A stretch of DNA of 64,000 bases from Octopus sinensis (Eukaryota), in NCBI RefSeq assembly GCF_006345805.1, contig NC_043001.1:22630001-22694000 (forward strand), given 5' to 3'. The notes below the pieces were generated by a model. That model did no database searches, had not been told where the DNA came from, and worked only from the letters and a program-made list of their open reading frames with translations. Both the position numbers and the translations under genes were made by a program. Each line of letters starts with the position of its first letter. The first letter of the stretch is position 1. Shown here in pieces: positions 1 through 64,000 of the stretch.

Positions 1-513
1 CTATAAATCTGATATAGAAAGATAAGTTGAATTTCTTCATTAGTAATATTCGATTTCCAAATGTTTGATGTAATATATATTAATTAAAAGCTTGCTCAGT
101 GTTGGAACCGGAGATAAGTAAAGTCAAATAATGCTTAAATAGATTAATCGTAAACTTTAATTTATTGTTAACTTCCAAAATTTTATACTTAATCAGATAT
201 CTATTTCTCTAAGAGTACGATTTTAATAACTAATATCGGAGAAAACGTGTTCAAAGCTAAAATTCCTCGAGATCAATTCAGCCTTACATCCTCTCTGGGT
301 TGATAAAAATAAAGAACTGGCATCGATTCCTTTTAGGTACCCCGAGATGTGAATGGAATTATAATAGAACATATTTCTTGGAGAATACTTCTCTAAAAAC
401 CTAGAAAACTAGAGTTATCTGTTCATGGCGTAGTACTAACTTGGCGAACTCACATCGGGGAAAAGTAGTTCTATAAAATATTACCGACAACTCTCATGTA
501 TATTAGCAATTAC

Positions 514-772
514 TTTGACCAGCAGTTTACAAGTGGTGAAATTATTTTATCAATGGAAAGACTTGTCACTTCTGGAATTAAATTAAAGACGCAGTTCGAA
601 TGTTTTTCCGATCCCAGAAACACATTAGTCATAAAAGCTGACATCATGGCGGAACAAACTGCTTGAAACACTCCAAATCTACCGCATCTTGTTTTAAAAT
701 TTGAAGTTGTCATTTCCTCCAGTTCTAATACATTCTCCCGGATTAACTTATATATGCTATTTATCACAATAT
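514..772 (-). CDS. candidate exon/ORF of unknown product (DIVINSIYKLIRENVLELEEMTTSNFKTRCGRFG...NCWSK)
   Basis: Open frame bounded by acceptor-like CTTTCATTGCAG (AG at 774-773) and GTAATT at 513. No homology recognised. Confidence 0.25.
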
Positions 773-1234
773 CTGCAATGAAAGGCTGACTTTATATGTG
801 GGAATATTTTACTGAAATTCATGTCAGTCGGTGCCCTAAAACCACAAGATTAGCTGGAAGCTTGTTATTATCACAAGCGAGGTTTTTTAAAATTTCCCCT
901 ATCTCCATATGGCAAATTGGTTAAATTGAAACTTAAAGATTCCTGTATTTGTTACATGTATCCTACTGTTGGACAGAACTCACGAGAAAGTGGTTGAGTT
1001 CATCTTCAATGAATGCCTACTTCAACAAAATATGTAGTCTCTCAGTGGCGAAGGATTTGGAGTTCAAAATCTCGACCTTGGATTTCTGCTCTTTGTTGAG
1101 GCAAGTTTTAACATTTTTTTATTCAACAATATAAATTCAATTCAAATACATTAAACTTGTTCTTCTTTAAATCATAACTATTCGTTCTCATGCGTGCATG
1201 AATACATTTCTTTCCTCCTAACACTAAACCTTAC

Positions 1235-1400
1235 GTTCACCAAGTGGTCTGTGGCGACTGCTTTGAAACGAATAATCTTTCCCTACAACTAAGCTTTACG
1301 TGTCCCCGAAATACACCTAAATCTGGACCCCTTTTTTCAATGTCGAGACTTTATTTTCCCAAACTGACACTACTCCTTTCCTCTTCCTATCATTGTCATT
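1235..1400 (-). other. candidate non-coding first exon of a leftward-transcribed gene
   Basis: Donor GAAC|GTAAGG at 1234 inside the CpG-rich region. The 5' boundary is a guess. Confidence 0.3.
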
Positions 1401-1533
1401 TATAGAAATGTTCCTACATACTTTTTCTACTTGAAATTTATAATTCAATTCGTAACTGACTAACGTTTAAAGCATGCATGAAAAAACCTATTAAAAACAC
1501 TATTCAGAACGAAACACTACACACACGCACATA

Positions 1534-1552
1534 TATACATATATATATAATG

Positions 1553-1598
<46 letters not shown>
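1534..1598. repeat. (TA)n microsatellite
   Basis: Direct reading. Confidence 0.95.
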
Positions 1599-1599
<1 letters not shown>

Positions 1600-3944
1600 T
1601 GTTATTGTACTAATACTATTATTACATTTTTATATGGCGTCAAAAGTTGAATAAATCAAATAATGATTTTCCTATGAGGAACGTGAAAAACGTCTTTCTG
1701 AGGACTTCCCCAAACTGGGGATACGATTGCTAATTATGTCTTATGAGAATATAAATTACCCCGGGAAAAGTTTTCCCCTTCTATTTATTCCAGTTGTTGT
1801 TAGTGGTGTTGTCAATAATTGTTTGTTTGTTTGTTTGTGGTGTCTTAATTTTCATCTACCTCCCCACATCACTTTCGGTATCATCTTTGTCAACCTTAAT
1901 GTATAATCTATACCTTGATATCCGATATCTTTTATTTTATTAATCTTCCAGATTCAGTGATTCACTTCAAATAAAGTAGTACACACGTGTATGCGGCATC
2001 ATATACACACACATACATACATACATTTTATACACACATACACACATTGACAGATGTAGGTAGAAGATGTATGGTGTGTGTGTGTATATTACGTTTACTT
2101 TTGAATATCTGTCACCCTGCTATTTTCGGGTAGTCTTATTTCCACTGTTGTGTGACATCTACCCCTCGCCTTACTTTTGTAATCTCCTTATAAAACCGAG
2201 ACGATCAGACCTCATTGTAGATTAGATAAGCAACTTTTTATTGTTCTTCTAATATAATTTGTTGTCAAAAGTTCATATATTTTGGTGTACACGTACATTA
2301 TTATCTCTAGGTAACTAGTATGACTTTTTCTTATCTCCTACTATGTGTAGTGAGTGTGTTTGTCGATTAGTTACTCCTGTTGTGAAAATGGAACAAAGAT
2401 TTATTTCAAAGATTCCAATATTCCTCAAAATGTCATTACAACTCGAATCGTTTACTCGTCTTCAATTAGTGTGATCAACACATTTCACTTGCATTCAGTT
2501 TGGAATTTGGCAAATAATTTATTGATATTTAGTAACAAAGGCCTAGAGTTGTTGCATTTGTTCACACTTGCTCCCCTCCGCTCCCTTTTGGTTTCCTAAA
2601 TTTCTAGTGTTTTGTCCCCCCTTTTAAAATTCCTGCTGATAAATGTTAATGTCATTCTCATGAATGTAAAGTTTTTTTTCTTCTTTTAGTTGTGTTTTTT
2701 GTTTTCTCTCTCACTACCATTCCTCTAGCAATAACATTTTAGCTTTTTGCTTATCTGTATCTAAATGTGAACTCAGCACATCTTGTAGTTGAAATACTAC
2801 CGAGAGTAAGAACTGTCGTTTTCTAGGGTGGGGCTTCACGATCGGAAGACTAGAATTAAAAACAGGTTTTTTTCTTTTCTTCTTCGGTTAGTGTTGGCAG
2901 TCAATTCTGTAGAATGTTTAAAAGACAAAATTTGAAAACCAAAGTCTTGATACTTGTGTGTGAATTTTTAGAAATTAACAAACGAATATGATCGTTGTAA
3001 AGCGACTGAATTGAAGACATGGGTATTTTGTGGTGGACACTTGATGGAATATTAGCGATTATTAGGCGACAAGAATGGTGACGAAGAAAACTACACCCCC
3101 TTATTTTGTTGTCACTCGTTTACGACTATGTCTGTTGTAGACATTTAGTTAGGATTCTACTGTTAAAAATATTAATTTGTTGTAATTTTGTTGAAAAAGT
3201 ATGAGAAATAATTTCACGACTATCCACTTTCTAGAACACGGGACCGAAAAGTGTAATAGTCTCTGGTGCGGAAGTTTGAAAAAAAATGTGATACACCATT
3301 TCAAGAGAACGCAAAAGGGTGTCTTTGGATTTCGGTAGTATCGGAGTTACTTTATTCTTTTCTTTCAATTAAAATTCGTTTGAGAAAAAGGCTTTATTAT
3401 TTAGAAATAAGTTTAGTATGTAAGGACATTTATTTAACAGTCCTACCCTCTCTTCAGCTGGTTGTGATAAGACACTGAAGTTCTCACGACTACAACAATA
3501 TTTGTTCAACACCATCAACCATCTTAATAAAAACTATCATTTTGCTCTGATTGTTTTTTAATTATAAATCCAGCACACGATTATGAAGATATATTTACTT
3601 TAGGATATCTTCTAGAGTTTCAATTATATAAAAATAAAGGCGACTTCATAGCTTTCTAGTTAAAGATCCTTTAACAAATTTTAAAAAAAAAATGTTTCGA
3701 AGGGTGCTATTCCCTCTTTTAGCTCAACTCAGGGAAGCTAATTCTTGTTCTGATTATCTCTCATTAATATAAATATTTCAAATCGGGTGGGTGTAGGGTA
3801 AAAACCACTAGATTTACAGGAAGCTAATGGAGGTTTTTAAGAAATGCAAGAGTAGCTTATTATGATCCTAAAATGCAAGGATCGAATAGATTTGCTTCTG
3901 TTACGAGTGTTGTAATTTCTTTTAATGAATAATAATGACGACGA

Positions 3945-4130
3945 TGACAATAATGGGCTCAAATTTAGGCACAAGGCCAGTAGTTTTGACGGGGAGTGAG
4001 TGGGTTAGTCGATGCCATTGATTGCAGTACTTGACCGGTAGGTTGTCGACCTCGAAAGAATGAAAGGTAATACTGATCTAGGTGTAATTCGAACTGAGAA
4101 TGTAGCAAGCCGGAAGAAACACCTTTAGGC
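3945..4130 (-). mobile_element. degenerate SINE family C (tRNA head + GCCTTTCATCCTTTCGGGGTCGATAAA domain)
   Basis: GTCGACCTCGAAAGAATGAAAGG on +, matching the younger copy at 29815-30057. Confidence 0.65.
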
Positions 4131-4803
4131 TTCCAGTTTCTTAGTCATTATTTTACCAATAAAGTTTCTACAAATTATTTGATTTAGGAAAGGATCTTTT
4201 GGCCCTTAATTTTTAAAGGTGTTCAGGATGTTGGTCTAAGTTGTGGATCTTGAGTAAGCTCTTTATAGACGTTTTCTTCGAGTAAAACCATTTTACATTT
4301 CGCAGTTTCTGTAACCAACCACATAGTCAAAAAGACTATATTTTATATTTCCTAAAAATGGAAATATAATTTTGTAAGTAGGCCTGTTGTTGATAAATGA
4401 GGACTTGTCAGCTTAAAACTTTAACCAGTGAAGCTTATTTCATTTACCAGAATATAGAGATAACGGCTTCAAATGTGTTTTTTAAAAATACACATCAGAT
4501 GCGTAAGAAAAAAGACATTCAATTTTATCGTGATGATGTAGTGTCCGTGCACTATTTAATAGAGATGAAAATGGAATTCAACAAGTTTTACTGATTAAAC
4601 AAATCAAAGGATTGCTTTTGTGTGATTTGGACTGGTATGAATGTATTAATATTCATACAGCAATGTTCATTTAATAGTCATTCCAAAAGGATTAAGTGAA
4701 GGATTGTAGATTTTGTTTGATGACGATCAATGAATGTAGAGTGATTTTAATTAGTTCAGACGCAAACAAGCGTATTTAATGAAATATTTTGTTTGAGATC
4801 TAG

Positions 4804-4857
4804 GTTCAGAAGAGAGAACAACAATAGTAAGAGCAGGAGCCAAAAAGAAAGACATTG
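4804..4857 (+). other. candidate 54-nt exon (open in phase 1: SEERTTIVRAGAKKKDI)
   Basis: TTTGTTTGAGATCTAG acceptor and TTG|GTAAGC donor. No homology recognised. Confidence 0.25.
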
Positions 4858-4999
4858 GTAAGCCAAGTAGATGTGATTGTTGGCAAAAAATTTTATTTAT
4901 CAGATTCCTTCCTTTCTGGAATTTATTCGAAATGTTGCTGACTGTGGCTTAATTTTTTTTAATAGGCGGATGAATTAAAATCTTTATATTAAGTAAGCA

Positions 5000-5430
5000 A
5001 CTGTTAAGGTACAAAGTAATTTTTTCCTTGAGGCAGCATGACTTTATTGAGGAATGGTATAGCTAAGAAATATCTTATTAAAGCTGATTAATCAGCATCT
5101 GTAGCATGACAACCGAAAGTTACAAGAAGTAAGGGTACTATATAAGTTTGTTTGCCCTCATTAATATGCGTAATGGCTATGTGGTTCTTGTTGTTTTTGA
5201 AAGGAAGTTGTTAGGAAACTGCATAAAGTGATATGGAAGGGATACTGAAGATCTGACTAGGTAGATATGGTGATAAGGTGAAATAATTATAGATGATAAG
5301 AGGAAGGTAATTGCTGGAGAGGAGGTGAAGAGTGGAAGTTATGAAAGTTAATGTAGTGGAGACTGAAGTGGGAACCATAACAACATATAAGGAAGCTGTT
5401 ATGTCAGATGACCAGTTTAACATCCCCTTC
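5000..5430 (-). mobile_element. highly decayed LINE (CR1/L2-like) fragment
   Basis: Purine-rich + strand. The minus-strand translation loosely resembles the end of the APE endonuclease region, similar to 12420-13640. Confidence 0.35.
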
Positions 5431-5686
5431 TCTGTCTCTCTCTCTATTTGCACACACACACACACACACACACACTCTCTGTCTCTTGGGTGAAACTCAG
5501 AGTAGTAAGAGACTTACTTGTCCAAAATAAAAATATAATCTTTGATATCAAGTACTTTTTCTTCTGATGGTCAGCACTAAGCACATATATATATCTATAT
5601 ATCATCATCATTGTTTAACATCTGCTTTTCATGCTAGCATAGGTTGGATGATTTGACTGAGGTCTGGCAAACCAGATGGCTGCACC

Positions 5687-5691
<5 letters not shown>

Positions 5692-5741
<50 letters not shown>
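5692..5741. repeat. (TA)n microsatellite truncating a family B fragment (5601-5690)
   Basis: Direct reading. Confidence 0.9.
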
Positions 5742-5744
<3 letters not shown>

Positions 5745-6171
5745 AACAAAGAGGTGACACCAGAAAAAATAAGGGTTATGTAAGGAACTTCATTAGCTTA
5801 TATATATAGTGGTTGATGGCAGAATCATTAGTGTTGTAGTATTTGTTTCAGCTCATTACATTTTGTTTAAATCTCAGTAAGGCCAATTTTGTCTTTCGTC
5901 TTTCCAAGCTCAATAAAAAAAAAAGTATCTATACCAGTCATGCCATTCAAGTCCTGGCAGTGATTGAATAGAATATAAATCTGGAGCCTCTCAGACAGTT
6001 CAATGTTGGTCTTCCTTTAATGGCACCAATGCCAAACTGTATTGGCTCTTTATCTTCTCTTTGACAACATCATAGGCATGAAACGAGAATTGGTCTTCTA
6101 TATGATCTTGCACAGTCTTGCTACCCTGGAAAGATAAACTACTGCTTAGTGTGGATATAGAGTTCCCTTTG

Positions 6172-6470
6172 TTACCACATGGTCTTGAGTAATATCTCAC
6201 TGCATGACATCTTGTGCAAGTGTGTTCTATTGTAGCCTCAGGCCGACTAATACCTTGTAGTGACTTTGATTGACAGAAACTGTTTGGAAGCTTGTTGCGT
6301 GTGTGTGTATGCATGTATTTCATCATTTAATGTCCATCTTTCAAACTGACATCAGATGGTTTGACAGGATTCAATAAGTTGGAAGACTGCATCAGGGCTT
6401 GAAGTCTACTTTGGTATGTTTATATGACTGGATGCTCTTTCTAATGCCAACCACATTACAGTGTACTGGG
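6172..6470. mobile_element. SINE A 5' half (+) followed by a family B fragment (-)
   Basis: ACCACATGG..CTTGTGCAAGTG..GCCTCAGGCCGAC, then CATCATTTAATGTCCATC..GGATGCTCTTTCTAATGCCAACCAC. Confidence 0.7.
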
Positions 6471-7318
6471 AGAAAGACAACGAAAAAGAGTGGTATTGTT
6501 GTAGAGAAGGAGATGGCTTTATGTCAGGCATCAAGAGACAAATATGATAGAGGGACAAGAACTGGTGTTATATAGAGGAAATATTTTGTCACTCTGTATT
6601 ATATAAGGGTGGGTGAAAGTACTTTGAAAGATCTATGTATATGCATCTGTGTGTATGTTTATATTCTGTGTCCTTGCATGAAAAGTGGTGAGTAAAAGGT
6701 GCTGATGTTTGTTGACACACACTATTAAGAAATTGTCTAATAGCTCAGTAATTTCAAAGACAAGTGGATTAAAAAAAAGTAAATTCATGACTTGAAATAC
6801 AGATAAGGATTAGTGACAGAAAGGGTATCCAGCTTTAAAATCCTGCTTTAGTATGCATTCATCCAACTTGAGCTGGCATGAAAGAAACAAATCACACACA
6901 CACATCCTTTTCCACTTATTTTTTATATCTCTAGTTACTGAAGTTCTTATACTTGCATATTTTTATTCTTATATGATTTTAAAATTTGTCTGAATTCAAT
7001 TTCCTTCTTCAGTTCATGTCAGATATTTATTAGATATTTATCTCAATCCTATCTGATAAGCGTCTCTGTCTCTTTCCGTGTCATTTTCAATTGTATAGGA
7101 GGTACGTCATTGTTTTTAATATTACTTTATATAGTTATGCTTATGTATATCCGAAGAGGAAATTCCTTTTATGAATAGCTTTCCTTTCCACTTCAGTTAT
7201 TGCATGCTTACTGACATCATTAAGTGCCTCTTCACAATTTCTACCGCCACTGTAATCCACACAATTGTCAAATATAGTTTGAGCAACCGGAAAGGACATG
7301 AACTCTGTCAGCTGAGTA

Positions 7319-7337
7319 GTAATAATAATAATAATAA

Positions 7338-7378
<41 letters not shown>
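7319..7378. repeat. (AAT)n-(TA)n compound microsatellite
   Basis: Direct reading. Confidence 0.95.
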
Positions 7379-7379
<1 letters not shown>

Positions 7380-7931
7380 CAATTAAAGACAACTTCTTAA
7401 TAAGGAATCTTAATAAGAAATTATCAGGTAGATAGCGTGAAAAACCTCATAAGAGAAAAATTTCGAAAATAATTCTTTCTTATTGAACATATTAATTTAT
7501 ATATATAGAGGGCATTATTATACATAGATGCCACACGCTAAGAGGGACAAATATATACACACATACAAGCAGAGTGAACTCTTTAACCCTGTTGTAAACA
7601 AATTCTGTAATTCAACTGACATGATAAAATATACCAAGGATTGAAGATAGGTTGGTCATTCAGTCTTAAAATCACAATGAAAGACACTGAGGTCAGTCCT
7701 ACTTCTATCAGCTGGGCTAAAATGGACATGATGATATTGGAGCACTGATCACAGTATTTTATATCTAAATGAGCATTTCTCTTTATATAACAACAGTTGT
7801 GTGAGAATATGCTCATTTCATGGTGGTTGTTTTAAGTTTGAAATAGTAAGAAGTAATTTCAATTTTAATGAAATAAAGTTAGCAAACTATTCACTCATGT
7901 GCTTAAAGACTGTTTTCCTTTTATACTTTAG

Positions 7932-8121
7932 CCCTTTAGCATTTAAACTAGCCATATTTGGCCTAAATATGTTACCTGTTTTATGTTCTAACTGACCTGA
8001 TCCAGCCTCTCACACCTACCCTACAATGACATTCTGAAAATGAACAGTCACATCATCGAAATTTTGAAGCCACAAAATAAATAAACATCACATTTGACAG
8101 AGCAGCCTGAATTCTGAAACG
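7932..8121 (+). mobile_element. piggyBac-type MITE family P1, degenerate
   Basis: CCCTTTAGCATT start and body similar to 12017-12236. Confidence 0.7.
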
Positions 8122-8304
8122 TTATATGTTAGGGATGATATCCGACTGTAGAAGCCATGTAAAACAGACATTGGAGCTTGGACACAGTCCTCTGACCTGT
8201 TGGATCCTGTCAAATTGTTCAACTTGTGTCAATATGGAATATGTATATTAAATGATGAGGATAACCCCAGTAGAGTTATTTCAATGTGATCCTTCTAAAA
8301 TATA

Positions 8305-8612
8305 TTCATCATCATTTAATGTTCGTCTTTCATGCTGGTGTGGGTTGGGCAGTTTGACAGGAGCTGGTAAGCCAGTTCCACTGTCTGTTTTGGCATGATC
8401 TTTATGATTGGATGCCCTTCCTAACACCAACCACTTTACAGAGTGGGCTGGATGCTTTTCACGTAGCACCAGCATTGGAGAGGTCTGCTTTAGCATGATT
8501 TTTACGGCTGGATACCCTTCCTAACGCCAGCCACTTTACAAAGTGGTGTAGGTACTTTTTATGTGGTACCAGCACCAATGAAGTCTTCCAAATACCAACC
8601 ACTTTACAAAGT
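8305..8612 (-). mobile_element. retroposon family B ((GAT)n tail)
   Basis: CATCATTTAATGTTCGTC..GGATGCCCTTCCTAACACCAACCAC, with an internally duplicated module. Confidence 0.8.
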
Positions 8613-9560
8613 AAATATATCATAATCACTGTGAATGTTTACTGTTTCCTTTTTTTTAAATTGAAATGCTTTTTTTTTTCATAATTCCTGCAGTTTGTAG
8701 GTTAGTTTCATTTCTGAAGAAATTTAAACAATATACATACATCTTCATAATGATTTGAGGCCATCAACATTTGCACATTATTTTATTGCAGACTTTGTAA
8801 TTTTATTCTTTAGTCACTCCCTCTGTTAGTGAATTCTTATAGGAGTTCTTTCAGAAATTACCATTACCATATTATAAGCTTGCTTTAGCTTACTTCTACT
8901 TAGTTATTACTAATCCAGTTTGTTCATTTGGTTCTCACTATCTTTTTTTGCCACATGTTCATATCACTATCATTTCCTTGCAATGGTTATCTTCCATCTC
9001 AACTTATTTTCTGAGATTCAGGGTAAATTGAGCTTATCACTTTTCTCTCTCCAGATGTTTCAGTGACTAACAGGTTAGACAACTGACTATTGATCCAAAG
9101 GTCATAATTTCAATCCCTTCAACAAGCTTGTCAGTGTAGCCTCAAATTAGATATGGTGTTTCAGTGAATGTAGTATAAAATATAACTATTATTTTAATAG
9201 TCTTATAGATGGTGGATATTGAGCAAAGCATTTCTCTAATACTGAATTATAATTCCAGCTACAATGCAAAATCTAAGAACAGTAAATAATTTATCATTAA
9301 ACGTAGGAAACTTACTGTATTTGATGGAATAAAGGACTCGTAGACATATTAGATGTCCCCCAATTTCAGTAGCACATATTCATAAAAACACTTTTTGTGC
9401 ATTAAGGATATAGGGCCCCGAGTTGTTATTATTATTATTAAGTTTTTTTTAATGTATGAAATTGAGTAAATTTATTCAGAGAACAACTAATTTAAGCATA
9501 ACCTGTTGTCAACTGTTCATTTTCAAAGAATCTGTTCTCACTGTGAGTCTGAAATTCAGT

Positions 9561-9922
9561 GGCTTGCTTATGAACCACATGGTTCCGGGTTCAGTCTCAC
9601 TGCGTGGCACCTTGGGCAAGTGTCTTCTACTATAGCCTCAGGCCGACCAAAGCCTTGTGAATGGATTTGGTAGATGAAAACTGAAAGAGGCCTGTCGTAT
9701 ATATGTATACATATATTATGTGTGTGTCTGTGTTTGTCCCCCCAACATCGCTTGACAACCGATGGTGGTGTGTTTATGTCCCCGTAACTTTGCAGTTTGG
9801 CAAAAGAGATCAATAGAATAAGTACTAGTCTTACAAAGAATAAGTCCTGGGGTCGATTTGCTTGACTAAAGGCGGTGCTCCAGCATGGCTGCAGGCAAAT
9901 GACTGAAATGAGTAAAAAAGAG
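9561..9922 (+). mobile_element. SINE family A (tRNA head, CORE-like ACCTTGGGCAAGT, internal microsatellite, 3' domain)
   Basis: B-box-like GGTTCAGTC and CACCTTGGGCAAGTG. Near-identical to 41866-42283. Confidence 0.9.
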
Positions 9923-9937
9923 TACTGGAATAGTTAT

Positions 9938-10136
9938 CTGGGTGGCACGTAAAAAGCACCCACTACACTCACGGAGTGGTTGGCGTTAGGAAGGGCATCC
10001 AGCTGTAGAAACATTGCCAAATTAGACTGGAGCCTGGTGCAGCCTTCTGGCTTCCCAGAACCCCGGTCGAACCATCCAACCCATGCTAGCATGGAGAACG
10101 GACGTTAAACGACGATGATGATGATGATGATGATGA
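9938..10136 (+). mobile_element. retroposon family B inserted in the mariner
   Basis: Ends AAACGACGATGATGATGATG and interrupts the transposase right after the YSPDL-like region. Confidence 0.85.
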
Positions 10137-11116
10137 GAAAGTGGTGTGGAAAATATACTGAGTGAGGTAGATTTTTGTATGCCACTTTATTCAATTTCTG
10201 CAGAGCCAAATGTAAAACATGTGTTTGGGTGTTGTCATGGAGAAGATTTGGTCCTTTTTGAGTGATCAACACCACATGTAAACATTACAGTTCTTGGTAC
10301 ATTTTGTCAATTTCCCAGTCATACTTTCCTGTCGTGATGCTTTTACCAGGATTCCAGAAAAAGTAGTGGAGGATTGCACTTGCCAATCACTAAACAGTGA
10401 CCAAAACCTTTTGACACAGCTTCAGCTTGAGAAGTGTTTTGGCACTTCATCTTGGTCCAACCACCGTGTAGAGAATTCACTTTTTAAAATCCTAATTTGC
10501 AATGGAATCAAGAAATTTGTTCTAGCTGCATCAAATAAGTAGACTTCATAATGGCAATTTTCTTTTTAATTTAAAAACAAATTTTGTTCAGATTATGTAG
10601 CTTGCATTTGTTGAACTTTTTTTTTTCGCAATATTGTACAGATGTTGAATTGTCTGCAACCTCTTGAGATGTTTTACTTGATTCTGCTTCAATAAAGGCA
10701 CCGAGTTGGGCATCATTCATAGAAGACCATTTGCAGCCTTTCTCGTTTCCAAAGCTCTCATTGCCATTATGAACTTTTTGGAACCAATGTTGAGCTGTTC
10801 ATTGTAAGTCTTAATAATTCTCTGACCAAATGGTTCATTGGTTCTGCAAGTAGATTCTGTTGCATTGCATTCCATTTTGAATTCATACAATAAAATCATG
10901 TGTATCTGAGTTTTTTTTTTCTCAGTTGACAGCCAAAACAAGAAAAAATTATCCAGAACAATTATCGATAACAAAACAATTAGACAAATCAGACCCAAAT
11001 CTGCACTTCAAAATTGTATGTTACAGAGAAAGAGTTAACTCAAAAGTTTATTTCAAAATAAGACATCAGAGTTTAAAATCAACAAAAACCACAATTATTT
11101 TTGTACTAACCTAATA
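10137..11116 (-). mobile_element. decayed mariner (Hsmar1/cecropia-like) transposon with 5' TIR
   Basis: Minus-strand TA+TTAGGTTAGTACAAAAATAATTGTGGTTTT (11116-11085) matches the Hsmar1-type TIR. Translation fragments QIHMILLYEFKM, QLGAFIEA, WLDQDEVPKHF, KVLVTV, NPGKSITTGKY, KGPNLLHDN and LQKLNKVAYKNLPH match mariner transposase, with stops and frameshifts. Confidence 0.9.
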
Positions 11117-11571
11117 GCTAAGGATGTAATGCAGGTGTTAATTATTAACGTTCAAGTTGTCTTTTATTACTAGCAAAACTCATACCTTTGAACTAATCAA
11201 AATAGGTAAACTAACAAATAATTTACACCAAATAGTTATTTGTGGGGAACAGAAGTGTAATCAGCTTTGTAGATTTCTTTGTACTTATATTCTAAACTGT
11301 TTTTCACTTGATTTGACTTTGCATAAATCTGCTCTTGTGCATTTAGTCACATTTATTTCTACTTTTTCAGTTTTAATACATTTACTCAATGTGATTTTGC
11401 ATTCTGTTGCTATCCTTTTTTTTATCATTTCTACAAGTTCTTTGAAACAGCTGATTTGTATTGTTTCAATTTTTTCCAAAATATCTCATTTCTTTTAAAA
11501 CATAGTTTATGGAACAGAGAGATGAATACATTAGTTCTTTAATTTAATCTTTCTTGGTATATCCTTATGGA

Positions 11572-11759
11572 TTCTTGTTTGTCTTTTGACTGCAGCCATG
11601 CTGGAGCACCACCTTTAGTTGAACAAATTGACCTCAGGACTTATTCTTTGTAAGCCTAGTACTTATTCTATCGGTATCTTTTGCCGAACTACTGACAAGG
11701 ATGTTAATACTCCAACATTGGTTGTTAAGCGATGATAGTGGGGACAAACACAGACACAA

Positions 11760-11814
<55 letters not shown>

Positions 11815-11973
11815 TGACAAGCTTCTTTCAGTTTCCATCTACCAAATCCACTCACAAGGCTTTGGTCGGCCCGAGGATATAGTAGAAGACACTTGCCCAA
11901 GTTGCCACCCAGTGGGACTGAACCCGGAACCATGTGGTTGGTTATCAAGTTACTTGCCACACAGCCACTCCTA
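11572..11973 (-). mobile_element. SINE family A, full length, with (TA)n/(CA)n core
   Basis: Reverse complement of the 41866 copy. Confidence 0.9.
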
Positions 11974-12016
11974 TGAATTTACTTTTCAAAATACATATCA
12001 CCACAAAGGTGTTTAA

Positions 12017-12236
12017 CCCTCTAACATTCAAACTGTCCATATGCAGCCCAAATATTCTACCTGTTTTATGTTTAAACTGGCCAAATCCAGCCTCTCACAC
12101 CTATCCTACAATGTCAGTCAAAAAATAAACAATCATTTCATTGAAATCTTGAAGCTACAAGATAACACATTATTAATTGAGAACAATGTGAATAATTAAG
12201 TGTTATATTTGACAGAGTAATCTGAATGCTAATGGG
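12017..12236 (+). mobile_element. piggyBac-type MITE family P1
   Basis: TTAA TSD on both sides (12013-16, 12237-40). Imperfect TIRs CCCTCTAACATTCA / CCCATTAGCATTCA. Confidence 0.85.
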
Positions 12237-12419
12237 TTAAATACTCTCAAACCAGATCGGTGTTGAAATGAATAGTGTCAGAGATAATCGACAGATATAT
12301 TGATAATAAAAAAAAAAAGCAAAGAGTCGTTTGAAACTAAAAAAAAATGATTGAGATTGGTGGTCATTTTTTTTTTTTTCATGCTTCATCACCCGGTTGC
12401 TATACATAAATATCAGGAA

Positions 12420-13640
12420 ACCTGCTGAGTATGATACTCAACTGATACAATAATCAGCTATGCAATAGACTGGAAAGGAAAATGTAGTTATGTTCAGATG
12501 GAACTAGCAGTAAGCTGATGTTTGTAGGGAAAATATTGGCGAAGGAAGAGTTTCAAGGGCTTCAGGAGATAAAAAATTGAATAAAATGCACAGTGTGGTC
12601 TTTGAAACTCAGTGGGAATGACGAAAAGAGGAGTGGTAGTGATAGTGGACATATCTTACTAGTTTGGAGGAGAAGCTCTTGAAATTATGACGAAAGAGAC
12701 AGAAAGGAAACAGCTTATTGTGTGTTAGTTGTTATAAGATTATCAAACAACCAGGCGGCCTCATTTTGGTTATTGTTTAGAATGTTTATCTGTTGCAGCT
12801 GCATTGTGGCAGGTATGTGAGCAATTCTTAATAAATACTCAGCAGCTTATCAAAGCTGAAGCTTTTTTCTGTCCTGAAAAGTGGCAAAATAGTAATAATA
12901 ATAATAATAATGGACAAGGGAAGAGAGAGAGAGGATGGATGAAAAAGAAATAGTGAGATGACATGTAGTTGGGAAGATTGTAAGAATATAGGGCAGATGT
13001 GTTGAATGGAGGAGGAGAGATAATTTGGTGACTCAGGAGGGTGATCAATGTAAAATGCGGGTGGAGAGGACAGTATTAAGAATGAAAAATGGATAAGAGG
13101 TTAAGTGGTTCTGGGTAGTAAGATGGGTAAATAGTGTTAGGGAAAGGCTGAAGTATGTAATTTTGCTCACATTAAATTACAACAGAATAGTGGAGTTAGA
13201 GAGATGATGGGTGGTGAGAATGTCTTGAGAAGGAAATTGGGCAGGTGGAGGGTAGTTGTATGTGTCTGTATATACACACATTGTACTTTTAGAATTTCAG
13301 TTTCACTGAGGTGGGCAAATCTTCTCAAGAACTGCAAATTGTCAGTCATCTCAGGCTATTGTAATCTCTTCCATTTGGTTCACAGTTTAGAGATTAGTTT
13401 ATGGAGAACAGAATACCTTGATTAAGCAATGGGAAGATAATCTTATTGAGGAAGAAACTTTGTGGTACAATAAAGGTCATGTTTGAAGGTAAGAAAAATG
13501 TTGAGTCTTTCGAGAGTCTTTGAGTTGGCGAACTGTGTCATAGAAAACAAATCGGTTTAAGGAAAGGAGAAGAGTTCCAGCCAGAGTGATTGGTAGTTTT
13601 TGTTACTAATGTTCTGGTAGAAAGCTGGGTAGCTGTTACA
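12420..13640 (-). mobile_element. decayed CR1/L2-like LINE ORF2 (endonuclease to linker)
   Basis: ISPPPFNTS resembles the LPPFSTSDH end of the APE domain. Many stops. Confidence 0.45.
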
Positions 13641-14599
13641 GTGTATGGTATGTAAATGAAGGCAGTGGCCTTTGGAAAGGAAGTGAAGTATATTTTAAAT
13701 TTTTTTCTGCATAGGCAATGCGATTGACCAGCATGATTGATTTGTTGAGAAGCATGATAAGATTTAGAAATTTTAAGTGGAAATAGACATTTGAATAAGT
13801 AGTAAGAAAATAAGTATATTTTCTACAAATACTATTTTTCTTAGTTCTGTTTAAAAAACTCTTCAGATAAACTTTGGAAAGTAAACACAATAATCAAATG
13901 TGTTCATTTTATATATTGAATATAAGCATGGATATTGCATAGATACAATATACAGAAATAAAAGCAAATGCTCACTTTTTCTGGTTTTGTTTTGTTTATA
14001 TTCTATCTATGTAATATTTATGTTTGACGGTCAATATATAGAAATCTATTGTCTGAACAATCCTAGATTGTTAATCAATAAATTCAAACAGTTTTCTTAG
14101 GAGCTAAAATTACAAACACACTGTTGTTAAATCCTTGAAAGGAAAGCGAATTATATTAGCTAAGTTAGTTGTAGATTTGATTTGGATTTTGAAAAGAATA
14201 AAAAAAATATTCCCATTGTAAAATATCTCTCTCTTAAAAATACATGTATGTCTCTGAATATGTAAACTTGTAAAATTTATGGTAGTATATGAACTTGCCT
14301 TTTTGTACTAAGTATTCATGTATTTGTGGTTAAAAATCATATCATGGCTATCTCGTATGCTTGACTGGGTTCTTCATATTGGAAATTTCCTGTTTGTCTG
14401 ATAAGCCAGATTTTAAGCTTCATAATCCTGTATTAGTTTCAACCATTTTAGCAGAAGTTCTACAATTTATTTCATCGACATATACTTATTTATTCATCTT
14501 CATACTTCCACCAAATCAAACTATATTAGTGTATATTTGTAATTTTGTTGGAATCTAAAATGTTTAAGTTTTGGAATTTCCCTATTTTTGGAATGAAGA

Positions 14600-14790
14600 G
14601 GTCATAATTGTTGTGTAGACCGAGGTCCACTCTGATTGAGCAAATCTATGATCAAAGGTGTTCTAGTTGTGACCAACTTTCCTTTATGCAAGGAACCCTG
14701 AACCACATTTTCTAACATGTCCTTTTCTAACCCTGTAATCTCATCAAGGATATTTGGCTGCTGTCTCTAGCTGCTCAAACGTCCACATAG
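14600..14790 (+). repeat. unclassified interspersed repeat family D
   Basis: GAGGTCCACTCTGATTGAGCAAATCTATGATCAAAGG..GCTGCTGTCTCTAG. Related copies near 15300-15480, 17940-18030, 30830-31040, 39600-39780, 43920-44100 and 50960-51220. Confidence 0.6.
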
Positions 14791-15974
14791 AAACTATATT
14801 GTTGGTTTGTTGTGTTGTACTTGATGTTCCTATATAGCTATTTCTTCAGTACGTTTTGTTTCTTTTCCTTTGTAGTGTTTTCCGGATGCTTCTACAATTA
14901 TTTTGTGGAATTGTATGTTGATGATTATGTTGTTGTTGTTCTGTGAACTGATTTGGCTCTGATTCTCTTAACTTTTTTAAAGTACTTACTGGCTGTTTTA
15001 TACAAAGGTGTTACCTTCAAACATTTTTTCACGCTTGGTGTCAAGTTTTTTTCTTTGTGTCAGATTTATAATTGTTTGACCAGCATTCTCTCTGTAAACA
15101 TTTTTTCCGTTTTCTTTGCTGGCTTATTGTTTTCAGATTTAAATTCTTCAGTGCTTTCCTCTTTTTAAGATGGCAGGGAGTAGTCGGAGAATTCGGCTGC
15201 TGATTGACTGACTATGTAGAGGCTCTGTAGAGCCTGGAGAAATGATTGAACTTACTAGCATTTTCAATCACTAACTCCACAAGCCACAATGAGAGCTTCT
15301 ACATGGTTACTTGGCCTGCTAGAAGCAATAATCAAATTTTTTTCATATTATAAATCTTGAAGAGGAAGGATATTGGACAATGTAGCAGTAGATACCGTGT
15401 CTGTGAAAAGATAGGATGGTTACGAGCAGAAGATCTTTGATCATAGATCTACTTGGTTAGATTTTGCTTTGGGCGATACAATCACCACTAATGCTAACAC
15501 TGCCAAACCTCAGAAATATTGACCAAATTATAACAGTTCTAAAATCTGACTCAAACCCACATGAAATAATATCATACATATCCACCAACCTTCCTTGTGC
15601 ATCCTAAATAAGAAGTCTTGATCTAGATATCACCAGCTTACTGAATTCTTACTTGTCTTTCCAATTCACTGCATAAATTCAGTTTAGCACCATAGTGCTG
15701 ACAATCCTCATTCAAAGAATATATAGCAATGTCAGTTGCAACAAAATACTCAGTCTTGATTGAAAATGATAATACAGTTACATATTCTCATCACAGTTTC
15801 ACAACTTCTCTGGTTATTCATCAATCATCTAGAAATGTCGGCTCAAAAGAACAGAGTTAAAGTAGCACCTACCATTTACCATACCAGCTCCATCAGACAC
15901 CATCAAATACAACCATCCTCATAGTAATAGCATAAATTTCTCATATACACACAACCAGTGGTGACTCCAGCAAT

Positions 15975-16140
15975 TTTGTTACATTGTGCAGATGGCCTAT
16001 AAACATCCTTTGATGTGCTGTGGTGTTTATCATTGGCCATGGTTAGTTACAAAGAAAGGAGGGTCTCAGGTAGGGCTGACATAATTCATTATGGATTGAA
16101 TATATAGTTAGCACACTGTTATTTTTTTGTGCCAAGCAAA
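15975..16140 (-). repeat. inverted copy of 17137-17295
   Basis: About 90% identical reverse complement, read base by base, with one short indel. Confidence 0.9.
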
Positions 16141-16191
16141 GTAAAGAATTATCTACAACATCCCTGTTACACATAGAGCTCAGTAAAAGTA
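16141..16191 (+). repeat. 51-bp direct copy of 18037-18087
   Basis: GTAAAGAATTATCTACAACATCCCTGTT(A/G)CACATAGAGCTCAGTAAAAGTA, one mismatch. Confidence 0.95.
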
Positions 16192-16200
16192 CCCAAAAGT

Positions 16201-16288
16201 TAAAATTAAAAGTAATTCAAATTTAGTATTTTCTTGAAACAATAAATTTCTATAGAGATTAGTATTTAAATTCCAATCTACGGAAAGT
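16201..16288 (+). repeat. 88-bp direct copy of 16551-16638
   Basis: AAAATTAAAAGTAATTCAAATT..CCAATCTACG(G/A)AAAGT, few mismatches, offset 350. Confidence 0.95.
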
Positions 16289-16899
16289 ATAAATTTAGTA
16301 AAGTGAACGTGTATTTGCAAAATGGATTTAATTTCTGCCAACACTGACTTCAAGTCTGTAAATGCAGCCAATAACTTGGACTCCTTTTATTGAGCCTGGT
16401 CGCAGTTCATTTATTTTTGTTCAGCGTCTGGTGGTCAACTTAGAGGTGCTCTGTGTCAAAAAATATTTGTAGCGGACATCCTCTTGACATCATTTATACA
16501 CGTCTGACTCGGGCTCAGAAGTTACAGCCCAAGTTGTTATCTATGATCGTAAAAATTAAAAGTAATTCAAATTCAATGTTTTCTTGAAACAATAAATTTC
16601 TATAGAGATTAGGATTTAAATTCCAATCTACGAAAAGTTTCTGTCCTCCAATATTCTTAATGGAACAAAAAATTATCTAGCAACTTGGGCTAATATGAAT
16701 GAGCCTAGTAGGTGTAAAAAAAACTAACTGGCATCTCCTGTGAAGAGTGCAGGCAACAGTCAGATCGGTGATGTTTGTTGCGCACTCTGCTGTGGTTATT
16801 TGATTGCTGTTATTCTGTGTGTCTGTGTGCAAAGATCAGTTCTGTTTTGCAGGGTTGTTTTATTTTAACCCTTAACTTAGAAATGGAGAAAGACATAGT

Positions 16900-17700
16900 G
16901 CTAGATATAAAAAAAATAAGCCATTTGTGGCTAGAAATAAAGCGGAAAAATGTAAAATTCTTCGAGCAGGCATGTCTTATGCAAAATCTGTGATGAGCCC
17001 AAGTGATGCTGATGACCTGGAGTCGTCTCTGCCCATGACACAGAAATATTCTGAGTTACATAAGATATTCACAGCACTCATAAGCAACATAGCAAAACGG
17101 ACCACAAACATACATAAAGCATTCTTAGCTTCTCTTTTTGCTTGGCACAAAAAAACAACAGTGTGCTAACTATATATTCAATCCATAATGAATTATGTCA
17201 GTCCTACCTGAGACCATCCTTTCTTTGTAACTAATCATGGCCAATGATAGACACCACAAAGGATGTTTACAGGCCATCTGCACAATGTAACAAATATTAA
17301 AAGTAACAAAAATTTAACATGCTACACTGCATTCCACGCAATTAACAACTGCATGGTGGAGTGTGCTATATGTTTCTCAACCAGATGCATTTAATTGGTT
17401 TATGCATTAACTATAGATTGCACTAAGTGTTTGGTTGATTACCTATGTACTATAAATCTACTTAAACAATGTTTCACAAACTCACACTAATAAAGCTTTT
17501 GCCTCCAGTCATTTCTATCCACTTATAATCAAAATACTAAGCGCTAACTTCAAAAACACACAAAATCCTGATTGGTTAATTATGGCTTGTGAACACCAAG
17601 AACAATAACAACACACCTAGAATCTATAATTTCCTGAATGGTGTATAGTAAAGGCCTAACACACTCCATTTAACTGTACCTACCTACATTACTTATAAAA
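16900..17700 (+). mobile_element. decayed LINE RT C-terminal region (CR1/L2 clade)
   Basis: ISNIAKRTTNIHKAFLASLFAWHKKT..IMNYVSPT*D..QRMFT resembles HI..I..KA......R.L.......Y...VRP.LEY.SP.W....QRRFT. Confidence 0.6.
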
Positions 17701-18179
17701 CATACACACTGACTCCTGCAGCTGTCATCTGCACTGTTCCTCAGATTCCCCGTTATTCCTCAGATACTGTTGCTTAACAACTCCCATCTTACATCAGCCA
17801 CCCAAAACCTGGCTCTAAACAAATAAGCTAGAAGTAGCACCTATCAGATCCACTATCTCTCTTTTTTTTTTCCCCCAACATCAAAGAACATCCAGGTAAC
17901 CACCACCACCACCATACTTAGTAACATAATCATATGTAGAAGAGTTGAAGATGCCTCTAGCTAGCTACTTGATCTAATAGAAATAGCAGCCAGGTCTATT
18001 TGATCAAAGCTGACTTGGAGGTTAAACAACATGACTGTAAAGAATTATCTACAACATCCCTGTTGCACATAGAGCTCAGTAAAAGTAGCCAATGCACAAA
18101 CCTTCTAAAAGCAAAAATTAATAATAAAAATAATATATCCATCATGGATTGCATAGTTCCCATCATCATCATCATTAGG

Positions 18180-18680
18180 TGATCCCAGTCAAGAGAGACC
18201 TTACTACTTCTTCCAAGAGTTCATGATTCTTCATTAACACACCAAGGTCTTGCACTTCATATCCTGAATCTCTGGTGATGACATCTGGATATGGGAGCCT
18301 GTGACTTTTCCCACCAGCTAGCTAGGGCATGCAAACGACATGTTGACAAATGTAGCTTATTTGTTTCAAAGCAGTGCACATCAAGTTGTACTCTGTTACC
18401 TCACTTGTTTCCAAACAAGGTGATATTTCACCTTGGCCTGACATACTTTCCAGAGAAGACTGGACACAAACAACATTACTTGTATGAGGATAATGGTTGT
18501 TCACAACCATTATACAATGTCAAGACAGGGTACACACATGCACACACACACACACACACACCAAGCTTCTTTTAGTTTCTGTCTACCAATTCCAATCATA
18601 AGGTTTCAGTTGGCCCTAACCACAGTAGAAGAAACTTGCTCAAAGTGCCATGCATTGGGACTGAACCTAAAACCCATACT
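18180..18680 (-). mobile_element. composite SINE: family A head + (TG)n + family B-type tail
   Basis: Same module order as 24298-24616 and 48110-48465. Confidence 0.6.
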
Positions 18681-19434
18681 ATTAGCTATATTTGTGTTGA
18701 ATATAAACACCATTGCATGGTCCTTGAGGGCCTTCAGTGGAGCTCATTCTGTTGCAAGCATTTGGTCAGGTCTCTGCTTTGCAGAAAATTCCTTTCTTCC
18801 TACCAAACAAACAACAATAACTGTGTAGCTTGCAGCATCTGTATCATGAGCAATCTTTTACAGTACAGATTAAGGTCTTTAGAGAAGAACCACTTGCCTC
18901 CTGCTAGTGTTTTGGCTCTTAATTCCTTAAACTCTAAGGGAGCCAGGCCACATACAGGTCATGACTCCTGGACACCCCTCTGTTGTTGCATTTTGTGCTG
19001 TCTGCTTTGTAACTCTCCTGGATGGTTTAGGTGCTCCAGCACCAAGGTACCTTGGGTTTCTAAAATTAATTTCCCATTTGATCCAGAGTGACATAAAACA
19101 TTGCAACATTAGTTTTAAGACAATCCCTTTCACATCTGAGTTCAAAGCCAGCAAAGGAGCAATATTATTAATTCATCCAAGCACTAATAATAGAAAAGGA
19201 TTATAGTAATACCAAAACTATTAACACTATGTAGTTAGAAGCTTTTTGATAGATAATTTGTTTGAGTGTAATTAATAACTGTATCTTAGGTTAATGTGAC
19301 AAGTTACATATATGATTTTTGTTTTTTGTTGTGATTCTATTTTCAGCTAAAATTAATTATAAATTTTCTCATTTCAAATATTCTCCCTCAAAAATTTCTA
19401 TATTTATTTAAAAGTATCAAACTTTGAAGAATAA

Positions 19435-19892
19435 TCCTTTAGCATTCAGATTACCATGTTGAGTGCAATGCATATTTATTCACATTGTTTTCTATTGATC
19501 CTGCACTATCTTGCAGCTTCAAAATTTTGATATGATTGTCATCATCATCATCGTTTAACGTCTGCTTTCCATGCTAGCATGGGTTGGATGATTTGATTGA
19601 GGACTGGTGAACCAGATGGCTGCACCAGACTCCAATCTAATCTGGCAGAGTTTCTACAGCTGGATGCCCTTCCTAACGCCAACCACTCCGAGAGTGTAGT
19701 GGGTGCTTTTATGTGCCACCTTCATGAGGGCCAGTCAAGCGGTACTGGCAAGAGCCATGCTCAAATGATGTTTTTTATGTATATTTTTCAAATGACATTG
19801 TAGGGTAGATGTGAGAGGCAGGACCTCACTAGTTCGAACATAAAACAAATAGAACATTTGGGTTGGATATGGTTGGTTTAAATGCTAAAAGG
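19435..19892 (-). mobile_element. MITE P1 interrupted by a family B retroposon (~19540-19785)
   Basis: TCCTTTAGCATTCAGATT left end and AATGCTAAAAGG+TTAA right end, with a B copy in the middle. Confidence 0.8.
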
Positions 19893-20320
19893 TTAAAGCA
19901 TAATTTTACTGTTGATTGCAGTTATTTTTCTATCATTAATAATTTTCTTTTTTCAATTTTCATCTCAAAAGTTGATTAAAAAGCAAGATTCAGTTGATCT
20001 AATTAAACAACCTGTTTTATATTGTAAAATTAATAATTATATCTAGCTTTTGTTTTTAAAATTATATCATAGAATGTATTAAACAAAGTGAGACAAAAAT
20101 TTATATAATTACTACCAAACAAGCTGCTTTGTACAATACAATAAATTAAATTTTCTTTAAATTTTTTATCAACGTTTTCAATTAAAAAAATGTCTTACAA
20201 ATTAAAAATTATGATTTGTATTCAATGTTTTCAAAGAAGTGGGTCATAAACATTTTAATAATCTTATATTAGATAGGTTCATATTTGGATTTATATTTGA
20301 ATGAAGAATTAAATAAAATC

Positions 20321-20635
20321 CAGGCATGGCTGTGTGGTTAAGAAGCTTGTTTTACAACCACATAGTTTTGGGTTCAATCCCCTGTGTAGCACCTTACCCA
20401 AATGTACAATAGCTTAAACAGAAACTGTACGAAAGTCCTATGTATGTATGCATGTCTACGTGTATCTATCCTCACTGCTTGACAACTGGTGTTGGTTTGC
20501 TTATGTCCCTGTAACTTAGTAGTTTGGAATAAGCCCAATAGAATAATTACCAGACTAGGGTCATTTGTTCAACCAAACCCTTCAAGGGGAAGGATGTCCT
20601 AATATGACTACAGTCCTGTTATTGAAAGATGTAAT
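20321..20635 (+). mobile_element. SINE family A, older copy
   Basis: CAGGCATGGCTGTGTGGTTAAGAAGCTTG..GGTTCAATCCC..GCTTGACAACTGGTGTTGG. Confidence 0.8.
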
Positions 20636-22329
20636 AGATACAAGATATGGCTATGGTGAAGAAATTTTTTTAGTTGATGTTATGTCTTTTTTTTTTCCAA
20701 ATTGCCAGCAAATTGAACAAGATTGTTGAGAATTTAAAATGTATTGTGACACCGATTGGTATTTATCTGGGTGATATTTTGAAAATGTAACTGAACTTTT
20801 AATGCCCTTATAAATTGCAAGAAATCATTTTCAACATTGGTGTCAAATTGATGTTGATTAACATAGTTGCAGTGAATTGTTTTAGTTTGGAAGCAAATAT
20901 GAAGACACAGTTAACATAGTTACATAGTTGTGGCACTAAATATAATAATTACTGTGAATCTGAAGTTGAATAAAAACACCACATAAAATTTAACAACTTT
21001 GAAATAATTTTTCTAATTGGCAGACATAAAATTATTTTGGAGAAATTCTTCAGTTGGTGTATAAACATTTTGTCATATATTTTTATTGGCTGCAATTCTT
21101 CTTAATTAAAAAAACCAAAAAAACTTAATGGTTTGATTTATAATCACAGTTGTATTTGAATTATTAATAAGTAATTCGGTGTTTATGTCTTCTGTTAATT
21201 TAAAAAAAGTTGAAGATTTCTTTTTTTTGAGAGATAAGGGAGTTTACAACTGCAATGAATTCTTTTTTGCTATAAAGAATATTTGTTAAAGATAGAATTA
21301 AAATTCACAACAAAAGTAATGAAAATAAGAGTAAGTTTAATATTTTCAGATGTGTGTGTGTACCATAAAATTCTGATAAGCACAGGTAACTCATTCATGA
21401 AAATGCTCTGTAATATAATAATAAAGGATAGTGAAAATGTGTTTATTATTCAACAGTTTATTAAAAATGCAATGCTATGCATTACTGTGGTGTACAAGAG
21501 AGAGAGAGAGAGGGAGAGAGAGAAATTATTTCCTTGAAAAATACTTAACTAGACAGTGGCAGCAAATTGGTAAACTTAATGTTGAAGAAATTACTTTCCA
21601 GTATTTGTTTTGGCTGTCTCTGCTCTGAGTACAAACTCACTACAGCCAAAATTTTCCTTCCATCTTTTGGGATTGATAAAATAAAGAACCAGCTCTGAGC
21701 AGTGCATTAGCAGAATTGGTAGAGCATCAACTGAGATGCTTTGTGATATTTCTTCCAGCTCTTCATATTCTTAAGTTCTTGGGTGGCCAACTTAATCTAT
21801 CACCTGGTTTAACTCCATCACCTGGTACCTTGGAAGCCTTGAACAGTGTTCACCATTCTGAAAGCATTTAGGTCAGGTCTCCTGTTTGAGGATAACTTAT
21901 TTACTTCCTTCTACTAATTTCTGAAGTTCAAGAAAGTATGTCATGGGCACTGCCTTTTCCTCTCTTGACAGCATGGTATCTCCTCTATTGAAAAAAAAAG
22001 AAAATCACAGGACTTCTTTTATCTTTTTTTTCTGAAACCCATCTTATCTTACCTTCTGTCCATGTTCTCTCTTATACTGACTATGTATCTTGAGTGTATG
22101 CTTTGGCACCTCATCACCACTGTTTCTATCTTCTTTCCAGCTACTCACACCCATCCTTGTAAGGCCTTGTATAATGTGAGTTAGCAATGTATCTTCTCTA
22201 TAAGACACCTGTGCTTGTCTCTCCATCATACTTTAGTTTTTCAACACTGGGCATAAAGCCACCTCCCTCTCTCTCAAATATACTCCTGCTTAGTTGAAGG
22301 GACTTTTTCTTTTCTTGTCTTGCAAGTTA

Positions 22330-22540
22330 CCAGGCAACCTCACTAGTGCTGGTGCCATAAAAGCAATTCCCCTTCCCCAGTGCACACTGTAAAGTGGTTG
22401 GCATTAAGAAAGGTTTGGAACCATAGAAACCATACCAATGCTGATGTTGGATCTTGAAGCAGTTCTGTGACTCGTCGGATCCTCTCAAACTGTCCAACAC
22501 ATGCCAGCATGGAAAATGAATGTTAACTGATGATGATGAC
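22330..22540 (+). mobile_element. retroposon family B
   Basis: Ends CCAACACATGCCAGCATGGAAAATGAATGTTAACTGATGATGATG. Confidence 0.75.
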
Positions 22541-22801
22541 CAAGACTTTTTCACTTGTTTTTATTTTATCCATAGTAATTGAGGTTATATCATGTATGGT
22601 ATTTTAGTGTCTATTGCTGTGCTGAGTGAGGTTAGCTGCTTCACTTTATATTGAAACAGTTATATAAAGGCGAAAAGTTAGGATTCAAATGGCAGTTAAC
22701 AGCCATACAATAGCTGCTGCTGCTAAACTGTGGTATTTTTGAGGGTTTTCTTTCCATTTATAAATTTTGTAATTTTTTTCTTTCTCATTTTATAATTTTA
22801 G

Positions 22802-22848
22802 GAATTTGGTGTCAATTTATAAACCATGCTATTTGAAGCTGTTTTATT
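22802..22848 (+). other. candidate micro-exon with possible ATG at 22826 (MLFEAVL)
   Basis: Long U-rich tract + TTTTAG and ATT|GTATGT donor. No homology recognised. Confidence 0.25.
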
Positions 22849-22905
22849 GTATGTATACACACTGTGTGTGTGTGCATGTGTGTGCATACATAATACAGTG
22901 TCTTA

Positions 22906-23120
22906 TCTTTTACTTATTTCAGTCATTGGACTGTTGCCATGCTGGGGCACCATTCTAAAGTATTTTAGTCCTCTTTTTTAAGTCTGGTACTGATTCTATT
23001 GGTCTCCTTTATCAAACTGCTAAATTACAACGATGTAAACATCCCAACACTGGTTGTCAAATGTTAGTGGGGGGACAAACACACACACACGAAAGGCTTC
23101 TCCGCAGTTTCCGTCTTCTA
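22906..23120 (-). mobile_element. SINE family A 3' half
   Basis: CTTTTACTTATTTCAGTCATTGGACTG..GGGGGACAAACACACAC. Confidence 0.8.
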
Positions 23121-23494
23121 TGGAGGTAAAATGGACAAAGCTATTCTGTTGATACCTGTTGAGGCAGAAACCCTTGTTATGGTTGCCCTTGTCTCTGAAG
23201 CAAAACTCAGATCATCTTTTTCTGCTATCATGTTAATTCACTAAGAATTACTAATTGCTTGAAATCATGTCCATTTGTCATTCAAAGCCATAAACAGTCC
23301 TCACAACATTTTCCTTCAACCTTTTCTGTCAAAAGAATTAAAAAAAAATTAAGAATTTAACAAGTATATCACTACTTAATTTCTTACAAATGTTAGAAAT
23401 TTAACCTCATAAAGCAACCATTTCCTGTTGATACATTTTGTGTGTATATATGCAGCAGTGTCTATGAAATTTGGTAAATTGAAACTATACAGAT

Positions 23495-23870
23495 CATCAC
23501 CATCATCATCATTTAACAGCCATTGTCCATTCTGGCTTGGGTTTGACAGTTTGACCAGGGCTAGTAAGCTGAGGGGCTGCACCAGATTCCAGTCTGATCT
23601 GGCATGGTTTCTACGGCTGTATGCCCTTCCTAACACCAACTACTCTGAGTGTGTAATAGGTCCTTTTACATGCCATGGGCACAAGCGCCAGTTGCATGAC
23701 CCCAATATCTGCCATTGATTACAATTTCACTTGGCTTGATGGATCTTCCTTCTCAAGCACAACACATTGCCAAAGGTCTCTGTTGTTTTGTCATTGTCTG
23801 CATGAGGCCCAGCGCTTAAAAGGTGCTTTTTATGTGCCACTGGCACAGTTGCTAGTTCAGTGACACCAGC
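23495..23870 (-). mobile_element. retroposon family B
   Basis: CATCATCATCATTTAACAGCC..GCCCTTCCTAACACCAACTACTCTGAG. Confidence 0.8.
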
Positions 23871-24297
23871 CTCAGCCATCATACATAAATGTACTTGTGT
23901 ATATTGATAGGAGTAAACCTTGTGTATTTAGTTGTAACTGAATTATCTCCTCTTATGCTACACCTTACATATTTTATAGATAAGTACATGATTATGCAGT
24001 AGGATCAGTATAATCAACTATAATCCTTGAAGATGGTGCTCCAGAATAAACATACACAAAGGACAAAACAGTAAAAATAATACATAACTTTAATTAGCTT
24101 TATTTGGTCATTCATTCAGTCACAGCTGTCTTTTGACTTTATTGAAACTGGTTTTACCATCTTTTTATGAAGGTGCCTTGCCTTAGAATCTGCAAGAAAC
24201 GGAAAAGTTGGATTCTCATGTTTGTATATTTAAAATATTTAATTGTTTGTGTACTTGTAAACATGGCACTGAAAGACTGACTATACTGGCATAATAA

Positions 24298-24616
24298 TGA
24301 TCATCATTTTACTGTTCACTTTTCCATGGTCATGGGTTGGATGGAATTTGCTGAGGCAGGTGTTCTATTGCTGGATGCGCTTCCTGGTGCCAACCCTCAC
24401 CTGTTTCCAAGTAAGGTAATATTTGTTCATGGCCAGACATATTTTCACAGAAGATTGAAAATGCTGGTTTACAGTCCTCATGCAGTAAATACACACACAC
24501 AACAAACTTTTTTTAGTTTCTGTCTACTTAATCCACTCACATGTCTTTGGTTGGCCAGGTGCTATAGCAGAAAACACAGTGCAAAGCAAACTTAACTTCA
24601 CAGCCATGCCTGTGCT
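24298..24616 (-). mobile_element. composite SINE: family A head + family B-type tail
   Basis: Minus strand reads GCACAGGCATGGCTGTG head, CORE-like part, (TG)n, then a body ending CCATCCAACCCATGACCATGG..ATGATGATC. Confidence 0.7.
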
Positions 24617-25999
24617 CAGCATATCACAAACTGCGAAAGAATATATTTACTTATATATTAAAGACCCCTGAATGAATAATAAATTTCAAAAATATAGGCA
24701 TTTAACTTTGACAATTTTAATGAATTATCATATTATGATGCTGATCTAGCAGAATGACTTCAGCAGAATGGTTAAAAACCAATAAAGAAATATTGACATG
24801 AAACTAAGGTTCTTATGTGAATAATAAGTTCCTTTTTTTTTTTTTTTATGAAGCTCCCTATGTACAGTGTAATTCCAAGAAAAGTGCACCTGTTAAACAA
24901 CAAAAGGAAAAAATAATTAAATGCTAAACAGTTTTTATTCTTACAGCTCAAATTACTAGATGTTGAAGTTTTTCAATTTTTAAGTAGCTATTTTCTGTAT
25001 ACATGTGGAAGCTCACTTAACCAGAATGGTTAAGTGCTACAAAATGAGTGAAAATTCATTATTCATTGCTTATGAATAGATGTTAAGCAGCAGGTAGTTT
25101 TAGAGTGTAGTTATAATTATTTAGTGCATGAATGTTTGTAAAAATATGCACATTATTACTATTAAAATATGGCATTATCAATAGTTAATTTACTGGAATA
25201 AATATAGGTAAACAAAGTAGTTTGTTAATCAGATAGTTTTTATTATTTCACTCACACCAACATATCTATCTTATTTTCTGCTCTTCTGCTAAATCAATAT
25301 TCTATGCTGTTCCTATTCAGAACAATGAGCACTTGTTATTCTTTCTCCTTCTTTTCTTTTTTTGAATATTTTGGCAACTTTAATATATGTACTGTGCTGA
25401 AATATAATTAATATATATAGTCCTACCATGAAAGGAAATTTTGAGAATATATTTAAAGTTCCCAACAGCAAACTGAATGCACAATACCAAATTTGTTGTT
25501 TCTCAATATTGTTCACTTCCTTTGTCATCATGATTACCAGAATAATAAAGCTTTTGTAATCATTATTTTCAAAAGTGAAGGGAACAGTTATAATGAACCA
25601 TCACCTTCATCAATTTTATTATTTCTCTCTTCTCAATCATCACCAATATGGTTTATGTAGAACCATCTACCAGAATCGAGCTGTTGTGTGTTACCCTGGT
25701 GCTTTATTGTCACCAAGGGCTTCTTTGTATGCACTGTTGTTTGTAATGAATATCTACAAATTTGCTTGCTTTGGGCTTCATGCATCATTTGGATTGAAAG
25801 TTTACTCTCAGATTACTCAATTGCAGAGTGTATTGACTAGGGTTCTGTCTGCCCCACATTCTGATAACTCTGGTATACTGTAAAGTTCTGTTATGTCTCC
25901 CATATTTTTAATGACTTAATATTATTTGTAACTGCACACACTCTTATGCAGACAATAATAGCCTTCATGCCCCCTTACCTTCTGCATACAGCTGTCTGC

Positions 26000-26450
26000 C
26001 ACATGCAACGTAGACACCTTTCACCAGACATCCACTGATTTCTTGAACAATTGCCACACATGAACAATGCACAACAAAACTCTCAAGATCACTGCAAACA
26101 CCAGATTCACAGACTCTGACATTGTCACGATGACCTTACACATAAATTGCAACTTAAATTTCTCATGACTTAAAGGTAGCCTTCTTCTTTAGAGCTTCAA
26201 TATACTTCATCATCAACTCTCTAGTTTTTGCTGACCCTTCACAAAACTTAAATAAAATCAACTGTTCACATATATGGGGTGGTATTGCTATACTCATCCA
26301 AACATTCAAGTGTCGGTTGGTCAAATTATTGACTAAATTTCATACACTACAGCCAGTTCCGAGATATACCTTTTCTATACTCATTATAATGCTCTTCATG
26401 CCTCTGAATTAGCTGTGTTGCTCCTGTTCACCTGGTGTGATATTTTCTCC
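26000..26450 (+). mobile_element. decayed LINE endonuclease fragment
   Basis: WGGIAILI resembles the APE GGGVAILV motif. Confidence 0.4.
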
Positions 26451-26554
26451 TCTTTATCCTTGTCCCTTTCTAGGCTTCACTCTAAAAATTGTTTCAGTAG
26501 TCTGAGATGTCTGTAAGAACCATAGAGCTATCATTCACCTTTTGGGAAATAATA

Positions 26555-26775
26555 ATAATCCTTTCTGCTATAGAAAAAAAGGCCTGAAGTTTTGGGAGAG
26601 GGGACAAGTTGATTTCATTGACCCCAGTGCCAAACTGGTACTTAATTTATCAATGCCAAAAGAAGGAAGGGCAAAGTTGAGCTTGGCAAAATTTGAACTG
26701 AAGATATAAAGTGCTGGAAGAAATGTTGTGAAGCATGTCTGATGCACTAAGGTTTCTGCCAGCTTGCTGCCTTAA
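26555..26775 (-). mobile_element. SINE family C
   Basis: CTGGTACTTAATTTATCAATGCC..AAAGTTGAGCTTGGC..TTCTGCCAGCTTGCTGCCTT. Confidence 0.75.
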
Positions 26776-27260
26776 TAATAATAATAATAATAATAATATA
26801 ATAACAGCAGCAGCAGTAAAGGTCTAGTTGTAAGGAAGTGTTTCAAGAAGGTTCATCTTGCAGAGTTTAGCATAATTCTCTAAATCATTTGTGCTCATTA
26901 ATGAATGATCAGCTGATGACTGCAACTTCAATGGTATCAAAATACTACTGCAACTATTAATCTCCTGCTCTGTCATGCCGTCTGAAATTCCTTCTCATGT
27001 AGATGAAATAGACTTATGTACTTAGAATTAATAACTCGTGTGTTGTTGTGTGGTGTTTTCTGTCACTTCATTGGAATGTTTTTTTTTGTCAAGCTTTAAA
27101 TCTGTTTAGTTTTCGACATACATAAAGCACTTACAAACTGAGAGAAAGCAAGAAAGTTTAGCCATGCCATAGCTGATGATTGATTTCAATGACATTAAAA
27201 CTTGTGATGCTACAACTGCTGGTTTTCACACACTCTTTTAGAACTCTGAAATTCTTTCAG

Positions 27261-27280
27261 CATGGTATTAATTAAATATG
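27261..27280 (+). other. candidate 20-nt micro-exon
   Basis: TTCTTTCAG acceptor and strong ATG|GTGAGT donor. Confidence 0.2.
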
Positions 27281-27299
27281 GTGAGTACAGATGTTGAAT

Positions 27300-27600
27300 T
27301 ATCAACTTTATTCTTTATTAATAAGTCAGAGGAGTAGCGGTAGTGGCCACGGCTTTTGTAGACCTTCTCAAATGACTAGTGTGTTTGAATGGCTATAGGT
27401 CAACGTATCCTGGTAAATTTCAGCAGAGGGAATTCTCAAGGACAGAGGCTTTGGGAAGAAATGATAGTGTAAAGTGTTTAGTCGGGGCCCTGTGGGGTAA
27501 GACGAGATGACAAGATGAGGTGTGATAGTCAGAATATGGGTTGTATGCAGTTACTATAGATGAAGAGAAGAAATTGGAGTTGAAGCAAAAGCCCTGTTTG
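27300..27600 (-). mobile_element. decayed CR1-like LINE 3' end
   Basis: CpG-containing 3'-end-like sequence ending in an AATAAAG-rich tail on the minus strand. Confidence 0.4.
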
Positions 27601-28280
27601 AGTGAATTTACTTATAGTCTGGCTAATTTAGCGCTCAAATTATCCTAAATATACAGTCTGCATTTTAAAATTTGTTCTATTTTAAAATTTGTTTCTTGTA
27701 TTTAACATTTAGTTGAGAGATAAACATTTGACGTTTTATGATGGATCTTTTTGGTATAATCAGGAAAAAATACTGTTGTTTCATTTTTTTTCTTTGTAAT
27801 TACAATTTTGATCAGAAAGATTTTATGTTGTTATTGTTACATCTGAAAAAGTGGTTTATTAGTCTCTAACATTTTTATTAGATTTGGAAGAATGGAAGAG
27901 GAATTTATCAGTAAAGATATAATGTGAAACATTGGAGGTTAGTGCTTGAGAGGAAGAGAAATGTTTGTATGTAATGTTAATGCTACTTATTTTACAGAGA
28001 GTCAGTTATAGTGTGATTGTCTAGGATTAAAACTGAGTAATTTAGATGGTTTTGATTTAAGATGAGACAAGCCCAGATGAGCTAAATCTATTGAACTGTA
28101 AATGAGGGAAAGAGAACACAGTATAATGGTGGATTAAGGTCTTATAGTCATTTGAGGAAGAAAACAAATGGATTTTAGAATGCTCTCAGAAGATTAATTG
28201 ATTAATAAGGAGGCATGTAGCTTTCCATTTATTAGAAAAGTTCTGACACTGAGAAGAAAGCATTGCTAAATATATTTCAG

Positions 28281-28300
28281 AGAAGGCCTCATGTGAAAAG
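28281..28300 (+). other. candidate micro-exon (an alternative acceptor at 28236 gives 65 nt)
   Basis: Consensus donor AAG|GTAAGT at 28301. Confidence 0.2.
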
Positions 28301-28560
28301 GTAAGTTCAAGTCAATGTAATGGAGACCTTGAAAAGTGTTCATAAGTGCAGTTCATCCTTTAAATAACTAATGTTTATGTTGTGGTGTTATCAAACCATA
28401 CCAGATTGTTAGATCCCCATTGAGAGATATGGCAAAGCATCTTTTCGGTAGCTACATCCAGCACAGAAGTGAGAGTATAATTTTACCATTCTGTTTTCTG
28501 TTCCATCAGTGCAGAACCGTAATCTAAAATTCTCTTTTTTTGTAAACCTTAGAATAATAG

Positions 28561-28930
28561 GTGCAAACGTGGCTGTGTGGCAAGAAGTTTGCTTCCCAAC
28601 TGTATGGTTCCAGGTTCAGTTCCACTGCATAGCACCTTGGGCAAGTATCTTTTACTATAGCCTTAGGTCCACCGAAGCTTTGCGAGTAGATTTGGTTGAC
28701 GGAAACTGAAAGAAGCCTGTTGTGTGTGCACACGTTTCTCCCCACCACTGCTTGACAACATCTGTTCGTGTGTTTACGCCCTTGTAACTTAGTGGTTTGG
28801 CAATAGAGACTGCTAGAACAAGTACCAGGCTTCAGGTAAAAATAAGTACTGTAGTTTATTAGTTTGACTAAAATTCTTCAAGATGGTGCCCCAGCATGGC
28901 CACATTCTAATGGGTAAAACCAGTAAAAGT
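28561..28930 (+). mobile_element. SINE family A
   Basis: GTGGCTGTGTGGCAAGAAG..CACCTTGGGCAAG..CCAGCATGGCCAC. Confidence 0.85.
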
Positions 28931-29814
28931 TAATCTTGTGAAATTCTTTCCCATCAACATTTAAACATTCGTATTGATATGGTTTTTGAAGAAAAGGTAT
29001 AATCAATCTTTTGAATGATTTCTATCTTGTCCCTGTCATTCCTCAGGTTTCAAAACCTACTTATTTTCCTGTTGCCACCCACTTTCCTTCTATGACATAA
29101 TTTCATAGAAAATGCAGTGAGGATTGCATGGGTTTCTATTCAGTTTTCTCAGTTACATTGTTTGGCAAGTTTCCATTGCATATCTGATATTACTGGCTTT
29201 TACTCCACTTCTACTAGCACATAAATTATAGTTGAGAGAGAGAGAGATCTGTTTGATTTGATTACTCAGTATAATTCATGTTAATTTAAACTTTGTATGA
29301 AAGTTGTAATGGAAGTGATATCGATGTTTTTGCAAAACATTAGTTTGTCGGTTCATTTATGCAAGTTGTTTCATAACTTACATATATCATTTGCTAATGT
29401 CTACCTAACATAACAGACAAGTAATACTTTAATTACATAAATAAATATGTAAACAAAAGAGAGGTAAACAAGTTTTATGGTTCACTATTTATAGTGAAGG
29501 TTTTGCTTGCTAAGTAGTGGTTCAAAAAATTCAGACGACATGGTGCAGTGTACCTAAAGAATGTGTTGGTGCTGGTTCTGTCTTGTTGGCTACATTTGAA
29601 GAGTACATAGGAATTTTTGTAGATTTTGGGCAAAAACACATTTAACCTTTTAATTTTCATCATCATCATTGTTTTAAGGTCCACTTTTCCATGCTACCAT
29701 GGATCAGATGGAATTTATTGAGGCAGCTGGATGCTCTTCCTGTCACCAACTCTCATCTATTTCCGAAGCAGGCAATATTTCCCCGTGGCCATATAATGGT
29801 TTCCATGGAAAACT

Positions 29815-30057
29815 GAGTACAAATATCTATTTCTTTACTACCCACAAGGGGCTAAACACAGTGGGGACAAACAAGGACAGACAAACGGTTTAATTCAATT
29901 ACATTGACCCCCAGTGTGTAACTGGTACTTAATTTATCGACCCCGAAAGGATGAAAGGCAAAGTCGACCTCGAATTTGAACTCAGAATGTAACGGTAGAC
30001 GAAATACGGCTACGCATTTCGCCTGGCATGCTAACGTTTCTGCCAGCTCGCCACCTT
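29815..30057 (-). mobile_element. SINE family C, young copy
   Basis: AGGTGGCGAGCTGGCAGAAACGTTAGC (A box), GAGTTCAAATTC (B box), then GGTCGACTTTGCCTTTCATCCTTTCGGGGTCGATAAATTAAGTACCAG. Confidence 0.85.
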
Positions 30058-30109
30058 CAAACTGGGAACAAATATCATGTATATGACTGTGGTGCTCATT
30101 TACACCCAA

Positions 30110-30270
30110 ATATACACACACATATACATAAGGAGCTTCTTTCAGTTGTCATCTACCAAATTCACTTACAAAGCTTTGGCTGAACCTGGGCCTATGGTAG
30201 AAGACACTTGCCTAAGGTGCTGCGAGACTACATGGTTGAGAAACAAGCTTCTTCACCACATACTCATGTC
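30110..30270 (-). mobile_element. SINE family A 5' half
   Basis: GCTTCTTTCAGTTG..GAAGACACTTGCCTAAGGTG. Confidence 0.75.
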
Positions 30271-31292
30271 TAGATTTTAGATTTCATTTTAAAATTTGTA
30301 AACTGAACACTATATGGATTGTTTCTGAAATTAGATGTTTTATTAAGATTTGGATTGTTCTTTGTTTATAATTAATGTTAGGTCATCAATATTTTCTTAT
30401 AGTTCCTATCTCAGAAAACCTTTTAATGTAGCACAGAAAAAAGCTTTTATATTTCTGTTGAATATATAAAATCCACAAGATTCTCTTTTTGGTTGTACTT
30501 CATAACAAGAGGCAGCTTTTTATTGTCAACATGATTAAGATAAGACAGAAATGTGAGGGTTAGAAATGAATTATTGACAAAATAAATGAATGAGAAGAGT
30601 TTAAATGAAATACTGGAATAAAGGAATCTATGTAGTGTTGGGTGTAGAGTTTAGTGAAGAGAGATGGTATGAACAACAAAAGACACGGAGAATAAACAGT
30701 GTGACAATTGTTATAGGATTGAATATTTTCAGTAAGAGTAGGTTTATTATTCAAACAAAGAATTCTCATCAGATTGCAACCTTAGATAGATACCATCTGT
30801 TGCTACTAGCATTGTTATTCTTTTACCCTTCCCCAGGTCATATATGGTTGTATAGAACTATGATTAAATGTGATCCAGCCATGACCATCCATTATTCTCT
30901 CGGTACATTGCATATCTATGACTACATTATCCAATTTGTCCTTCCATTTTGAAGGTGATCAGGTATAATTTGAGGGAGATATGGTAGCTATTTTTAGCAG
31001 ACCAAATGACCACACAGAAGATTCCTCATTTGCTCAAAGGTGATACAGTTAGTTTATATATAAAAGTAATATTCCCCTAGTAGGGCATATTTTGATCTTG
31101 TATCTATTGCTACCTACAATAATACACTAATCAAAACAGAAATCCAATTTTCAGTGATGTTGTTTTCTCAGAATATGGGAATCCAGCAGAAATTGCTTGT
31201 TAGTCTTCATATGTAAACTGAGGGTGTTTTAAGTCATGTGCCTGAAGTATAGTGTGTGTGGGATGTGTATATATAAATATATATATATATGT

Positions 31293-31534
31293 ACTTGGAA
31301 AAGGATGCGTGGCAATATATATATATATATATATACTTGGAAAAGGGTGTGTGGTGATATATATATACTTGGAAAAGGGTGTGTGGTGATATATATATAT
31401 ACTTGGAAAAGGATGTGTGGTGATATATATATACTTGGAAAAGGATGTGTGGTGATATATATATACTTGGAAAAGGATGTGTGGTGATATATATATATAC
31501 TTGGAAAAGTATGTGTGGCAATATATATATATAT
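31293..31534. repeat. minisatellite: 7 copies of ACTTGGAAAAGG(A/G)TGTGTGG(TG/CA)A separated by (TA)n of variable length
   Basis: Cores at 31293, 31335, 31367, 31401, 31433, 31465 and 31499. Confidence 0.95.
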
Positions 31535-33511
31535 GTGTGTGTGTGTATGTATATTTTTAAAGTATATAAGAGTGGGTGTGGTGTTTCTATATGAATAAGT
31601 GAAAGCCGGTATGTATGTATGTATGTCTGTGGGGATGTGTGTAGTGAAGCTGTACATGTTTGTGTGCCCATGCATGTATATTTAGTAAGGGTAGATATTT
31701 TATTTAAAAAGTCTTTTAATTGTTTAGACAGGAGAAAGGGCAGCACCCTTGATCTTTCCAGGGCCTCGAAGAGAAGTGGGAGGATGTTATTCTTAGATCA
31801 GAGACTTGATTCAAATACTTGCAACAGAGCAGACTCTGCTAAAAGGCACTCATGGGCCAGGTGGTGGTGTTAAACCGAGTGACATGTGATATTTCAGTTG
31901 TGTGTGTGTGTGAAGAATGTCATGGGGACGGGTGTGATGTTTGTGTGTAGTGAAATAGTGTGCATTTAGTGAATGTAAAAAAACACACATATGTTGTGCA
32001 TTGAGGACCGAAGAAATGTTTTTGTCTTGGAACAACAAGAGTGTGTGGGCATTATTATTTAAAGTAGATGTAGTATTTGTGACTGTGCTTTGTAAGAGTA
32101 GAACTTATGTGTTTATATGTATGTAGCCTGTTGTTTAATCCCAACTCAGCTTTTAGTGAGTGGACCTTGTGATAAGATAACTCCTGTGGCAAACACTCTG
32201 TCCTTCTCCTGAGCATTGCACACCTAGGATTATACAATTCAATGTCTCTGCCCTTTTTCAAGATACTTGGGTGTACTTTAAAGGTGGTCTGGCTGCTATT
32301 GCTTGTAAGTCAAGTGACCAAGTAACTTCATCGAGGTTGATGTATGTTTAGTGTAATATATATAGTGGATACGATATATGCAAGTGAATGTAGTGAGTGA
32401 CTATTGTGTGTGTGTGTGTGTGTCTAGTAAACTTATTGTGGGTGGATATTGTGGGTGTGTGTAGTGAAGAGAGGGATATATATTTGCGTGTCTAATGTGT
32501 AAAGGGAAGTTGGCTGTGTGTGTGCATAGTAAATAGTCTTTGCTTGTGGCTACTACTGCTGCTGCTAGGAAGTAGCTAATGTCATGAGACTAAAAAACAG
32601 CTTCACTATGAAATGAGTCAGACTAAGAAAATATGCCAGTAATAGTGAATAAAGTCTCTTAGTGTATGCGAGGAACTTTCATTATGTTTGGCCTATTTCC
32701 AGCATGAATGGTATATGACCATATTTTATTTTCTAATGAACAAAATAAACTGATCTGAAATTGAGGAAAAAAAACATCCCGTTTTAAATGCACTTTGTTT
32801 ATCTTTCCAAATGAAGTAACTACACAGAACCTGTTGAAAAAAAGAGCAAGATGTTCTACATCTAAATATCTGTTGATAAATATCTCTGGGAAAAATCTTA
32901 ACGCCGGTGTGTAAGCAGTGGGGTGTATAAATTTATACTTCAGTTGTGGTGTTACAGAGAAAAGAAATATGAGCTTCAGGTTTTAGAGGGATGTTCTTGG
33001 ATTAACGGGGAAAAGAATTGGCAAACTTTCCAGTTAGTTTTTGCTAGCTCTACTTATAAATTTCTGTGTATATTCTTTACGAAAATAAGAATCTAAATAC
33101 TGTATTGAAGTTATATTACATTAAAAGTATAATTTACGTTCTATTTAATCATAAATAAAATTATGAGGTTGAAGACTAAGATTAATTATTTGTTTTAATG
33201 CATTTCTCTCCGGCTATCTTGTTGGTACTAGCAATAATTTTATAGTGATAACTGTTCTCTTCTTTCTATTGTAATGTAGTGTAATAATTCTGAGATAGTC
33301 TTATGCAAACATCTATAATATTAATCTGTTCATCACAGTGATGATCGTGTACTTGAGTATTATGCTTTAAACAATATTAACTATGGAATGGAATTAGACA
33401 TAATCAAAACTTTTAGTGTGAGTTGAAATGATATAAAGATCTATAAATTTATGCATCAAAATAGAAATGATTCCTAAAATTTGGAATCTCCATAGGTACT
33501 GCTGCTTATAA

Positions 33512-33860
33512 TAGTAATAATAATCCTTTCTACTATAGGGACAAGTTGATTACATTGATTGGTACTTAATTTATCGACCTCGAAAGGCTGAAAAGCAAAG
33601 TTGACCTCGGTGGAATTTGAACTCAGAATGTGAAGGCAGATGAAATACTGCTAAACATTTCACCTAGAGTGCTAACGACTCTGCCAGCTTGCCGCCCTAT
33701 TAATAATAATAACAATGGTATCTAATTTTAGTTCAGGCAGTTTTGAGAGGAAGTTAGTCAATTACACAGAACTTAGTACTTGATTGGTACTTCATTTTAT
33801 CAACCCTGGAGGAGTGAAAGCCAAAGTTGGCTCCAGTGGATTTTGAACTCACAGCATAAA
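33512..33860 (-). mobile_element. two adjacent SINE family C copies
   Basis: GGTACTTAATTTATCGACCTCGAAAGG at ~33560 and GGTACTTCATTTTATCAACCCTGG at ~33785. Confidence 0.75.
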
Positions 33861-36344
33861 GATCTATAATGAAATATCACTATGTTTTGTTTAACACTAA
33901 TGATTCTACTAATCCACCACTCTGGTCCTGCTAGTGATAATAATTGCCAATAATAATTGGAGGTGGATTTGCTATAAAATCTAGTCATACAGAAGGAAGT
34001 AGAGTAAAACTACCTTGTATACATAGGCTAATGTCAAATCCTATAAAATTGTGGCTCTCAAAGTTTGTGTCCTCACCGACATAGTAGCATTATGAAGGTC
34101 TAAATGATCTATAAATTAAAAATGTGTAGCTTTATAGTGGTCAGTGTTCAACAATGCAATTTATGTATTTTCTTCAGTTTGAAATGATATTAAAATAGGT
34201 GTAAGTGATTGTGTCTGTATTTAGTTTGCATGTAGGCTGCCATCATTTTCATTTTATATCTGTTTTCCATGCTGGCATAGTCCATTTGGTTAGAAAACTA
34301 TGTTCTGCTCCAATGTCTACTTTTTGGCATGTTTTCTATGGTTGGACGTCCTTCCTAACACCGACCAATTTTGCATTTTTATCCTGGTGCCAGTACTCTA
34401 GAATTTGCCTTGCTGCTGGCAGTATTAAAAAGTCCTCAAACCCCGTGCTGTTATTGCTTAAATTGACTACTAGCCACCCACAGTGTACTTGGTACTTGTA
34501 GTAGCACCAGTACTGTTGGGGGTCATCTTGCAGCTTGTGAAGCTAAAGAGAGACTCTCATAATGGATGGAGCATATTTATGGTTGCAAGAGGATAGTAAT
34601 AGAGAGAATAACTGAAGGAACAGTGTTTGGGTAGGAGTAATGGTGACAGGAGAGGAGAATAGGAAGAATAATGTCAGGAATTAGTGAGAAGGTAGGAAGA
34701 AAATAGTAATAGTGATGGGTGGATTTGTGAAAGTGGACCCAGTGATGGGTTCAGTTTGTCCACTTGTCATACCAGCATGGATTGGACACATTGTCAGGGT
34801 GGAAGACTGGTCCTTCATGGAATTACATGGTTTTATTGATGAGGGAGGGTGGTAAGGAGAAAGGCTAGCTGAAACTATTAGGGAAGCAAGTAGTAGGAGG
34901 GAAAGTAGTGAGAGGGTGATAGGATGGTAGGGAGGGTTGAGTGGAAAGAAATGCAGTGCTCCCCCCCCACTTATACTTGGATTGATAAAGAGGTGTATGA
35001 ATCAGGGAAAGATAAGATGGAAGAGGATAATAGGAGGGAAAGGAAAAGTAGTGCCAGGGGATTAGTGATAAAGTGTGAGAGTGATAAGAGCAGTGGGAAG
35101 GGTTGAGTGGGGGGATAAGCAGTGTTACCCCATGTGCGTGTAGAGTGGTACTGGCAGTGTGTGGAGGAGATAAAATGATGAGCCATCTAAAAGTATCCTC
35201 AAGATATGTCCAAGAGAGAGCATGGTGACAGGGGAACCAGCAAGAGTAGGTAAAGGTTGCCAGAGTGCAGTCCCTTCCTGCTCAAACATCTTGATTTGGG
35301 AAAAGCCGAAAGTAAAATCTCTTGCACAAGTGTAAAGCAGTTTATTTATTAGGTTAAAGAAATGCTTGTTGCATTGCTCATAGTTTGTTTTAGTCCAGCT
35401 GGAATGTTTGGAAGGAACATTGTAGCTATAGCATGGCTGAATAGTCATGCAAAAGTTACCGCATGTTGATTAACATGATTAAGTTTTCCACCTATTAGGT
35501 AATTCAGAACTCTTGGAGATTGACTACCTGTAGAAACTTTTCAATCAAAAAGGTTAGTTTTTGTTACAACAGTTGAGCAAGGGAAGATGTCCCTTAATAA
35601 TGGACACCCTAATCTGATGGATCACTAGCAGCTGGCCCTTGTGGATGCGTCCATCCATGTGTTATTTCCACTGTCACTCGGTAAAAATGTGAATGCCTCA
35701 GCATCTGCCAGACACACAGTCCTTTGTGCTTGATCAAACTGACAAAAACATGAACTGTTGCCCATCTTTTGGCACTGAAATTTTATGAGTCTATCAAAGC
35801 TGTATCCCTAATTACATGGAAAAATATAATTCACATCCAGAAAATTAGTGTAAAAAATTTATGCATTTGAGTTTGTGGATGTATTAACCATGTTATTTCA
35901 CAAATTATGATGAATAAAATCTGCAATGCTCCTCTTCACATCTAAATTGTGCATGAAAGAAACAATTTAGGAAAAATATCTATTTTATATATTTTGTTTG
36001 TGTGTTTACTGGAGTGACTCAGCTAACAAAAAAATCAATTTTCACTGTATTTAAACAATTAATTCTATATTGATAAGCAATTCAGTTTGTAAAAGATAGC
36101 TATGTTCACATCAAGTGATGCTGTAGTGTAGATAGAGAACTGAATTCCATATCTCTAGAACAGCATTGCATTGCTCAACAGAAAGATCTAAGAGCAGAAA
36201 AATTTAAGCATGGAAAAATGAGATATCTCTTTTTGAAGTATAAACAATACTCAGCAAATTGTTATTAAAGGAACCCCAATTTAAAGAAATTAATTTGCAA
36301 GGAAGAAAATATACAGAAATATACTACAGGTGAACCTCTGATTT

Positions 36345-36700
36345 TTTGGTATCCTTGGTTCCAAAGCCTTGATAGATGAGCCATTTTGCTGGGCCATCAA
36401 ATAGTCATAATTCATCAATACCCCTCTAACCTACTAATTATACACCACAATGCATTTTTAACAACAGTTCTACCTTATTTTGGATTGATATGGATTGGTT
36501 GTTTAAGTTTGACCCTACCACTGATGCTACCTGTGGGAGCCATTGCTAGATAACTCTTTTTGATAACAAACTGTCTGAAACTGCCCCTTATTCTGTGATA
36601 TAAACTCGCTGTTTTAAAGTAATTTAAATTATAGCTTCACATCAAAATTTCATGTTATTTTTGTCCCAAATGCCAGCTTAATTATATATATAATTATATA
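36345..36700 (+). mobile_element. possible Tigger/pogo-type DNA transposon end
   Basis: TA+CAGGTGAACCTCTGATTTTTTGG resembles Tigger TIRs. No partner TIR found. Confidence 0.3.
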
Positions 36701-38049
36701 ATATTACATATATTATTAAACTTTTATATTATTAAATTTTTTATATTATATATATTATTATATTATTAATTTTTTTATTTTCAAAATTAATTGAAACAAA
36801 AGTAGTGTAGTTTGAAATATAATAATGAAAGGGTTAAGCTAAATAAGCAGTGGAGCTCTCAAAATTTTGATATCACTACTAACAAATGCAGTGTATATAA
36901 TGCATGTAAACACACAGTACACACAATACCACCACACAGTGAATTAGACTAGCATCCACAGGAATTTCAAGTTCCCCCTGATAATTTATCTGTATCCAGG
37001 GAGGCACCAAGACCATCAGTTGATGGAGAATTTTCTATAAAAGATGTTGAGAATAATAATGATCCTACAACCAAGTATTACTTGATTTGTTGTTGAATCT
37101 ACCAAATCACTGTAATTGTAAATATTTTAGTTGAATTATAAAAAATGTGAGATGCCTTTCCACTTGGGTTTTTGAGTTTGCAACTGTCAAGTGGTGAAAC
37201 TGAAACCAAAAATTTTTAGAGCACATTTTAGTTTTAAAGCAAAGACAATTATTACTAGTATTGAAATTGGAAGTAGATAAGGATGCCATTCTGTTGTTTG
37301 ATCAGCAAATAGATACATTTTGGAAAGTAGATGGTGAATTGAAAGTGACCAGGGAGTCTTGTAATGATAATATTTCAAGTACAACTCCCTGTTTCATTAT
37401 CAGGAACTGATGATAGGCTCATTGGAAATTCACAATCAACAATGGTATTTCATTGTTTACAAGTTATACTGTAATATAAAATAAATGAAATATTTCAATT
37501 AAATTTTGTTTTGAATAATGAGAAAATTCGGAATTTGATTAATTTAAATTTGTAAATACCCTGAAAGTGTCATCTTAGTATCAAACTCTTTATCAGATTT
37601 CTACTAAAGGATTGTTAGAAACAAAAATAGGACAAGTCAGTGACTGAAGTGTGTTGTACTGGAAAAAGTGAAAACTAATACACAAAAAATACACTCTCTA
37701 GCAATGAGCAAACTGGAAGCTCTTCATCTAGAAATGCTAAAACATATCAAATTATGTTTGACAAAGTTAACCTTGGCATTGCTTATGTTGTAAAAGCAAT
37801 AAGAACATATCAAAAACTGACAGTAGATATTGCTATTAATGAAGACAGTGATTTCTAGATAAGGTAGCATTAAAGCTAGATTTTCTTATTTATTTTTGAA
37901 CATTGTTTTGATATGCTTGTACTTTATATACAACAATATTTTCAGTTAAATAGAAGTGTGATTTCTTAATTTTTTAAAAATAATTTTGTGAGTTTTATGA
38001 TTATATATTAAGTACATTTAATGAAAATTGCTCCTCCTTACTGACGAGG

Positions 38050-38950
38050 GCTGTTAAGATCAATTCTGGTAGAACAAATTTTCAAACGAAAATAAGTTTT
38101 GTTGCTTATGCAGCAGATGGGGTATCATTCTTGACAGGTCATTAGTGTTTTGTGTAATTAACGGTGATACAACTTGTTGCAAAAAAACTTTAGCTTTAAA
38201 AGGAGCTAACTTATATGCCTCCATTCTCCAGCTAAGGTTTACATTGAGAATGATGAGCAATTTGGATGCTCTCTGATGCATCCTGAAGTCAAGTGACTGT
38301 CAAAGAGATATTTTAATTTAATTTTTTTGAAAAAAGATTAAAATTCTTTTTAAGATTTGAATACTTTGATTTGTGGTGAGCTAAATATATTTAGTATATC
38401 TGGATTATTAATAAAGTACCATTTGTATTTGCAGGGACATAGTTAGAATCTCACTCTATTTTTGTCCAAATCTACATGTTCAAATGCAGTGTTGGTCATT
38501 CCAAATCCTGATCCCAGAGGGAAGGGAAAAAAGTGATCTTTAACTGCATTGCATACAAGCATGGCTGAGAGATTTCAGGCTCTACATTTGATATTAATTT
38601 CAAATTGGGCAATAAATCCATTTTTAAACATTTTTTTTATTGAGTGGAAGAAATTGAAGAATAACTGATTTTACTGCAAAATGTTATTGAGCTGAAGCCA
38701 AAGTTGAAAATTATATGAAGACTTTCAGTTGTAGAAAATCTATAAATTGTATTGTTGGACAGTAAGGTCAAGATGTTCTTCATTGGTTTTCAAACATTGT
38801 ATTGAATAGAATATAGTTTCTTTTCAAACAATGAAGTAGAATTCAAATTACTAAATGTGGAGATCTGAGACACTGTTAGTCACAGACTCAACTGTTTCAT
38901 TGCAAGTTGAGTGAACATTGTTTTGAGAATGTTTTACTTGATTATTTCAT
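38050..38950 (+). mobile_element. decayed hAT (Charlie/SPIN-like) transposase
   Basis: AADGVSFLTGH*CFV resembles TDGAPAMTG..GFV; ENDEQFGCSLMHPEVK*LS resembles E..SEYGDLLYHTEVRWLS; LYLQG resembles LNLQLQG. Many stops. Confidence 0.6.
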
Positions 38951-39959
38951 TGGTTTTTAACAAGAAAACAACCTAGCTTTATAGTTTACCCATGTTTAAA
39001 TTTACAGTTATTGTTTTACATTTTACACTGTAAATTACAAAATTCTTGACAATTTTTTAACAGACCTAATACAGAGAAAGGCACTAGGAAAGGCAATAAA
39101 AGTAAAAATAGGGCTCACTGACAAAAAAGAACTTTGTAAAGAAACAAAAGTAAAAATAGGTGGTAATCATTTTTTTTCTGATGAATGTTGTGTTCTGTCT
39201 AATTATTTCAGGGTATCAGTTGACTTCACATATATATACATTATTTTGTAGCTATGAGCTGCATATAGTAAAGGATGAGACTAAGTAATTTGTTTTACAT
39301 TATTCTTATCAGATGGTCCTTTGCCGTAGTCTTTCTATTTTGTAAAAGATGAGTTAGCATATGTTTATCATTTTATTCTTCATTAAATAATACCCCTTTT
39401 GGAGAAGATATACAATATGAATTAAAAGTTGATGTCAACTTAGATAGGTAAAACAACTAACAAAATATTTAGAACAGCTTCAAAACCAGTTTCTCAACAT
39501 CTTCTGCTGTAATCATTACATATTAATTTGTAAAAAAAATTGTTTATGGTGTTCAGCACATCAGTCTTGTCTTTTGTTGTTTAATAGCTATTTTCATATT
39601 GAAGCATTCTGAACAAGCAAATGAGAAAGGTTCTCATCCTATAAGAAATAGCATCCAAATCTCCCTCTAGAATGTGGAAAGGAGGTCACATAGATAGGTT
39701 GAATGAAAATGATGGGTGTGGGGCTTTGGATGGAACACACTTGAGCATAGGTTTTTCAGTCAAAGATGACTTGGACCTGAAGAAAAACCCATTCTGAAAT
39801 TTCTTCTTTGAATGAAATACTTGTTTTTTTTGTTTTGTTCTTTTTGAAAGCTTTGAGAATCATGTAGAATTGGAGTTTGTCTCACAGTTTGTACTGTTTA
39901 TTAAGTAAAAGTTAATTTTTCCCATTAAACATTGATTTCAAATCTTACAATAATTTTAA

Positions 39960-40790
39960 AGTGGTGAACCACATTATCTTGCAATTGTAGCATGTTGGTG
40001 AATGAGCCTTTGGTCTTCTTTCTGAGTATGGACTAGGGTTTATGTGTGTAGCAGCATTCCAGAAGTGTAGCAGCATTCCAGAAAGCCAACATCTAAAGAA
40101 CAGCTGGGCATAATCTTTAGTCTAGTGTTGGAATTTCCCTGTTTGGTTACACTGTAGTTTATAGAATGTAGATCAGAAAATTCAATTAAGGTGGGTGCAA
40201 AGGTGCAGTTTGACTGGAACACTGATCCAAGAGTTAAGAGACAGATATAACCAGGTTGGTAACTTAACTATGAGGTCTTATCAAAGGTGTTGCCTATTTG
40301 TTAAATACACTACTATCACTGAAGTTCTCAAGAGCAAGATGACATAGGTGTGACAAGTTACTTGTGGATCTGATTTACTGAAACTGTACAGGTAGGTGAT
40401 CATTGAGAAAGGAGAGAGACTGAAGATGATTCAGTTTTTAGGGTTTTCCCCTTCATTTATGAGATACTGGAATGAAGGCAATAAGGTACTAGTTGTTGGG
40501 GTCAGAGCAGTTACTTTTTCTTTGAATTGGGGAACAACTTAGAGTGATCATAGAAGTTTTATAGTTGTCTTGTATGTATGTTGTGAAATTATTGGAGCAA
40601 TGAAGGAAAGTTTGGAAGGAATTTTTGTTGTGTGCAGTTGAAAGCAAACCAGGGAGCAAGTACCTGTAGAGCCATCTTGCTTGAGGAATGGCAAGTATGG
40701 TGATTCTGTATTGTTAGCAGTCTTTTTTCTTTTGATAAAGGAGGACCTTGACTGTAATTTGGGAGGTGAGAGGTCTTGCTAGTCATGAAA
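39960..40790 (-). mobile_element. decayed CR1-like RT fragment
   Basis: VPQFKEKVTALTPTT region reads, with a frameshift, like VPIPKKGDRSDPSNYRPIAL. Confidence 0.5.
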
Positions 40791-41194
40791 TATGTAGAGA
40801 CATAAAATGTTTTTCTTTTTTGTAAGCTATTATCATGAAGTGATATAATAACTAGATTACTATATAATTAACCCCAGCGATTAATTTAAAAAAAAAAAAG
40901 TGGAATTAATAATTCAATTTAAATTTGATACTCAGAAGAATTATTTGCAACCAACAGAACAAATTGAAAATTGTTTACAATAACCTCTCAAAAATTGAAT
41001 TATCTTTTTGTTTATAAATAAGAAACACTTTAAATATGAATAGCTCTTAGCTTGATATAATTCCATTTCTTTCATTCTATTAAAATTGCTTTGTTGCTTT
41101 CTTTTATTTTCTTTTTTACAGTTATATTTTAATTGTTATAAAACTTTCTATTCCATAGAGATATTATTCTCAAATAATTTTTTACTCTCTTTAA

Positions 41195-41637
41195 CCCATT
41201 TAATAGCAACCTATCTGAGACCACTCATTGTTCTATGACACTTTTTGTTTAACCCTTTTGTTATACCACACATCTGTTGATGCCTTTGTTTTAATTAATT
41301 TTGAAAATTACAGAGATTATTAAAATAACTTTGTCGTTATTAAGCTGGTGTTTTGAACATAAATTGACACAAAATTTTGATAGAAGGTTCTAGATTAAAT
41401 TCAATTTAAATTCAATTTAAAACAGGAAGTTTTTATTGAAGAACCAGGAACAGTTCCAGGTGGGTTGGTATTGAAAAGGTTAAAACAAACTGAATTTAAA
41501 TCCTCCTTCAAAATTTCAGTCCGTTTATGTTCTAAACACCAACTTAATAATGACCAAGATATTTTACTAAATACTTCATTATTTTAATAATTGAAATGAA
41601 GGTAGCATATTCCATCAGAAATATAGTGACAAAAAGG
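41195..41637 (+). mobile_element. piggyBac-type MITE family P2 containing an inverted P2 copy (41253-41479)
   Basis: TTAA at 41191, 41249, 41480 and 41638. Both copies match the 52201-52370 element. Confidence 0.8.
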
Positions 41638-41865
41638 TTAATCTACCCCTAAAAGGAACTCGTGTAAATTGCATTTTTAAGCCCCACCAAATTTCATCTG
41701 GAGCACTTCATTAAAATGTTTTTATTCTGCAGTCAAACTACAATATTTACTGTATCTGTGCACCTTATCAACATAAACTCTTAGAAACTTAGATATGTGA
41801 GATGAATAAATATTAGCAATTATTTAGAGATCAATATTAACAATCATTTTACACAGAAAAAAAAC

Positions 41866-42283
41866 AGGCGCAGGAGTGGCTGTGTGGTAAGTAGCTTGCT
41901 AACCAACCACATGGTTCCGGGTTCAGTCCCACTACATGGCATCCTGGGCAAGTGTCTTCTGCTATAGCCCCGGGCCGACCAATGCCTTGTGAGTGGATTT
42001 GGTAGACGGAAACTGAAAGAAGCCTGTCGTATATATGTATATATATATATATATGTGTGTGTGTGAGAGTTTGTGTGTCTGTCCCCCTAGCATTGCTTGA
42101 CAACCGATGCTGGTGTGTTTACGTCCCCCGTCACTTAGCGGTTCGGCAAAAGAGACTGATAGAATAAGTACTGGGCTTACAAAGAATAAGTCCCGGGGTC
42201 GATTTGTTCGACTAAAGGCGGTGCTTCAGCATGACCACAGTCAAATGACTGAAACAAGTAAAAGAGAGAAAGAGAAAGAGAGA
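41866..42283 (+). mobile_element. SINE family A, young full-length copy
   Basis: AGGCGCAGGAGTGGCTGTGTGGTAAG A box, GGTTCAGTCCC B box, CTGGGCAAGTGTC CORE-like part, internal (TA)n(TG)n, GA-rich tail, CpGs retained. Confidence 0.92.
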
Positions 42284-42574
42284 CTAACTGAAATATAATA
42301 AACCTAAAGTACAAACAAATACATTTAATTAAGAAGCTGAGATTATTCATTAACGTGTAGAGTTGGTTGAAAGAAGCTGGCTCTTCTACTAATTTAGATA
42401 AAGTTTCCAACCTTCACTTCCTCATATCTTAAGATAAGAGTAGGCAGGCAGGCTTATAGCTAACTGAATTATTTTGCCTAGCAGGACTGTGACCGCTTAC
42501 TGTTCTCATTTACTACAATAAATGACACAATTCTTCCCATTCTGTATGTATGTATCTAATTCGAGTACAGGTGT

Positions 42575-42716
<142 letters not shown>

Positions 42717-42819
42717 CTTCTTAGTTAGATGATATAAGTATACTGTTTCTGCATTATGTCTCTTGAAGATTATCCAAATGAAACTTTGAATGTTTGCTTT
42801 GTATTTAGATTTTCTGAAC

Positions 42820-43315
42820 AGTCGTAGGAGTGGCTGTGTGGTAAGTAGCTTGCTTACCAACTACATGGTTCTGGGTTCAGTCCCACTGCGTGGCGCCTTG
42901 GGCAAGTGTCTTCTACTATAGCCTCGGGCCGACCAAAGCCATGTGAGTGGATTTGGTAGATGGAAACTGAAAGAACCCCGTTGTATATATATGTATATCA
43001 TCATCATCGTTTAGCGTCCGCTTTCCATGCTAGCATGGGTTGGACGGGTCAACTGGGGTCTGTGAAGCTGGAAGGCTTCGTCAGGCCCAGTCAGATCTGG
43101 CAGTGTTTCTACGGCTGGATGCCCTTCCTAACCCCAACCGCTCCGCGAGTGTAGTGGGTGTTTTTTACGTGCCACCTGCACAGGTGCCAGACAGAGCTGG
43201 CGAACGGCCACGAACGGATGGTGCTTTTACGTGTCACCGGCACGGGGCCAGGCGATGCTGGCGACGGACACGAACGGATGGTGCTTTTACGTGCCACTGA
43301 CACGGGGCCAGACAT
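42820..43315. mobile_element. SINE A 5' half (+, 42820-42996) abutting a young family B copy (-, 42997-43315) with ~60-bp tandem modules
   Basis: Units at 43196-43256 and 43257-43315 share CACGAACGGATGGTGCTTTTACGTG. Confidence 0.85.
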
Positions 43316-44174
43316 ATATTTTACCAATATATATATATAGATAAAACTTACTTCGAAGTGGATGCGTGGCGTTTGATCATATAATAGCAAAATAATATAT
43401 AAAACATATCCATATATACATACATATATGTACATACCTACATCTATATGTATATATACATGCATATATGGGCGGGCACAGGACATCAACAAAACGAGAA
43501 ACGAAAACATGAAAGCAAAAATATGAAAACAAACTTTTTTCAAACAACGCAAAAACAGAGTACAAGACATCACAATGAATATTCCCCTTCTTCAGTTGCC
43601 CGCATTTCGAAGGTAAGGGCAAGACGCAACTTCGTTGAAACAGTTCTTCCCGCAAAGCAAATTAAATAAAATTTGGGATTTTTTGCAGAGGGGTAACAGT
43701 GGTAACAAGAACAGGACAGTAAAAACAATACAAATAAAAACAGTAAAAGACAGGACACACACACTCACATAAAGGGACTCAATGACCACAGCATTCAGAT
43801 ATTGGCTGAATTGAAATGCTGGTGGTCAAACTTCATTATGACCATTGTATCGTGTACCTCGGAAGGGCACATCACAGTACTTTTTTTGCTGGGTTCTGCT
43901 CATAATTGTGATCGAGTAGGTACCAGTTGTAGGACAGATACCATGAAAGGAGCTTCTATATAGTCACTTGTCTTGCTAATAATAGGAACCAAGTCTTTCT
44001 CAAATCCAATCTTACTCTTGGATAATAGGGTCCTGGATTCCCTAAACCTGTAGCAGATGAGATGATGATAATGGCTGGAATGCCTTTGGTCATAGATCTT
44101 CTACAATCAATGCTAACTAGGGGTTGGAAAGTAATACAACCACCATCATTAACAGCAACAACATATAGTATTTC

Positions 44175-44821
44175 CTACCTCGAAATAAAGAGGTCAAATC
44201 CTATGCACTATGGATCTCTATTGCAAGCAGACCTGGACACAATGCAGCAGTGGATCATGGACTGGCAACTCAAGCTGGCTGTGGACAAATGTACCACCAT
44301 GCATTTTGGGAGGAGAAACCCAGCGTCCACCTACTCCCTCCACAACACTAGTCTCAAAAAGTCTTCAAGTGAACGTGACCTGGGTGTTATTGTCGACAGT
44401 GATTTGCGTTGGACAAAACACATCGCCAAAATTGTCAAGAAGGCTGAGGGTGTCTTGGCATCACTCACCAAATCCTTTGTGAGCCGCTCTCCGGCTATCT
44501 AACACCCGTGGACATATTTACAAAGTAAGAAAATAGCACGGCTCCCATGACTTCAGGAAACATTTTTTCACGCTGAGAGTTGTTGAAGCGTGGAACAAAC
44601 TGCCGGCATCGGTTGTTAATTGTCGGAGCACTGCATCCTTCAAAACTTCCATGCTTCCTGAGATTTGCCAACACTACACTTGATTTTCTCCCCTCCATAC
44701 ACGCACAAGCATGTTCACTTTCCAGACATTTCTACATTACTGCATGTACTTTATATGCACTTTCTGTCAAGTTGTGGTGCACCTGAGCACTGTATACAAT
44801 AATTTCATTATTATTATTATA
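44175..44821 (+). mobile_element. 5'-truncated young CR1 LINE with an internal deletion
   Basis: LQADLDTMQQWIMDWQLKLAVDKCTTMHFG..ERDLGVIVDSDLRWTKHI..SFVSRSPAI joined to NTRGHIYK..FFTLRVVEAWNKLPASVV..SFK, followed by a 3'UTR and (ATT)n tail. Confidence 0.92.
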
Positions 44822-45699
44822 TATATAAAACTGGAGATAATCAAAATGGTTAACATACAGGACTTGATGACACCATGTAAATAGTGAAGAGTTCCAGCTA
44901 TGCTACTGATTACTATTGCCCAGTTTGACATGGCTTTATGGCCCTTGAGTCGTGTTAGAAAAATTCAGACCAAATCTTTGGCCTGAGGACAACCCATAGG
45001 TGATTTGTTTTTTTGTCCTCCTCCCAGCATTCTTGGAGGTCCCACAAAGAGTTCAAGAGTGCTACCCTTTTTTCTTTGACTATGTCAAACAACTTTAAAC
45101 CTTTGGTTATGATAAAAAAAAGTTAGAGAACCACTTCCATAGCACAAACTGGGAGATGTTACATGACATCTAAATAAGAAAAAAAAAATAAAAGAAAAAC
45201 TTTCTATGTTAATTTGTAAATTTTCAGACCCAGCTACCCAAACTAACAAAGAACAACCGATGCAAAATTTCTAAAGTAAAGGATCAAAAACTCAATTTGT
45301 TAGTGATATTTGTTTATGTGAATTGTAGGAATAGGCTGTGGACCATACTGCATAATGCTCTTCCAGGTGGATTTTGTAGCAGTTTGCTCAGCTGTTGTCT
45401 GGCATTCAACTTCAGTAACAAGGTTAGCTTTGGCCAACAAAACACAGTGATGTAATGACTGATACTGGTTAAGTTTATATACACAGTAGAATGAAAAGCC
45501 AAGATAACAGGGAGCCAGCCAAATGGTCAATGGGTTGGTGGTTTACATCTTGATATGGATATAGTGTAATGTCCATAGCAGAAATAGTTGTTTTTTAACC
45601 CATATATACCACTGTAAAACTAATACAATATTTTATTAGTTGAAATGGTGAATTTAAACTCTACCGAAATTGATCAAAAGTCAATGGAAATTGTAGTTG

Positions 45700-45873
45700 T
45701 GATACCAGTGCTGGTGGCATGTAAAAGAACCATCTGAACGTGGCCGTTGCCAGTGCCGAGTCGACTGGCCTCCATGCCGGTGGCATGTAAAAAGCAGCCT
45801 CCTGGCTTCCCAGACCCTGGTCGAACCGTCCAACCCATGCTAGCATAGAAAACGGATGTTAAACGATGATGAT
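45700..45873 (+). mobile_element. retroposon family B
   Basis: Ends CCAACCCATGCTAGCATAGAAAACGGATGTTAAACGATGATGAT. Confidence 0.85.
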
Positions 45874-46571
45874 CTTTGTGAGTATCTTGGTGACAAATAG
45901 GGTTACATCAGGCTTAATTAGCTCCAAATTTACTATAGACAACAGGGTCCTACTAGAGTAGCTTACCCAAGACATTGTATGAAGATAGAGTTTGACTAGC
46001 CTAAATATATTATGTGAAGTGTCTATGCCATCAGTGATGTCCTCCATGAGGGCTCAAACACTGATCTAAAGACAAACAAAAAAAATATCTATGGCATTCA
46101 TTTGGAATTGTGAATGATTTTGTAGCATGTACCAATAATTTTCTAATTGTTTTAGGTGCCCATATAGTCATGAGCAGTCAAAACCACTGACTCAGTTCCC
46201 CTACTTTTGACTCAGAGGAACATCCAGGACACAGTGGCTGGAGGGAGAGAGTGAAAGTAGCATTGGTAGTCAGTTGTATTTATTTCAACAGTGTAGTCTG
46301 GAACCACATGAAATGAAAAGCCTTGCTCAAGGACACAACAGACTGCCCGGCCTAGGAATCTAATGTACAATCTTATGATCATATGTCCAACACTGTAGCC
46401 ATTGGAATATGTGCATTCACATACACACACTCACTTAAAAGGCATGGTTTGTTATTGCCATTCTGCTGAGACATCACCACTTTTACCAAAAACACACTTC
46501 CTAATAAGCCTGTATATAAGTCTTTCTATTAGAATTATTTTCCTTAGTTGAAATCCAAATCAAAAACTTAC

Positions 46572-46700
46572 CTGGATACATCTTGCCAATTTCATCAATG
46601 AAATTTTTGTCAAAGCCAGCAATGATTGAACCTCCAACAGGGACCATGAAGTTTTTGTCAGTGCTCTGGACAAAGGCATCAATTCTGCCAACACGTGCAG

Positions 46701-46701
<1 letters not shown>
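46572..46701 (-). CDS. SEPSECS: internal coding exon of O-phosphoseryl-tRNA(Sec) selenium transferase (SepSecS / SLA-LP)
   Basis: 130 nt, phase 0 to phase 1, translating to [43 protein letters not shown](G). It matches the recalled human [44 protein letters not shown], including the PLP-binding DKNF lysine. Donor CAG|GTAAGT at 46571, acceptor TAG at 46704-46702. Not in the ORF track because it has no in-frame start within the length cut-off. Confidence 0.92.
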
Positions 46702-46704
<3 letters not shown>

Positions 46705-46747
<43 letters not shown>

Positions 46748-46979
46748 TATGTATGTATGTATGTATGTGTGTGTATATGTTTGTGTGTCTGTGTTTGTCC
46801 CCCCAACATCGCTTGACAACCGATGCTGGTGTGTTTACGTCCCCATAACTTAGTGTTTCGGCAAAAGAGACTGATAGAATAAGTACTAGGCTTACAAAGA
46901 ATAAGTCCTGGGGTCAATTTGCTCGACTAAAGGTGGTGCTCCAGCATGGCCACAGTCAAATGACTGAAACAAGTAAAAG
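46705..46979 (+). mobile_element. 5'-truncated SINE family A inserted at the SEPSECS splice acceptor
   Basis: (TA)n-(TATG)n plus the family A 3' domain, flanked by AGCCTA direct repeats at 46699-46704 and 46980-46985. Confidence 0.9.
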
Positions 46980-48109
46980 AGCCTAAATATTCTAAACTTG
47001 TTCTTGATCATTTTATTTTGTAGTTTCAATTGATATCTACTTTCTACCAAAAAAAAAAATAAATAAATAAAAGAAGCAGTAAAATTCTTATTTCTTATGT
47101 TCTAAATTCTTCTATTTAGTACATTAGCAACACATAGATAAGTTTCTGTATTAGTCTTTATTTTCAGAATAAGTAGCAGATGTCTTTGCTTTTAATAGAC
47201 TTTCTCTGATTATGTTAATTTTTTTTTTTCATTCCTATCTTTTGTGAAGCAACTTTTTATACAATTTCTTACGTCATTTTTTGCAGCATTGTGTGTTTTA
47301 CAGGTGTGTTCTGCTATTGTCAGAGACACCTTTCCTTGAAGAAAAGCACTTTTACTCATGCAGAAATTTAAATTAAACCCTCTGAATTAATTAGCGATCT
47401 TACATTTTATAGTGATGTCATATAGTCTTAGAGACTATGGTATGTTCACATCTAGTATTTAATTAACTTAGATTTTGGAGGGGTCTTTCTTGCCTTCCCT
47501 GACAAGAATTGACCAGTAAAATTAATTTTTCTCTTCATTATGAATGTAATTTCCAGTTTACTTTTTTTTCTTATTCCATTCTATTAATTGTATGTTCTTT
47601 ATAGAAAAGACACCCCCTGGAAAATACTCTCCAGTCTAATAAAATTGAAACTTATATCTGGAGTTGTTACTATAGTTTTTAAAGAGCAGATTTCCTCTCC
47701 ACTGTATTTCTTCCATTTGCTTTTAATTTGGATTTCAGAGTTGTCTCACTTGCCACTTCTGGCAAGAATTTGATCACTACAGTTAATGATTTCTTTTCAT
47801 TACTAGTATTATTTTAATTAAATATAAACAAGGCCATTACAATTAGTTTCATGGCCATTGCATGAGTTTATTTAAATAGAAATTTCGATGTCCTAGATTA
47901 TCTCCCAGTCAAAATTTATACTGGGATTTTTGATTTGTTTGAGAATTCAATTTATTATGAAAATCTAATAGAATTAGATTCAGAACAGGAATTATAAGAT
48001 TGTAGCAAACTTGTAAAAGCCATATTAATTTGGAAACAGTTTTGGAAACAGTAGAATTAAAGGTAATGATAATGTTAATATAATATTAACAATATTACTT
48101 CCTTTCATT

Positions 48110-48465
48110 ATCATCATCATTGTTTTTGTTATTGTTTTAGTATCCATTTTTCCCATGCTCACATGGGTCGGATGGAATTGATTGAGGCAGATTTTCTTTG
48201 GTTGGATGCTCTTCTTCTTGCCAACCTTTACCTGTTTCCAAGTAAGTTTATATTTCTGTATGACCAGACATACTTCCTTGGAAGACTACTAAATAGATTA
48301 AGGAAAGGGCATAGTAACACACATACATGTACACATCTATATATGTATGTATAACAGGCTTCTTTCGACAAAATCCACTCACAAGCTTTTGTAAAAAACA
48401 TATACCCAAGGTACCATACAGTGGGACTGAACCAGAAAACCTGTAGTTGGGAAGCAAACTTTTTA
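48110..48465 (-). mobile_element. composite SINE: family A head + family B-type tail
   Basis: Same module order as 24298-24616. Confidence 0.7.
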
Positions 48466-49744
48466 CTATGCATTTATACAGTTCTATTAAATGCAAAGTA
48501 TGTAATGACTACTGAACCTAAGTAGAAATTTAAACTAAGTTATTTGTGTAACATTTACATACAAATTTAAAAAATATTATTATGAATTGGTCCATAGTAT
48601 ATGCTCCCTTAAATAAAGCCAGTTACATAACATTTGTTCAAAATTGTTAGTAAATTAGGTTAGCATTGAAGCTTTCTAAATTAGTTTTGGTTTTCATTTG
48701 ACAAGAATTGCTTATGACTGTCCTTAATTTTACATCTTCATTTAAGTTTCAGCAATTAAATTCTTAATAATATTGATTTCTTGTGAATTCAGTATTACAT
48801 TATATATCTGTTAATTAGTATGACATACATTCTAAATGCAAATTGGTTAACTGTTGTTCTACTGTTGGGAATTTCAATTGTTAATTTAAAAAAAAAGGGT
48901 GTTGAGTTTTTGTTTTTATGTAGTTGCTTTTAAAAATATACTTTCATTTATGATTAAAAATCAAATTAGTTGGTAGACAAGACTTTGTAGTTGGAAACAG
49001 AAGAGTAGAATAGTCAGAAAATGCATTTGGTGGTGGTGGTGGATGAGTACCAATTATACATTTGGTTGATTCAGTCAATCATTTATCTCTTCCAAATAAG
49101 TTTTTGGTTTCATTTCAAAGTAAGAAATCAATATTTGAAATTTTCCTTTTGTAATGGCTGTTATTAAAAAGTTCATGTCTGCATGGTTTCAAACTCCATT
49201 CTTACAATCCTATTTGGACAAATTATTTCTGCCATAGCCCGAGGTCAATCGAAGCCTTGTGAAATTTTGTTGATAGAAACTGTGTGAGTATCTCTAGCAG
49301 CATAACACTACTTGTAGCTGGATGGTAAACTCTGTTGCTTGGTTTAATGTTGCCACTTGGTTTTTGAGTGTCTTTACCTGAGCCCATTTTGTTGTAAGCA
49401 TTTAGGCCTGGTCACTGGTCTAAGAGTAACTACTTTTCTATCATCTGATTAATTTAGAAAGGGTCTTGGGTGTTATCCTTCTATGACTAAACCTTTTTTT
49501 TTTTTTAATGCATGTCTGATTCCTTACAGCCTGTCATAAGTCTGTCATAATGTCTTCCTCAGGACAACTAAGTAGTCTCTCAAACCTTGGGATGTTTAGA
49601 AGAGAAAGAAATGAAAACTGTGATGATCATGCCTTTTCTGTGTAAATTGAAATAATTTCTCTGAGGGATTTTTTTCTTAATGCCTTATACCTGGCTCTCT
49701 GGTTTCTATGGTCCACCACTTTTTTATTTCTTAAGCAAATTGTA

Positions 49745-50185
49745 CATATTATGTGGTAAGAAGCTTGCTTCCCAACCACATGGTTCTGGGTTCAGTCCCA
49801 CTGCATGGCATCTTGGGTAAGTGTCTCCTATAGCCTCAGGCTGACCAAAGTCTTGAGTGGATCTGGTAGATGGAAACTGAGAGAAGCCTGTCATGTATAT
49901 ATGGCAACCGTATATTTTCTTTGCGGTAGCACACCTGATTCTGTCTTCATTCCTGATCTTTCTCTCTCTGGCCAGGTAACCTTGTACTTCCTCTTCAGCA
50001 AGACACATATACACATATGTGTGTCCCCACCATCTCTTGACAACGGTTGTTGGTGTGTTTATATCCCTGTAACTTAGCAGTTTGGCAAAAAAGACCAATA
50101 GAATAAGTCCTGGGGTCAATTTGTTTGACTAAAGGCAGTGCTCCAGCATGGTCACAGTCAATATAACAAACAAATAAAAAAAAAA
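49745..50185 (+). mobile_element. SINE family A with a ~90-bp foreign insert in its microsatellite
   Basis: Head and tail match family A. 49903-49995 has no counterpart in the other copies. Confidence 0.8.
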
Positions 50186-52157
50186 GAAAAAAGAATATTG
50201 GATGATCTGTTGGAGTAAAGTTTCTGTAGCATATTTACTGTTGTTACTGGGACAATATGCATATCAAAAATTAAAGTAAAATAAAAGTGTGTATTTGCTG
50301 TGGAGATTTTGATATCTGTTGAATTGATTTCATTAATTTTTTAATTCCACAGTATCAATTTTTCTTCATAGTAAAGAAATGTCTGAATTAAAATTATGCT
50401 CACACACTGATATATGTAAACCAGTGTCCTTACCTTGGTTGTTACAGTCACATCAGTTTAGCTCTGAAGCTATATAGCAACTAAAATGAGAATGCAAGTC
50501 TGAGTACATTAGTGTATAATAATTCTTCATTTCAGAAATTCAAATTATTTATTGTTTTTGATTGGCAAAATTGAGTAGCATTTCCCATTAGTATGTCAAG
50601 TATGTGTTTTGCTTGGACATACATGTAATTCTGTTAAAAGTCAAAAGTTTGTGTTGTCACAAACACACGGACTTTGTATCTAAAAGTTCTTATTTGAATA
50701 CTCAATGTAAAATATCATGTGGAAAGTATATTTTGTTGTTGCAGCAAGTTTCAACTCTTACTGTCACTGGCCACTATAAGCATAGTCGTCTCCAAACATC
50801 TGTACACATCTATAACATTCTACAACATTACTACAATTTTATCTAAAGAACACTACCCTCCTACTCACTCCAAACAAAACACATGCACACAAGATTAACA
50901 GCAGTAGCAATGGCCTCATTAATCCCTATCAGTGAGCTGGGATGCATTGCACCAATAAGTGCAGAGGAATAGTAACTGATATGCTCCAATGTAGACCACT
51001 TCACTATAGTCATTGCCAGAATGAAGGACCTTTAATTTGGTTACTAGAAAGAGCAGCCAAATCTTCCTCAAATCACATTCTATTCTTTTCTGGAAACACG
51101 AGGATATTTTGGACTAGGATAAGGAGAGCTTATGTACTGTGCTTGAAGAAGAAGACATGATGGTCAAGGCTGAAATGCCTTTGATTGTAGGCCTAATCTA
51201 TCAAGGCTGACCTGGGGCTAAACTATTATTACTACCAGTGTACAAAAATCCAACGTTGTCACAGTGCACATTATTGCATGTCCGGGTGTACATCTGTCTT
51301 CCAACAGATGAAGGCATGGCTTACCCGAACAACTGTGAATTGCACTTTATCATTTGATTGACTGTGTCATAAGTCTGGGCTATTGGAGGTGACTTGAGGC
51401 TTAATAACAACATCAGTAACTGTAGTATATCTGAAGACTTGCTTGCACATTTTTGTAATAAAACTTTCATTTTGATTTGATGCTGAAATATTTTCATTAG
51501 CATAAGAATTAAAATGTTTCAACTTCAGATAATTAAATGAGTTTAGTCTTTTGATGAAAATTTAAGCATTAAGGTGAATGTTATGATTATCATTGAAAAT
51601 ACAGGTTTTTGATAGTGTTTCTAAAGAAATATGGAAACTTTCAATTATTAATTGTATATGAGAAACATTTCATTTAAATTATTACATTTTGTATATACAT
51701 ATTTTGAAGATTAAATTTAAAAGCCATACACTTCTCTTTCTAATTTCTCTCTCTTCAATGTAAATTCAATTTTATTTTATTGATTCGAGATTGATCATTA
51801 AAATATGTATGTTAGAATATTTAAGTTAGTATTCCTCGACCTTTTCCATAATTATAGCAAGTGCTCTCCAAGTAATACATCTCTATCTCTACTATTGATG
51901 GCTTCTTGGTGTGCTGCAGCACCCCAGGTGATAAATGCTGTTTTAAGTCAATACTTCACAATCTTCAATTGTTACAATTTTTTAAAAAGATGAAAAAGAA
52001 ATTTGAGAATATGTTAATTAAAATATTTTTATATAGTTATTTGATTATGTTGATGTGTACGCTCAAGTCGATTCTGATTGAGCAGGCCTAAGACATATAA
52101 TCAATCAAAAGACTGTGCAATCTACAAATCTTTTGTTCTCAATATATGCCTTTACCA

Positions 52158-52560
52158 CAGTGATTCTCAGCCAGGGTTCATATGACCCATGGGGGTTTAA
52201 CCCTTTCGTTACCAACCCGGCTGAAACCGGCTCTGGCTCTTTAGTACAAATGTCTGGTTTTCAAAAGTTCTGAATTAAATCCTTCCACAATTCCTAAGTC
52301 ACAATTTATGTCCTAACTCTAGCTTAATGATAACACTGGGCATCTCAGAATAAATTCAGTAACGAAAGGGCTAAATAAGATTTTTTTGTTAAAATTTAGG
52401 TGCAATAAATTGACTATATCTCTACAATACACCAAATATTTAATTTTTCATGCAATTTCTAAAAATATTTAATTATAAAAAATATAATAGTTTTTTAAAC
52501 ATTAAATGGCTGTGAGGGTCTACCCAAGTAAAATAGGAAGCAAGGGGATCCATGGGATCA
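52158..52560 (+). mobile_element. hAT-type MITE remnant interrupted by the P2 MITE
   Basis: CAGTGATTCTCAGCCAGGG start resembles the Charlie-type TIR CAGTGGTTCTCAACC. GGGGATCCATGG near 52545. Confidence 0.5.
52201..52370 (+). mobile_element. piggyBac-type MITE family P2, young
   Basis: Perfect 12-bp TIRs CCCTTTCGTTAC / GTAACGAAAGGG, flanked by TTAA and CTAA. Confidence 0.9.
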
Positions 52561-53891
52561 GGTTACTAGCAAGGGCTTATTATCTCACAGCATACTGATA
52601 CCTGTTATACTTTCAAAATGTCTTAAAAGTTGAAAAGCAGGTACTCTTTCTTGTCTGTGGACTTGGATCTAATTAGACACCCCACAAACACACACATGCA
52701 TGCATATTACCACTAACTAATACTTAAACCACACATCTTTTTCTCTCAGAGACACAAATCTCTCACCATCTATACTATCCAGACCACATTCTGTAATCAA
52801 GTTTCATTCTGAAAGGTGGTACCTGCATACGTATATAAATAATAAATTCTACTCTTCTTGCCACTCACATTTCTCATCTGGACTTCCAGTTACTCTAGCT
52901 CAGTCTCCCTTCTTCAATCTTCTCAGTATATAGTCTTTGCAATTATTGGGTTGTTTGACCATTTCCTTATCTTAATTGCTCACCATACATTCACATAAAA
53001 TGCACCTCCCTAATACTTGGACATGGCACTTGAGTTTGCTAAATGCTCAGATCTCTGTCAGTTCTACATTAACTGTCTGTGATAGCACATAAGCTTCATT
53101 CCTGACCTATCGAAGACTTCTACATATGTGATAGAAACCATCCGTTTTGGGCATATCCCTCCACATCCTACACACAGCCAAAAAAGTTAGGGAAACTGTT
53201 TATCATGTGGTTGTCATGACTTTGTGATGCAGAAAGTGATGTTCTAGAGATGAGTTACTGTAGTTTAGTTTAAAGTTGTGTTAGTGTGAATTGTTTAAAA
53301 TATGAACAAAGTTTATTTGATATGCTTGTTTTTGTGTACATCTAATGATTGTGCTTGGGAGTGCATTAAAGTATTTATTTAGTTAGTGAATGTTGTTATT
53401 TAGCCAGTGGTCAACCCAGGTTGTTTAAGAGGCATATTTGGTTTCTATTTCTAGCAGGTGAAGCAACCATGTAGAGACTACTTTGTTAGCTTGTATTAGG
53501 ACATGCAACCTAGTTAGGTATGTGGTATTTTGTATATTATGTTAGTGTTTTGTGTTACTGGTTTTATATTTCCCAAGTTACTCTATTCATGTCTAAGTTG
53601 CACCCCTAATTCAGTGCTAAATATTTGTAAAAAGAAGTTTTTTTCCTCTTCATATTCAAACTTGATATCAGCTTTGCTCTGTGTATTAGTTGAATCCCAG
53701 TTTTTCCAGTTGGAAATCAGGTATACAATGGTGCAACTTATGTGTGAGTAAATACACTACTTGCATTCTAATGCTTTGTCGAGTCAAATTCATGTGTATG
53801 GTATCTATGTAGTGGATATGTAATTTTATGTATATTTTGACGTCTTCACTATAGTTTGGCCCGTACTGCCTTATTATTAAGGTGGAATTAA

Positions 53892-54097
53892 CCCTTTAGC
53901 ATTCAGATTGTTCTGTTAAATTTAGTGCTTATTATTTACATTGTTTGGAATAAATCATGTATTATCTTACAACTTTGAGGTTTTTATGATGTTATTGCTT
54001 ATTTTTAAAAGGGTGTGGGGTAGGTTGGGCAGATTGCATTTGGCTGGTTTGAACAAAAAGCAGGTAGAATATTTAAGCTGGATATGGTTGGTTTGAA
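53892..54097 (-). mobile_element. MITE P1
   Basis: TTAA+CCCTTTAGCATTCAGATT. Right end degenerate. Confidence 0.7.
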
Positions 54098-56295
54098 TAG
54101 GATGCAAGTTGATCTGTGTCAAGGTTGTATTACTGTTTCTTGCAGTATTGCCATCTGAATGTTATGTCACAATGGTGTCTTCTCAGCTGTTAGTATTAAT
54201 TTTCTTTGGTCATATACTAGGGACTCAGTTCTTCACCATATTCATCCATTTTCTTAGATAATTAGGTGAAATATAAAACAGATTTGACTGTTATTTCTAG
54301 TAGTTTAAATGACTGCATAGAAGCTCCCTCTTTAGTTGAAATTATTATTTTTTTCTTCTTCTGTTCTTTTATGTAGCATTGCAACAAGTGGCTGTTAACA
54401 TTTTTATTAGTAAATATTTAATACTGTAAAATACCACTACTAATTGTCAGATCAATTAATATATTTTTAGTGGTAAGAGTAAGTATTTACACCTGCTTGT
54501 GCCACTCTTTGCAGCTTTGCATTTCCATTCAGAATACTTTTACAGAATGTTATTAAGGAAAAATATTCATAGAGATTGACCAAGTTGATCTCTCTCTCTC
54601 TCTCACTCCCACACAGAAAATATATCATTCTATGTCTGCTTTCATTGCTTGCATGGGATGTAGGGATATGTTTTGCTCCATTGTCTCAGTCTTTGCAGGG
54701 TTTTTATAGCTGAATGCCCTTCCTAATGCCAACCACTTTATGAGGTGTACTGGGTACTTTTTTTATTATTCAAAAAGAAGTTTAGCACCAGCACTAGTGG
54801 GGTCACTTTGTAATTTGCAACACTAAAAAAAATAAATAAATAAAAAGCACCCTTCACTGGAAGAATAGAAGATAAGGTGGCCATTTTATGCAAGGTGTGG
54901 AGAGGTGAAAGCGCAGTGAGTGGTTTACTGTTGTGGAGGAGATTCATAGCCATCTCACATTTTATATGGTTGGTTGGGTAGGGATTGCTGGAGTGGCAGC
55001 AGAAAGGGAGACATATGGTGGTGATGAGGTGGCAGAATGTATGTATGTATGTATAAAGTCACATTCAAGAAAGTGCATAAAAGAACCGGGAAGGTGGGTG
55101 AAGTTGTATGAGTGTAGGGGAGAGTGAGAAGTGGATAGAAATATGTGATAGGGGTGGCCAGATGTACATATGGGGCAGATATAGTAAATGATGACCAGGG
55201 GTGAGACTTGTGGTTTAGAAGTTCACTTCATAATCATGCGGTTTCAGGTTCAATCTCATTGCCTGGAACTTTGGGCAAAGGTCTTTTATTATTGAATTTT
55301 TGGATAGACTAATGTTATATACATTATATATATAATTGAATAAGCCCTGGAATGAAGTATTTATCAGGTTTGAAAGTTTGACTTTATTGTTGTGATGTAC
55401 AGTAAAAGTGCAAGGAAGATCCTATAAAGTATAAATATTAAGTTTATATAGAGCATTAATTTATGTTAATCCTTTTAGCATTAAGGGTAGATGAAATTGT
55501 TGTTAAATTGCTTAATTGCTGTCATAAAGGATATTGAATGACAACTCCTTCATTTTTCTTCATTTAGAAAGCTTTCAGACATAAATATAACTCTTTTCTT
55601 TTTTTTTTCTTTTTTTTTAAAGGGAATGTCATTCAGATGAAAAGATAATTTCATATATCACAGTTGTTGCAACACACACACACATAACAACAATGCATTG
55701 ACTCATTCCTATAAATACATTCATTCACAAAGTCATAAAAATGTTTTTGTTATTCATATCTGTTGATTTACTTCTCTTATATAATCAAGGTGTCAAAGTA
55801 GGCAATTGGTATTATATAAACGAGTACATTGAACTCCTCACTGTAGCTATTATTATTATGACATATAAGAATAGAAAGTTTGTTCTGTACTAACAATTTA
55901 TGTTGTTTATAGCAAGATATGAGTATTATGCAAAAGCTGTTATTGATTTCTTTTAATTTGGCTAGATTTTTCAAGAGCAAGCTACACTTCTCTAAATAGA
56001 TTCCATTATATTATAGAAACTTAAGGAATTATTTCTGGAGGTCAGAAATGTATAGTTGATCCAAGTAGGATTTGAACTCGAGGCTGAGAAGAACGCACTA
56101 TTTTCTTACTCTCTTCAGTGTTTCCAATTCCACTGCTGGGGTTGACTTTGCCTTTCGTTCTTTTGAGGTTGATAAAATGAGTACTGGTCAAGCACTGGCA
56201 TCAACTTACCTCTTCCTCTAAAACTGTTTGCCTTGTGCCAAAATTTGAAACTATTGTTAATACTCTTATAATAAAACCAATACTTATTTTTATCA

Positions 56296-56480
56296 GCATC
56301 ATTTAATGTCCATTGTCCATGCTGGCATGGGTTGGATGGTTTGACTGGGCTGGCATACTGGAAGGCTGCACCAGACTCCAGTCTGACTTTGGCAAGGTTT
56401 TCTACGGTTGGGTGCCCTTTCTAATGCCAACCACTCTGAGAGTGTAATGGGTGCTTTTATGTGCCACCCGCATGGGTGCA
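56296..56480 (-). mobile_element. retroposon family B
   Basis: CATCATTTAATGTCCATTGTCCATGCTGGCATGGGTTGG..GCCAACCACTCTGAGAG. Confidence 0.8.
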
Positions 56481-56917
56481 AATTTGTGTGACACTTGGTA
56501 TTTTCCACAATACTTATATATAATATTATGTATTATTATAAGGATTTTATATTTGCAAAAAAAAAAAAATGTTTAGAAATTCAAATATTTCCTGAAATGT
56601 TACACTGAAAGTGTTCAAAATCTCTTCTATAATAAATCATATGCAAGGTGAAATGTGAGAATCAAACAATGACTTACATATTTATTATTTATACTTAATA
56701 CATTCCAGCGGATTGAGTGTTACCCATTTACATTACTGAATCTGGTGTGTTATGAACACATTTGTCTGAAAAGAGTAGTTGATCTCCTATGATTAAAAAT
56801 TTCAGCAATTAGTATATCCATGTTCAAATATACTAGAACATCTTAAAAATAAGTATGCAACTCATTCTTTTCTATTTTTTTTTATTTAAAAAAAAAAGTT
56901 GGACATTTCAGTGTTAA

Positions 56918-57130
56918 TCCTTTAACATTCATGATTATTGTAAAAAGTAATGCTAATTTATTCACATTGTTTTGAATTAATCATACATTATCTTCTATCT
57001 TTGAGATTTTGATGAGGTAACAGTTAATTTTTAGAATGATATTTATTGTAGGGTTGGTGTGAGAGGCCAGTTTGAATATAAAAGCCCTGGAATATTTTGA
57101 CAAGATATGGCCAGTTCAAATGCTAAAGAG
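56918..57130 (-). mobile_element. MITE P1
   Basis: TTAA at 56914 and 57131, ends TCCTTTAACATTCA / AAATGCTAAAGAG. Confidence 0.75.
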
Positions 57131-60100
57131 TTAAAGTAGATTTGCAAATTAATACACAACTGTATTTTCTATCATTGGCAGACTGTTGTTGTGTTATCAT
57201 GGCTAAGTTTTACTCAAACTTATGTTGCTGAAGTCATCAATCAATGAAATGGTAATCCACAGGCCTAGTATTTGGGATACGCAATGCTTCTATGCTGTAT
57301 GGATATATATAGACAATTTGTCATGCAGTATATAGTTGAATAGTGTTGCAGTTATCACATGATGGTTTTGTTGTCCATTCAGGTTTTATATGATCAAAGA
57401 GTAAGATGATTGATTTCTCGAGGAATTAAAGTTGGTTATTTTATTGAATGTTTATTATTTGGATTAGATCAATGATGGAGGATAGTGTTGTAATGTTCAA
57501 GGAGTGTTGAGGATGTGTCTAAAAGTAGTTGAAGTCTGTTTTATTTTTTAAGAGTTGGGTTTCTTTTTCATTTGTTTAGTATATTGGGGTTTAATTTCAC
57601 TTCGTTTCTGTTCATCTTTTACTGTTTTAGTTTATTCTGTCTTGCCTTTTCCTTACCAAATGTTTATGTGGGTGCATTGGTGAATCATTTAGACATTTTA
57701 GTTAGGATTATTGTTCTTCATGCTTTGTCTATTTGTTTGCACTGTACTGTATGTATTGAGTTCATTTCAATAGTGTCTGAGATGCTGTTAATGTAAATGT
57801 CGTGTAAATTGGTGAAAATATGAGAGATTAGTAGGGGTATGTTTTATATGTATTTGTTAGAATTACTGAATAATTTAACTTGTGGCACCATTTCCATTAT
57901 ATTTGTTGTAATGTCTATGTAGAATATATATATGATACTTCATTCTATGTAAATATTCCTCTCCCACACCACTCTAAAATAGTTTGTGGGGTATAACCTT
58001 TAGAGATAACCAAAAACCAGTGAGATTTTGACCTAGTTGGGTCTCATCAACTTCAATGCCATTAGTGTAGGAACATTTTCTTATATATATATATATATAT
58101 AATTAATTCATTAATATGTTTTATTATTTTCACTTAGTTTATGTCATAAGTGCATTTCCCATGGTTTTGCCTCTCCTGTATTATGAAGGTGTAACCTGAG
58201 ATTTATGGAACAGAGCTGTGTTCTAATTCTAGTTGGTTTCTTTTATTTGTGTAAATGTTTTTTAGTTTTATTTATCTGGTGAACATTTTAGGCTTATGCA
58301 TATATATCTAATGCGTATTTCAGTTGCACTGCACTATACTTAGATATATGTTGGCTGAGACAGTATTTTGTCCTGGATTTTAGGTGTAAAATGCCTTTTT
58401 TGTCAAAAATTTGTTGTGTTGAGTGTTATTGTATTGTGTGCAGGATATTGAAAATGTTTTGTAACAGCAGGTATTATTGGATAAGTTGCCTAGTTTTTGA
58501 AAAACCAGTGACAAAAGATTCAATTACTCCAGGTTGTGGTTGTATGTTGGGTCACATAGCACCTCATCACTTATAGTGTACATCAGCTATCATCACATAC
58601 AACAGCAGAGAAAATTAGCCACCAGCATGATAAAATGTACCTAAATCACTGTCTTAGGTAAGAAAACTAGAGTCTTCCTTTACTTTCTGTCAGTTCTTAT
58701 TCAAAGTTACTGCCTTCCTAGATGGGTAGCTTGTAATACAACTTGGGGAATCAATGTCGCATTTGTACAGACTACAGATGTGTATTTGCAGCTTACTCAG
58801 AAGGATGGTGTCCAGACCTTTTTTGCAGAGTATCTGAGAGTGGTTGGGGAAAGAAAAGAAACTGTAAATAAATGTAATATATCAATTGTAGAAGCATCGA
58901 TTAATGGTAAATGATTCTCCTTCCATATATGTTCATTTATTTCTGATTTGCTGGTCTCTTCTGGTCATTATTTCTTTCAGCTGGACAGAGTATCCTGTTT
59001 CACTTTTCTTTGTTCAGATTGCTCTTTATATTATATTATATTCTTTCTTTATAACTTCCTAGAGTTGTGAAGAGAAATATGAAGAAATATGGCATTGCTC
59101 TTGAAGTTTGTCCTGACATTTAATTTGCTTCACATCAGCAGATCTTTTATTACAATTTATAATTATAGTAATTTTCTCTTTAATTCCTTCTCCTTTTGGG
59201 GCGGGTGGTTAAAAAATTTTGGTGGTTATTCATTCCTTAAGAATGTTTTATTCATATGGTCCACCTTCTAGTGACTTATATGAATATATTAAATAATATG
59301 AATAGGATTTTAAGCAAATGGTAACAAAGACAGCAGCTTTAGTTGATGGCATTAACTGGGTTGAGAGTAGGAAGATATATTAAAGTTAGTGCAGCTGTGC
59401 TTAGCTAGGGACAAAAATATACAACTGCAATTGGAGAGGAAGGAAAGTTTGTCTTCTGGTTTTAAATTGGTCGGTTTTCATAATCTACTACTGGAAAAGT
59501 AAGGTTGTATGTTAGCAGCAGTAGCTGATAGCTTCCAGATGTTGAAGATTTTTGTTCTATGTTTGCAGAACAGCAATACTGTCTCTTAGTGAACTCAGAG
59601 GTTTGGTATAGTGCTGTGACAGAGTGGAGAATACAATGAAAAATGTTGTGTCACAAGCAAATTTAGAAGCTTATCAGTTTGTAAAACTATTAATGACTGC
59701 AGTTAACAAATGTGAGAACTGATAAAGATTCAAATAATTATTTAAGTTTAGGGAATGATTAATTAATTGTTTTAATTACTATGTAAATAAGCCCATTTTT
59801 GGAGAAACAGCATGCAGTAACAGCAGTATCTAATTGAAAAAAAAAAAAAGAAAAAGAAAAAAATCAACTCATTACTTATTGCCTGAATAAACTGCTAATT
59901 AATATAAAATGTTTTTGAACTTTGAAATAAATTAAGAGGAAAAGCAAAATAAAACTATTAATGGTATTGTAAAACTATTTAAGCTCATGATTTCCTGTGT
60001 TAGATAGTTATTACAGTTCATGTCAGGCTTAGCTAATGCTTGTTAGATGGAACCAACTTGTTTGTAGGCTTATATTTTGTCTGGTATTATGAATTACCAG

Positions 60101-60389
60101 ATTTTTACAATTTTTTAAAATCCAGCCTGCCTTATTTGTGTTTAGATTATTACAAATACTTTTCTTGAATGAACTAATTTTACCCAGTTGTTTTTCTTAT
60201 GTTCAAACTCTCCTTACATGTACTTTTAACGTTTTAAATCTTTCTCATTTTTGTGGATGTCTGTTAGCAGATTACTGGGATGGCCATATGCTAGTCCGTT
60301 TGTCGGACATGTTGAGGACCAAATCTAACCCTAGTTCACCACCTACCCCAGATACTTTATGGATTTTTTGTTGAAGGCTGTATCAATAT

Positions 60390-61720
60390 CATCTCCATTA
60401 CCTGTGCACAGCTCAACTTCTCCATCAGCTTCGTTGATTCCTTCCACCCTGTTCTAGATTTCACATTCGTCTTCTCTATCACCCCTGTTAAGTTCATGCT
60501 CTGTTGATTACCCCAACATAATGACCCAACATCACTCCTTTCTATATTTCACCTCACTTCATCCTACCCATATCACATCTAATCTTATCTATCTACAAAT
60601 TTTTTTTATCTATCTCACCTCTGTAGCCATGGCTCCAGCTCAGTCACACCAGATGTCTCCTACTCACACATTGGTTTTTATCCCCAACCAGTCTTTGATG
60701 CTGAAACTGTGGTATCTGGGCTATTGAATTCACTGCTGTGCTCTTGCTTTGTATCTGTCACACAACTGCCTTTCCCTCATCTGCCATCCTGTCACTTCAC
60801 CACACCAATGTACCGTTCAGCAGCACTTTTATCTCCTTCAATCTGATCTTGCTACTTTCCATCTCATATCTGAACACCCTCTTCCGTTCTTCAAAATCAA
60901 CTGCAATCCTGTTCCTTCATCCAAAATGACACCACACCTCACAGATCTAACTTCTCCTACCATGTCACTAACCATTTCACCTGTACCACTAAATATGTTA
61001 TTTACTGCATTGAATGCTGGGGGCTTCCTCATTGTTTGAGAAACTTCGTCTAAGATATGCACGCAGGCTGTTTTAGGGAACACATTTTAGATGTCAAATA
61101 TAACAACTCTAGATCACTCTGACCTGTGCTGTACTTTTACACCAGGGATTAATCACCCCCAGCCCCTGCTTGTCTGTTGTAAAACTAAATTCCATCTCCA
61201 CAAAACTCACCCAACTGGAATGACATGTTTTCTTGTTGTCCTTTAATAATTTGTTTCCTTTTATTAACTCTGCCTCCCACCTAATACCACCAACACCCCG
61301 ATAAGTGCCCTCCTGTACACTTCAACCTCTTTCCATCTCAGTACACACACACACACACACCACCTACACAACATATCACACACCCATGTACTTACTTAAT
61401 ATGGTTATATACAATCCCCTATACTTTAATACTCTCCCCTCTACACACACACACACACACACACACACTTAATCCCACTGGCTGGAAAACACTCTACTGG
61501 CTATAAAATGCCATTCCTCTGTACCTACTTCCATAAATTCAATTTGCTGTTGCTTTCATTGTAAACACTGCTTCAATGGAGCTTCTCTCTAGATAAGGAC
61601 TATTGTTTGAAATATCGAACTCTCCTCTGTTTCTTCCTTGGAGCGTGAAATTAATTACATTGTACCTGTTTGGTGTCTGTTTTTGACATTTTTGTTTTTG
61701 ATATTTCATTACCATATGTT
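60390..61720 (+). mobile_element. decayed Penelope-like element (RT C-terminus, GIY-YIG endonuclease, 3' end)
   Basis: FVDSFHPVLDFT resembles F.NSFHP.L.FT; HSFLYFTSLHPTH resembles HSYL.YSS.HP.H; NHFTCTTKYVIYCIEC..FREHILDV resembles FTCTS.NVIYCI.C..YIGET..FREHL.DV. Confidence 0.8.
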
Positions 61721-62434
61721 GATGCAGACTTGATTACTTCTGGATTGGATTTATATTGTTTCTTTCTCATTAATTGCCTTTATTTTATTGTTTATTTACA
61801 GTCTATTTCACCCACCTTTTTTTGTATATCACATAATTTGCAGTTTATTTTTATTTTATCAGAGAATTAGTTTATCAACAAAGGCAGTAGTTTCCTAAAC
61901 CACTAATTGCTCTGAACTGTTAACATTAACCTGTCATAGCTCATTCTCTACATAAATTAGATAAACTGATAACAAAGCTTTATGTGAACTACCACAATAG
62001 TCCAATAACCTTTAGACTTTAGATGATGCAGACAGATCGGTTTCACTAGTAAATTTAGAACTCTTAATTATCGATTGATTGTCAGTATAAATGAAATTTT
62101 TGTTCTGTCCCCCCACCAACTCCTTTCCAAAAATTTAATTCTACTAAATTACCTACATTTTCATAAGAAATCTGTATTGCTGCATTTAACCTGAGCCATA
62201 TTCAATTATCCTTCAGAAATTTCAAACTTCTATTTTTTTTTTTCATTTTAACAAAGAAAAGCATTTCATCAGCAACTCTTCAGGTTTTCAAAATTAAATT
62301 GTTACCTCCAGAGGTAGGGCTTATGACCATCATCCCAAACTAGTGAAGCCTACTTAAGTGCTCTAATCAGTTCTCAAGCCAAGGTTTTAAAAGCTTTATT
62401 AAAATAAGTTGGCTTCAGGGTAAATATTTTGTGA

Positions 62435-62790
62435 GCATGGCTGTGTGGTTAAGATTGTTTTGCAACCATATAGTTCCAGGTTCTCTCTCATTGCATGGCA
62501 CTTTGGATAAACGTTTTCCACTATGGGCCCAGGTTGACCGATGCCTTGTGACTCAATTTGGTAGGCGGAAAATGTGTGAAATCCCATTATGTATGTGTGT
62601 GTGAGTGTTTTTGCATTTCACAACCAGCGTTGGTTTGTTTACTTCCCTGTAACTTAACGGTCTGGTAAAAGTAACTGATAAAATTAGTACCAAACTTAAA
62701 AAGAAAAAAAAAAGAAGCAAGTACTGGAGTTGATTTGACTAAATCCTTCAAGGTGACACTCCAATGACTGGGACAAGTGAAAGGCATAAA
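62435..62790 (+). mobile_element. SINE family A variant
   Basis: GCATGGCTGTGTGGTTAAG..TCCCTGTAACTTAACGG..ATTAGTACC. Confidence 0.8.
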
Positions 62791-63309
62791 ATATAAGAGT
62801 TATATAAAAGATTTACCCAAACAATTTTTCATTGCTGAATATATTATTATTTTTTATCACTATGGACAATCTATTCTAAACCAATCATCCATGCTTGAAT
62901 TCATAATTCTCACCAGATTACTGAATGTATATGTGATAGCTTGTGATGTTTCTTTGTTACACTTTTAGGTAACAAAAGCAATATAGAGATGTTTTTTGGT
63001 TAAGTCTTTTCAAGAAACTAGTTATTAGTGATGTGTAGTTTCCTCTTCCACCAACCATGTTGTGGTTAACTGTTATTATTATTATATTATTATAATATCT
63101 GCTTTCACAGTTTTCTTTCATTGATACCCATTATGTTATGTGATATATTTAATATCAAAAATATCAAGTAACTAGTAGTGTTCCCACCCACTTTTAATAA
63201 TTCATATGAGAGCTATTGTTACAAATAATACTTTTGTTTTTTAAATTCCTTAATGATTGAGCTTATTGACCGATATAACTGACCATTGAAACAGGATCTT
63301 CAGCTTAAG

Positions 63310-63675
63310 AAATATCTCTTGGGTGTATGGTTGAGAATCTTGCTTTGCAACCATGGGTTTTCAAGTTTAGTTCCACTGCACTGCACTTCGGGCTAGTGTC
63401 TTCTATAGCCTTGGGCCAACCAATGCTTTGTGAATGAATTTGGTAGATGGAGACTTTCTGTGTGTGTTTTTGTGCTTCTCTCTGTCTGTTCACACATTGC
63501 ATGACAACTGGTGTTTGCTTATGTCCCTGTAACTTAGCAATTTAGCAAAAGAGATTAATAGAATAAGTACCAGACTTAAAAATAAGTACTGGAATTGATT
63601 TGTTTAACTAAACCCTTCACAACGATGCCTCTGCATGGCTACAGTCTAGTAACTGAAATGAGTAAAGGTAAAAGT
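63310..63675 (+). mobile_element. SINE family A variant
   Basis: CTTTGCAACCATGG..CTATAGCCTTGGGCCAACC..AGAATAAGTACCAG..GAGTAAAGG. Confidence 0.8.
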
Positions 63676-64000
63676 GGTATCTTTTCTAATACTAATTTTT
63701 TTCAGTTTTAGCATATTTTCACCCATCTCCATATAACAGATTAATATACTGAACCATAAAAGAAACGTCACATTGTAAAAGATTTTTTTGTTTCACAGAT
63801 ATTGAGATGATATGGATTCTATCACATTTCTGGGTAATTTGACATCAGGAAGATGTCATTGACCCACAACACCACTCTCTTTTGAAAACACAAAGATTGC
63901 ATGTAGGGTTCAAACTCACTCACTTTTTGTGAACATGGTAATGTTCGTGAGCACATCTTTATGGAAAGCATGATGCATGTTCAAAATGTCGACTCATTGA

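What the first reader, a model, noticed from the sequence alone, without database searches (positions are those of the whole stretch)
46699..46985. SINE inserted exactly at the SEPSECS 3' splice site, duplicating the acceptor
Seen: the TSD AGCCTA (TAG|GCT on the coding strand) occurs at 46699-46704 and 46980-46985, so the acceptor exists twice. The distal copy keeps the presumed original intron context (AATATTTAG). The proximal copy, the only one giving an in-frame exon, is now preceded by ~40 nt of (TA)n and (TACA)n rather than a pyrimidine tract. The antisense SINE tail adds a third, strong-looking acceptor (TCTTTTACTTGTTTCAG, AG at 46965-46964). Distal use adds 281 nt with an in-frame UGA at 46958-46956 after 8 codons; the SINE acceptor adds 262 nt; both frameshift. 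Known: SepSecS makes Sec-tRNA(Sec) for all selenoproteins, and antisense SINEs donate 3' splice sites. Inferred: if the exon is functional, this is a TE-created poison-acceptor switch that could tune selenoprotein synthesis via NMD, with (TA)n length as a rheostat. If it is not functional, the insertion marks pseudogenisation.
Basis: partly seen in the sequence, partly recalled or inferred. Interest (0 to 1): 0.78.

Follow-up and report, generated by a model that had tools for sequence, protein, structure and literature searches.

The report
SINE inserted at SEPSECS splice acceptor
A truncated mobile element sits exactly at the start of the exon that encodes the catalytic lysine of the selenocysteine-making enzyme, copying the splice signal and leaving the working copy without its usual upstream tract. 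The structure is real and resembles the dog 'merle' mutation, but sequence alone cannot show whether it changes or regulates splicing.

Summary
A 130-nt minus-strand exon (46701..46572) encodes SepSecS residues matching human 270-312, including the PLP lysine. It is flanked by TAG|G and CAG|GTAAGT. Directly upstream lies a 277-bp, 5'-truncated, antisense copy (46705-46981) of a SINE present at least 9 times in the window.

The secure target-site duplication is 4 bp, CCTA (TAGG on the coding strand).

- **Working acceptor:** no two adjacent pyrimidines for 104 nt upstream, more extreme than 99.97% of AGs in the window.
- **Displaced 'original' context:** also pyrimidine-poor (7 of 20).
- **SINE-tail acceptor:** the only one that looks canonical.

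The poison-acceptor switch or (TA)n rheostat reading has no support here. No transcript or orthologous octopus locus could be retrieved. The design is already known from the dog merle PMEL SINE.

One unexplained point: this is the only SepSecS exon in 64 kb, whereas relatives pack seven exons into 16 kb. An orphan or pseudo-exon therefore stays open.

I judge it most likely a tolerated or mildly hypomorphic passenger insertion. Interest is moderate to low until public RNA-seq is checked.

The parts
46572..46701 (-). 130-nt SEPSECS exon ([43 protein letters not shown] + G). Phase 0 at the 5' end, phase 1 at the 3' end. Carries the PLP-binding lysine.
   Evidence: Translation. PF05889 at E 8.5e-17. 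HMM of full-length SepSecS at E 1.5e-26. Aligned to human SEPSECS 270-312, with the Lys at K284. The same exon boundaries occur in L001-L005.
46566..46571 (-). Consensus 5' splice site, CAG|GTAAGT (GT at 46571-46570).
   Evidence: Sequence. The homologous donors in L001-L005 lie at the same codon position.
46701..46704 (.). Proximal TSD copy, CCTA (TAGG on the coding strand). It contains the only acceptor AG (46703-46702) that gives an in-frame exon.
46705..46981 (+). 5'-truncated SINE copy, antisense to SEPSECS. It starts inside the family's internal (TA)n/(TG)n microsatellite, lacks the roughly 190-bp head, and ends with the family's ...GACTGAAACAAGTAAAAGAG.
   Evidence: blastn against the window finds 8 other copies, with homology ending at query position 277, which is 46981. 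Alignment A1. Tail alignment. Head and tail search.
46703..46742 (.). (TA)20 directly abutting the acceptor. As RNA it is predicted to fold into an 18-bp AU hairpin ending 3 nt before the AG.
   Evidence: TRF. Regex count. Fold: MFE -34.8 kcal/mol, z -4.2.
46743..46795 (.). Rest of the SINE's internal microsatellite: (TATG)n/(TG)n on the plus strand, (CATA)n/(CA)n on the coding strand. Together with (TA)20 it gives 104 nt without two adjacent pyrimidines upstream of the exon.
46964..46981 (-). SINE-tail acceptor-like site, ctcttttacttgtttCAG (AG at 46965-46964). 15 of 20 pyrimidines, in the top 4% of AGs in the window.
   Evidence: The motif is conserved in copies 41867-42266 and about 9560-9920.
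46890..46895 (-). Donor-like GTAAGC inside the antisense SINE. With the CAG acceptor it frames a potential 68-nt cassette (46963..46896).
   Evidence: Conserved in three other copies.
46982..46985 (.). Distal TSD copy, CCTA (TAGG on the coding strand). This is the displaced acceptor AG (46984-46983) with the old intron end aatatttag.
47044..47075 (-). 27-nt T-rich tract (47075-47049 on the coding strand) followed by GGTAG (AG at 47045-47044). This is a further acceptor-like site 63 nt upstream of the distal AG.
   Evidence: Sequence. AG list.

Best explanation
**What happened (shown from sequence).** A 5'-truncated copy of an abundant SINE integrated by LINE-type target-primed reverse transcription into the first nucleotides of the SEPSECS exon that encodes the PLP lysine. 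The family has a head with pol III-type promoter boxes, but this copy lacks that head. The coding strand was nicked after TAGG, between exon nucleotides +1 and +2. The other strand was cut 4 nt away, so CCTA/TAGG was duplicated. The incomplete cDNA end was joined inside the element's own (TA)n, using the TA of the target as microhomology. The exon therefore kept an intact TAG|G acceptor. Everything upstream of it is now SINE sequence:

- (UA)20 plus (CAUA)n/(CA)n, with no two adjacent pyrimidines for 104 nt and no yUnAy motif within 120 nt;
- the old intron end, with a second TAGG, 281 nt away;
- immediately downstream of that (towards the exon), the SINE tail's pyrimidine-rich CAG.

**What it most likely does (inferred).** It is a passenger insertion, not an evolved switch. 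Productive splicing to 46701 probably persists through exon definition (consensus CAG|GTAAGT donor), U2AF35-type recognition of UAG|G, and a new branch site in the A-rich CA/UA tract, possibly brought closer by the (UA)20 hairpin. Some transcripts would leak to the distal AG, the SINE CAG, the 68-nt SINE cassette or exon skipping. All of these shift the frame and remove K284, so they would be null and likely NMD targets. The net effect ranges from neutral to hypomorphic. Changes in (TA)n length could shift the balance, as in dog merle, but nothing indicates that this is used for regulation.
For: - **Exon identity and integrity:**
- **SINE identity, truncation and orientation:**
- **TSD adjacent to both ends:** chance is 0.64% for the 4-mer.
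- **Empty site:** joining the flanks restores ...gtttagaatatttag|GCTGCACG, an AG|GCN GCN junction at the same codon as in five homologous loci.
- **5' truncation is common in this family:** copies at about 9560, 50025 and 22905.
- **Acceptor metrics:**
- **Frame consequences:**
- **Precedent:** an acceptor regenerated by a TSD still works with SINE sequence directly upstream. In dog PMEL merle alleles with short tails, splicing uses the original acceptor (PMC7349775).
- **Weak acceptors elsewhere:** pyrimidine-poor acceptors for this same exon exist in another species (L003, 8 of 20).
- **Other antisense copies:** copies with the same acceptor and donor motifs sit elsewhere in the presumed pre-mRNA, which argues that these sites are usually ignored.
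- **Genome-scale expectation (inference):** SINEs cover about 11.6% of the O. vulgaris genome (PMC13282606) and the genome has about 161,000 coding exons (PMC10700109). Hundreds of SINE ends within 2 nt of an acceptor would be expected if such insertions were neutral, so a few tolerated survivors are unsurprising.
Against: - No transcript evidence of any kind could be obtained.
- The proximal acceptor is more pyrimidine-poor than 99.97% of random AGs in the window. It has no recognisable branch motif. By vertebrate rules it should be very weak.
- The reconstructed ancestral acceptor is also poor: 7 of 20 pyrimidines, with decoy AGs at -11, -16 and -22, and a T-rich tract plus AG at -63. This is odd for a constitutive exon of an essential gene.
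- No other SepSecS exon lies in the window: 17.3 kb upstream and 46.5 kb downstream are empty. L001 has seven exons in 16 kb, and the O. vulgaris median intron is 2.5 kb.
- TSDs of the other copies are not evident, so the 4-bp TSD rests on this one case.
Confidence: 0.55

Rival explanations
1. **Orphan or non-functional exon.** The 130-nt exon is a relic or a duplicated fragment that is no longer part of the working SEPSECS transcript. The working copy would lie elsewhere, or this haplotype would be a null allele. The SINE at its acceptor is then simply unconstrained, or is itself the disabling lesion.
For: - It is the only SepSecS-like segment in 64 kb by HMM with all filters off and by a Pfam scan of 300 ORF segments.
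- The same HMM finds seven exons within 16 kb in L001. Neighbouring exons lie within 0.5-1.5 kb in L003-L005.
- Both the current and the reconstructed acceptor contexts are no better than random AGs: the current one has average pyrimidine content and no pyrimidine run at all, and the reconstructed one falls in the bottom 21%.
Against: - The exon is flawless. The frame is open, every conserved residue including K284 is present, and both the AG and the consensus donor are kept.
- The SINE copy shows 1 non-CpG and 6 CpG differences from its subfamily consensus over about 196 nt, so some time has passed without damage to the exon.
- Octopod genomes have many very long introns, and a randomly chosen window is biased towards long genes (inference).
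- No second copy is known.
Confidence: 0.25
2. **The first reader's reading.** The insertion created a regulated poison-acceptor switch. The choice between the productive (TA)n-preceded acceptor and the frameshifting distal or SINE acceptors would tune SepSecS output through NMD, with (TA)n length acting as a heritable rheostat.
For: - Three acceptor AGs with very different contexts lie within 281 nt, and two of them give premature stops.
- The repeat is long, uninterrupted and hairpin-forming.
- Repeat length varies widely among family copies.
- A working precedent for tract-length-dependent acceptor choice exists in dog merle (PMC7349775 and PMC6091007).
Against: - There is no evidence of alternative use, of conservation, or of a response to selenium.
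- In the precedent the effect is a defect, not regulation.
- The same SINE acceptor and donor motifs occur in other antisense copies in the same presumed intron space, so they are unlikely to be strongly used by default.
- The insertion looks like one of many random SINE landings.
Confidence: 0.07
3. **Different insertion history.** The SINE did not land on the AG|G. It joined a pre-existing (TA)n next to the acceptor, or the insertion came with a target-site deletion that removed the old pyrimidine tract and branch point. The CCTA match would then be chance or joining microhomology.
For: - The secure TSD is only 4 bp, and the chance of such a match with slack is 4.9%.
- The other copies show no clear TSDs.
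- The sequence upstream of the SINE does not look like a real acceptor region.
- L001 also has a (TA)22 ending 66 nt upstream of the homologous acceptor.
- (TA)n runs are frequent in the window.
Against: - The match is exactly adjacent to both element ends, and it restores a legitimate AG|GCT junction at the conserved codon.
- The (TA)n/(TG)n array is an internal feature of the family, at the same position in other copies.
Confidence: 0.1

Closest known systems
Dog merle allele: SINEC_Cf insertion at the intron 10/exon 11 boundary of PMEL (SILV)
   Same: - Antisense tRNA-derived SINE exactly at an intron/exon boundary.
- The TSD contains the original acceptor, so the acceptor exists on both sides.
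- The SINE tail carries a cryptic acceptor.
- A length-variable simple repeat inside the insert decides between productive and aberrant splicing (PMC7349775; PMC6091007).
   Different: - In merle the TSD is 15 bp and the element is full length. The variable tract is the poly(T) at the far end, which acts as a pyrimidine tract for the cryptic site.
- Here the TSD is 4 bp and the element is 5'-truncated. The variable tract is (TA)20, directly abutting the productive acceptor.
- Merle is a characterised polymorphism with a phenotype. Here, use of the sites is untested.
CFTR intron 8 (TG)m(T)n polymorphism upstream of exon 9 (own knowledge, not checked with the tools)
   Same: A dinucleotide repeat immediately upstream of an acceptor, whose length modulates exon inclusion. 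This is the classic 'rheostat' at a 3' splice site.
   Different: It is not TE-derived. A T tract is still present. The repeat is UG (bound by TDP-43), not UA/CA. There is no duplicated acceptor.
Antisense Alu exonisation in primates (summarised in PMC7349775)
   Same: The antisense strand of a SINE offers a pyrimidine-rich tract plus AG, and GT donors. Most intronic copies are silent, and a few become poison exons.
   Different: In Alu the tract is the antisense poly(A). Here it is the antisense of the AAAGAG-type tail (ctcttttacttgtttcag), with a GTAAGC donor 68 nt downstream. This copy also lies at an existing exon rather than deep in an intron.
Intronic SINE insertions near acceptors that cause exon skipping in dogs, for example FAM161A (title and abstract of PMC3976383, listed)
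   Same: A SINE close to a 3' splice site that displaces the branch point or pyrimidine tract and causes loss of the exon.
   Different: Those are upstream of the acceptor rather than in it, and they are proven deleterious alleles.

Membership tests
SepSecS (O-phosphoseryl-tRNA(Sec) selenium transferase, Pfam PF05889) | Significant match to the family profile | tested here: met
   PF05889 at E 8.5e-17 for segment 46504-46701. Own HMM at E 1.5e-26. Seven PDB SepSecS chains at E down to 2.7e-18.
SepSecS (O-phosphoseryl-tRNA(Sec) selenium transferase, Pfam PF05889) | PLP-binding lysine in the S-x-D-K-N-F motif | tested here: met
   STDKNF is present. The Lys aligns with human residue 284. That K284 is the Schiff-base lysine is from my own knowledge of the human structure.
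SepSecS (O-phosphoseryl-tRNA(Sec) selenium transferase, Pfam PF05889) | A complete gene: the other exons present and colinear | tested here: not met
   No other exon in 64 kb. The rest may lie outside the window, so this bears on the window, not on the genome.
tRNA-derived SINE (LINE-mobilised) | Many dispersed copies with a common 3' end and variable 5' truncation | tested here: met
   Nine copies in the window. Homology stops at ...AAAAGAG. Several copies are 5'-truncated.
tRNA-derived SINE (LINE-mobilised) | Pol III box A and box B head, or a tRNA-like fold | tested here: inconclusive
   Full-length copies have TGGCTGTGTGG and GGTTCAGTCCC, which resemble box A and box B by eye. ARAGORN and Rfam find no tRNA in the window. 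The SEPSECS copy lacks the head altogether.
tRNA-derived SINE (LINE-mobilised) | Target-site duplication flanking the copy | tested here: inconclusive
   CCTA is exactly adjacent to both ends (chance 0.64%; 4.9% with slack). No clear TSDs at the other copies.
Merle-type boundary insertion (SINE in a 3' splice site with tract-length-dependent acceptor choice) | Antisense SINE at the intron/exon boundary, with a TSD containing the acceptor | tested here: met
   Compared with the description in PMC7349775.
Merle-type boundary insertion (SINE in a 3' splice site with tract-length-dependent acceptor choice) | Cryptic acceptor in the SINE actually used, and dependent on repeat length | not testable with these tools
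   The motif is present. No transcript or population data could be reached.
Regulated unproductive splicing (AS-NMD, poison exon or poison acceptor) | Alternative isoforms observed, conserved across species, and responsive to a signal | not testable with these tools
   No RNA data and no orthologous octopod locus were retrievable.

The most novel reading that the evidence does not exclude
An essential, single-copy gene is spliced productively at an acceptor with no polypyrimidine tract at all: 104 nt of strictly alternating UA/CA repeat, with a (UA)20 hairpin bridging a distant branch site to the AG. The heritable length of that SINE-derived repeat sets the ratio of productive to NMD-bound SEPSECS mRNA. 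This would be a natural merle-like rheostat on the whole selenoproteome of an octopus.
Probability: 0.08. Interest if true: 0.7.

Novelty: new member of a known kind. Interest (0 to 1): 0.36.

Why it matters
SepSecS performs the last step of selenocysteine synthesis for every selenoprotein. Mutations in it are severe in humans and lethal in mice (abstracts of PMC5006159 and PMC8605217, listed).

If this exon belongs to the only SEPSECS gene of the animal, the locus is a natural experiment. It would show how much damage a metazoan 3' splice site can take: the complete loss of the pyrimidine tract, with a better-looking decoy 262 nt upstream. It would also show whether SINE-borne microsatellites modulate splicing in cephalopods, whose genomes are about 12% SINE. 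Public octopus RNA-seq or Iso-Seq can answer this in an afternoon.

If the exon is an orphan, the finding is an ordinary TE landing in dead sequence.

Tried and rejected
**1. Finding the orthologous or allelic site, filled or empty.**
- A homology search with the exon peptide returned only single-exon ORFs from other invertebrates, with a best identity of 91%.
- A search with the antisense-exon ORF and one with the ORF spanning the reconstructed empty site returned nothing.
- Exact look-ups of four window ORFs around the junction found nothing.
- A degenerate exon pattern in JGI metagenomes returned nothing.
- Conclusion: no octopod locus is reachable with these tools.

**2. Finding the rest of the gene in the window.**
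- tblastn with 12 full-length SepSecS proteins found only this exon.
- A profile HMM against all stop-to-stop segments, with filters off, found only this exon. The best extra hit (41547-41642, E 6.5) is not SepSecS-like on inspection.
- A weak HG..GSS.. hit at 10014-10085 is not colinear and is at chance level.

**3. 3'-transduction idea.** I considered that the insert runs on to the A-rich tract at 47049-47075, with a TSD of GCAG. Rejected: the resulting empty site would have no AG before the exon.

**4. Template-switch chimera idea.** I considered that the SINE cDNA switched onto SEPSECS RNA. Rejected: the exon lies antisense to the SINE.

**5. Repeat content of the flanks.** The flanks at 46982-47600 and 46000-46571 show no repeat in the window apart from one weak internal self-match (47463-47540 against 47723-47802, 74% over 80 nt), so nested-TE explanations have no support.

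**6. Other checks that led nowhere.**
- Rfam and ARAGORN scans of the window were empty.
- A literature string search for the SINE box-B region found nothing.
- No quantitative splice-site model (for example MaxEntScan) was available offline. I used pyrimidine counts, pyrimidine run length, AG-free distance and yUnAy motifs instead.
Full report
**What is there.**
On the minus strand, 46701..46572 is a 130-nt exon that translates to [43 protein letters not shown](G). It is SepSecS:
- Pfam PF05889 at E 8.5e-17;
- an HMM built from 12 full-length SepSecS proteins at E 1.5e-26;
- a gap-free alignment to human SEPSECS residues 270-312 in PDB entries 3hl2 and 4zdl.

That alignment places the Lys of STDKNF at human K284, the PLP Schiff-base lysine (own knowledge). 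The exon is bounded by TAG|G and CAG|GTAAGT. The same boundaries (AG|GCN GCN ... CCAG|gt, phase 0 and phase 1) occur in five homologous invertebrate loci, L001-L005. The codon immediately before the exon is TAG, so no upstream acceptor can extend the exon in frame.

**The insert.**
46705-46981 on the plus strand is antisense to the gene. It matches eight other places in the window at 69-88% identity, and every alignment ends at or just short of 46981.

Full-length copies such as 41867-42266 are about 400 bp long. They consist of:
- a roughly 190-bp head with box A-like and box B-like motifs;
- an internal (TA)n/(TG)n microsatellite;
- a roughly 200-bp body;
- a tail of one to three AAAGAG units.

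ARAGORN and Rfam do not call a tRNA in the window. This is my only basis for calling the genome octopod. It is a lead, not a test.

The SEPSECS copy starts inside the microsatellite and lacks the head, so it is a dead, 5'-truncated copy. Against the consensus of its four closest relatives it shows one non-CpG and six CpG-transition differences over about 196 nt. It is therefore not brand new, but it could be anywhere from about 1 to about 10 Myr old on the calibration in PMC13282606. Some of those 'differences' may already have been present in its source copy.

**Target-site duplication and empty site.**
Because the family tail unit is AAAGAG, the AG of the distal copy belongs to the SINE. The secure TSD is CCTA, which reads TAGG on the coding strand: the acceptor AG plus exon nucleotide 1.

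The chance of a match at exact adjacency is 0.64% for a 4-mer and 0.05% for a 6-mer. With 0-2 nt of slack on each side it is 4.9%. Whichever length is right, joining the flanks gives ...gtttagaatatttag|GCTGCACG, an AG|GCT junction at the conserved codon.

The geometry fits target-primed reverse transcription. The coding strand was nicked after TAGG and there was a 4-nt stagger. The truncated cDNA was joined where the target's TA meets the element's (TA)n, by microhomology. This step is an inference from established LINE/SINE biology.

**The three (really four) acceptors.**
I compared pyrimidine content at -24..-5, the longest pyrimidine run, AG-free distance and yUnAy motifs. I also compared each site with all 7,534 AG dinucleotides in the window.

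| Site | Pyrimidines (of 20) | Other features | Rank among window AGs |
|---|---|---|---|
| Proximal, productive (46701) | 10, all U | Longest pyrimidine run 1; no YY for 104 nt; no yUnAy within 120 nt; 85-nt AG-free zone | Only 2 of 7,534 AGs (0.03%) are this devoid of adjacent pyrimidines |
| SINE tail (46963) | 15 | Pyrimidine run of 7 | Top 4% |
| Distal, 'original' (46982) | 7 | Longest pyrimidine run 3; AGs at -11, -16 and -22 | Bottom 21% |
| Fourth site (47043) | not scored | 27-nt T-rich tract followed by GGTAG, 63 nt upstream of the distal AG | not scored |

For scale, the homologous acceptor has 16 of 20 pyrimidines in L001, 12 in L002, L004 and L005, and 8 in L003. Weak tracts at this exon do occur elsewhere.

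The antisense SINE also carries a GTAAGC donor at 46895, which frames a potential 68-nt cassette. The (UA)20 is predicted to form an 18-bp hairpin ending 3 nt before the AG (MFE -34.8 kcal/mol, z -4.2). This could either mask the site or shorten the path from an upstream branch point. That is speculation.

**Consequences.**
Use of 46982 adds 281 nt and meets UGA after 8 codons. Use of 46963 adds 262 nt, and the cassette adds 68 nt. Skipping removes 130 nt. Every one of these shifts the frame and removes or misreads K284.

**Context, and an unexplained point.**
This is the only SepSecS-like segment in the whole 64 kb. That holds by relaxed tblastn, by profile HMM with filters off, and by a Pfam scan of 300 ORF segments of 50 aa or more. 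The flanking introns would be at least 17.3 kb and at least 46.5 kb long.

The same HMM finds seven exons within 16 kb in L001. Neighbouring exons lie within 0.5-1.5 kb in L003-L005. The median O. vulgaris intron is 2,467 bp (PMC10700109). Very long introns exist in octopods, and random windows favour long genes. Even so, an orphan or pseudo-exon cannot be dismissed. The exon itself is flawless.

**Interpretation.**
The structure is a close analogue of the dog merle allele. That allele is an antisense SINE at the PMEL intron 10/exon 11 boundary. Its TSD contains the original acceptor, the SINE tail holds a cryptic acceptor, and the length of a simple tract decides which site is used. Short-tract alleles splice normally at the regenerated acceptor (PMC7349775; PMC6091007). 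That precedent shows a TSD-regenerated acceptor can work with SINE sequence upstream, and that repeat length can matter. In the dog, however, it is a defect, not a regulatory device.

Two points argue against the SINE acceptor being dominant by default. First, 7 of the 9 SINE copies in the window are antisense to SEPSECS. Second, at least two of them keep the same CAG acceptor and GTAAG donor.

At genome scale, SINEs cover about 11.6% of the sequence and there are about 161,000 coding exons. Hundreds of SINE ends within 2 nt of an acceptor would be expected under neutrality, so a few tolerated survivors are not surprising (inference).

**Verdict.**
My estimates are not exclusive of one another:
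- a tolerated or mildly hypomorphic passenger insertion, about 0.55;
- an orphan or non-functional exon, about 0.25;
- a different insertion history, with a chance TSD, about 0.1;
- the regulated switch or rheostat, about 0.07.

**What could not be done.**
No transcript data, population data or orthologous octopod sequence could be reached. The decisive checks are junction counts in public RNA-seq or Iso-Seq, the gene's full exon map and copy number, and the state of the site in other Octopus species.

Noticed in passing
window 1-64000: Only one SepSecS exon lies in the 64-kb window. The implied introns are at least 17.3 kb and at least 46.5 kb, against 0.5-4 kb in the homologous loci L001 and L003-L005. 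No other Pfam-recognisable coding segment of 50 aa or more is present.
   Followed up: yes
window 46896-46963 (-), and the same motifs in the copies at 41867-42266 and about 9560-9920: The antisense strand of this SINE family carries a ready-made exon-like unit: ctcttttacttgtttCAG, then 68 nt, then GTAAGC. Every antisense intronic copy is therefore a potential frameshifting cassette.
   Followed up: partly
window-wide: Seven of the nine copies of this SINE in the window are on the plus strand, antisense to SEPSECS. Antisense copies show no sign of depletion in what would be SEPSECS introns (not statistically significant).
   Followed up: no
window 42821-43120 (+): A composite repeat. The same SINE head (2 mismatches over 34 nt) runs up to its microsatellite and then continues into a different repeat (CATCATCATCGTTTAGCGTCCGCTTTCCATGCTAGCATGGG...). 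This suggests modular SINE families that share one head, or an insertion into the microsatellite.
   Followed up: no
L001 9947-9990: The closest retrievable homologous locus (82% nt identity on the exon, species unknown, no copy of this SINE) also has a (TA)22. It ends 66 nt upstream of the homologous acceptor and is followed by TAGG. This is probably coincidence, because (TA)n runs are common here, but it bears on whether a (TA)n near this acceptor could be old.
   Followed up: partly
window 44029-44499 (+): A 157-aa open segment with a weak reverse-transcriptase match (RVT_1, E 0.034, below the Pfam cut-off). It is probably a decayed LINE fragment about 2 kb from the exon.
   Followed up: partly
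window 31273-31533: A tandem array with a 32-33-bp unit (ATATATATATACTTGGAAAAGGATGTGTGGTG, about 6 copies, 93% matches). It produces long spurious ORFs on the minus strand.
   Followed up: no
window 8383-8574 and 43163-43314: Two further short tandem duplications, with periods of 100 bp and 60 bp and about 2-2.5 copies each. Their origin is unknown.
   Followed up: no
window 47044-47075 (-): A 27-nt T-rich tract followed by GGTAG lies 63 nt upstream of the displaced acceptor. It looks more like a 3' splice site than the presumed ancestral one does.
   Followed up: partly
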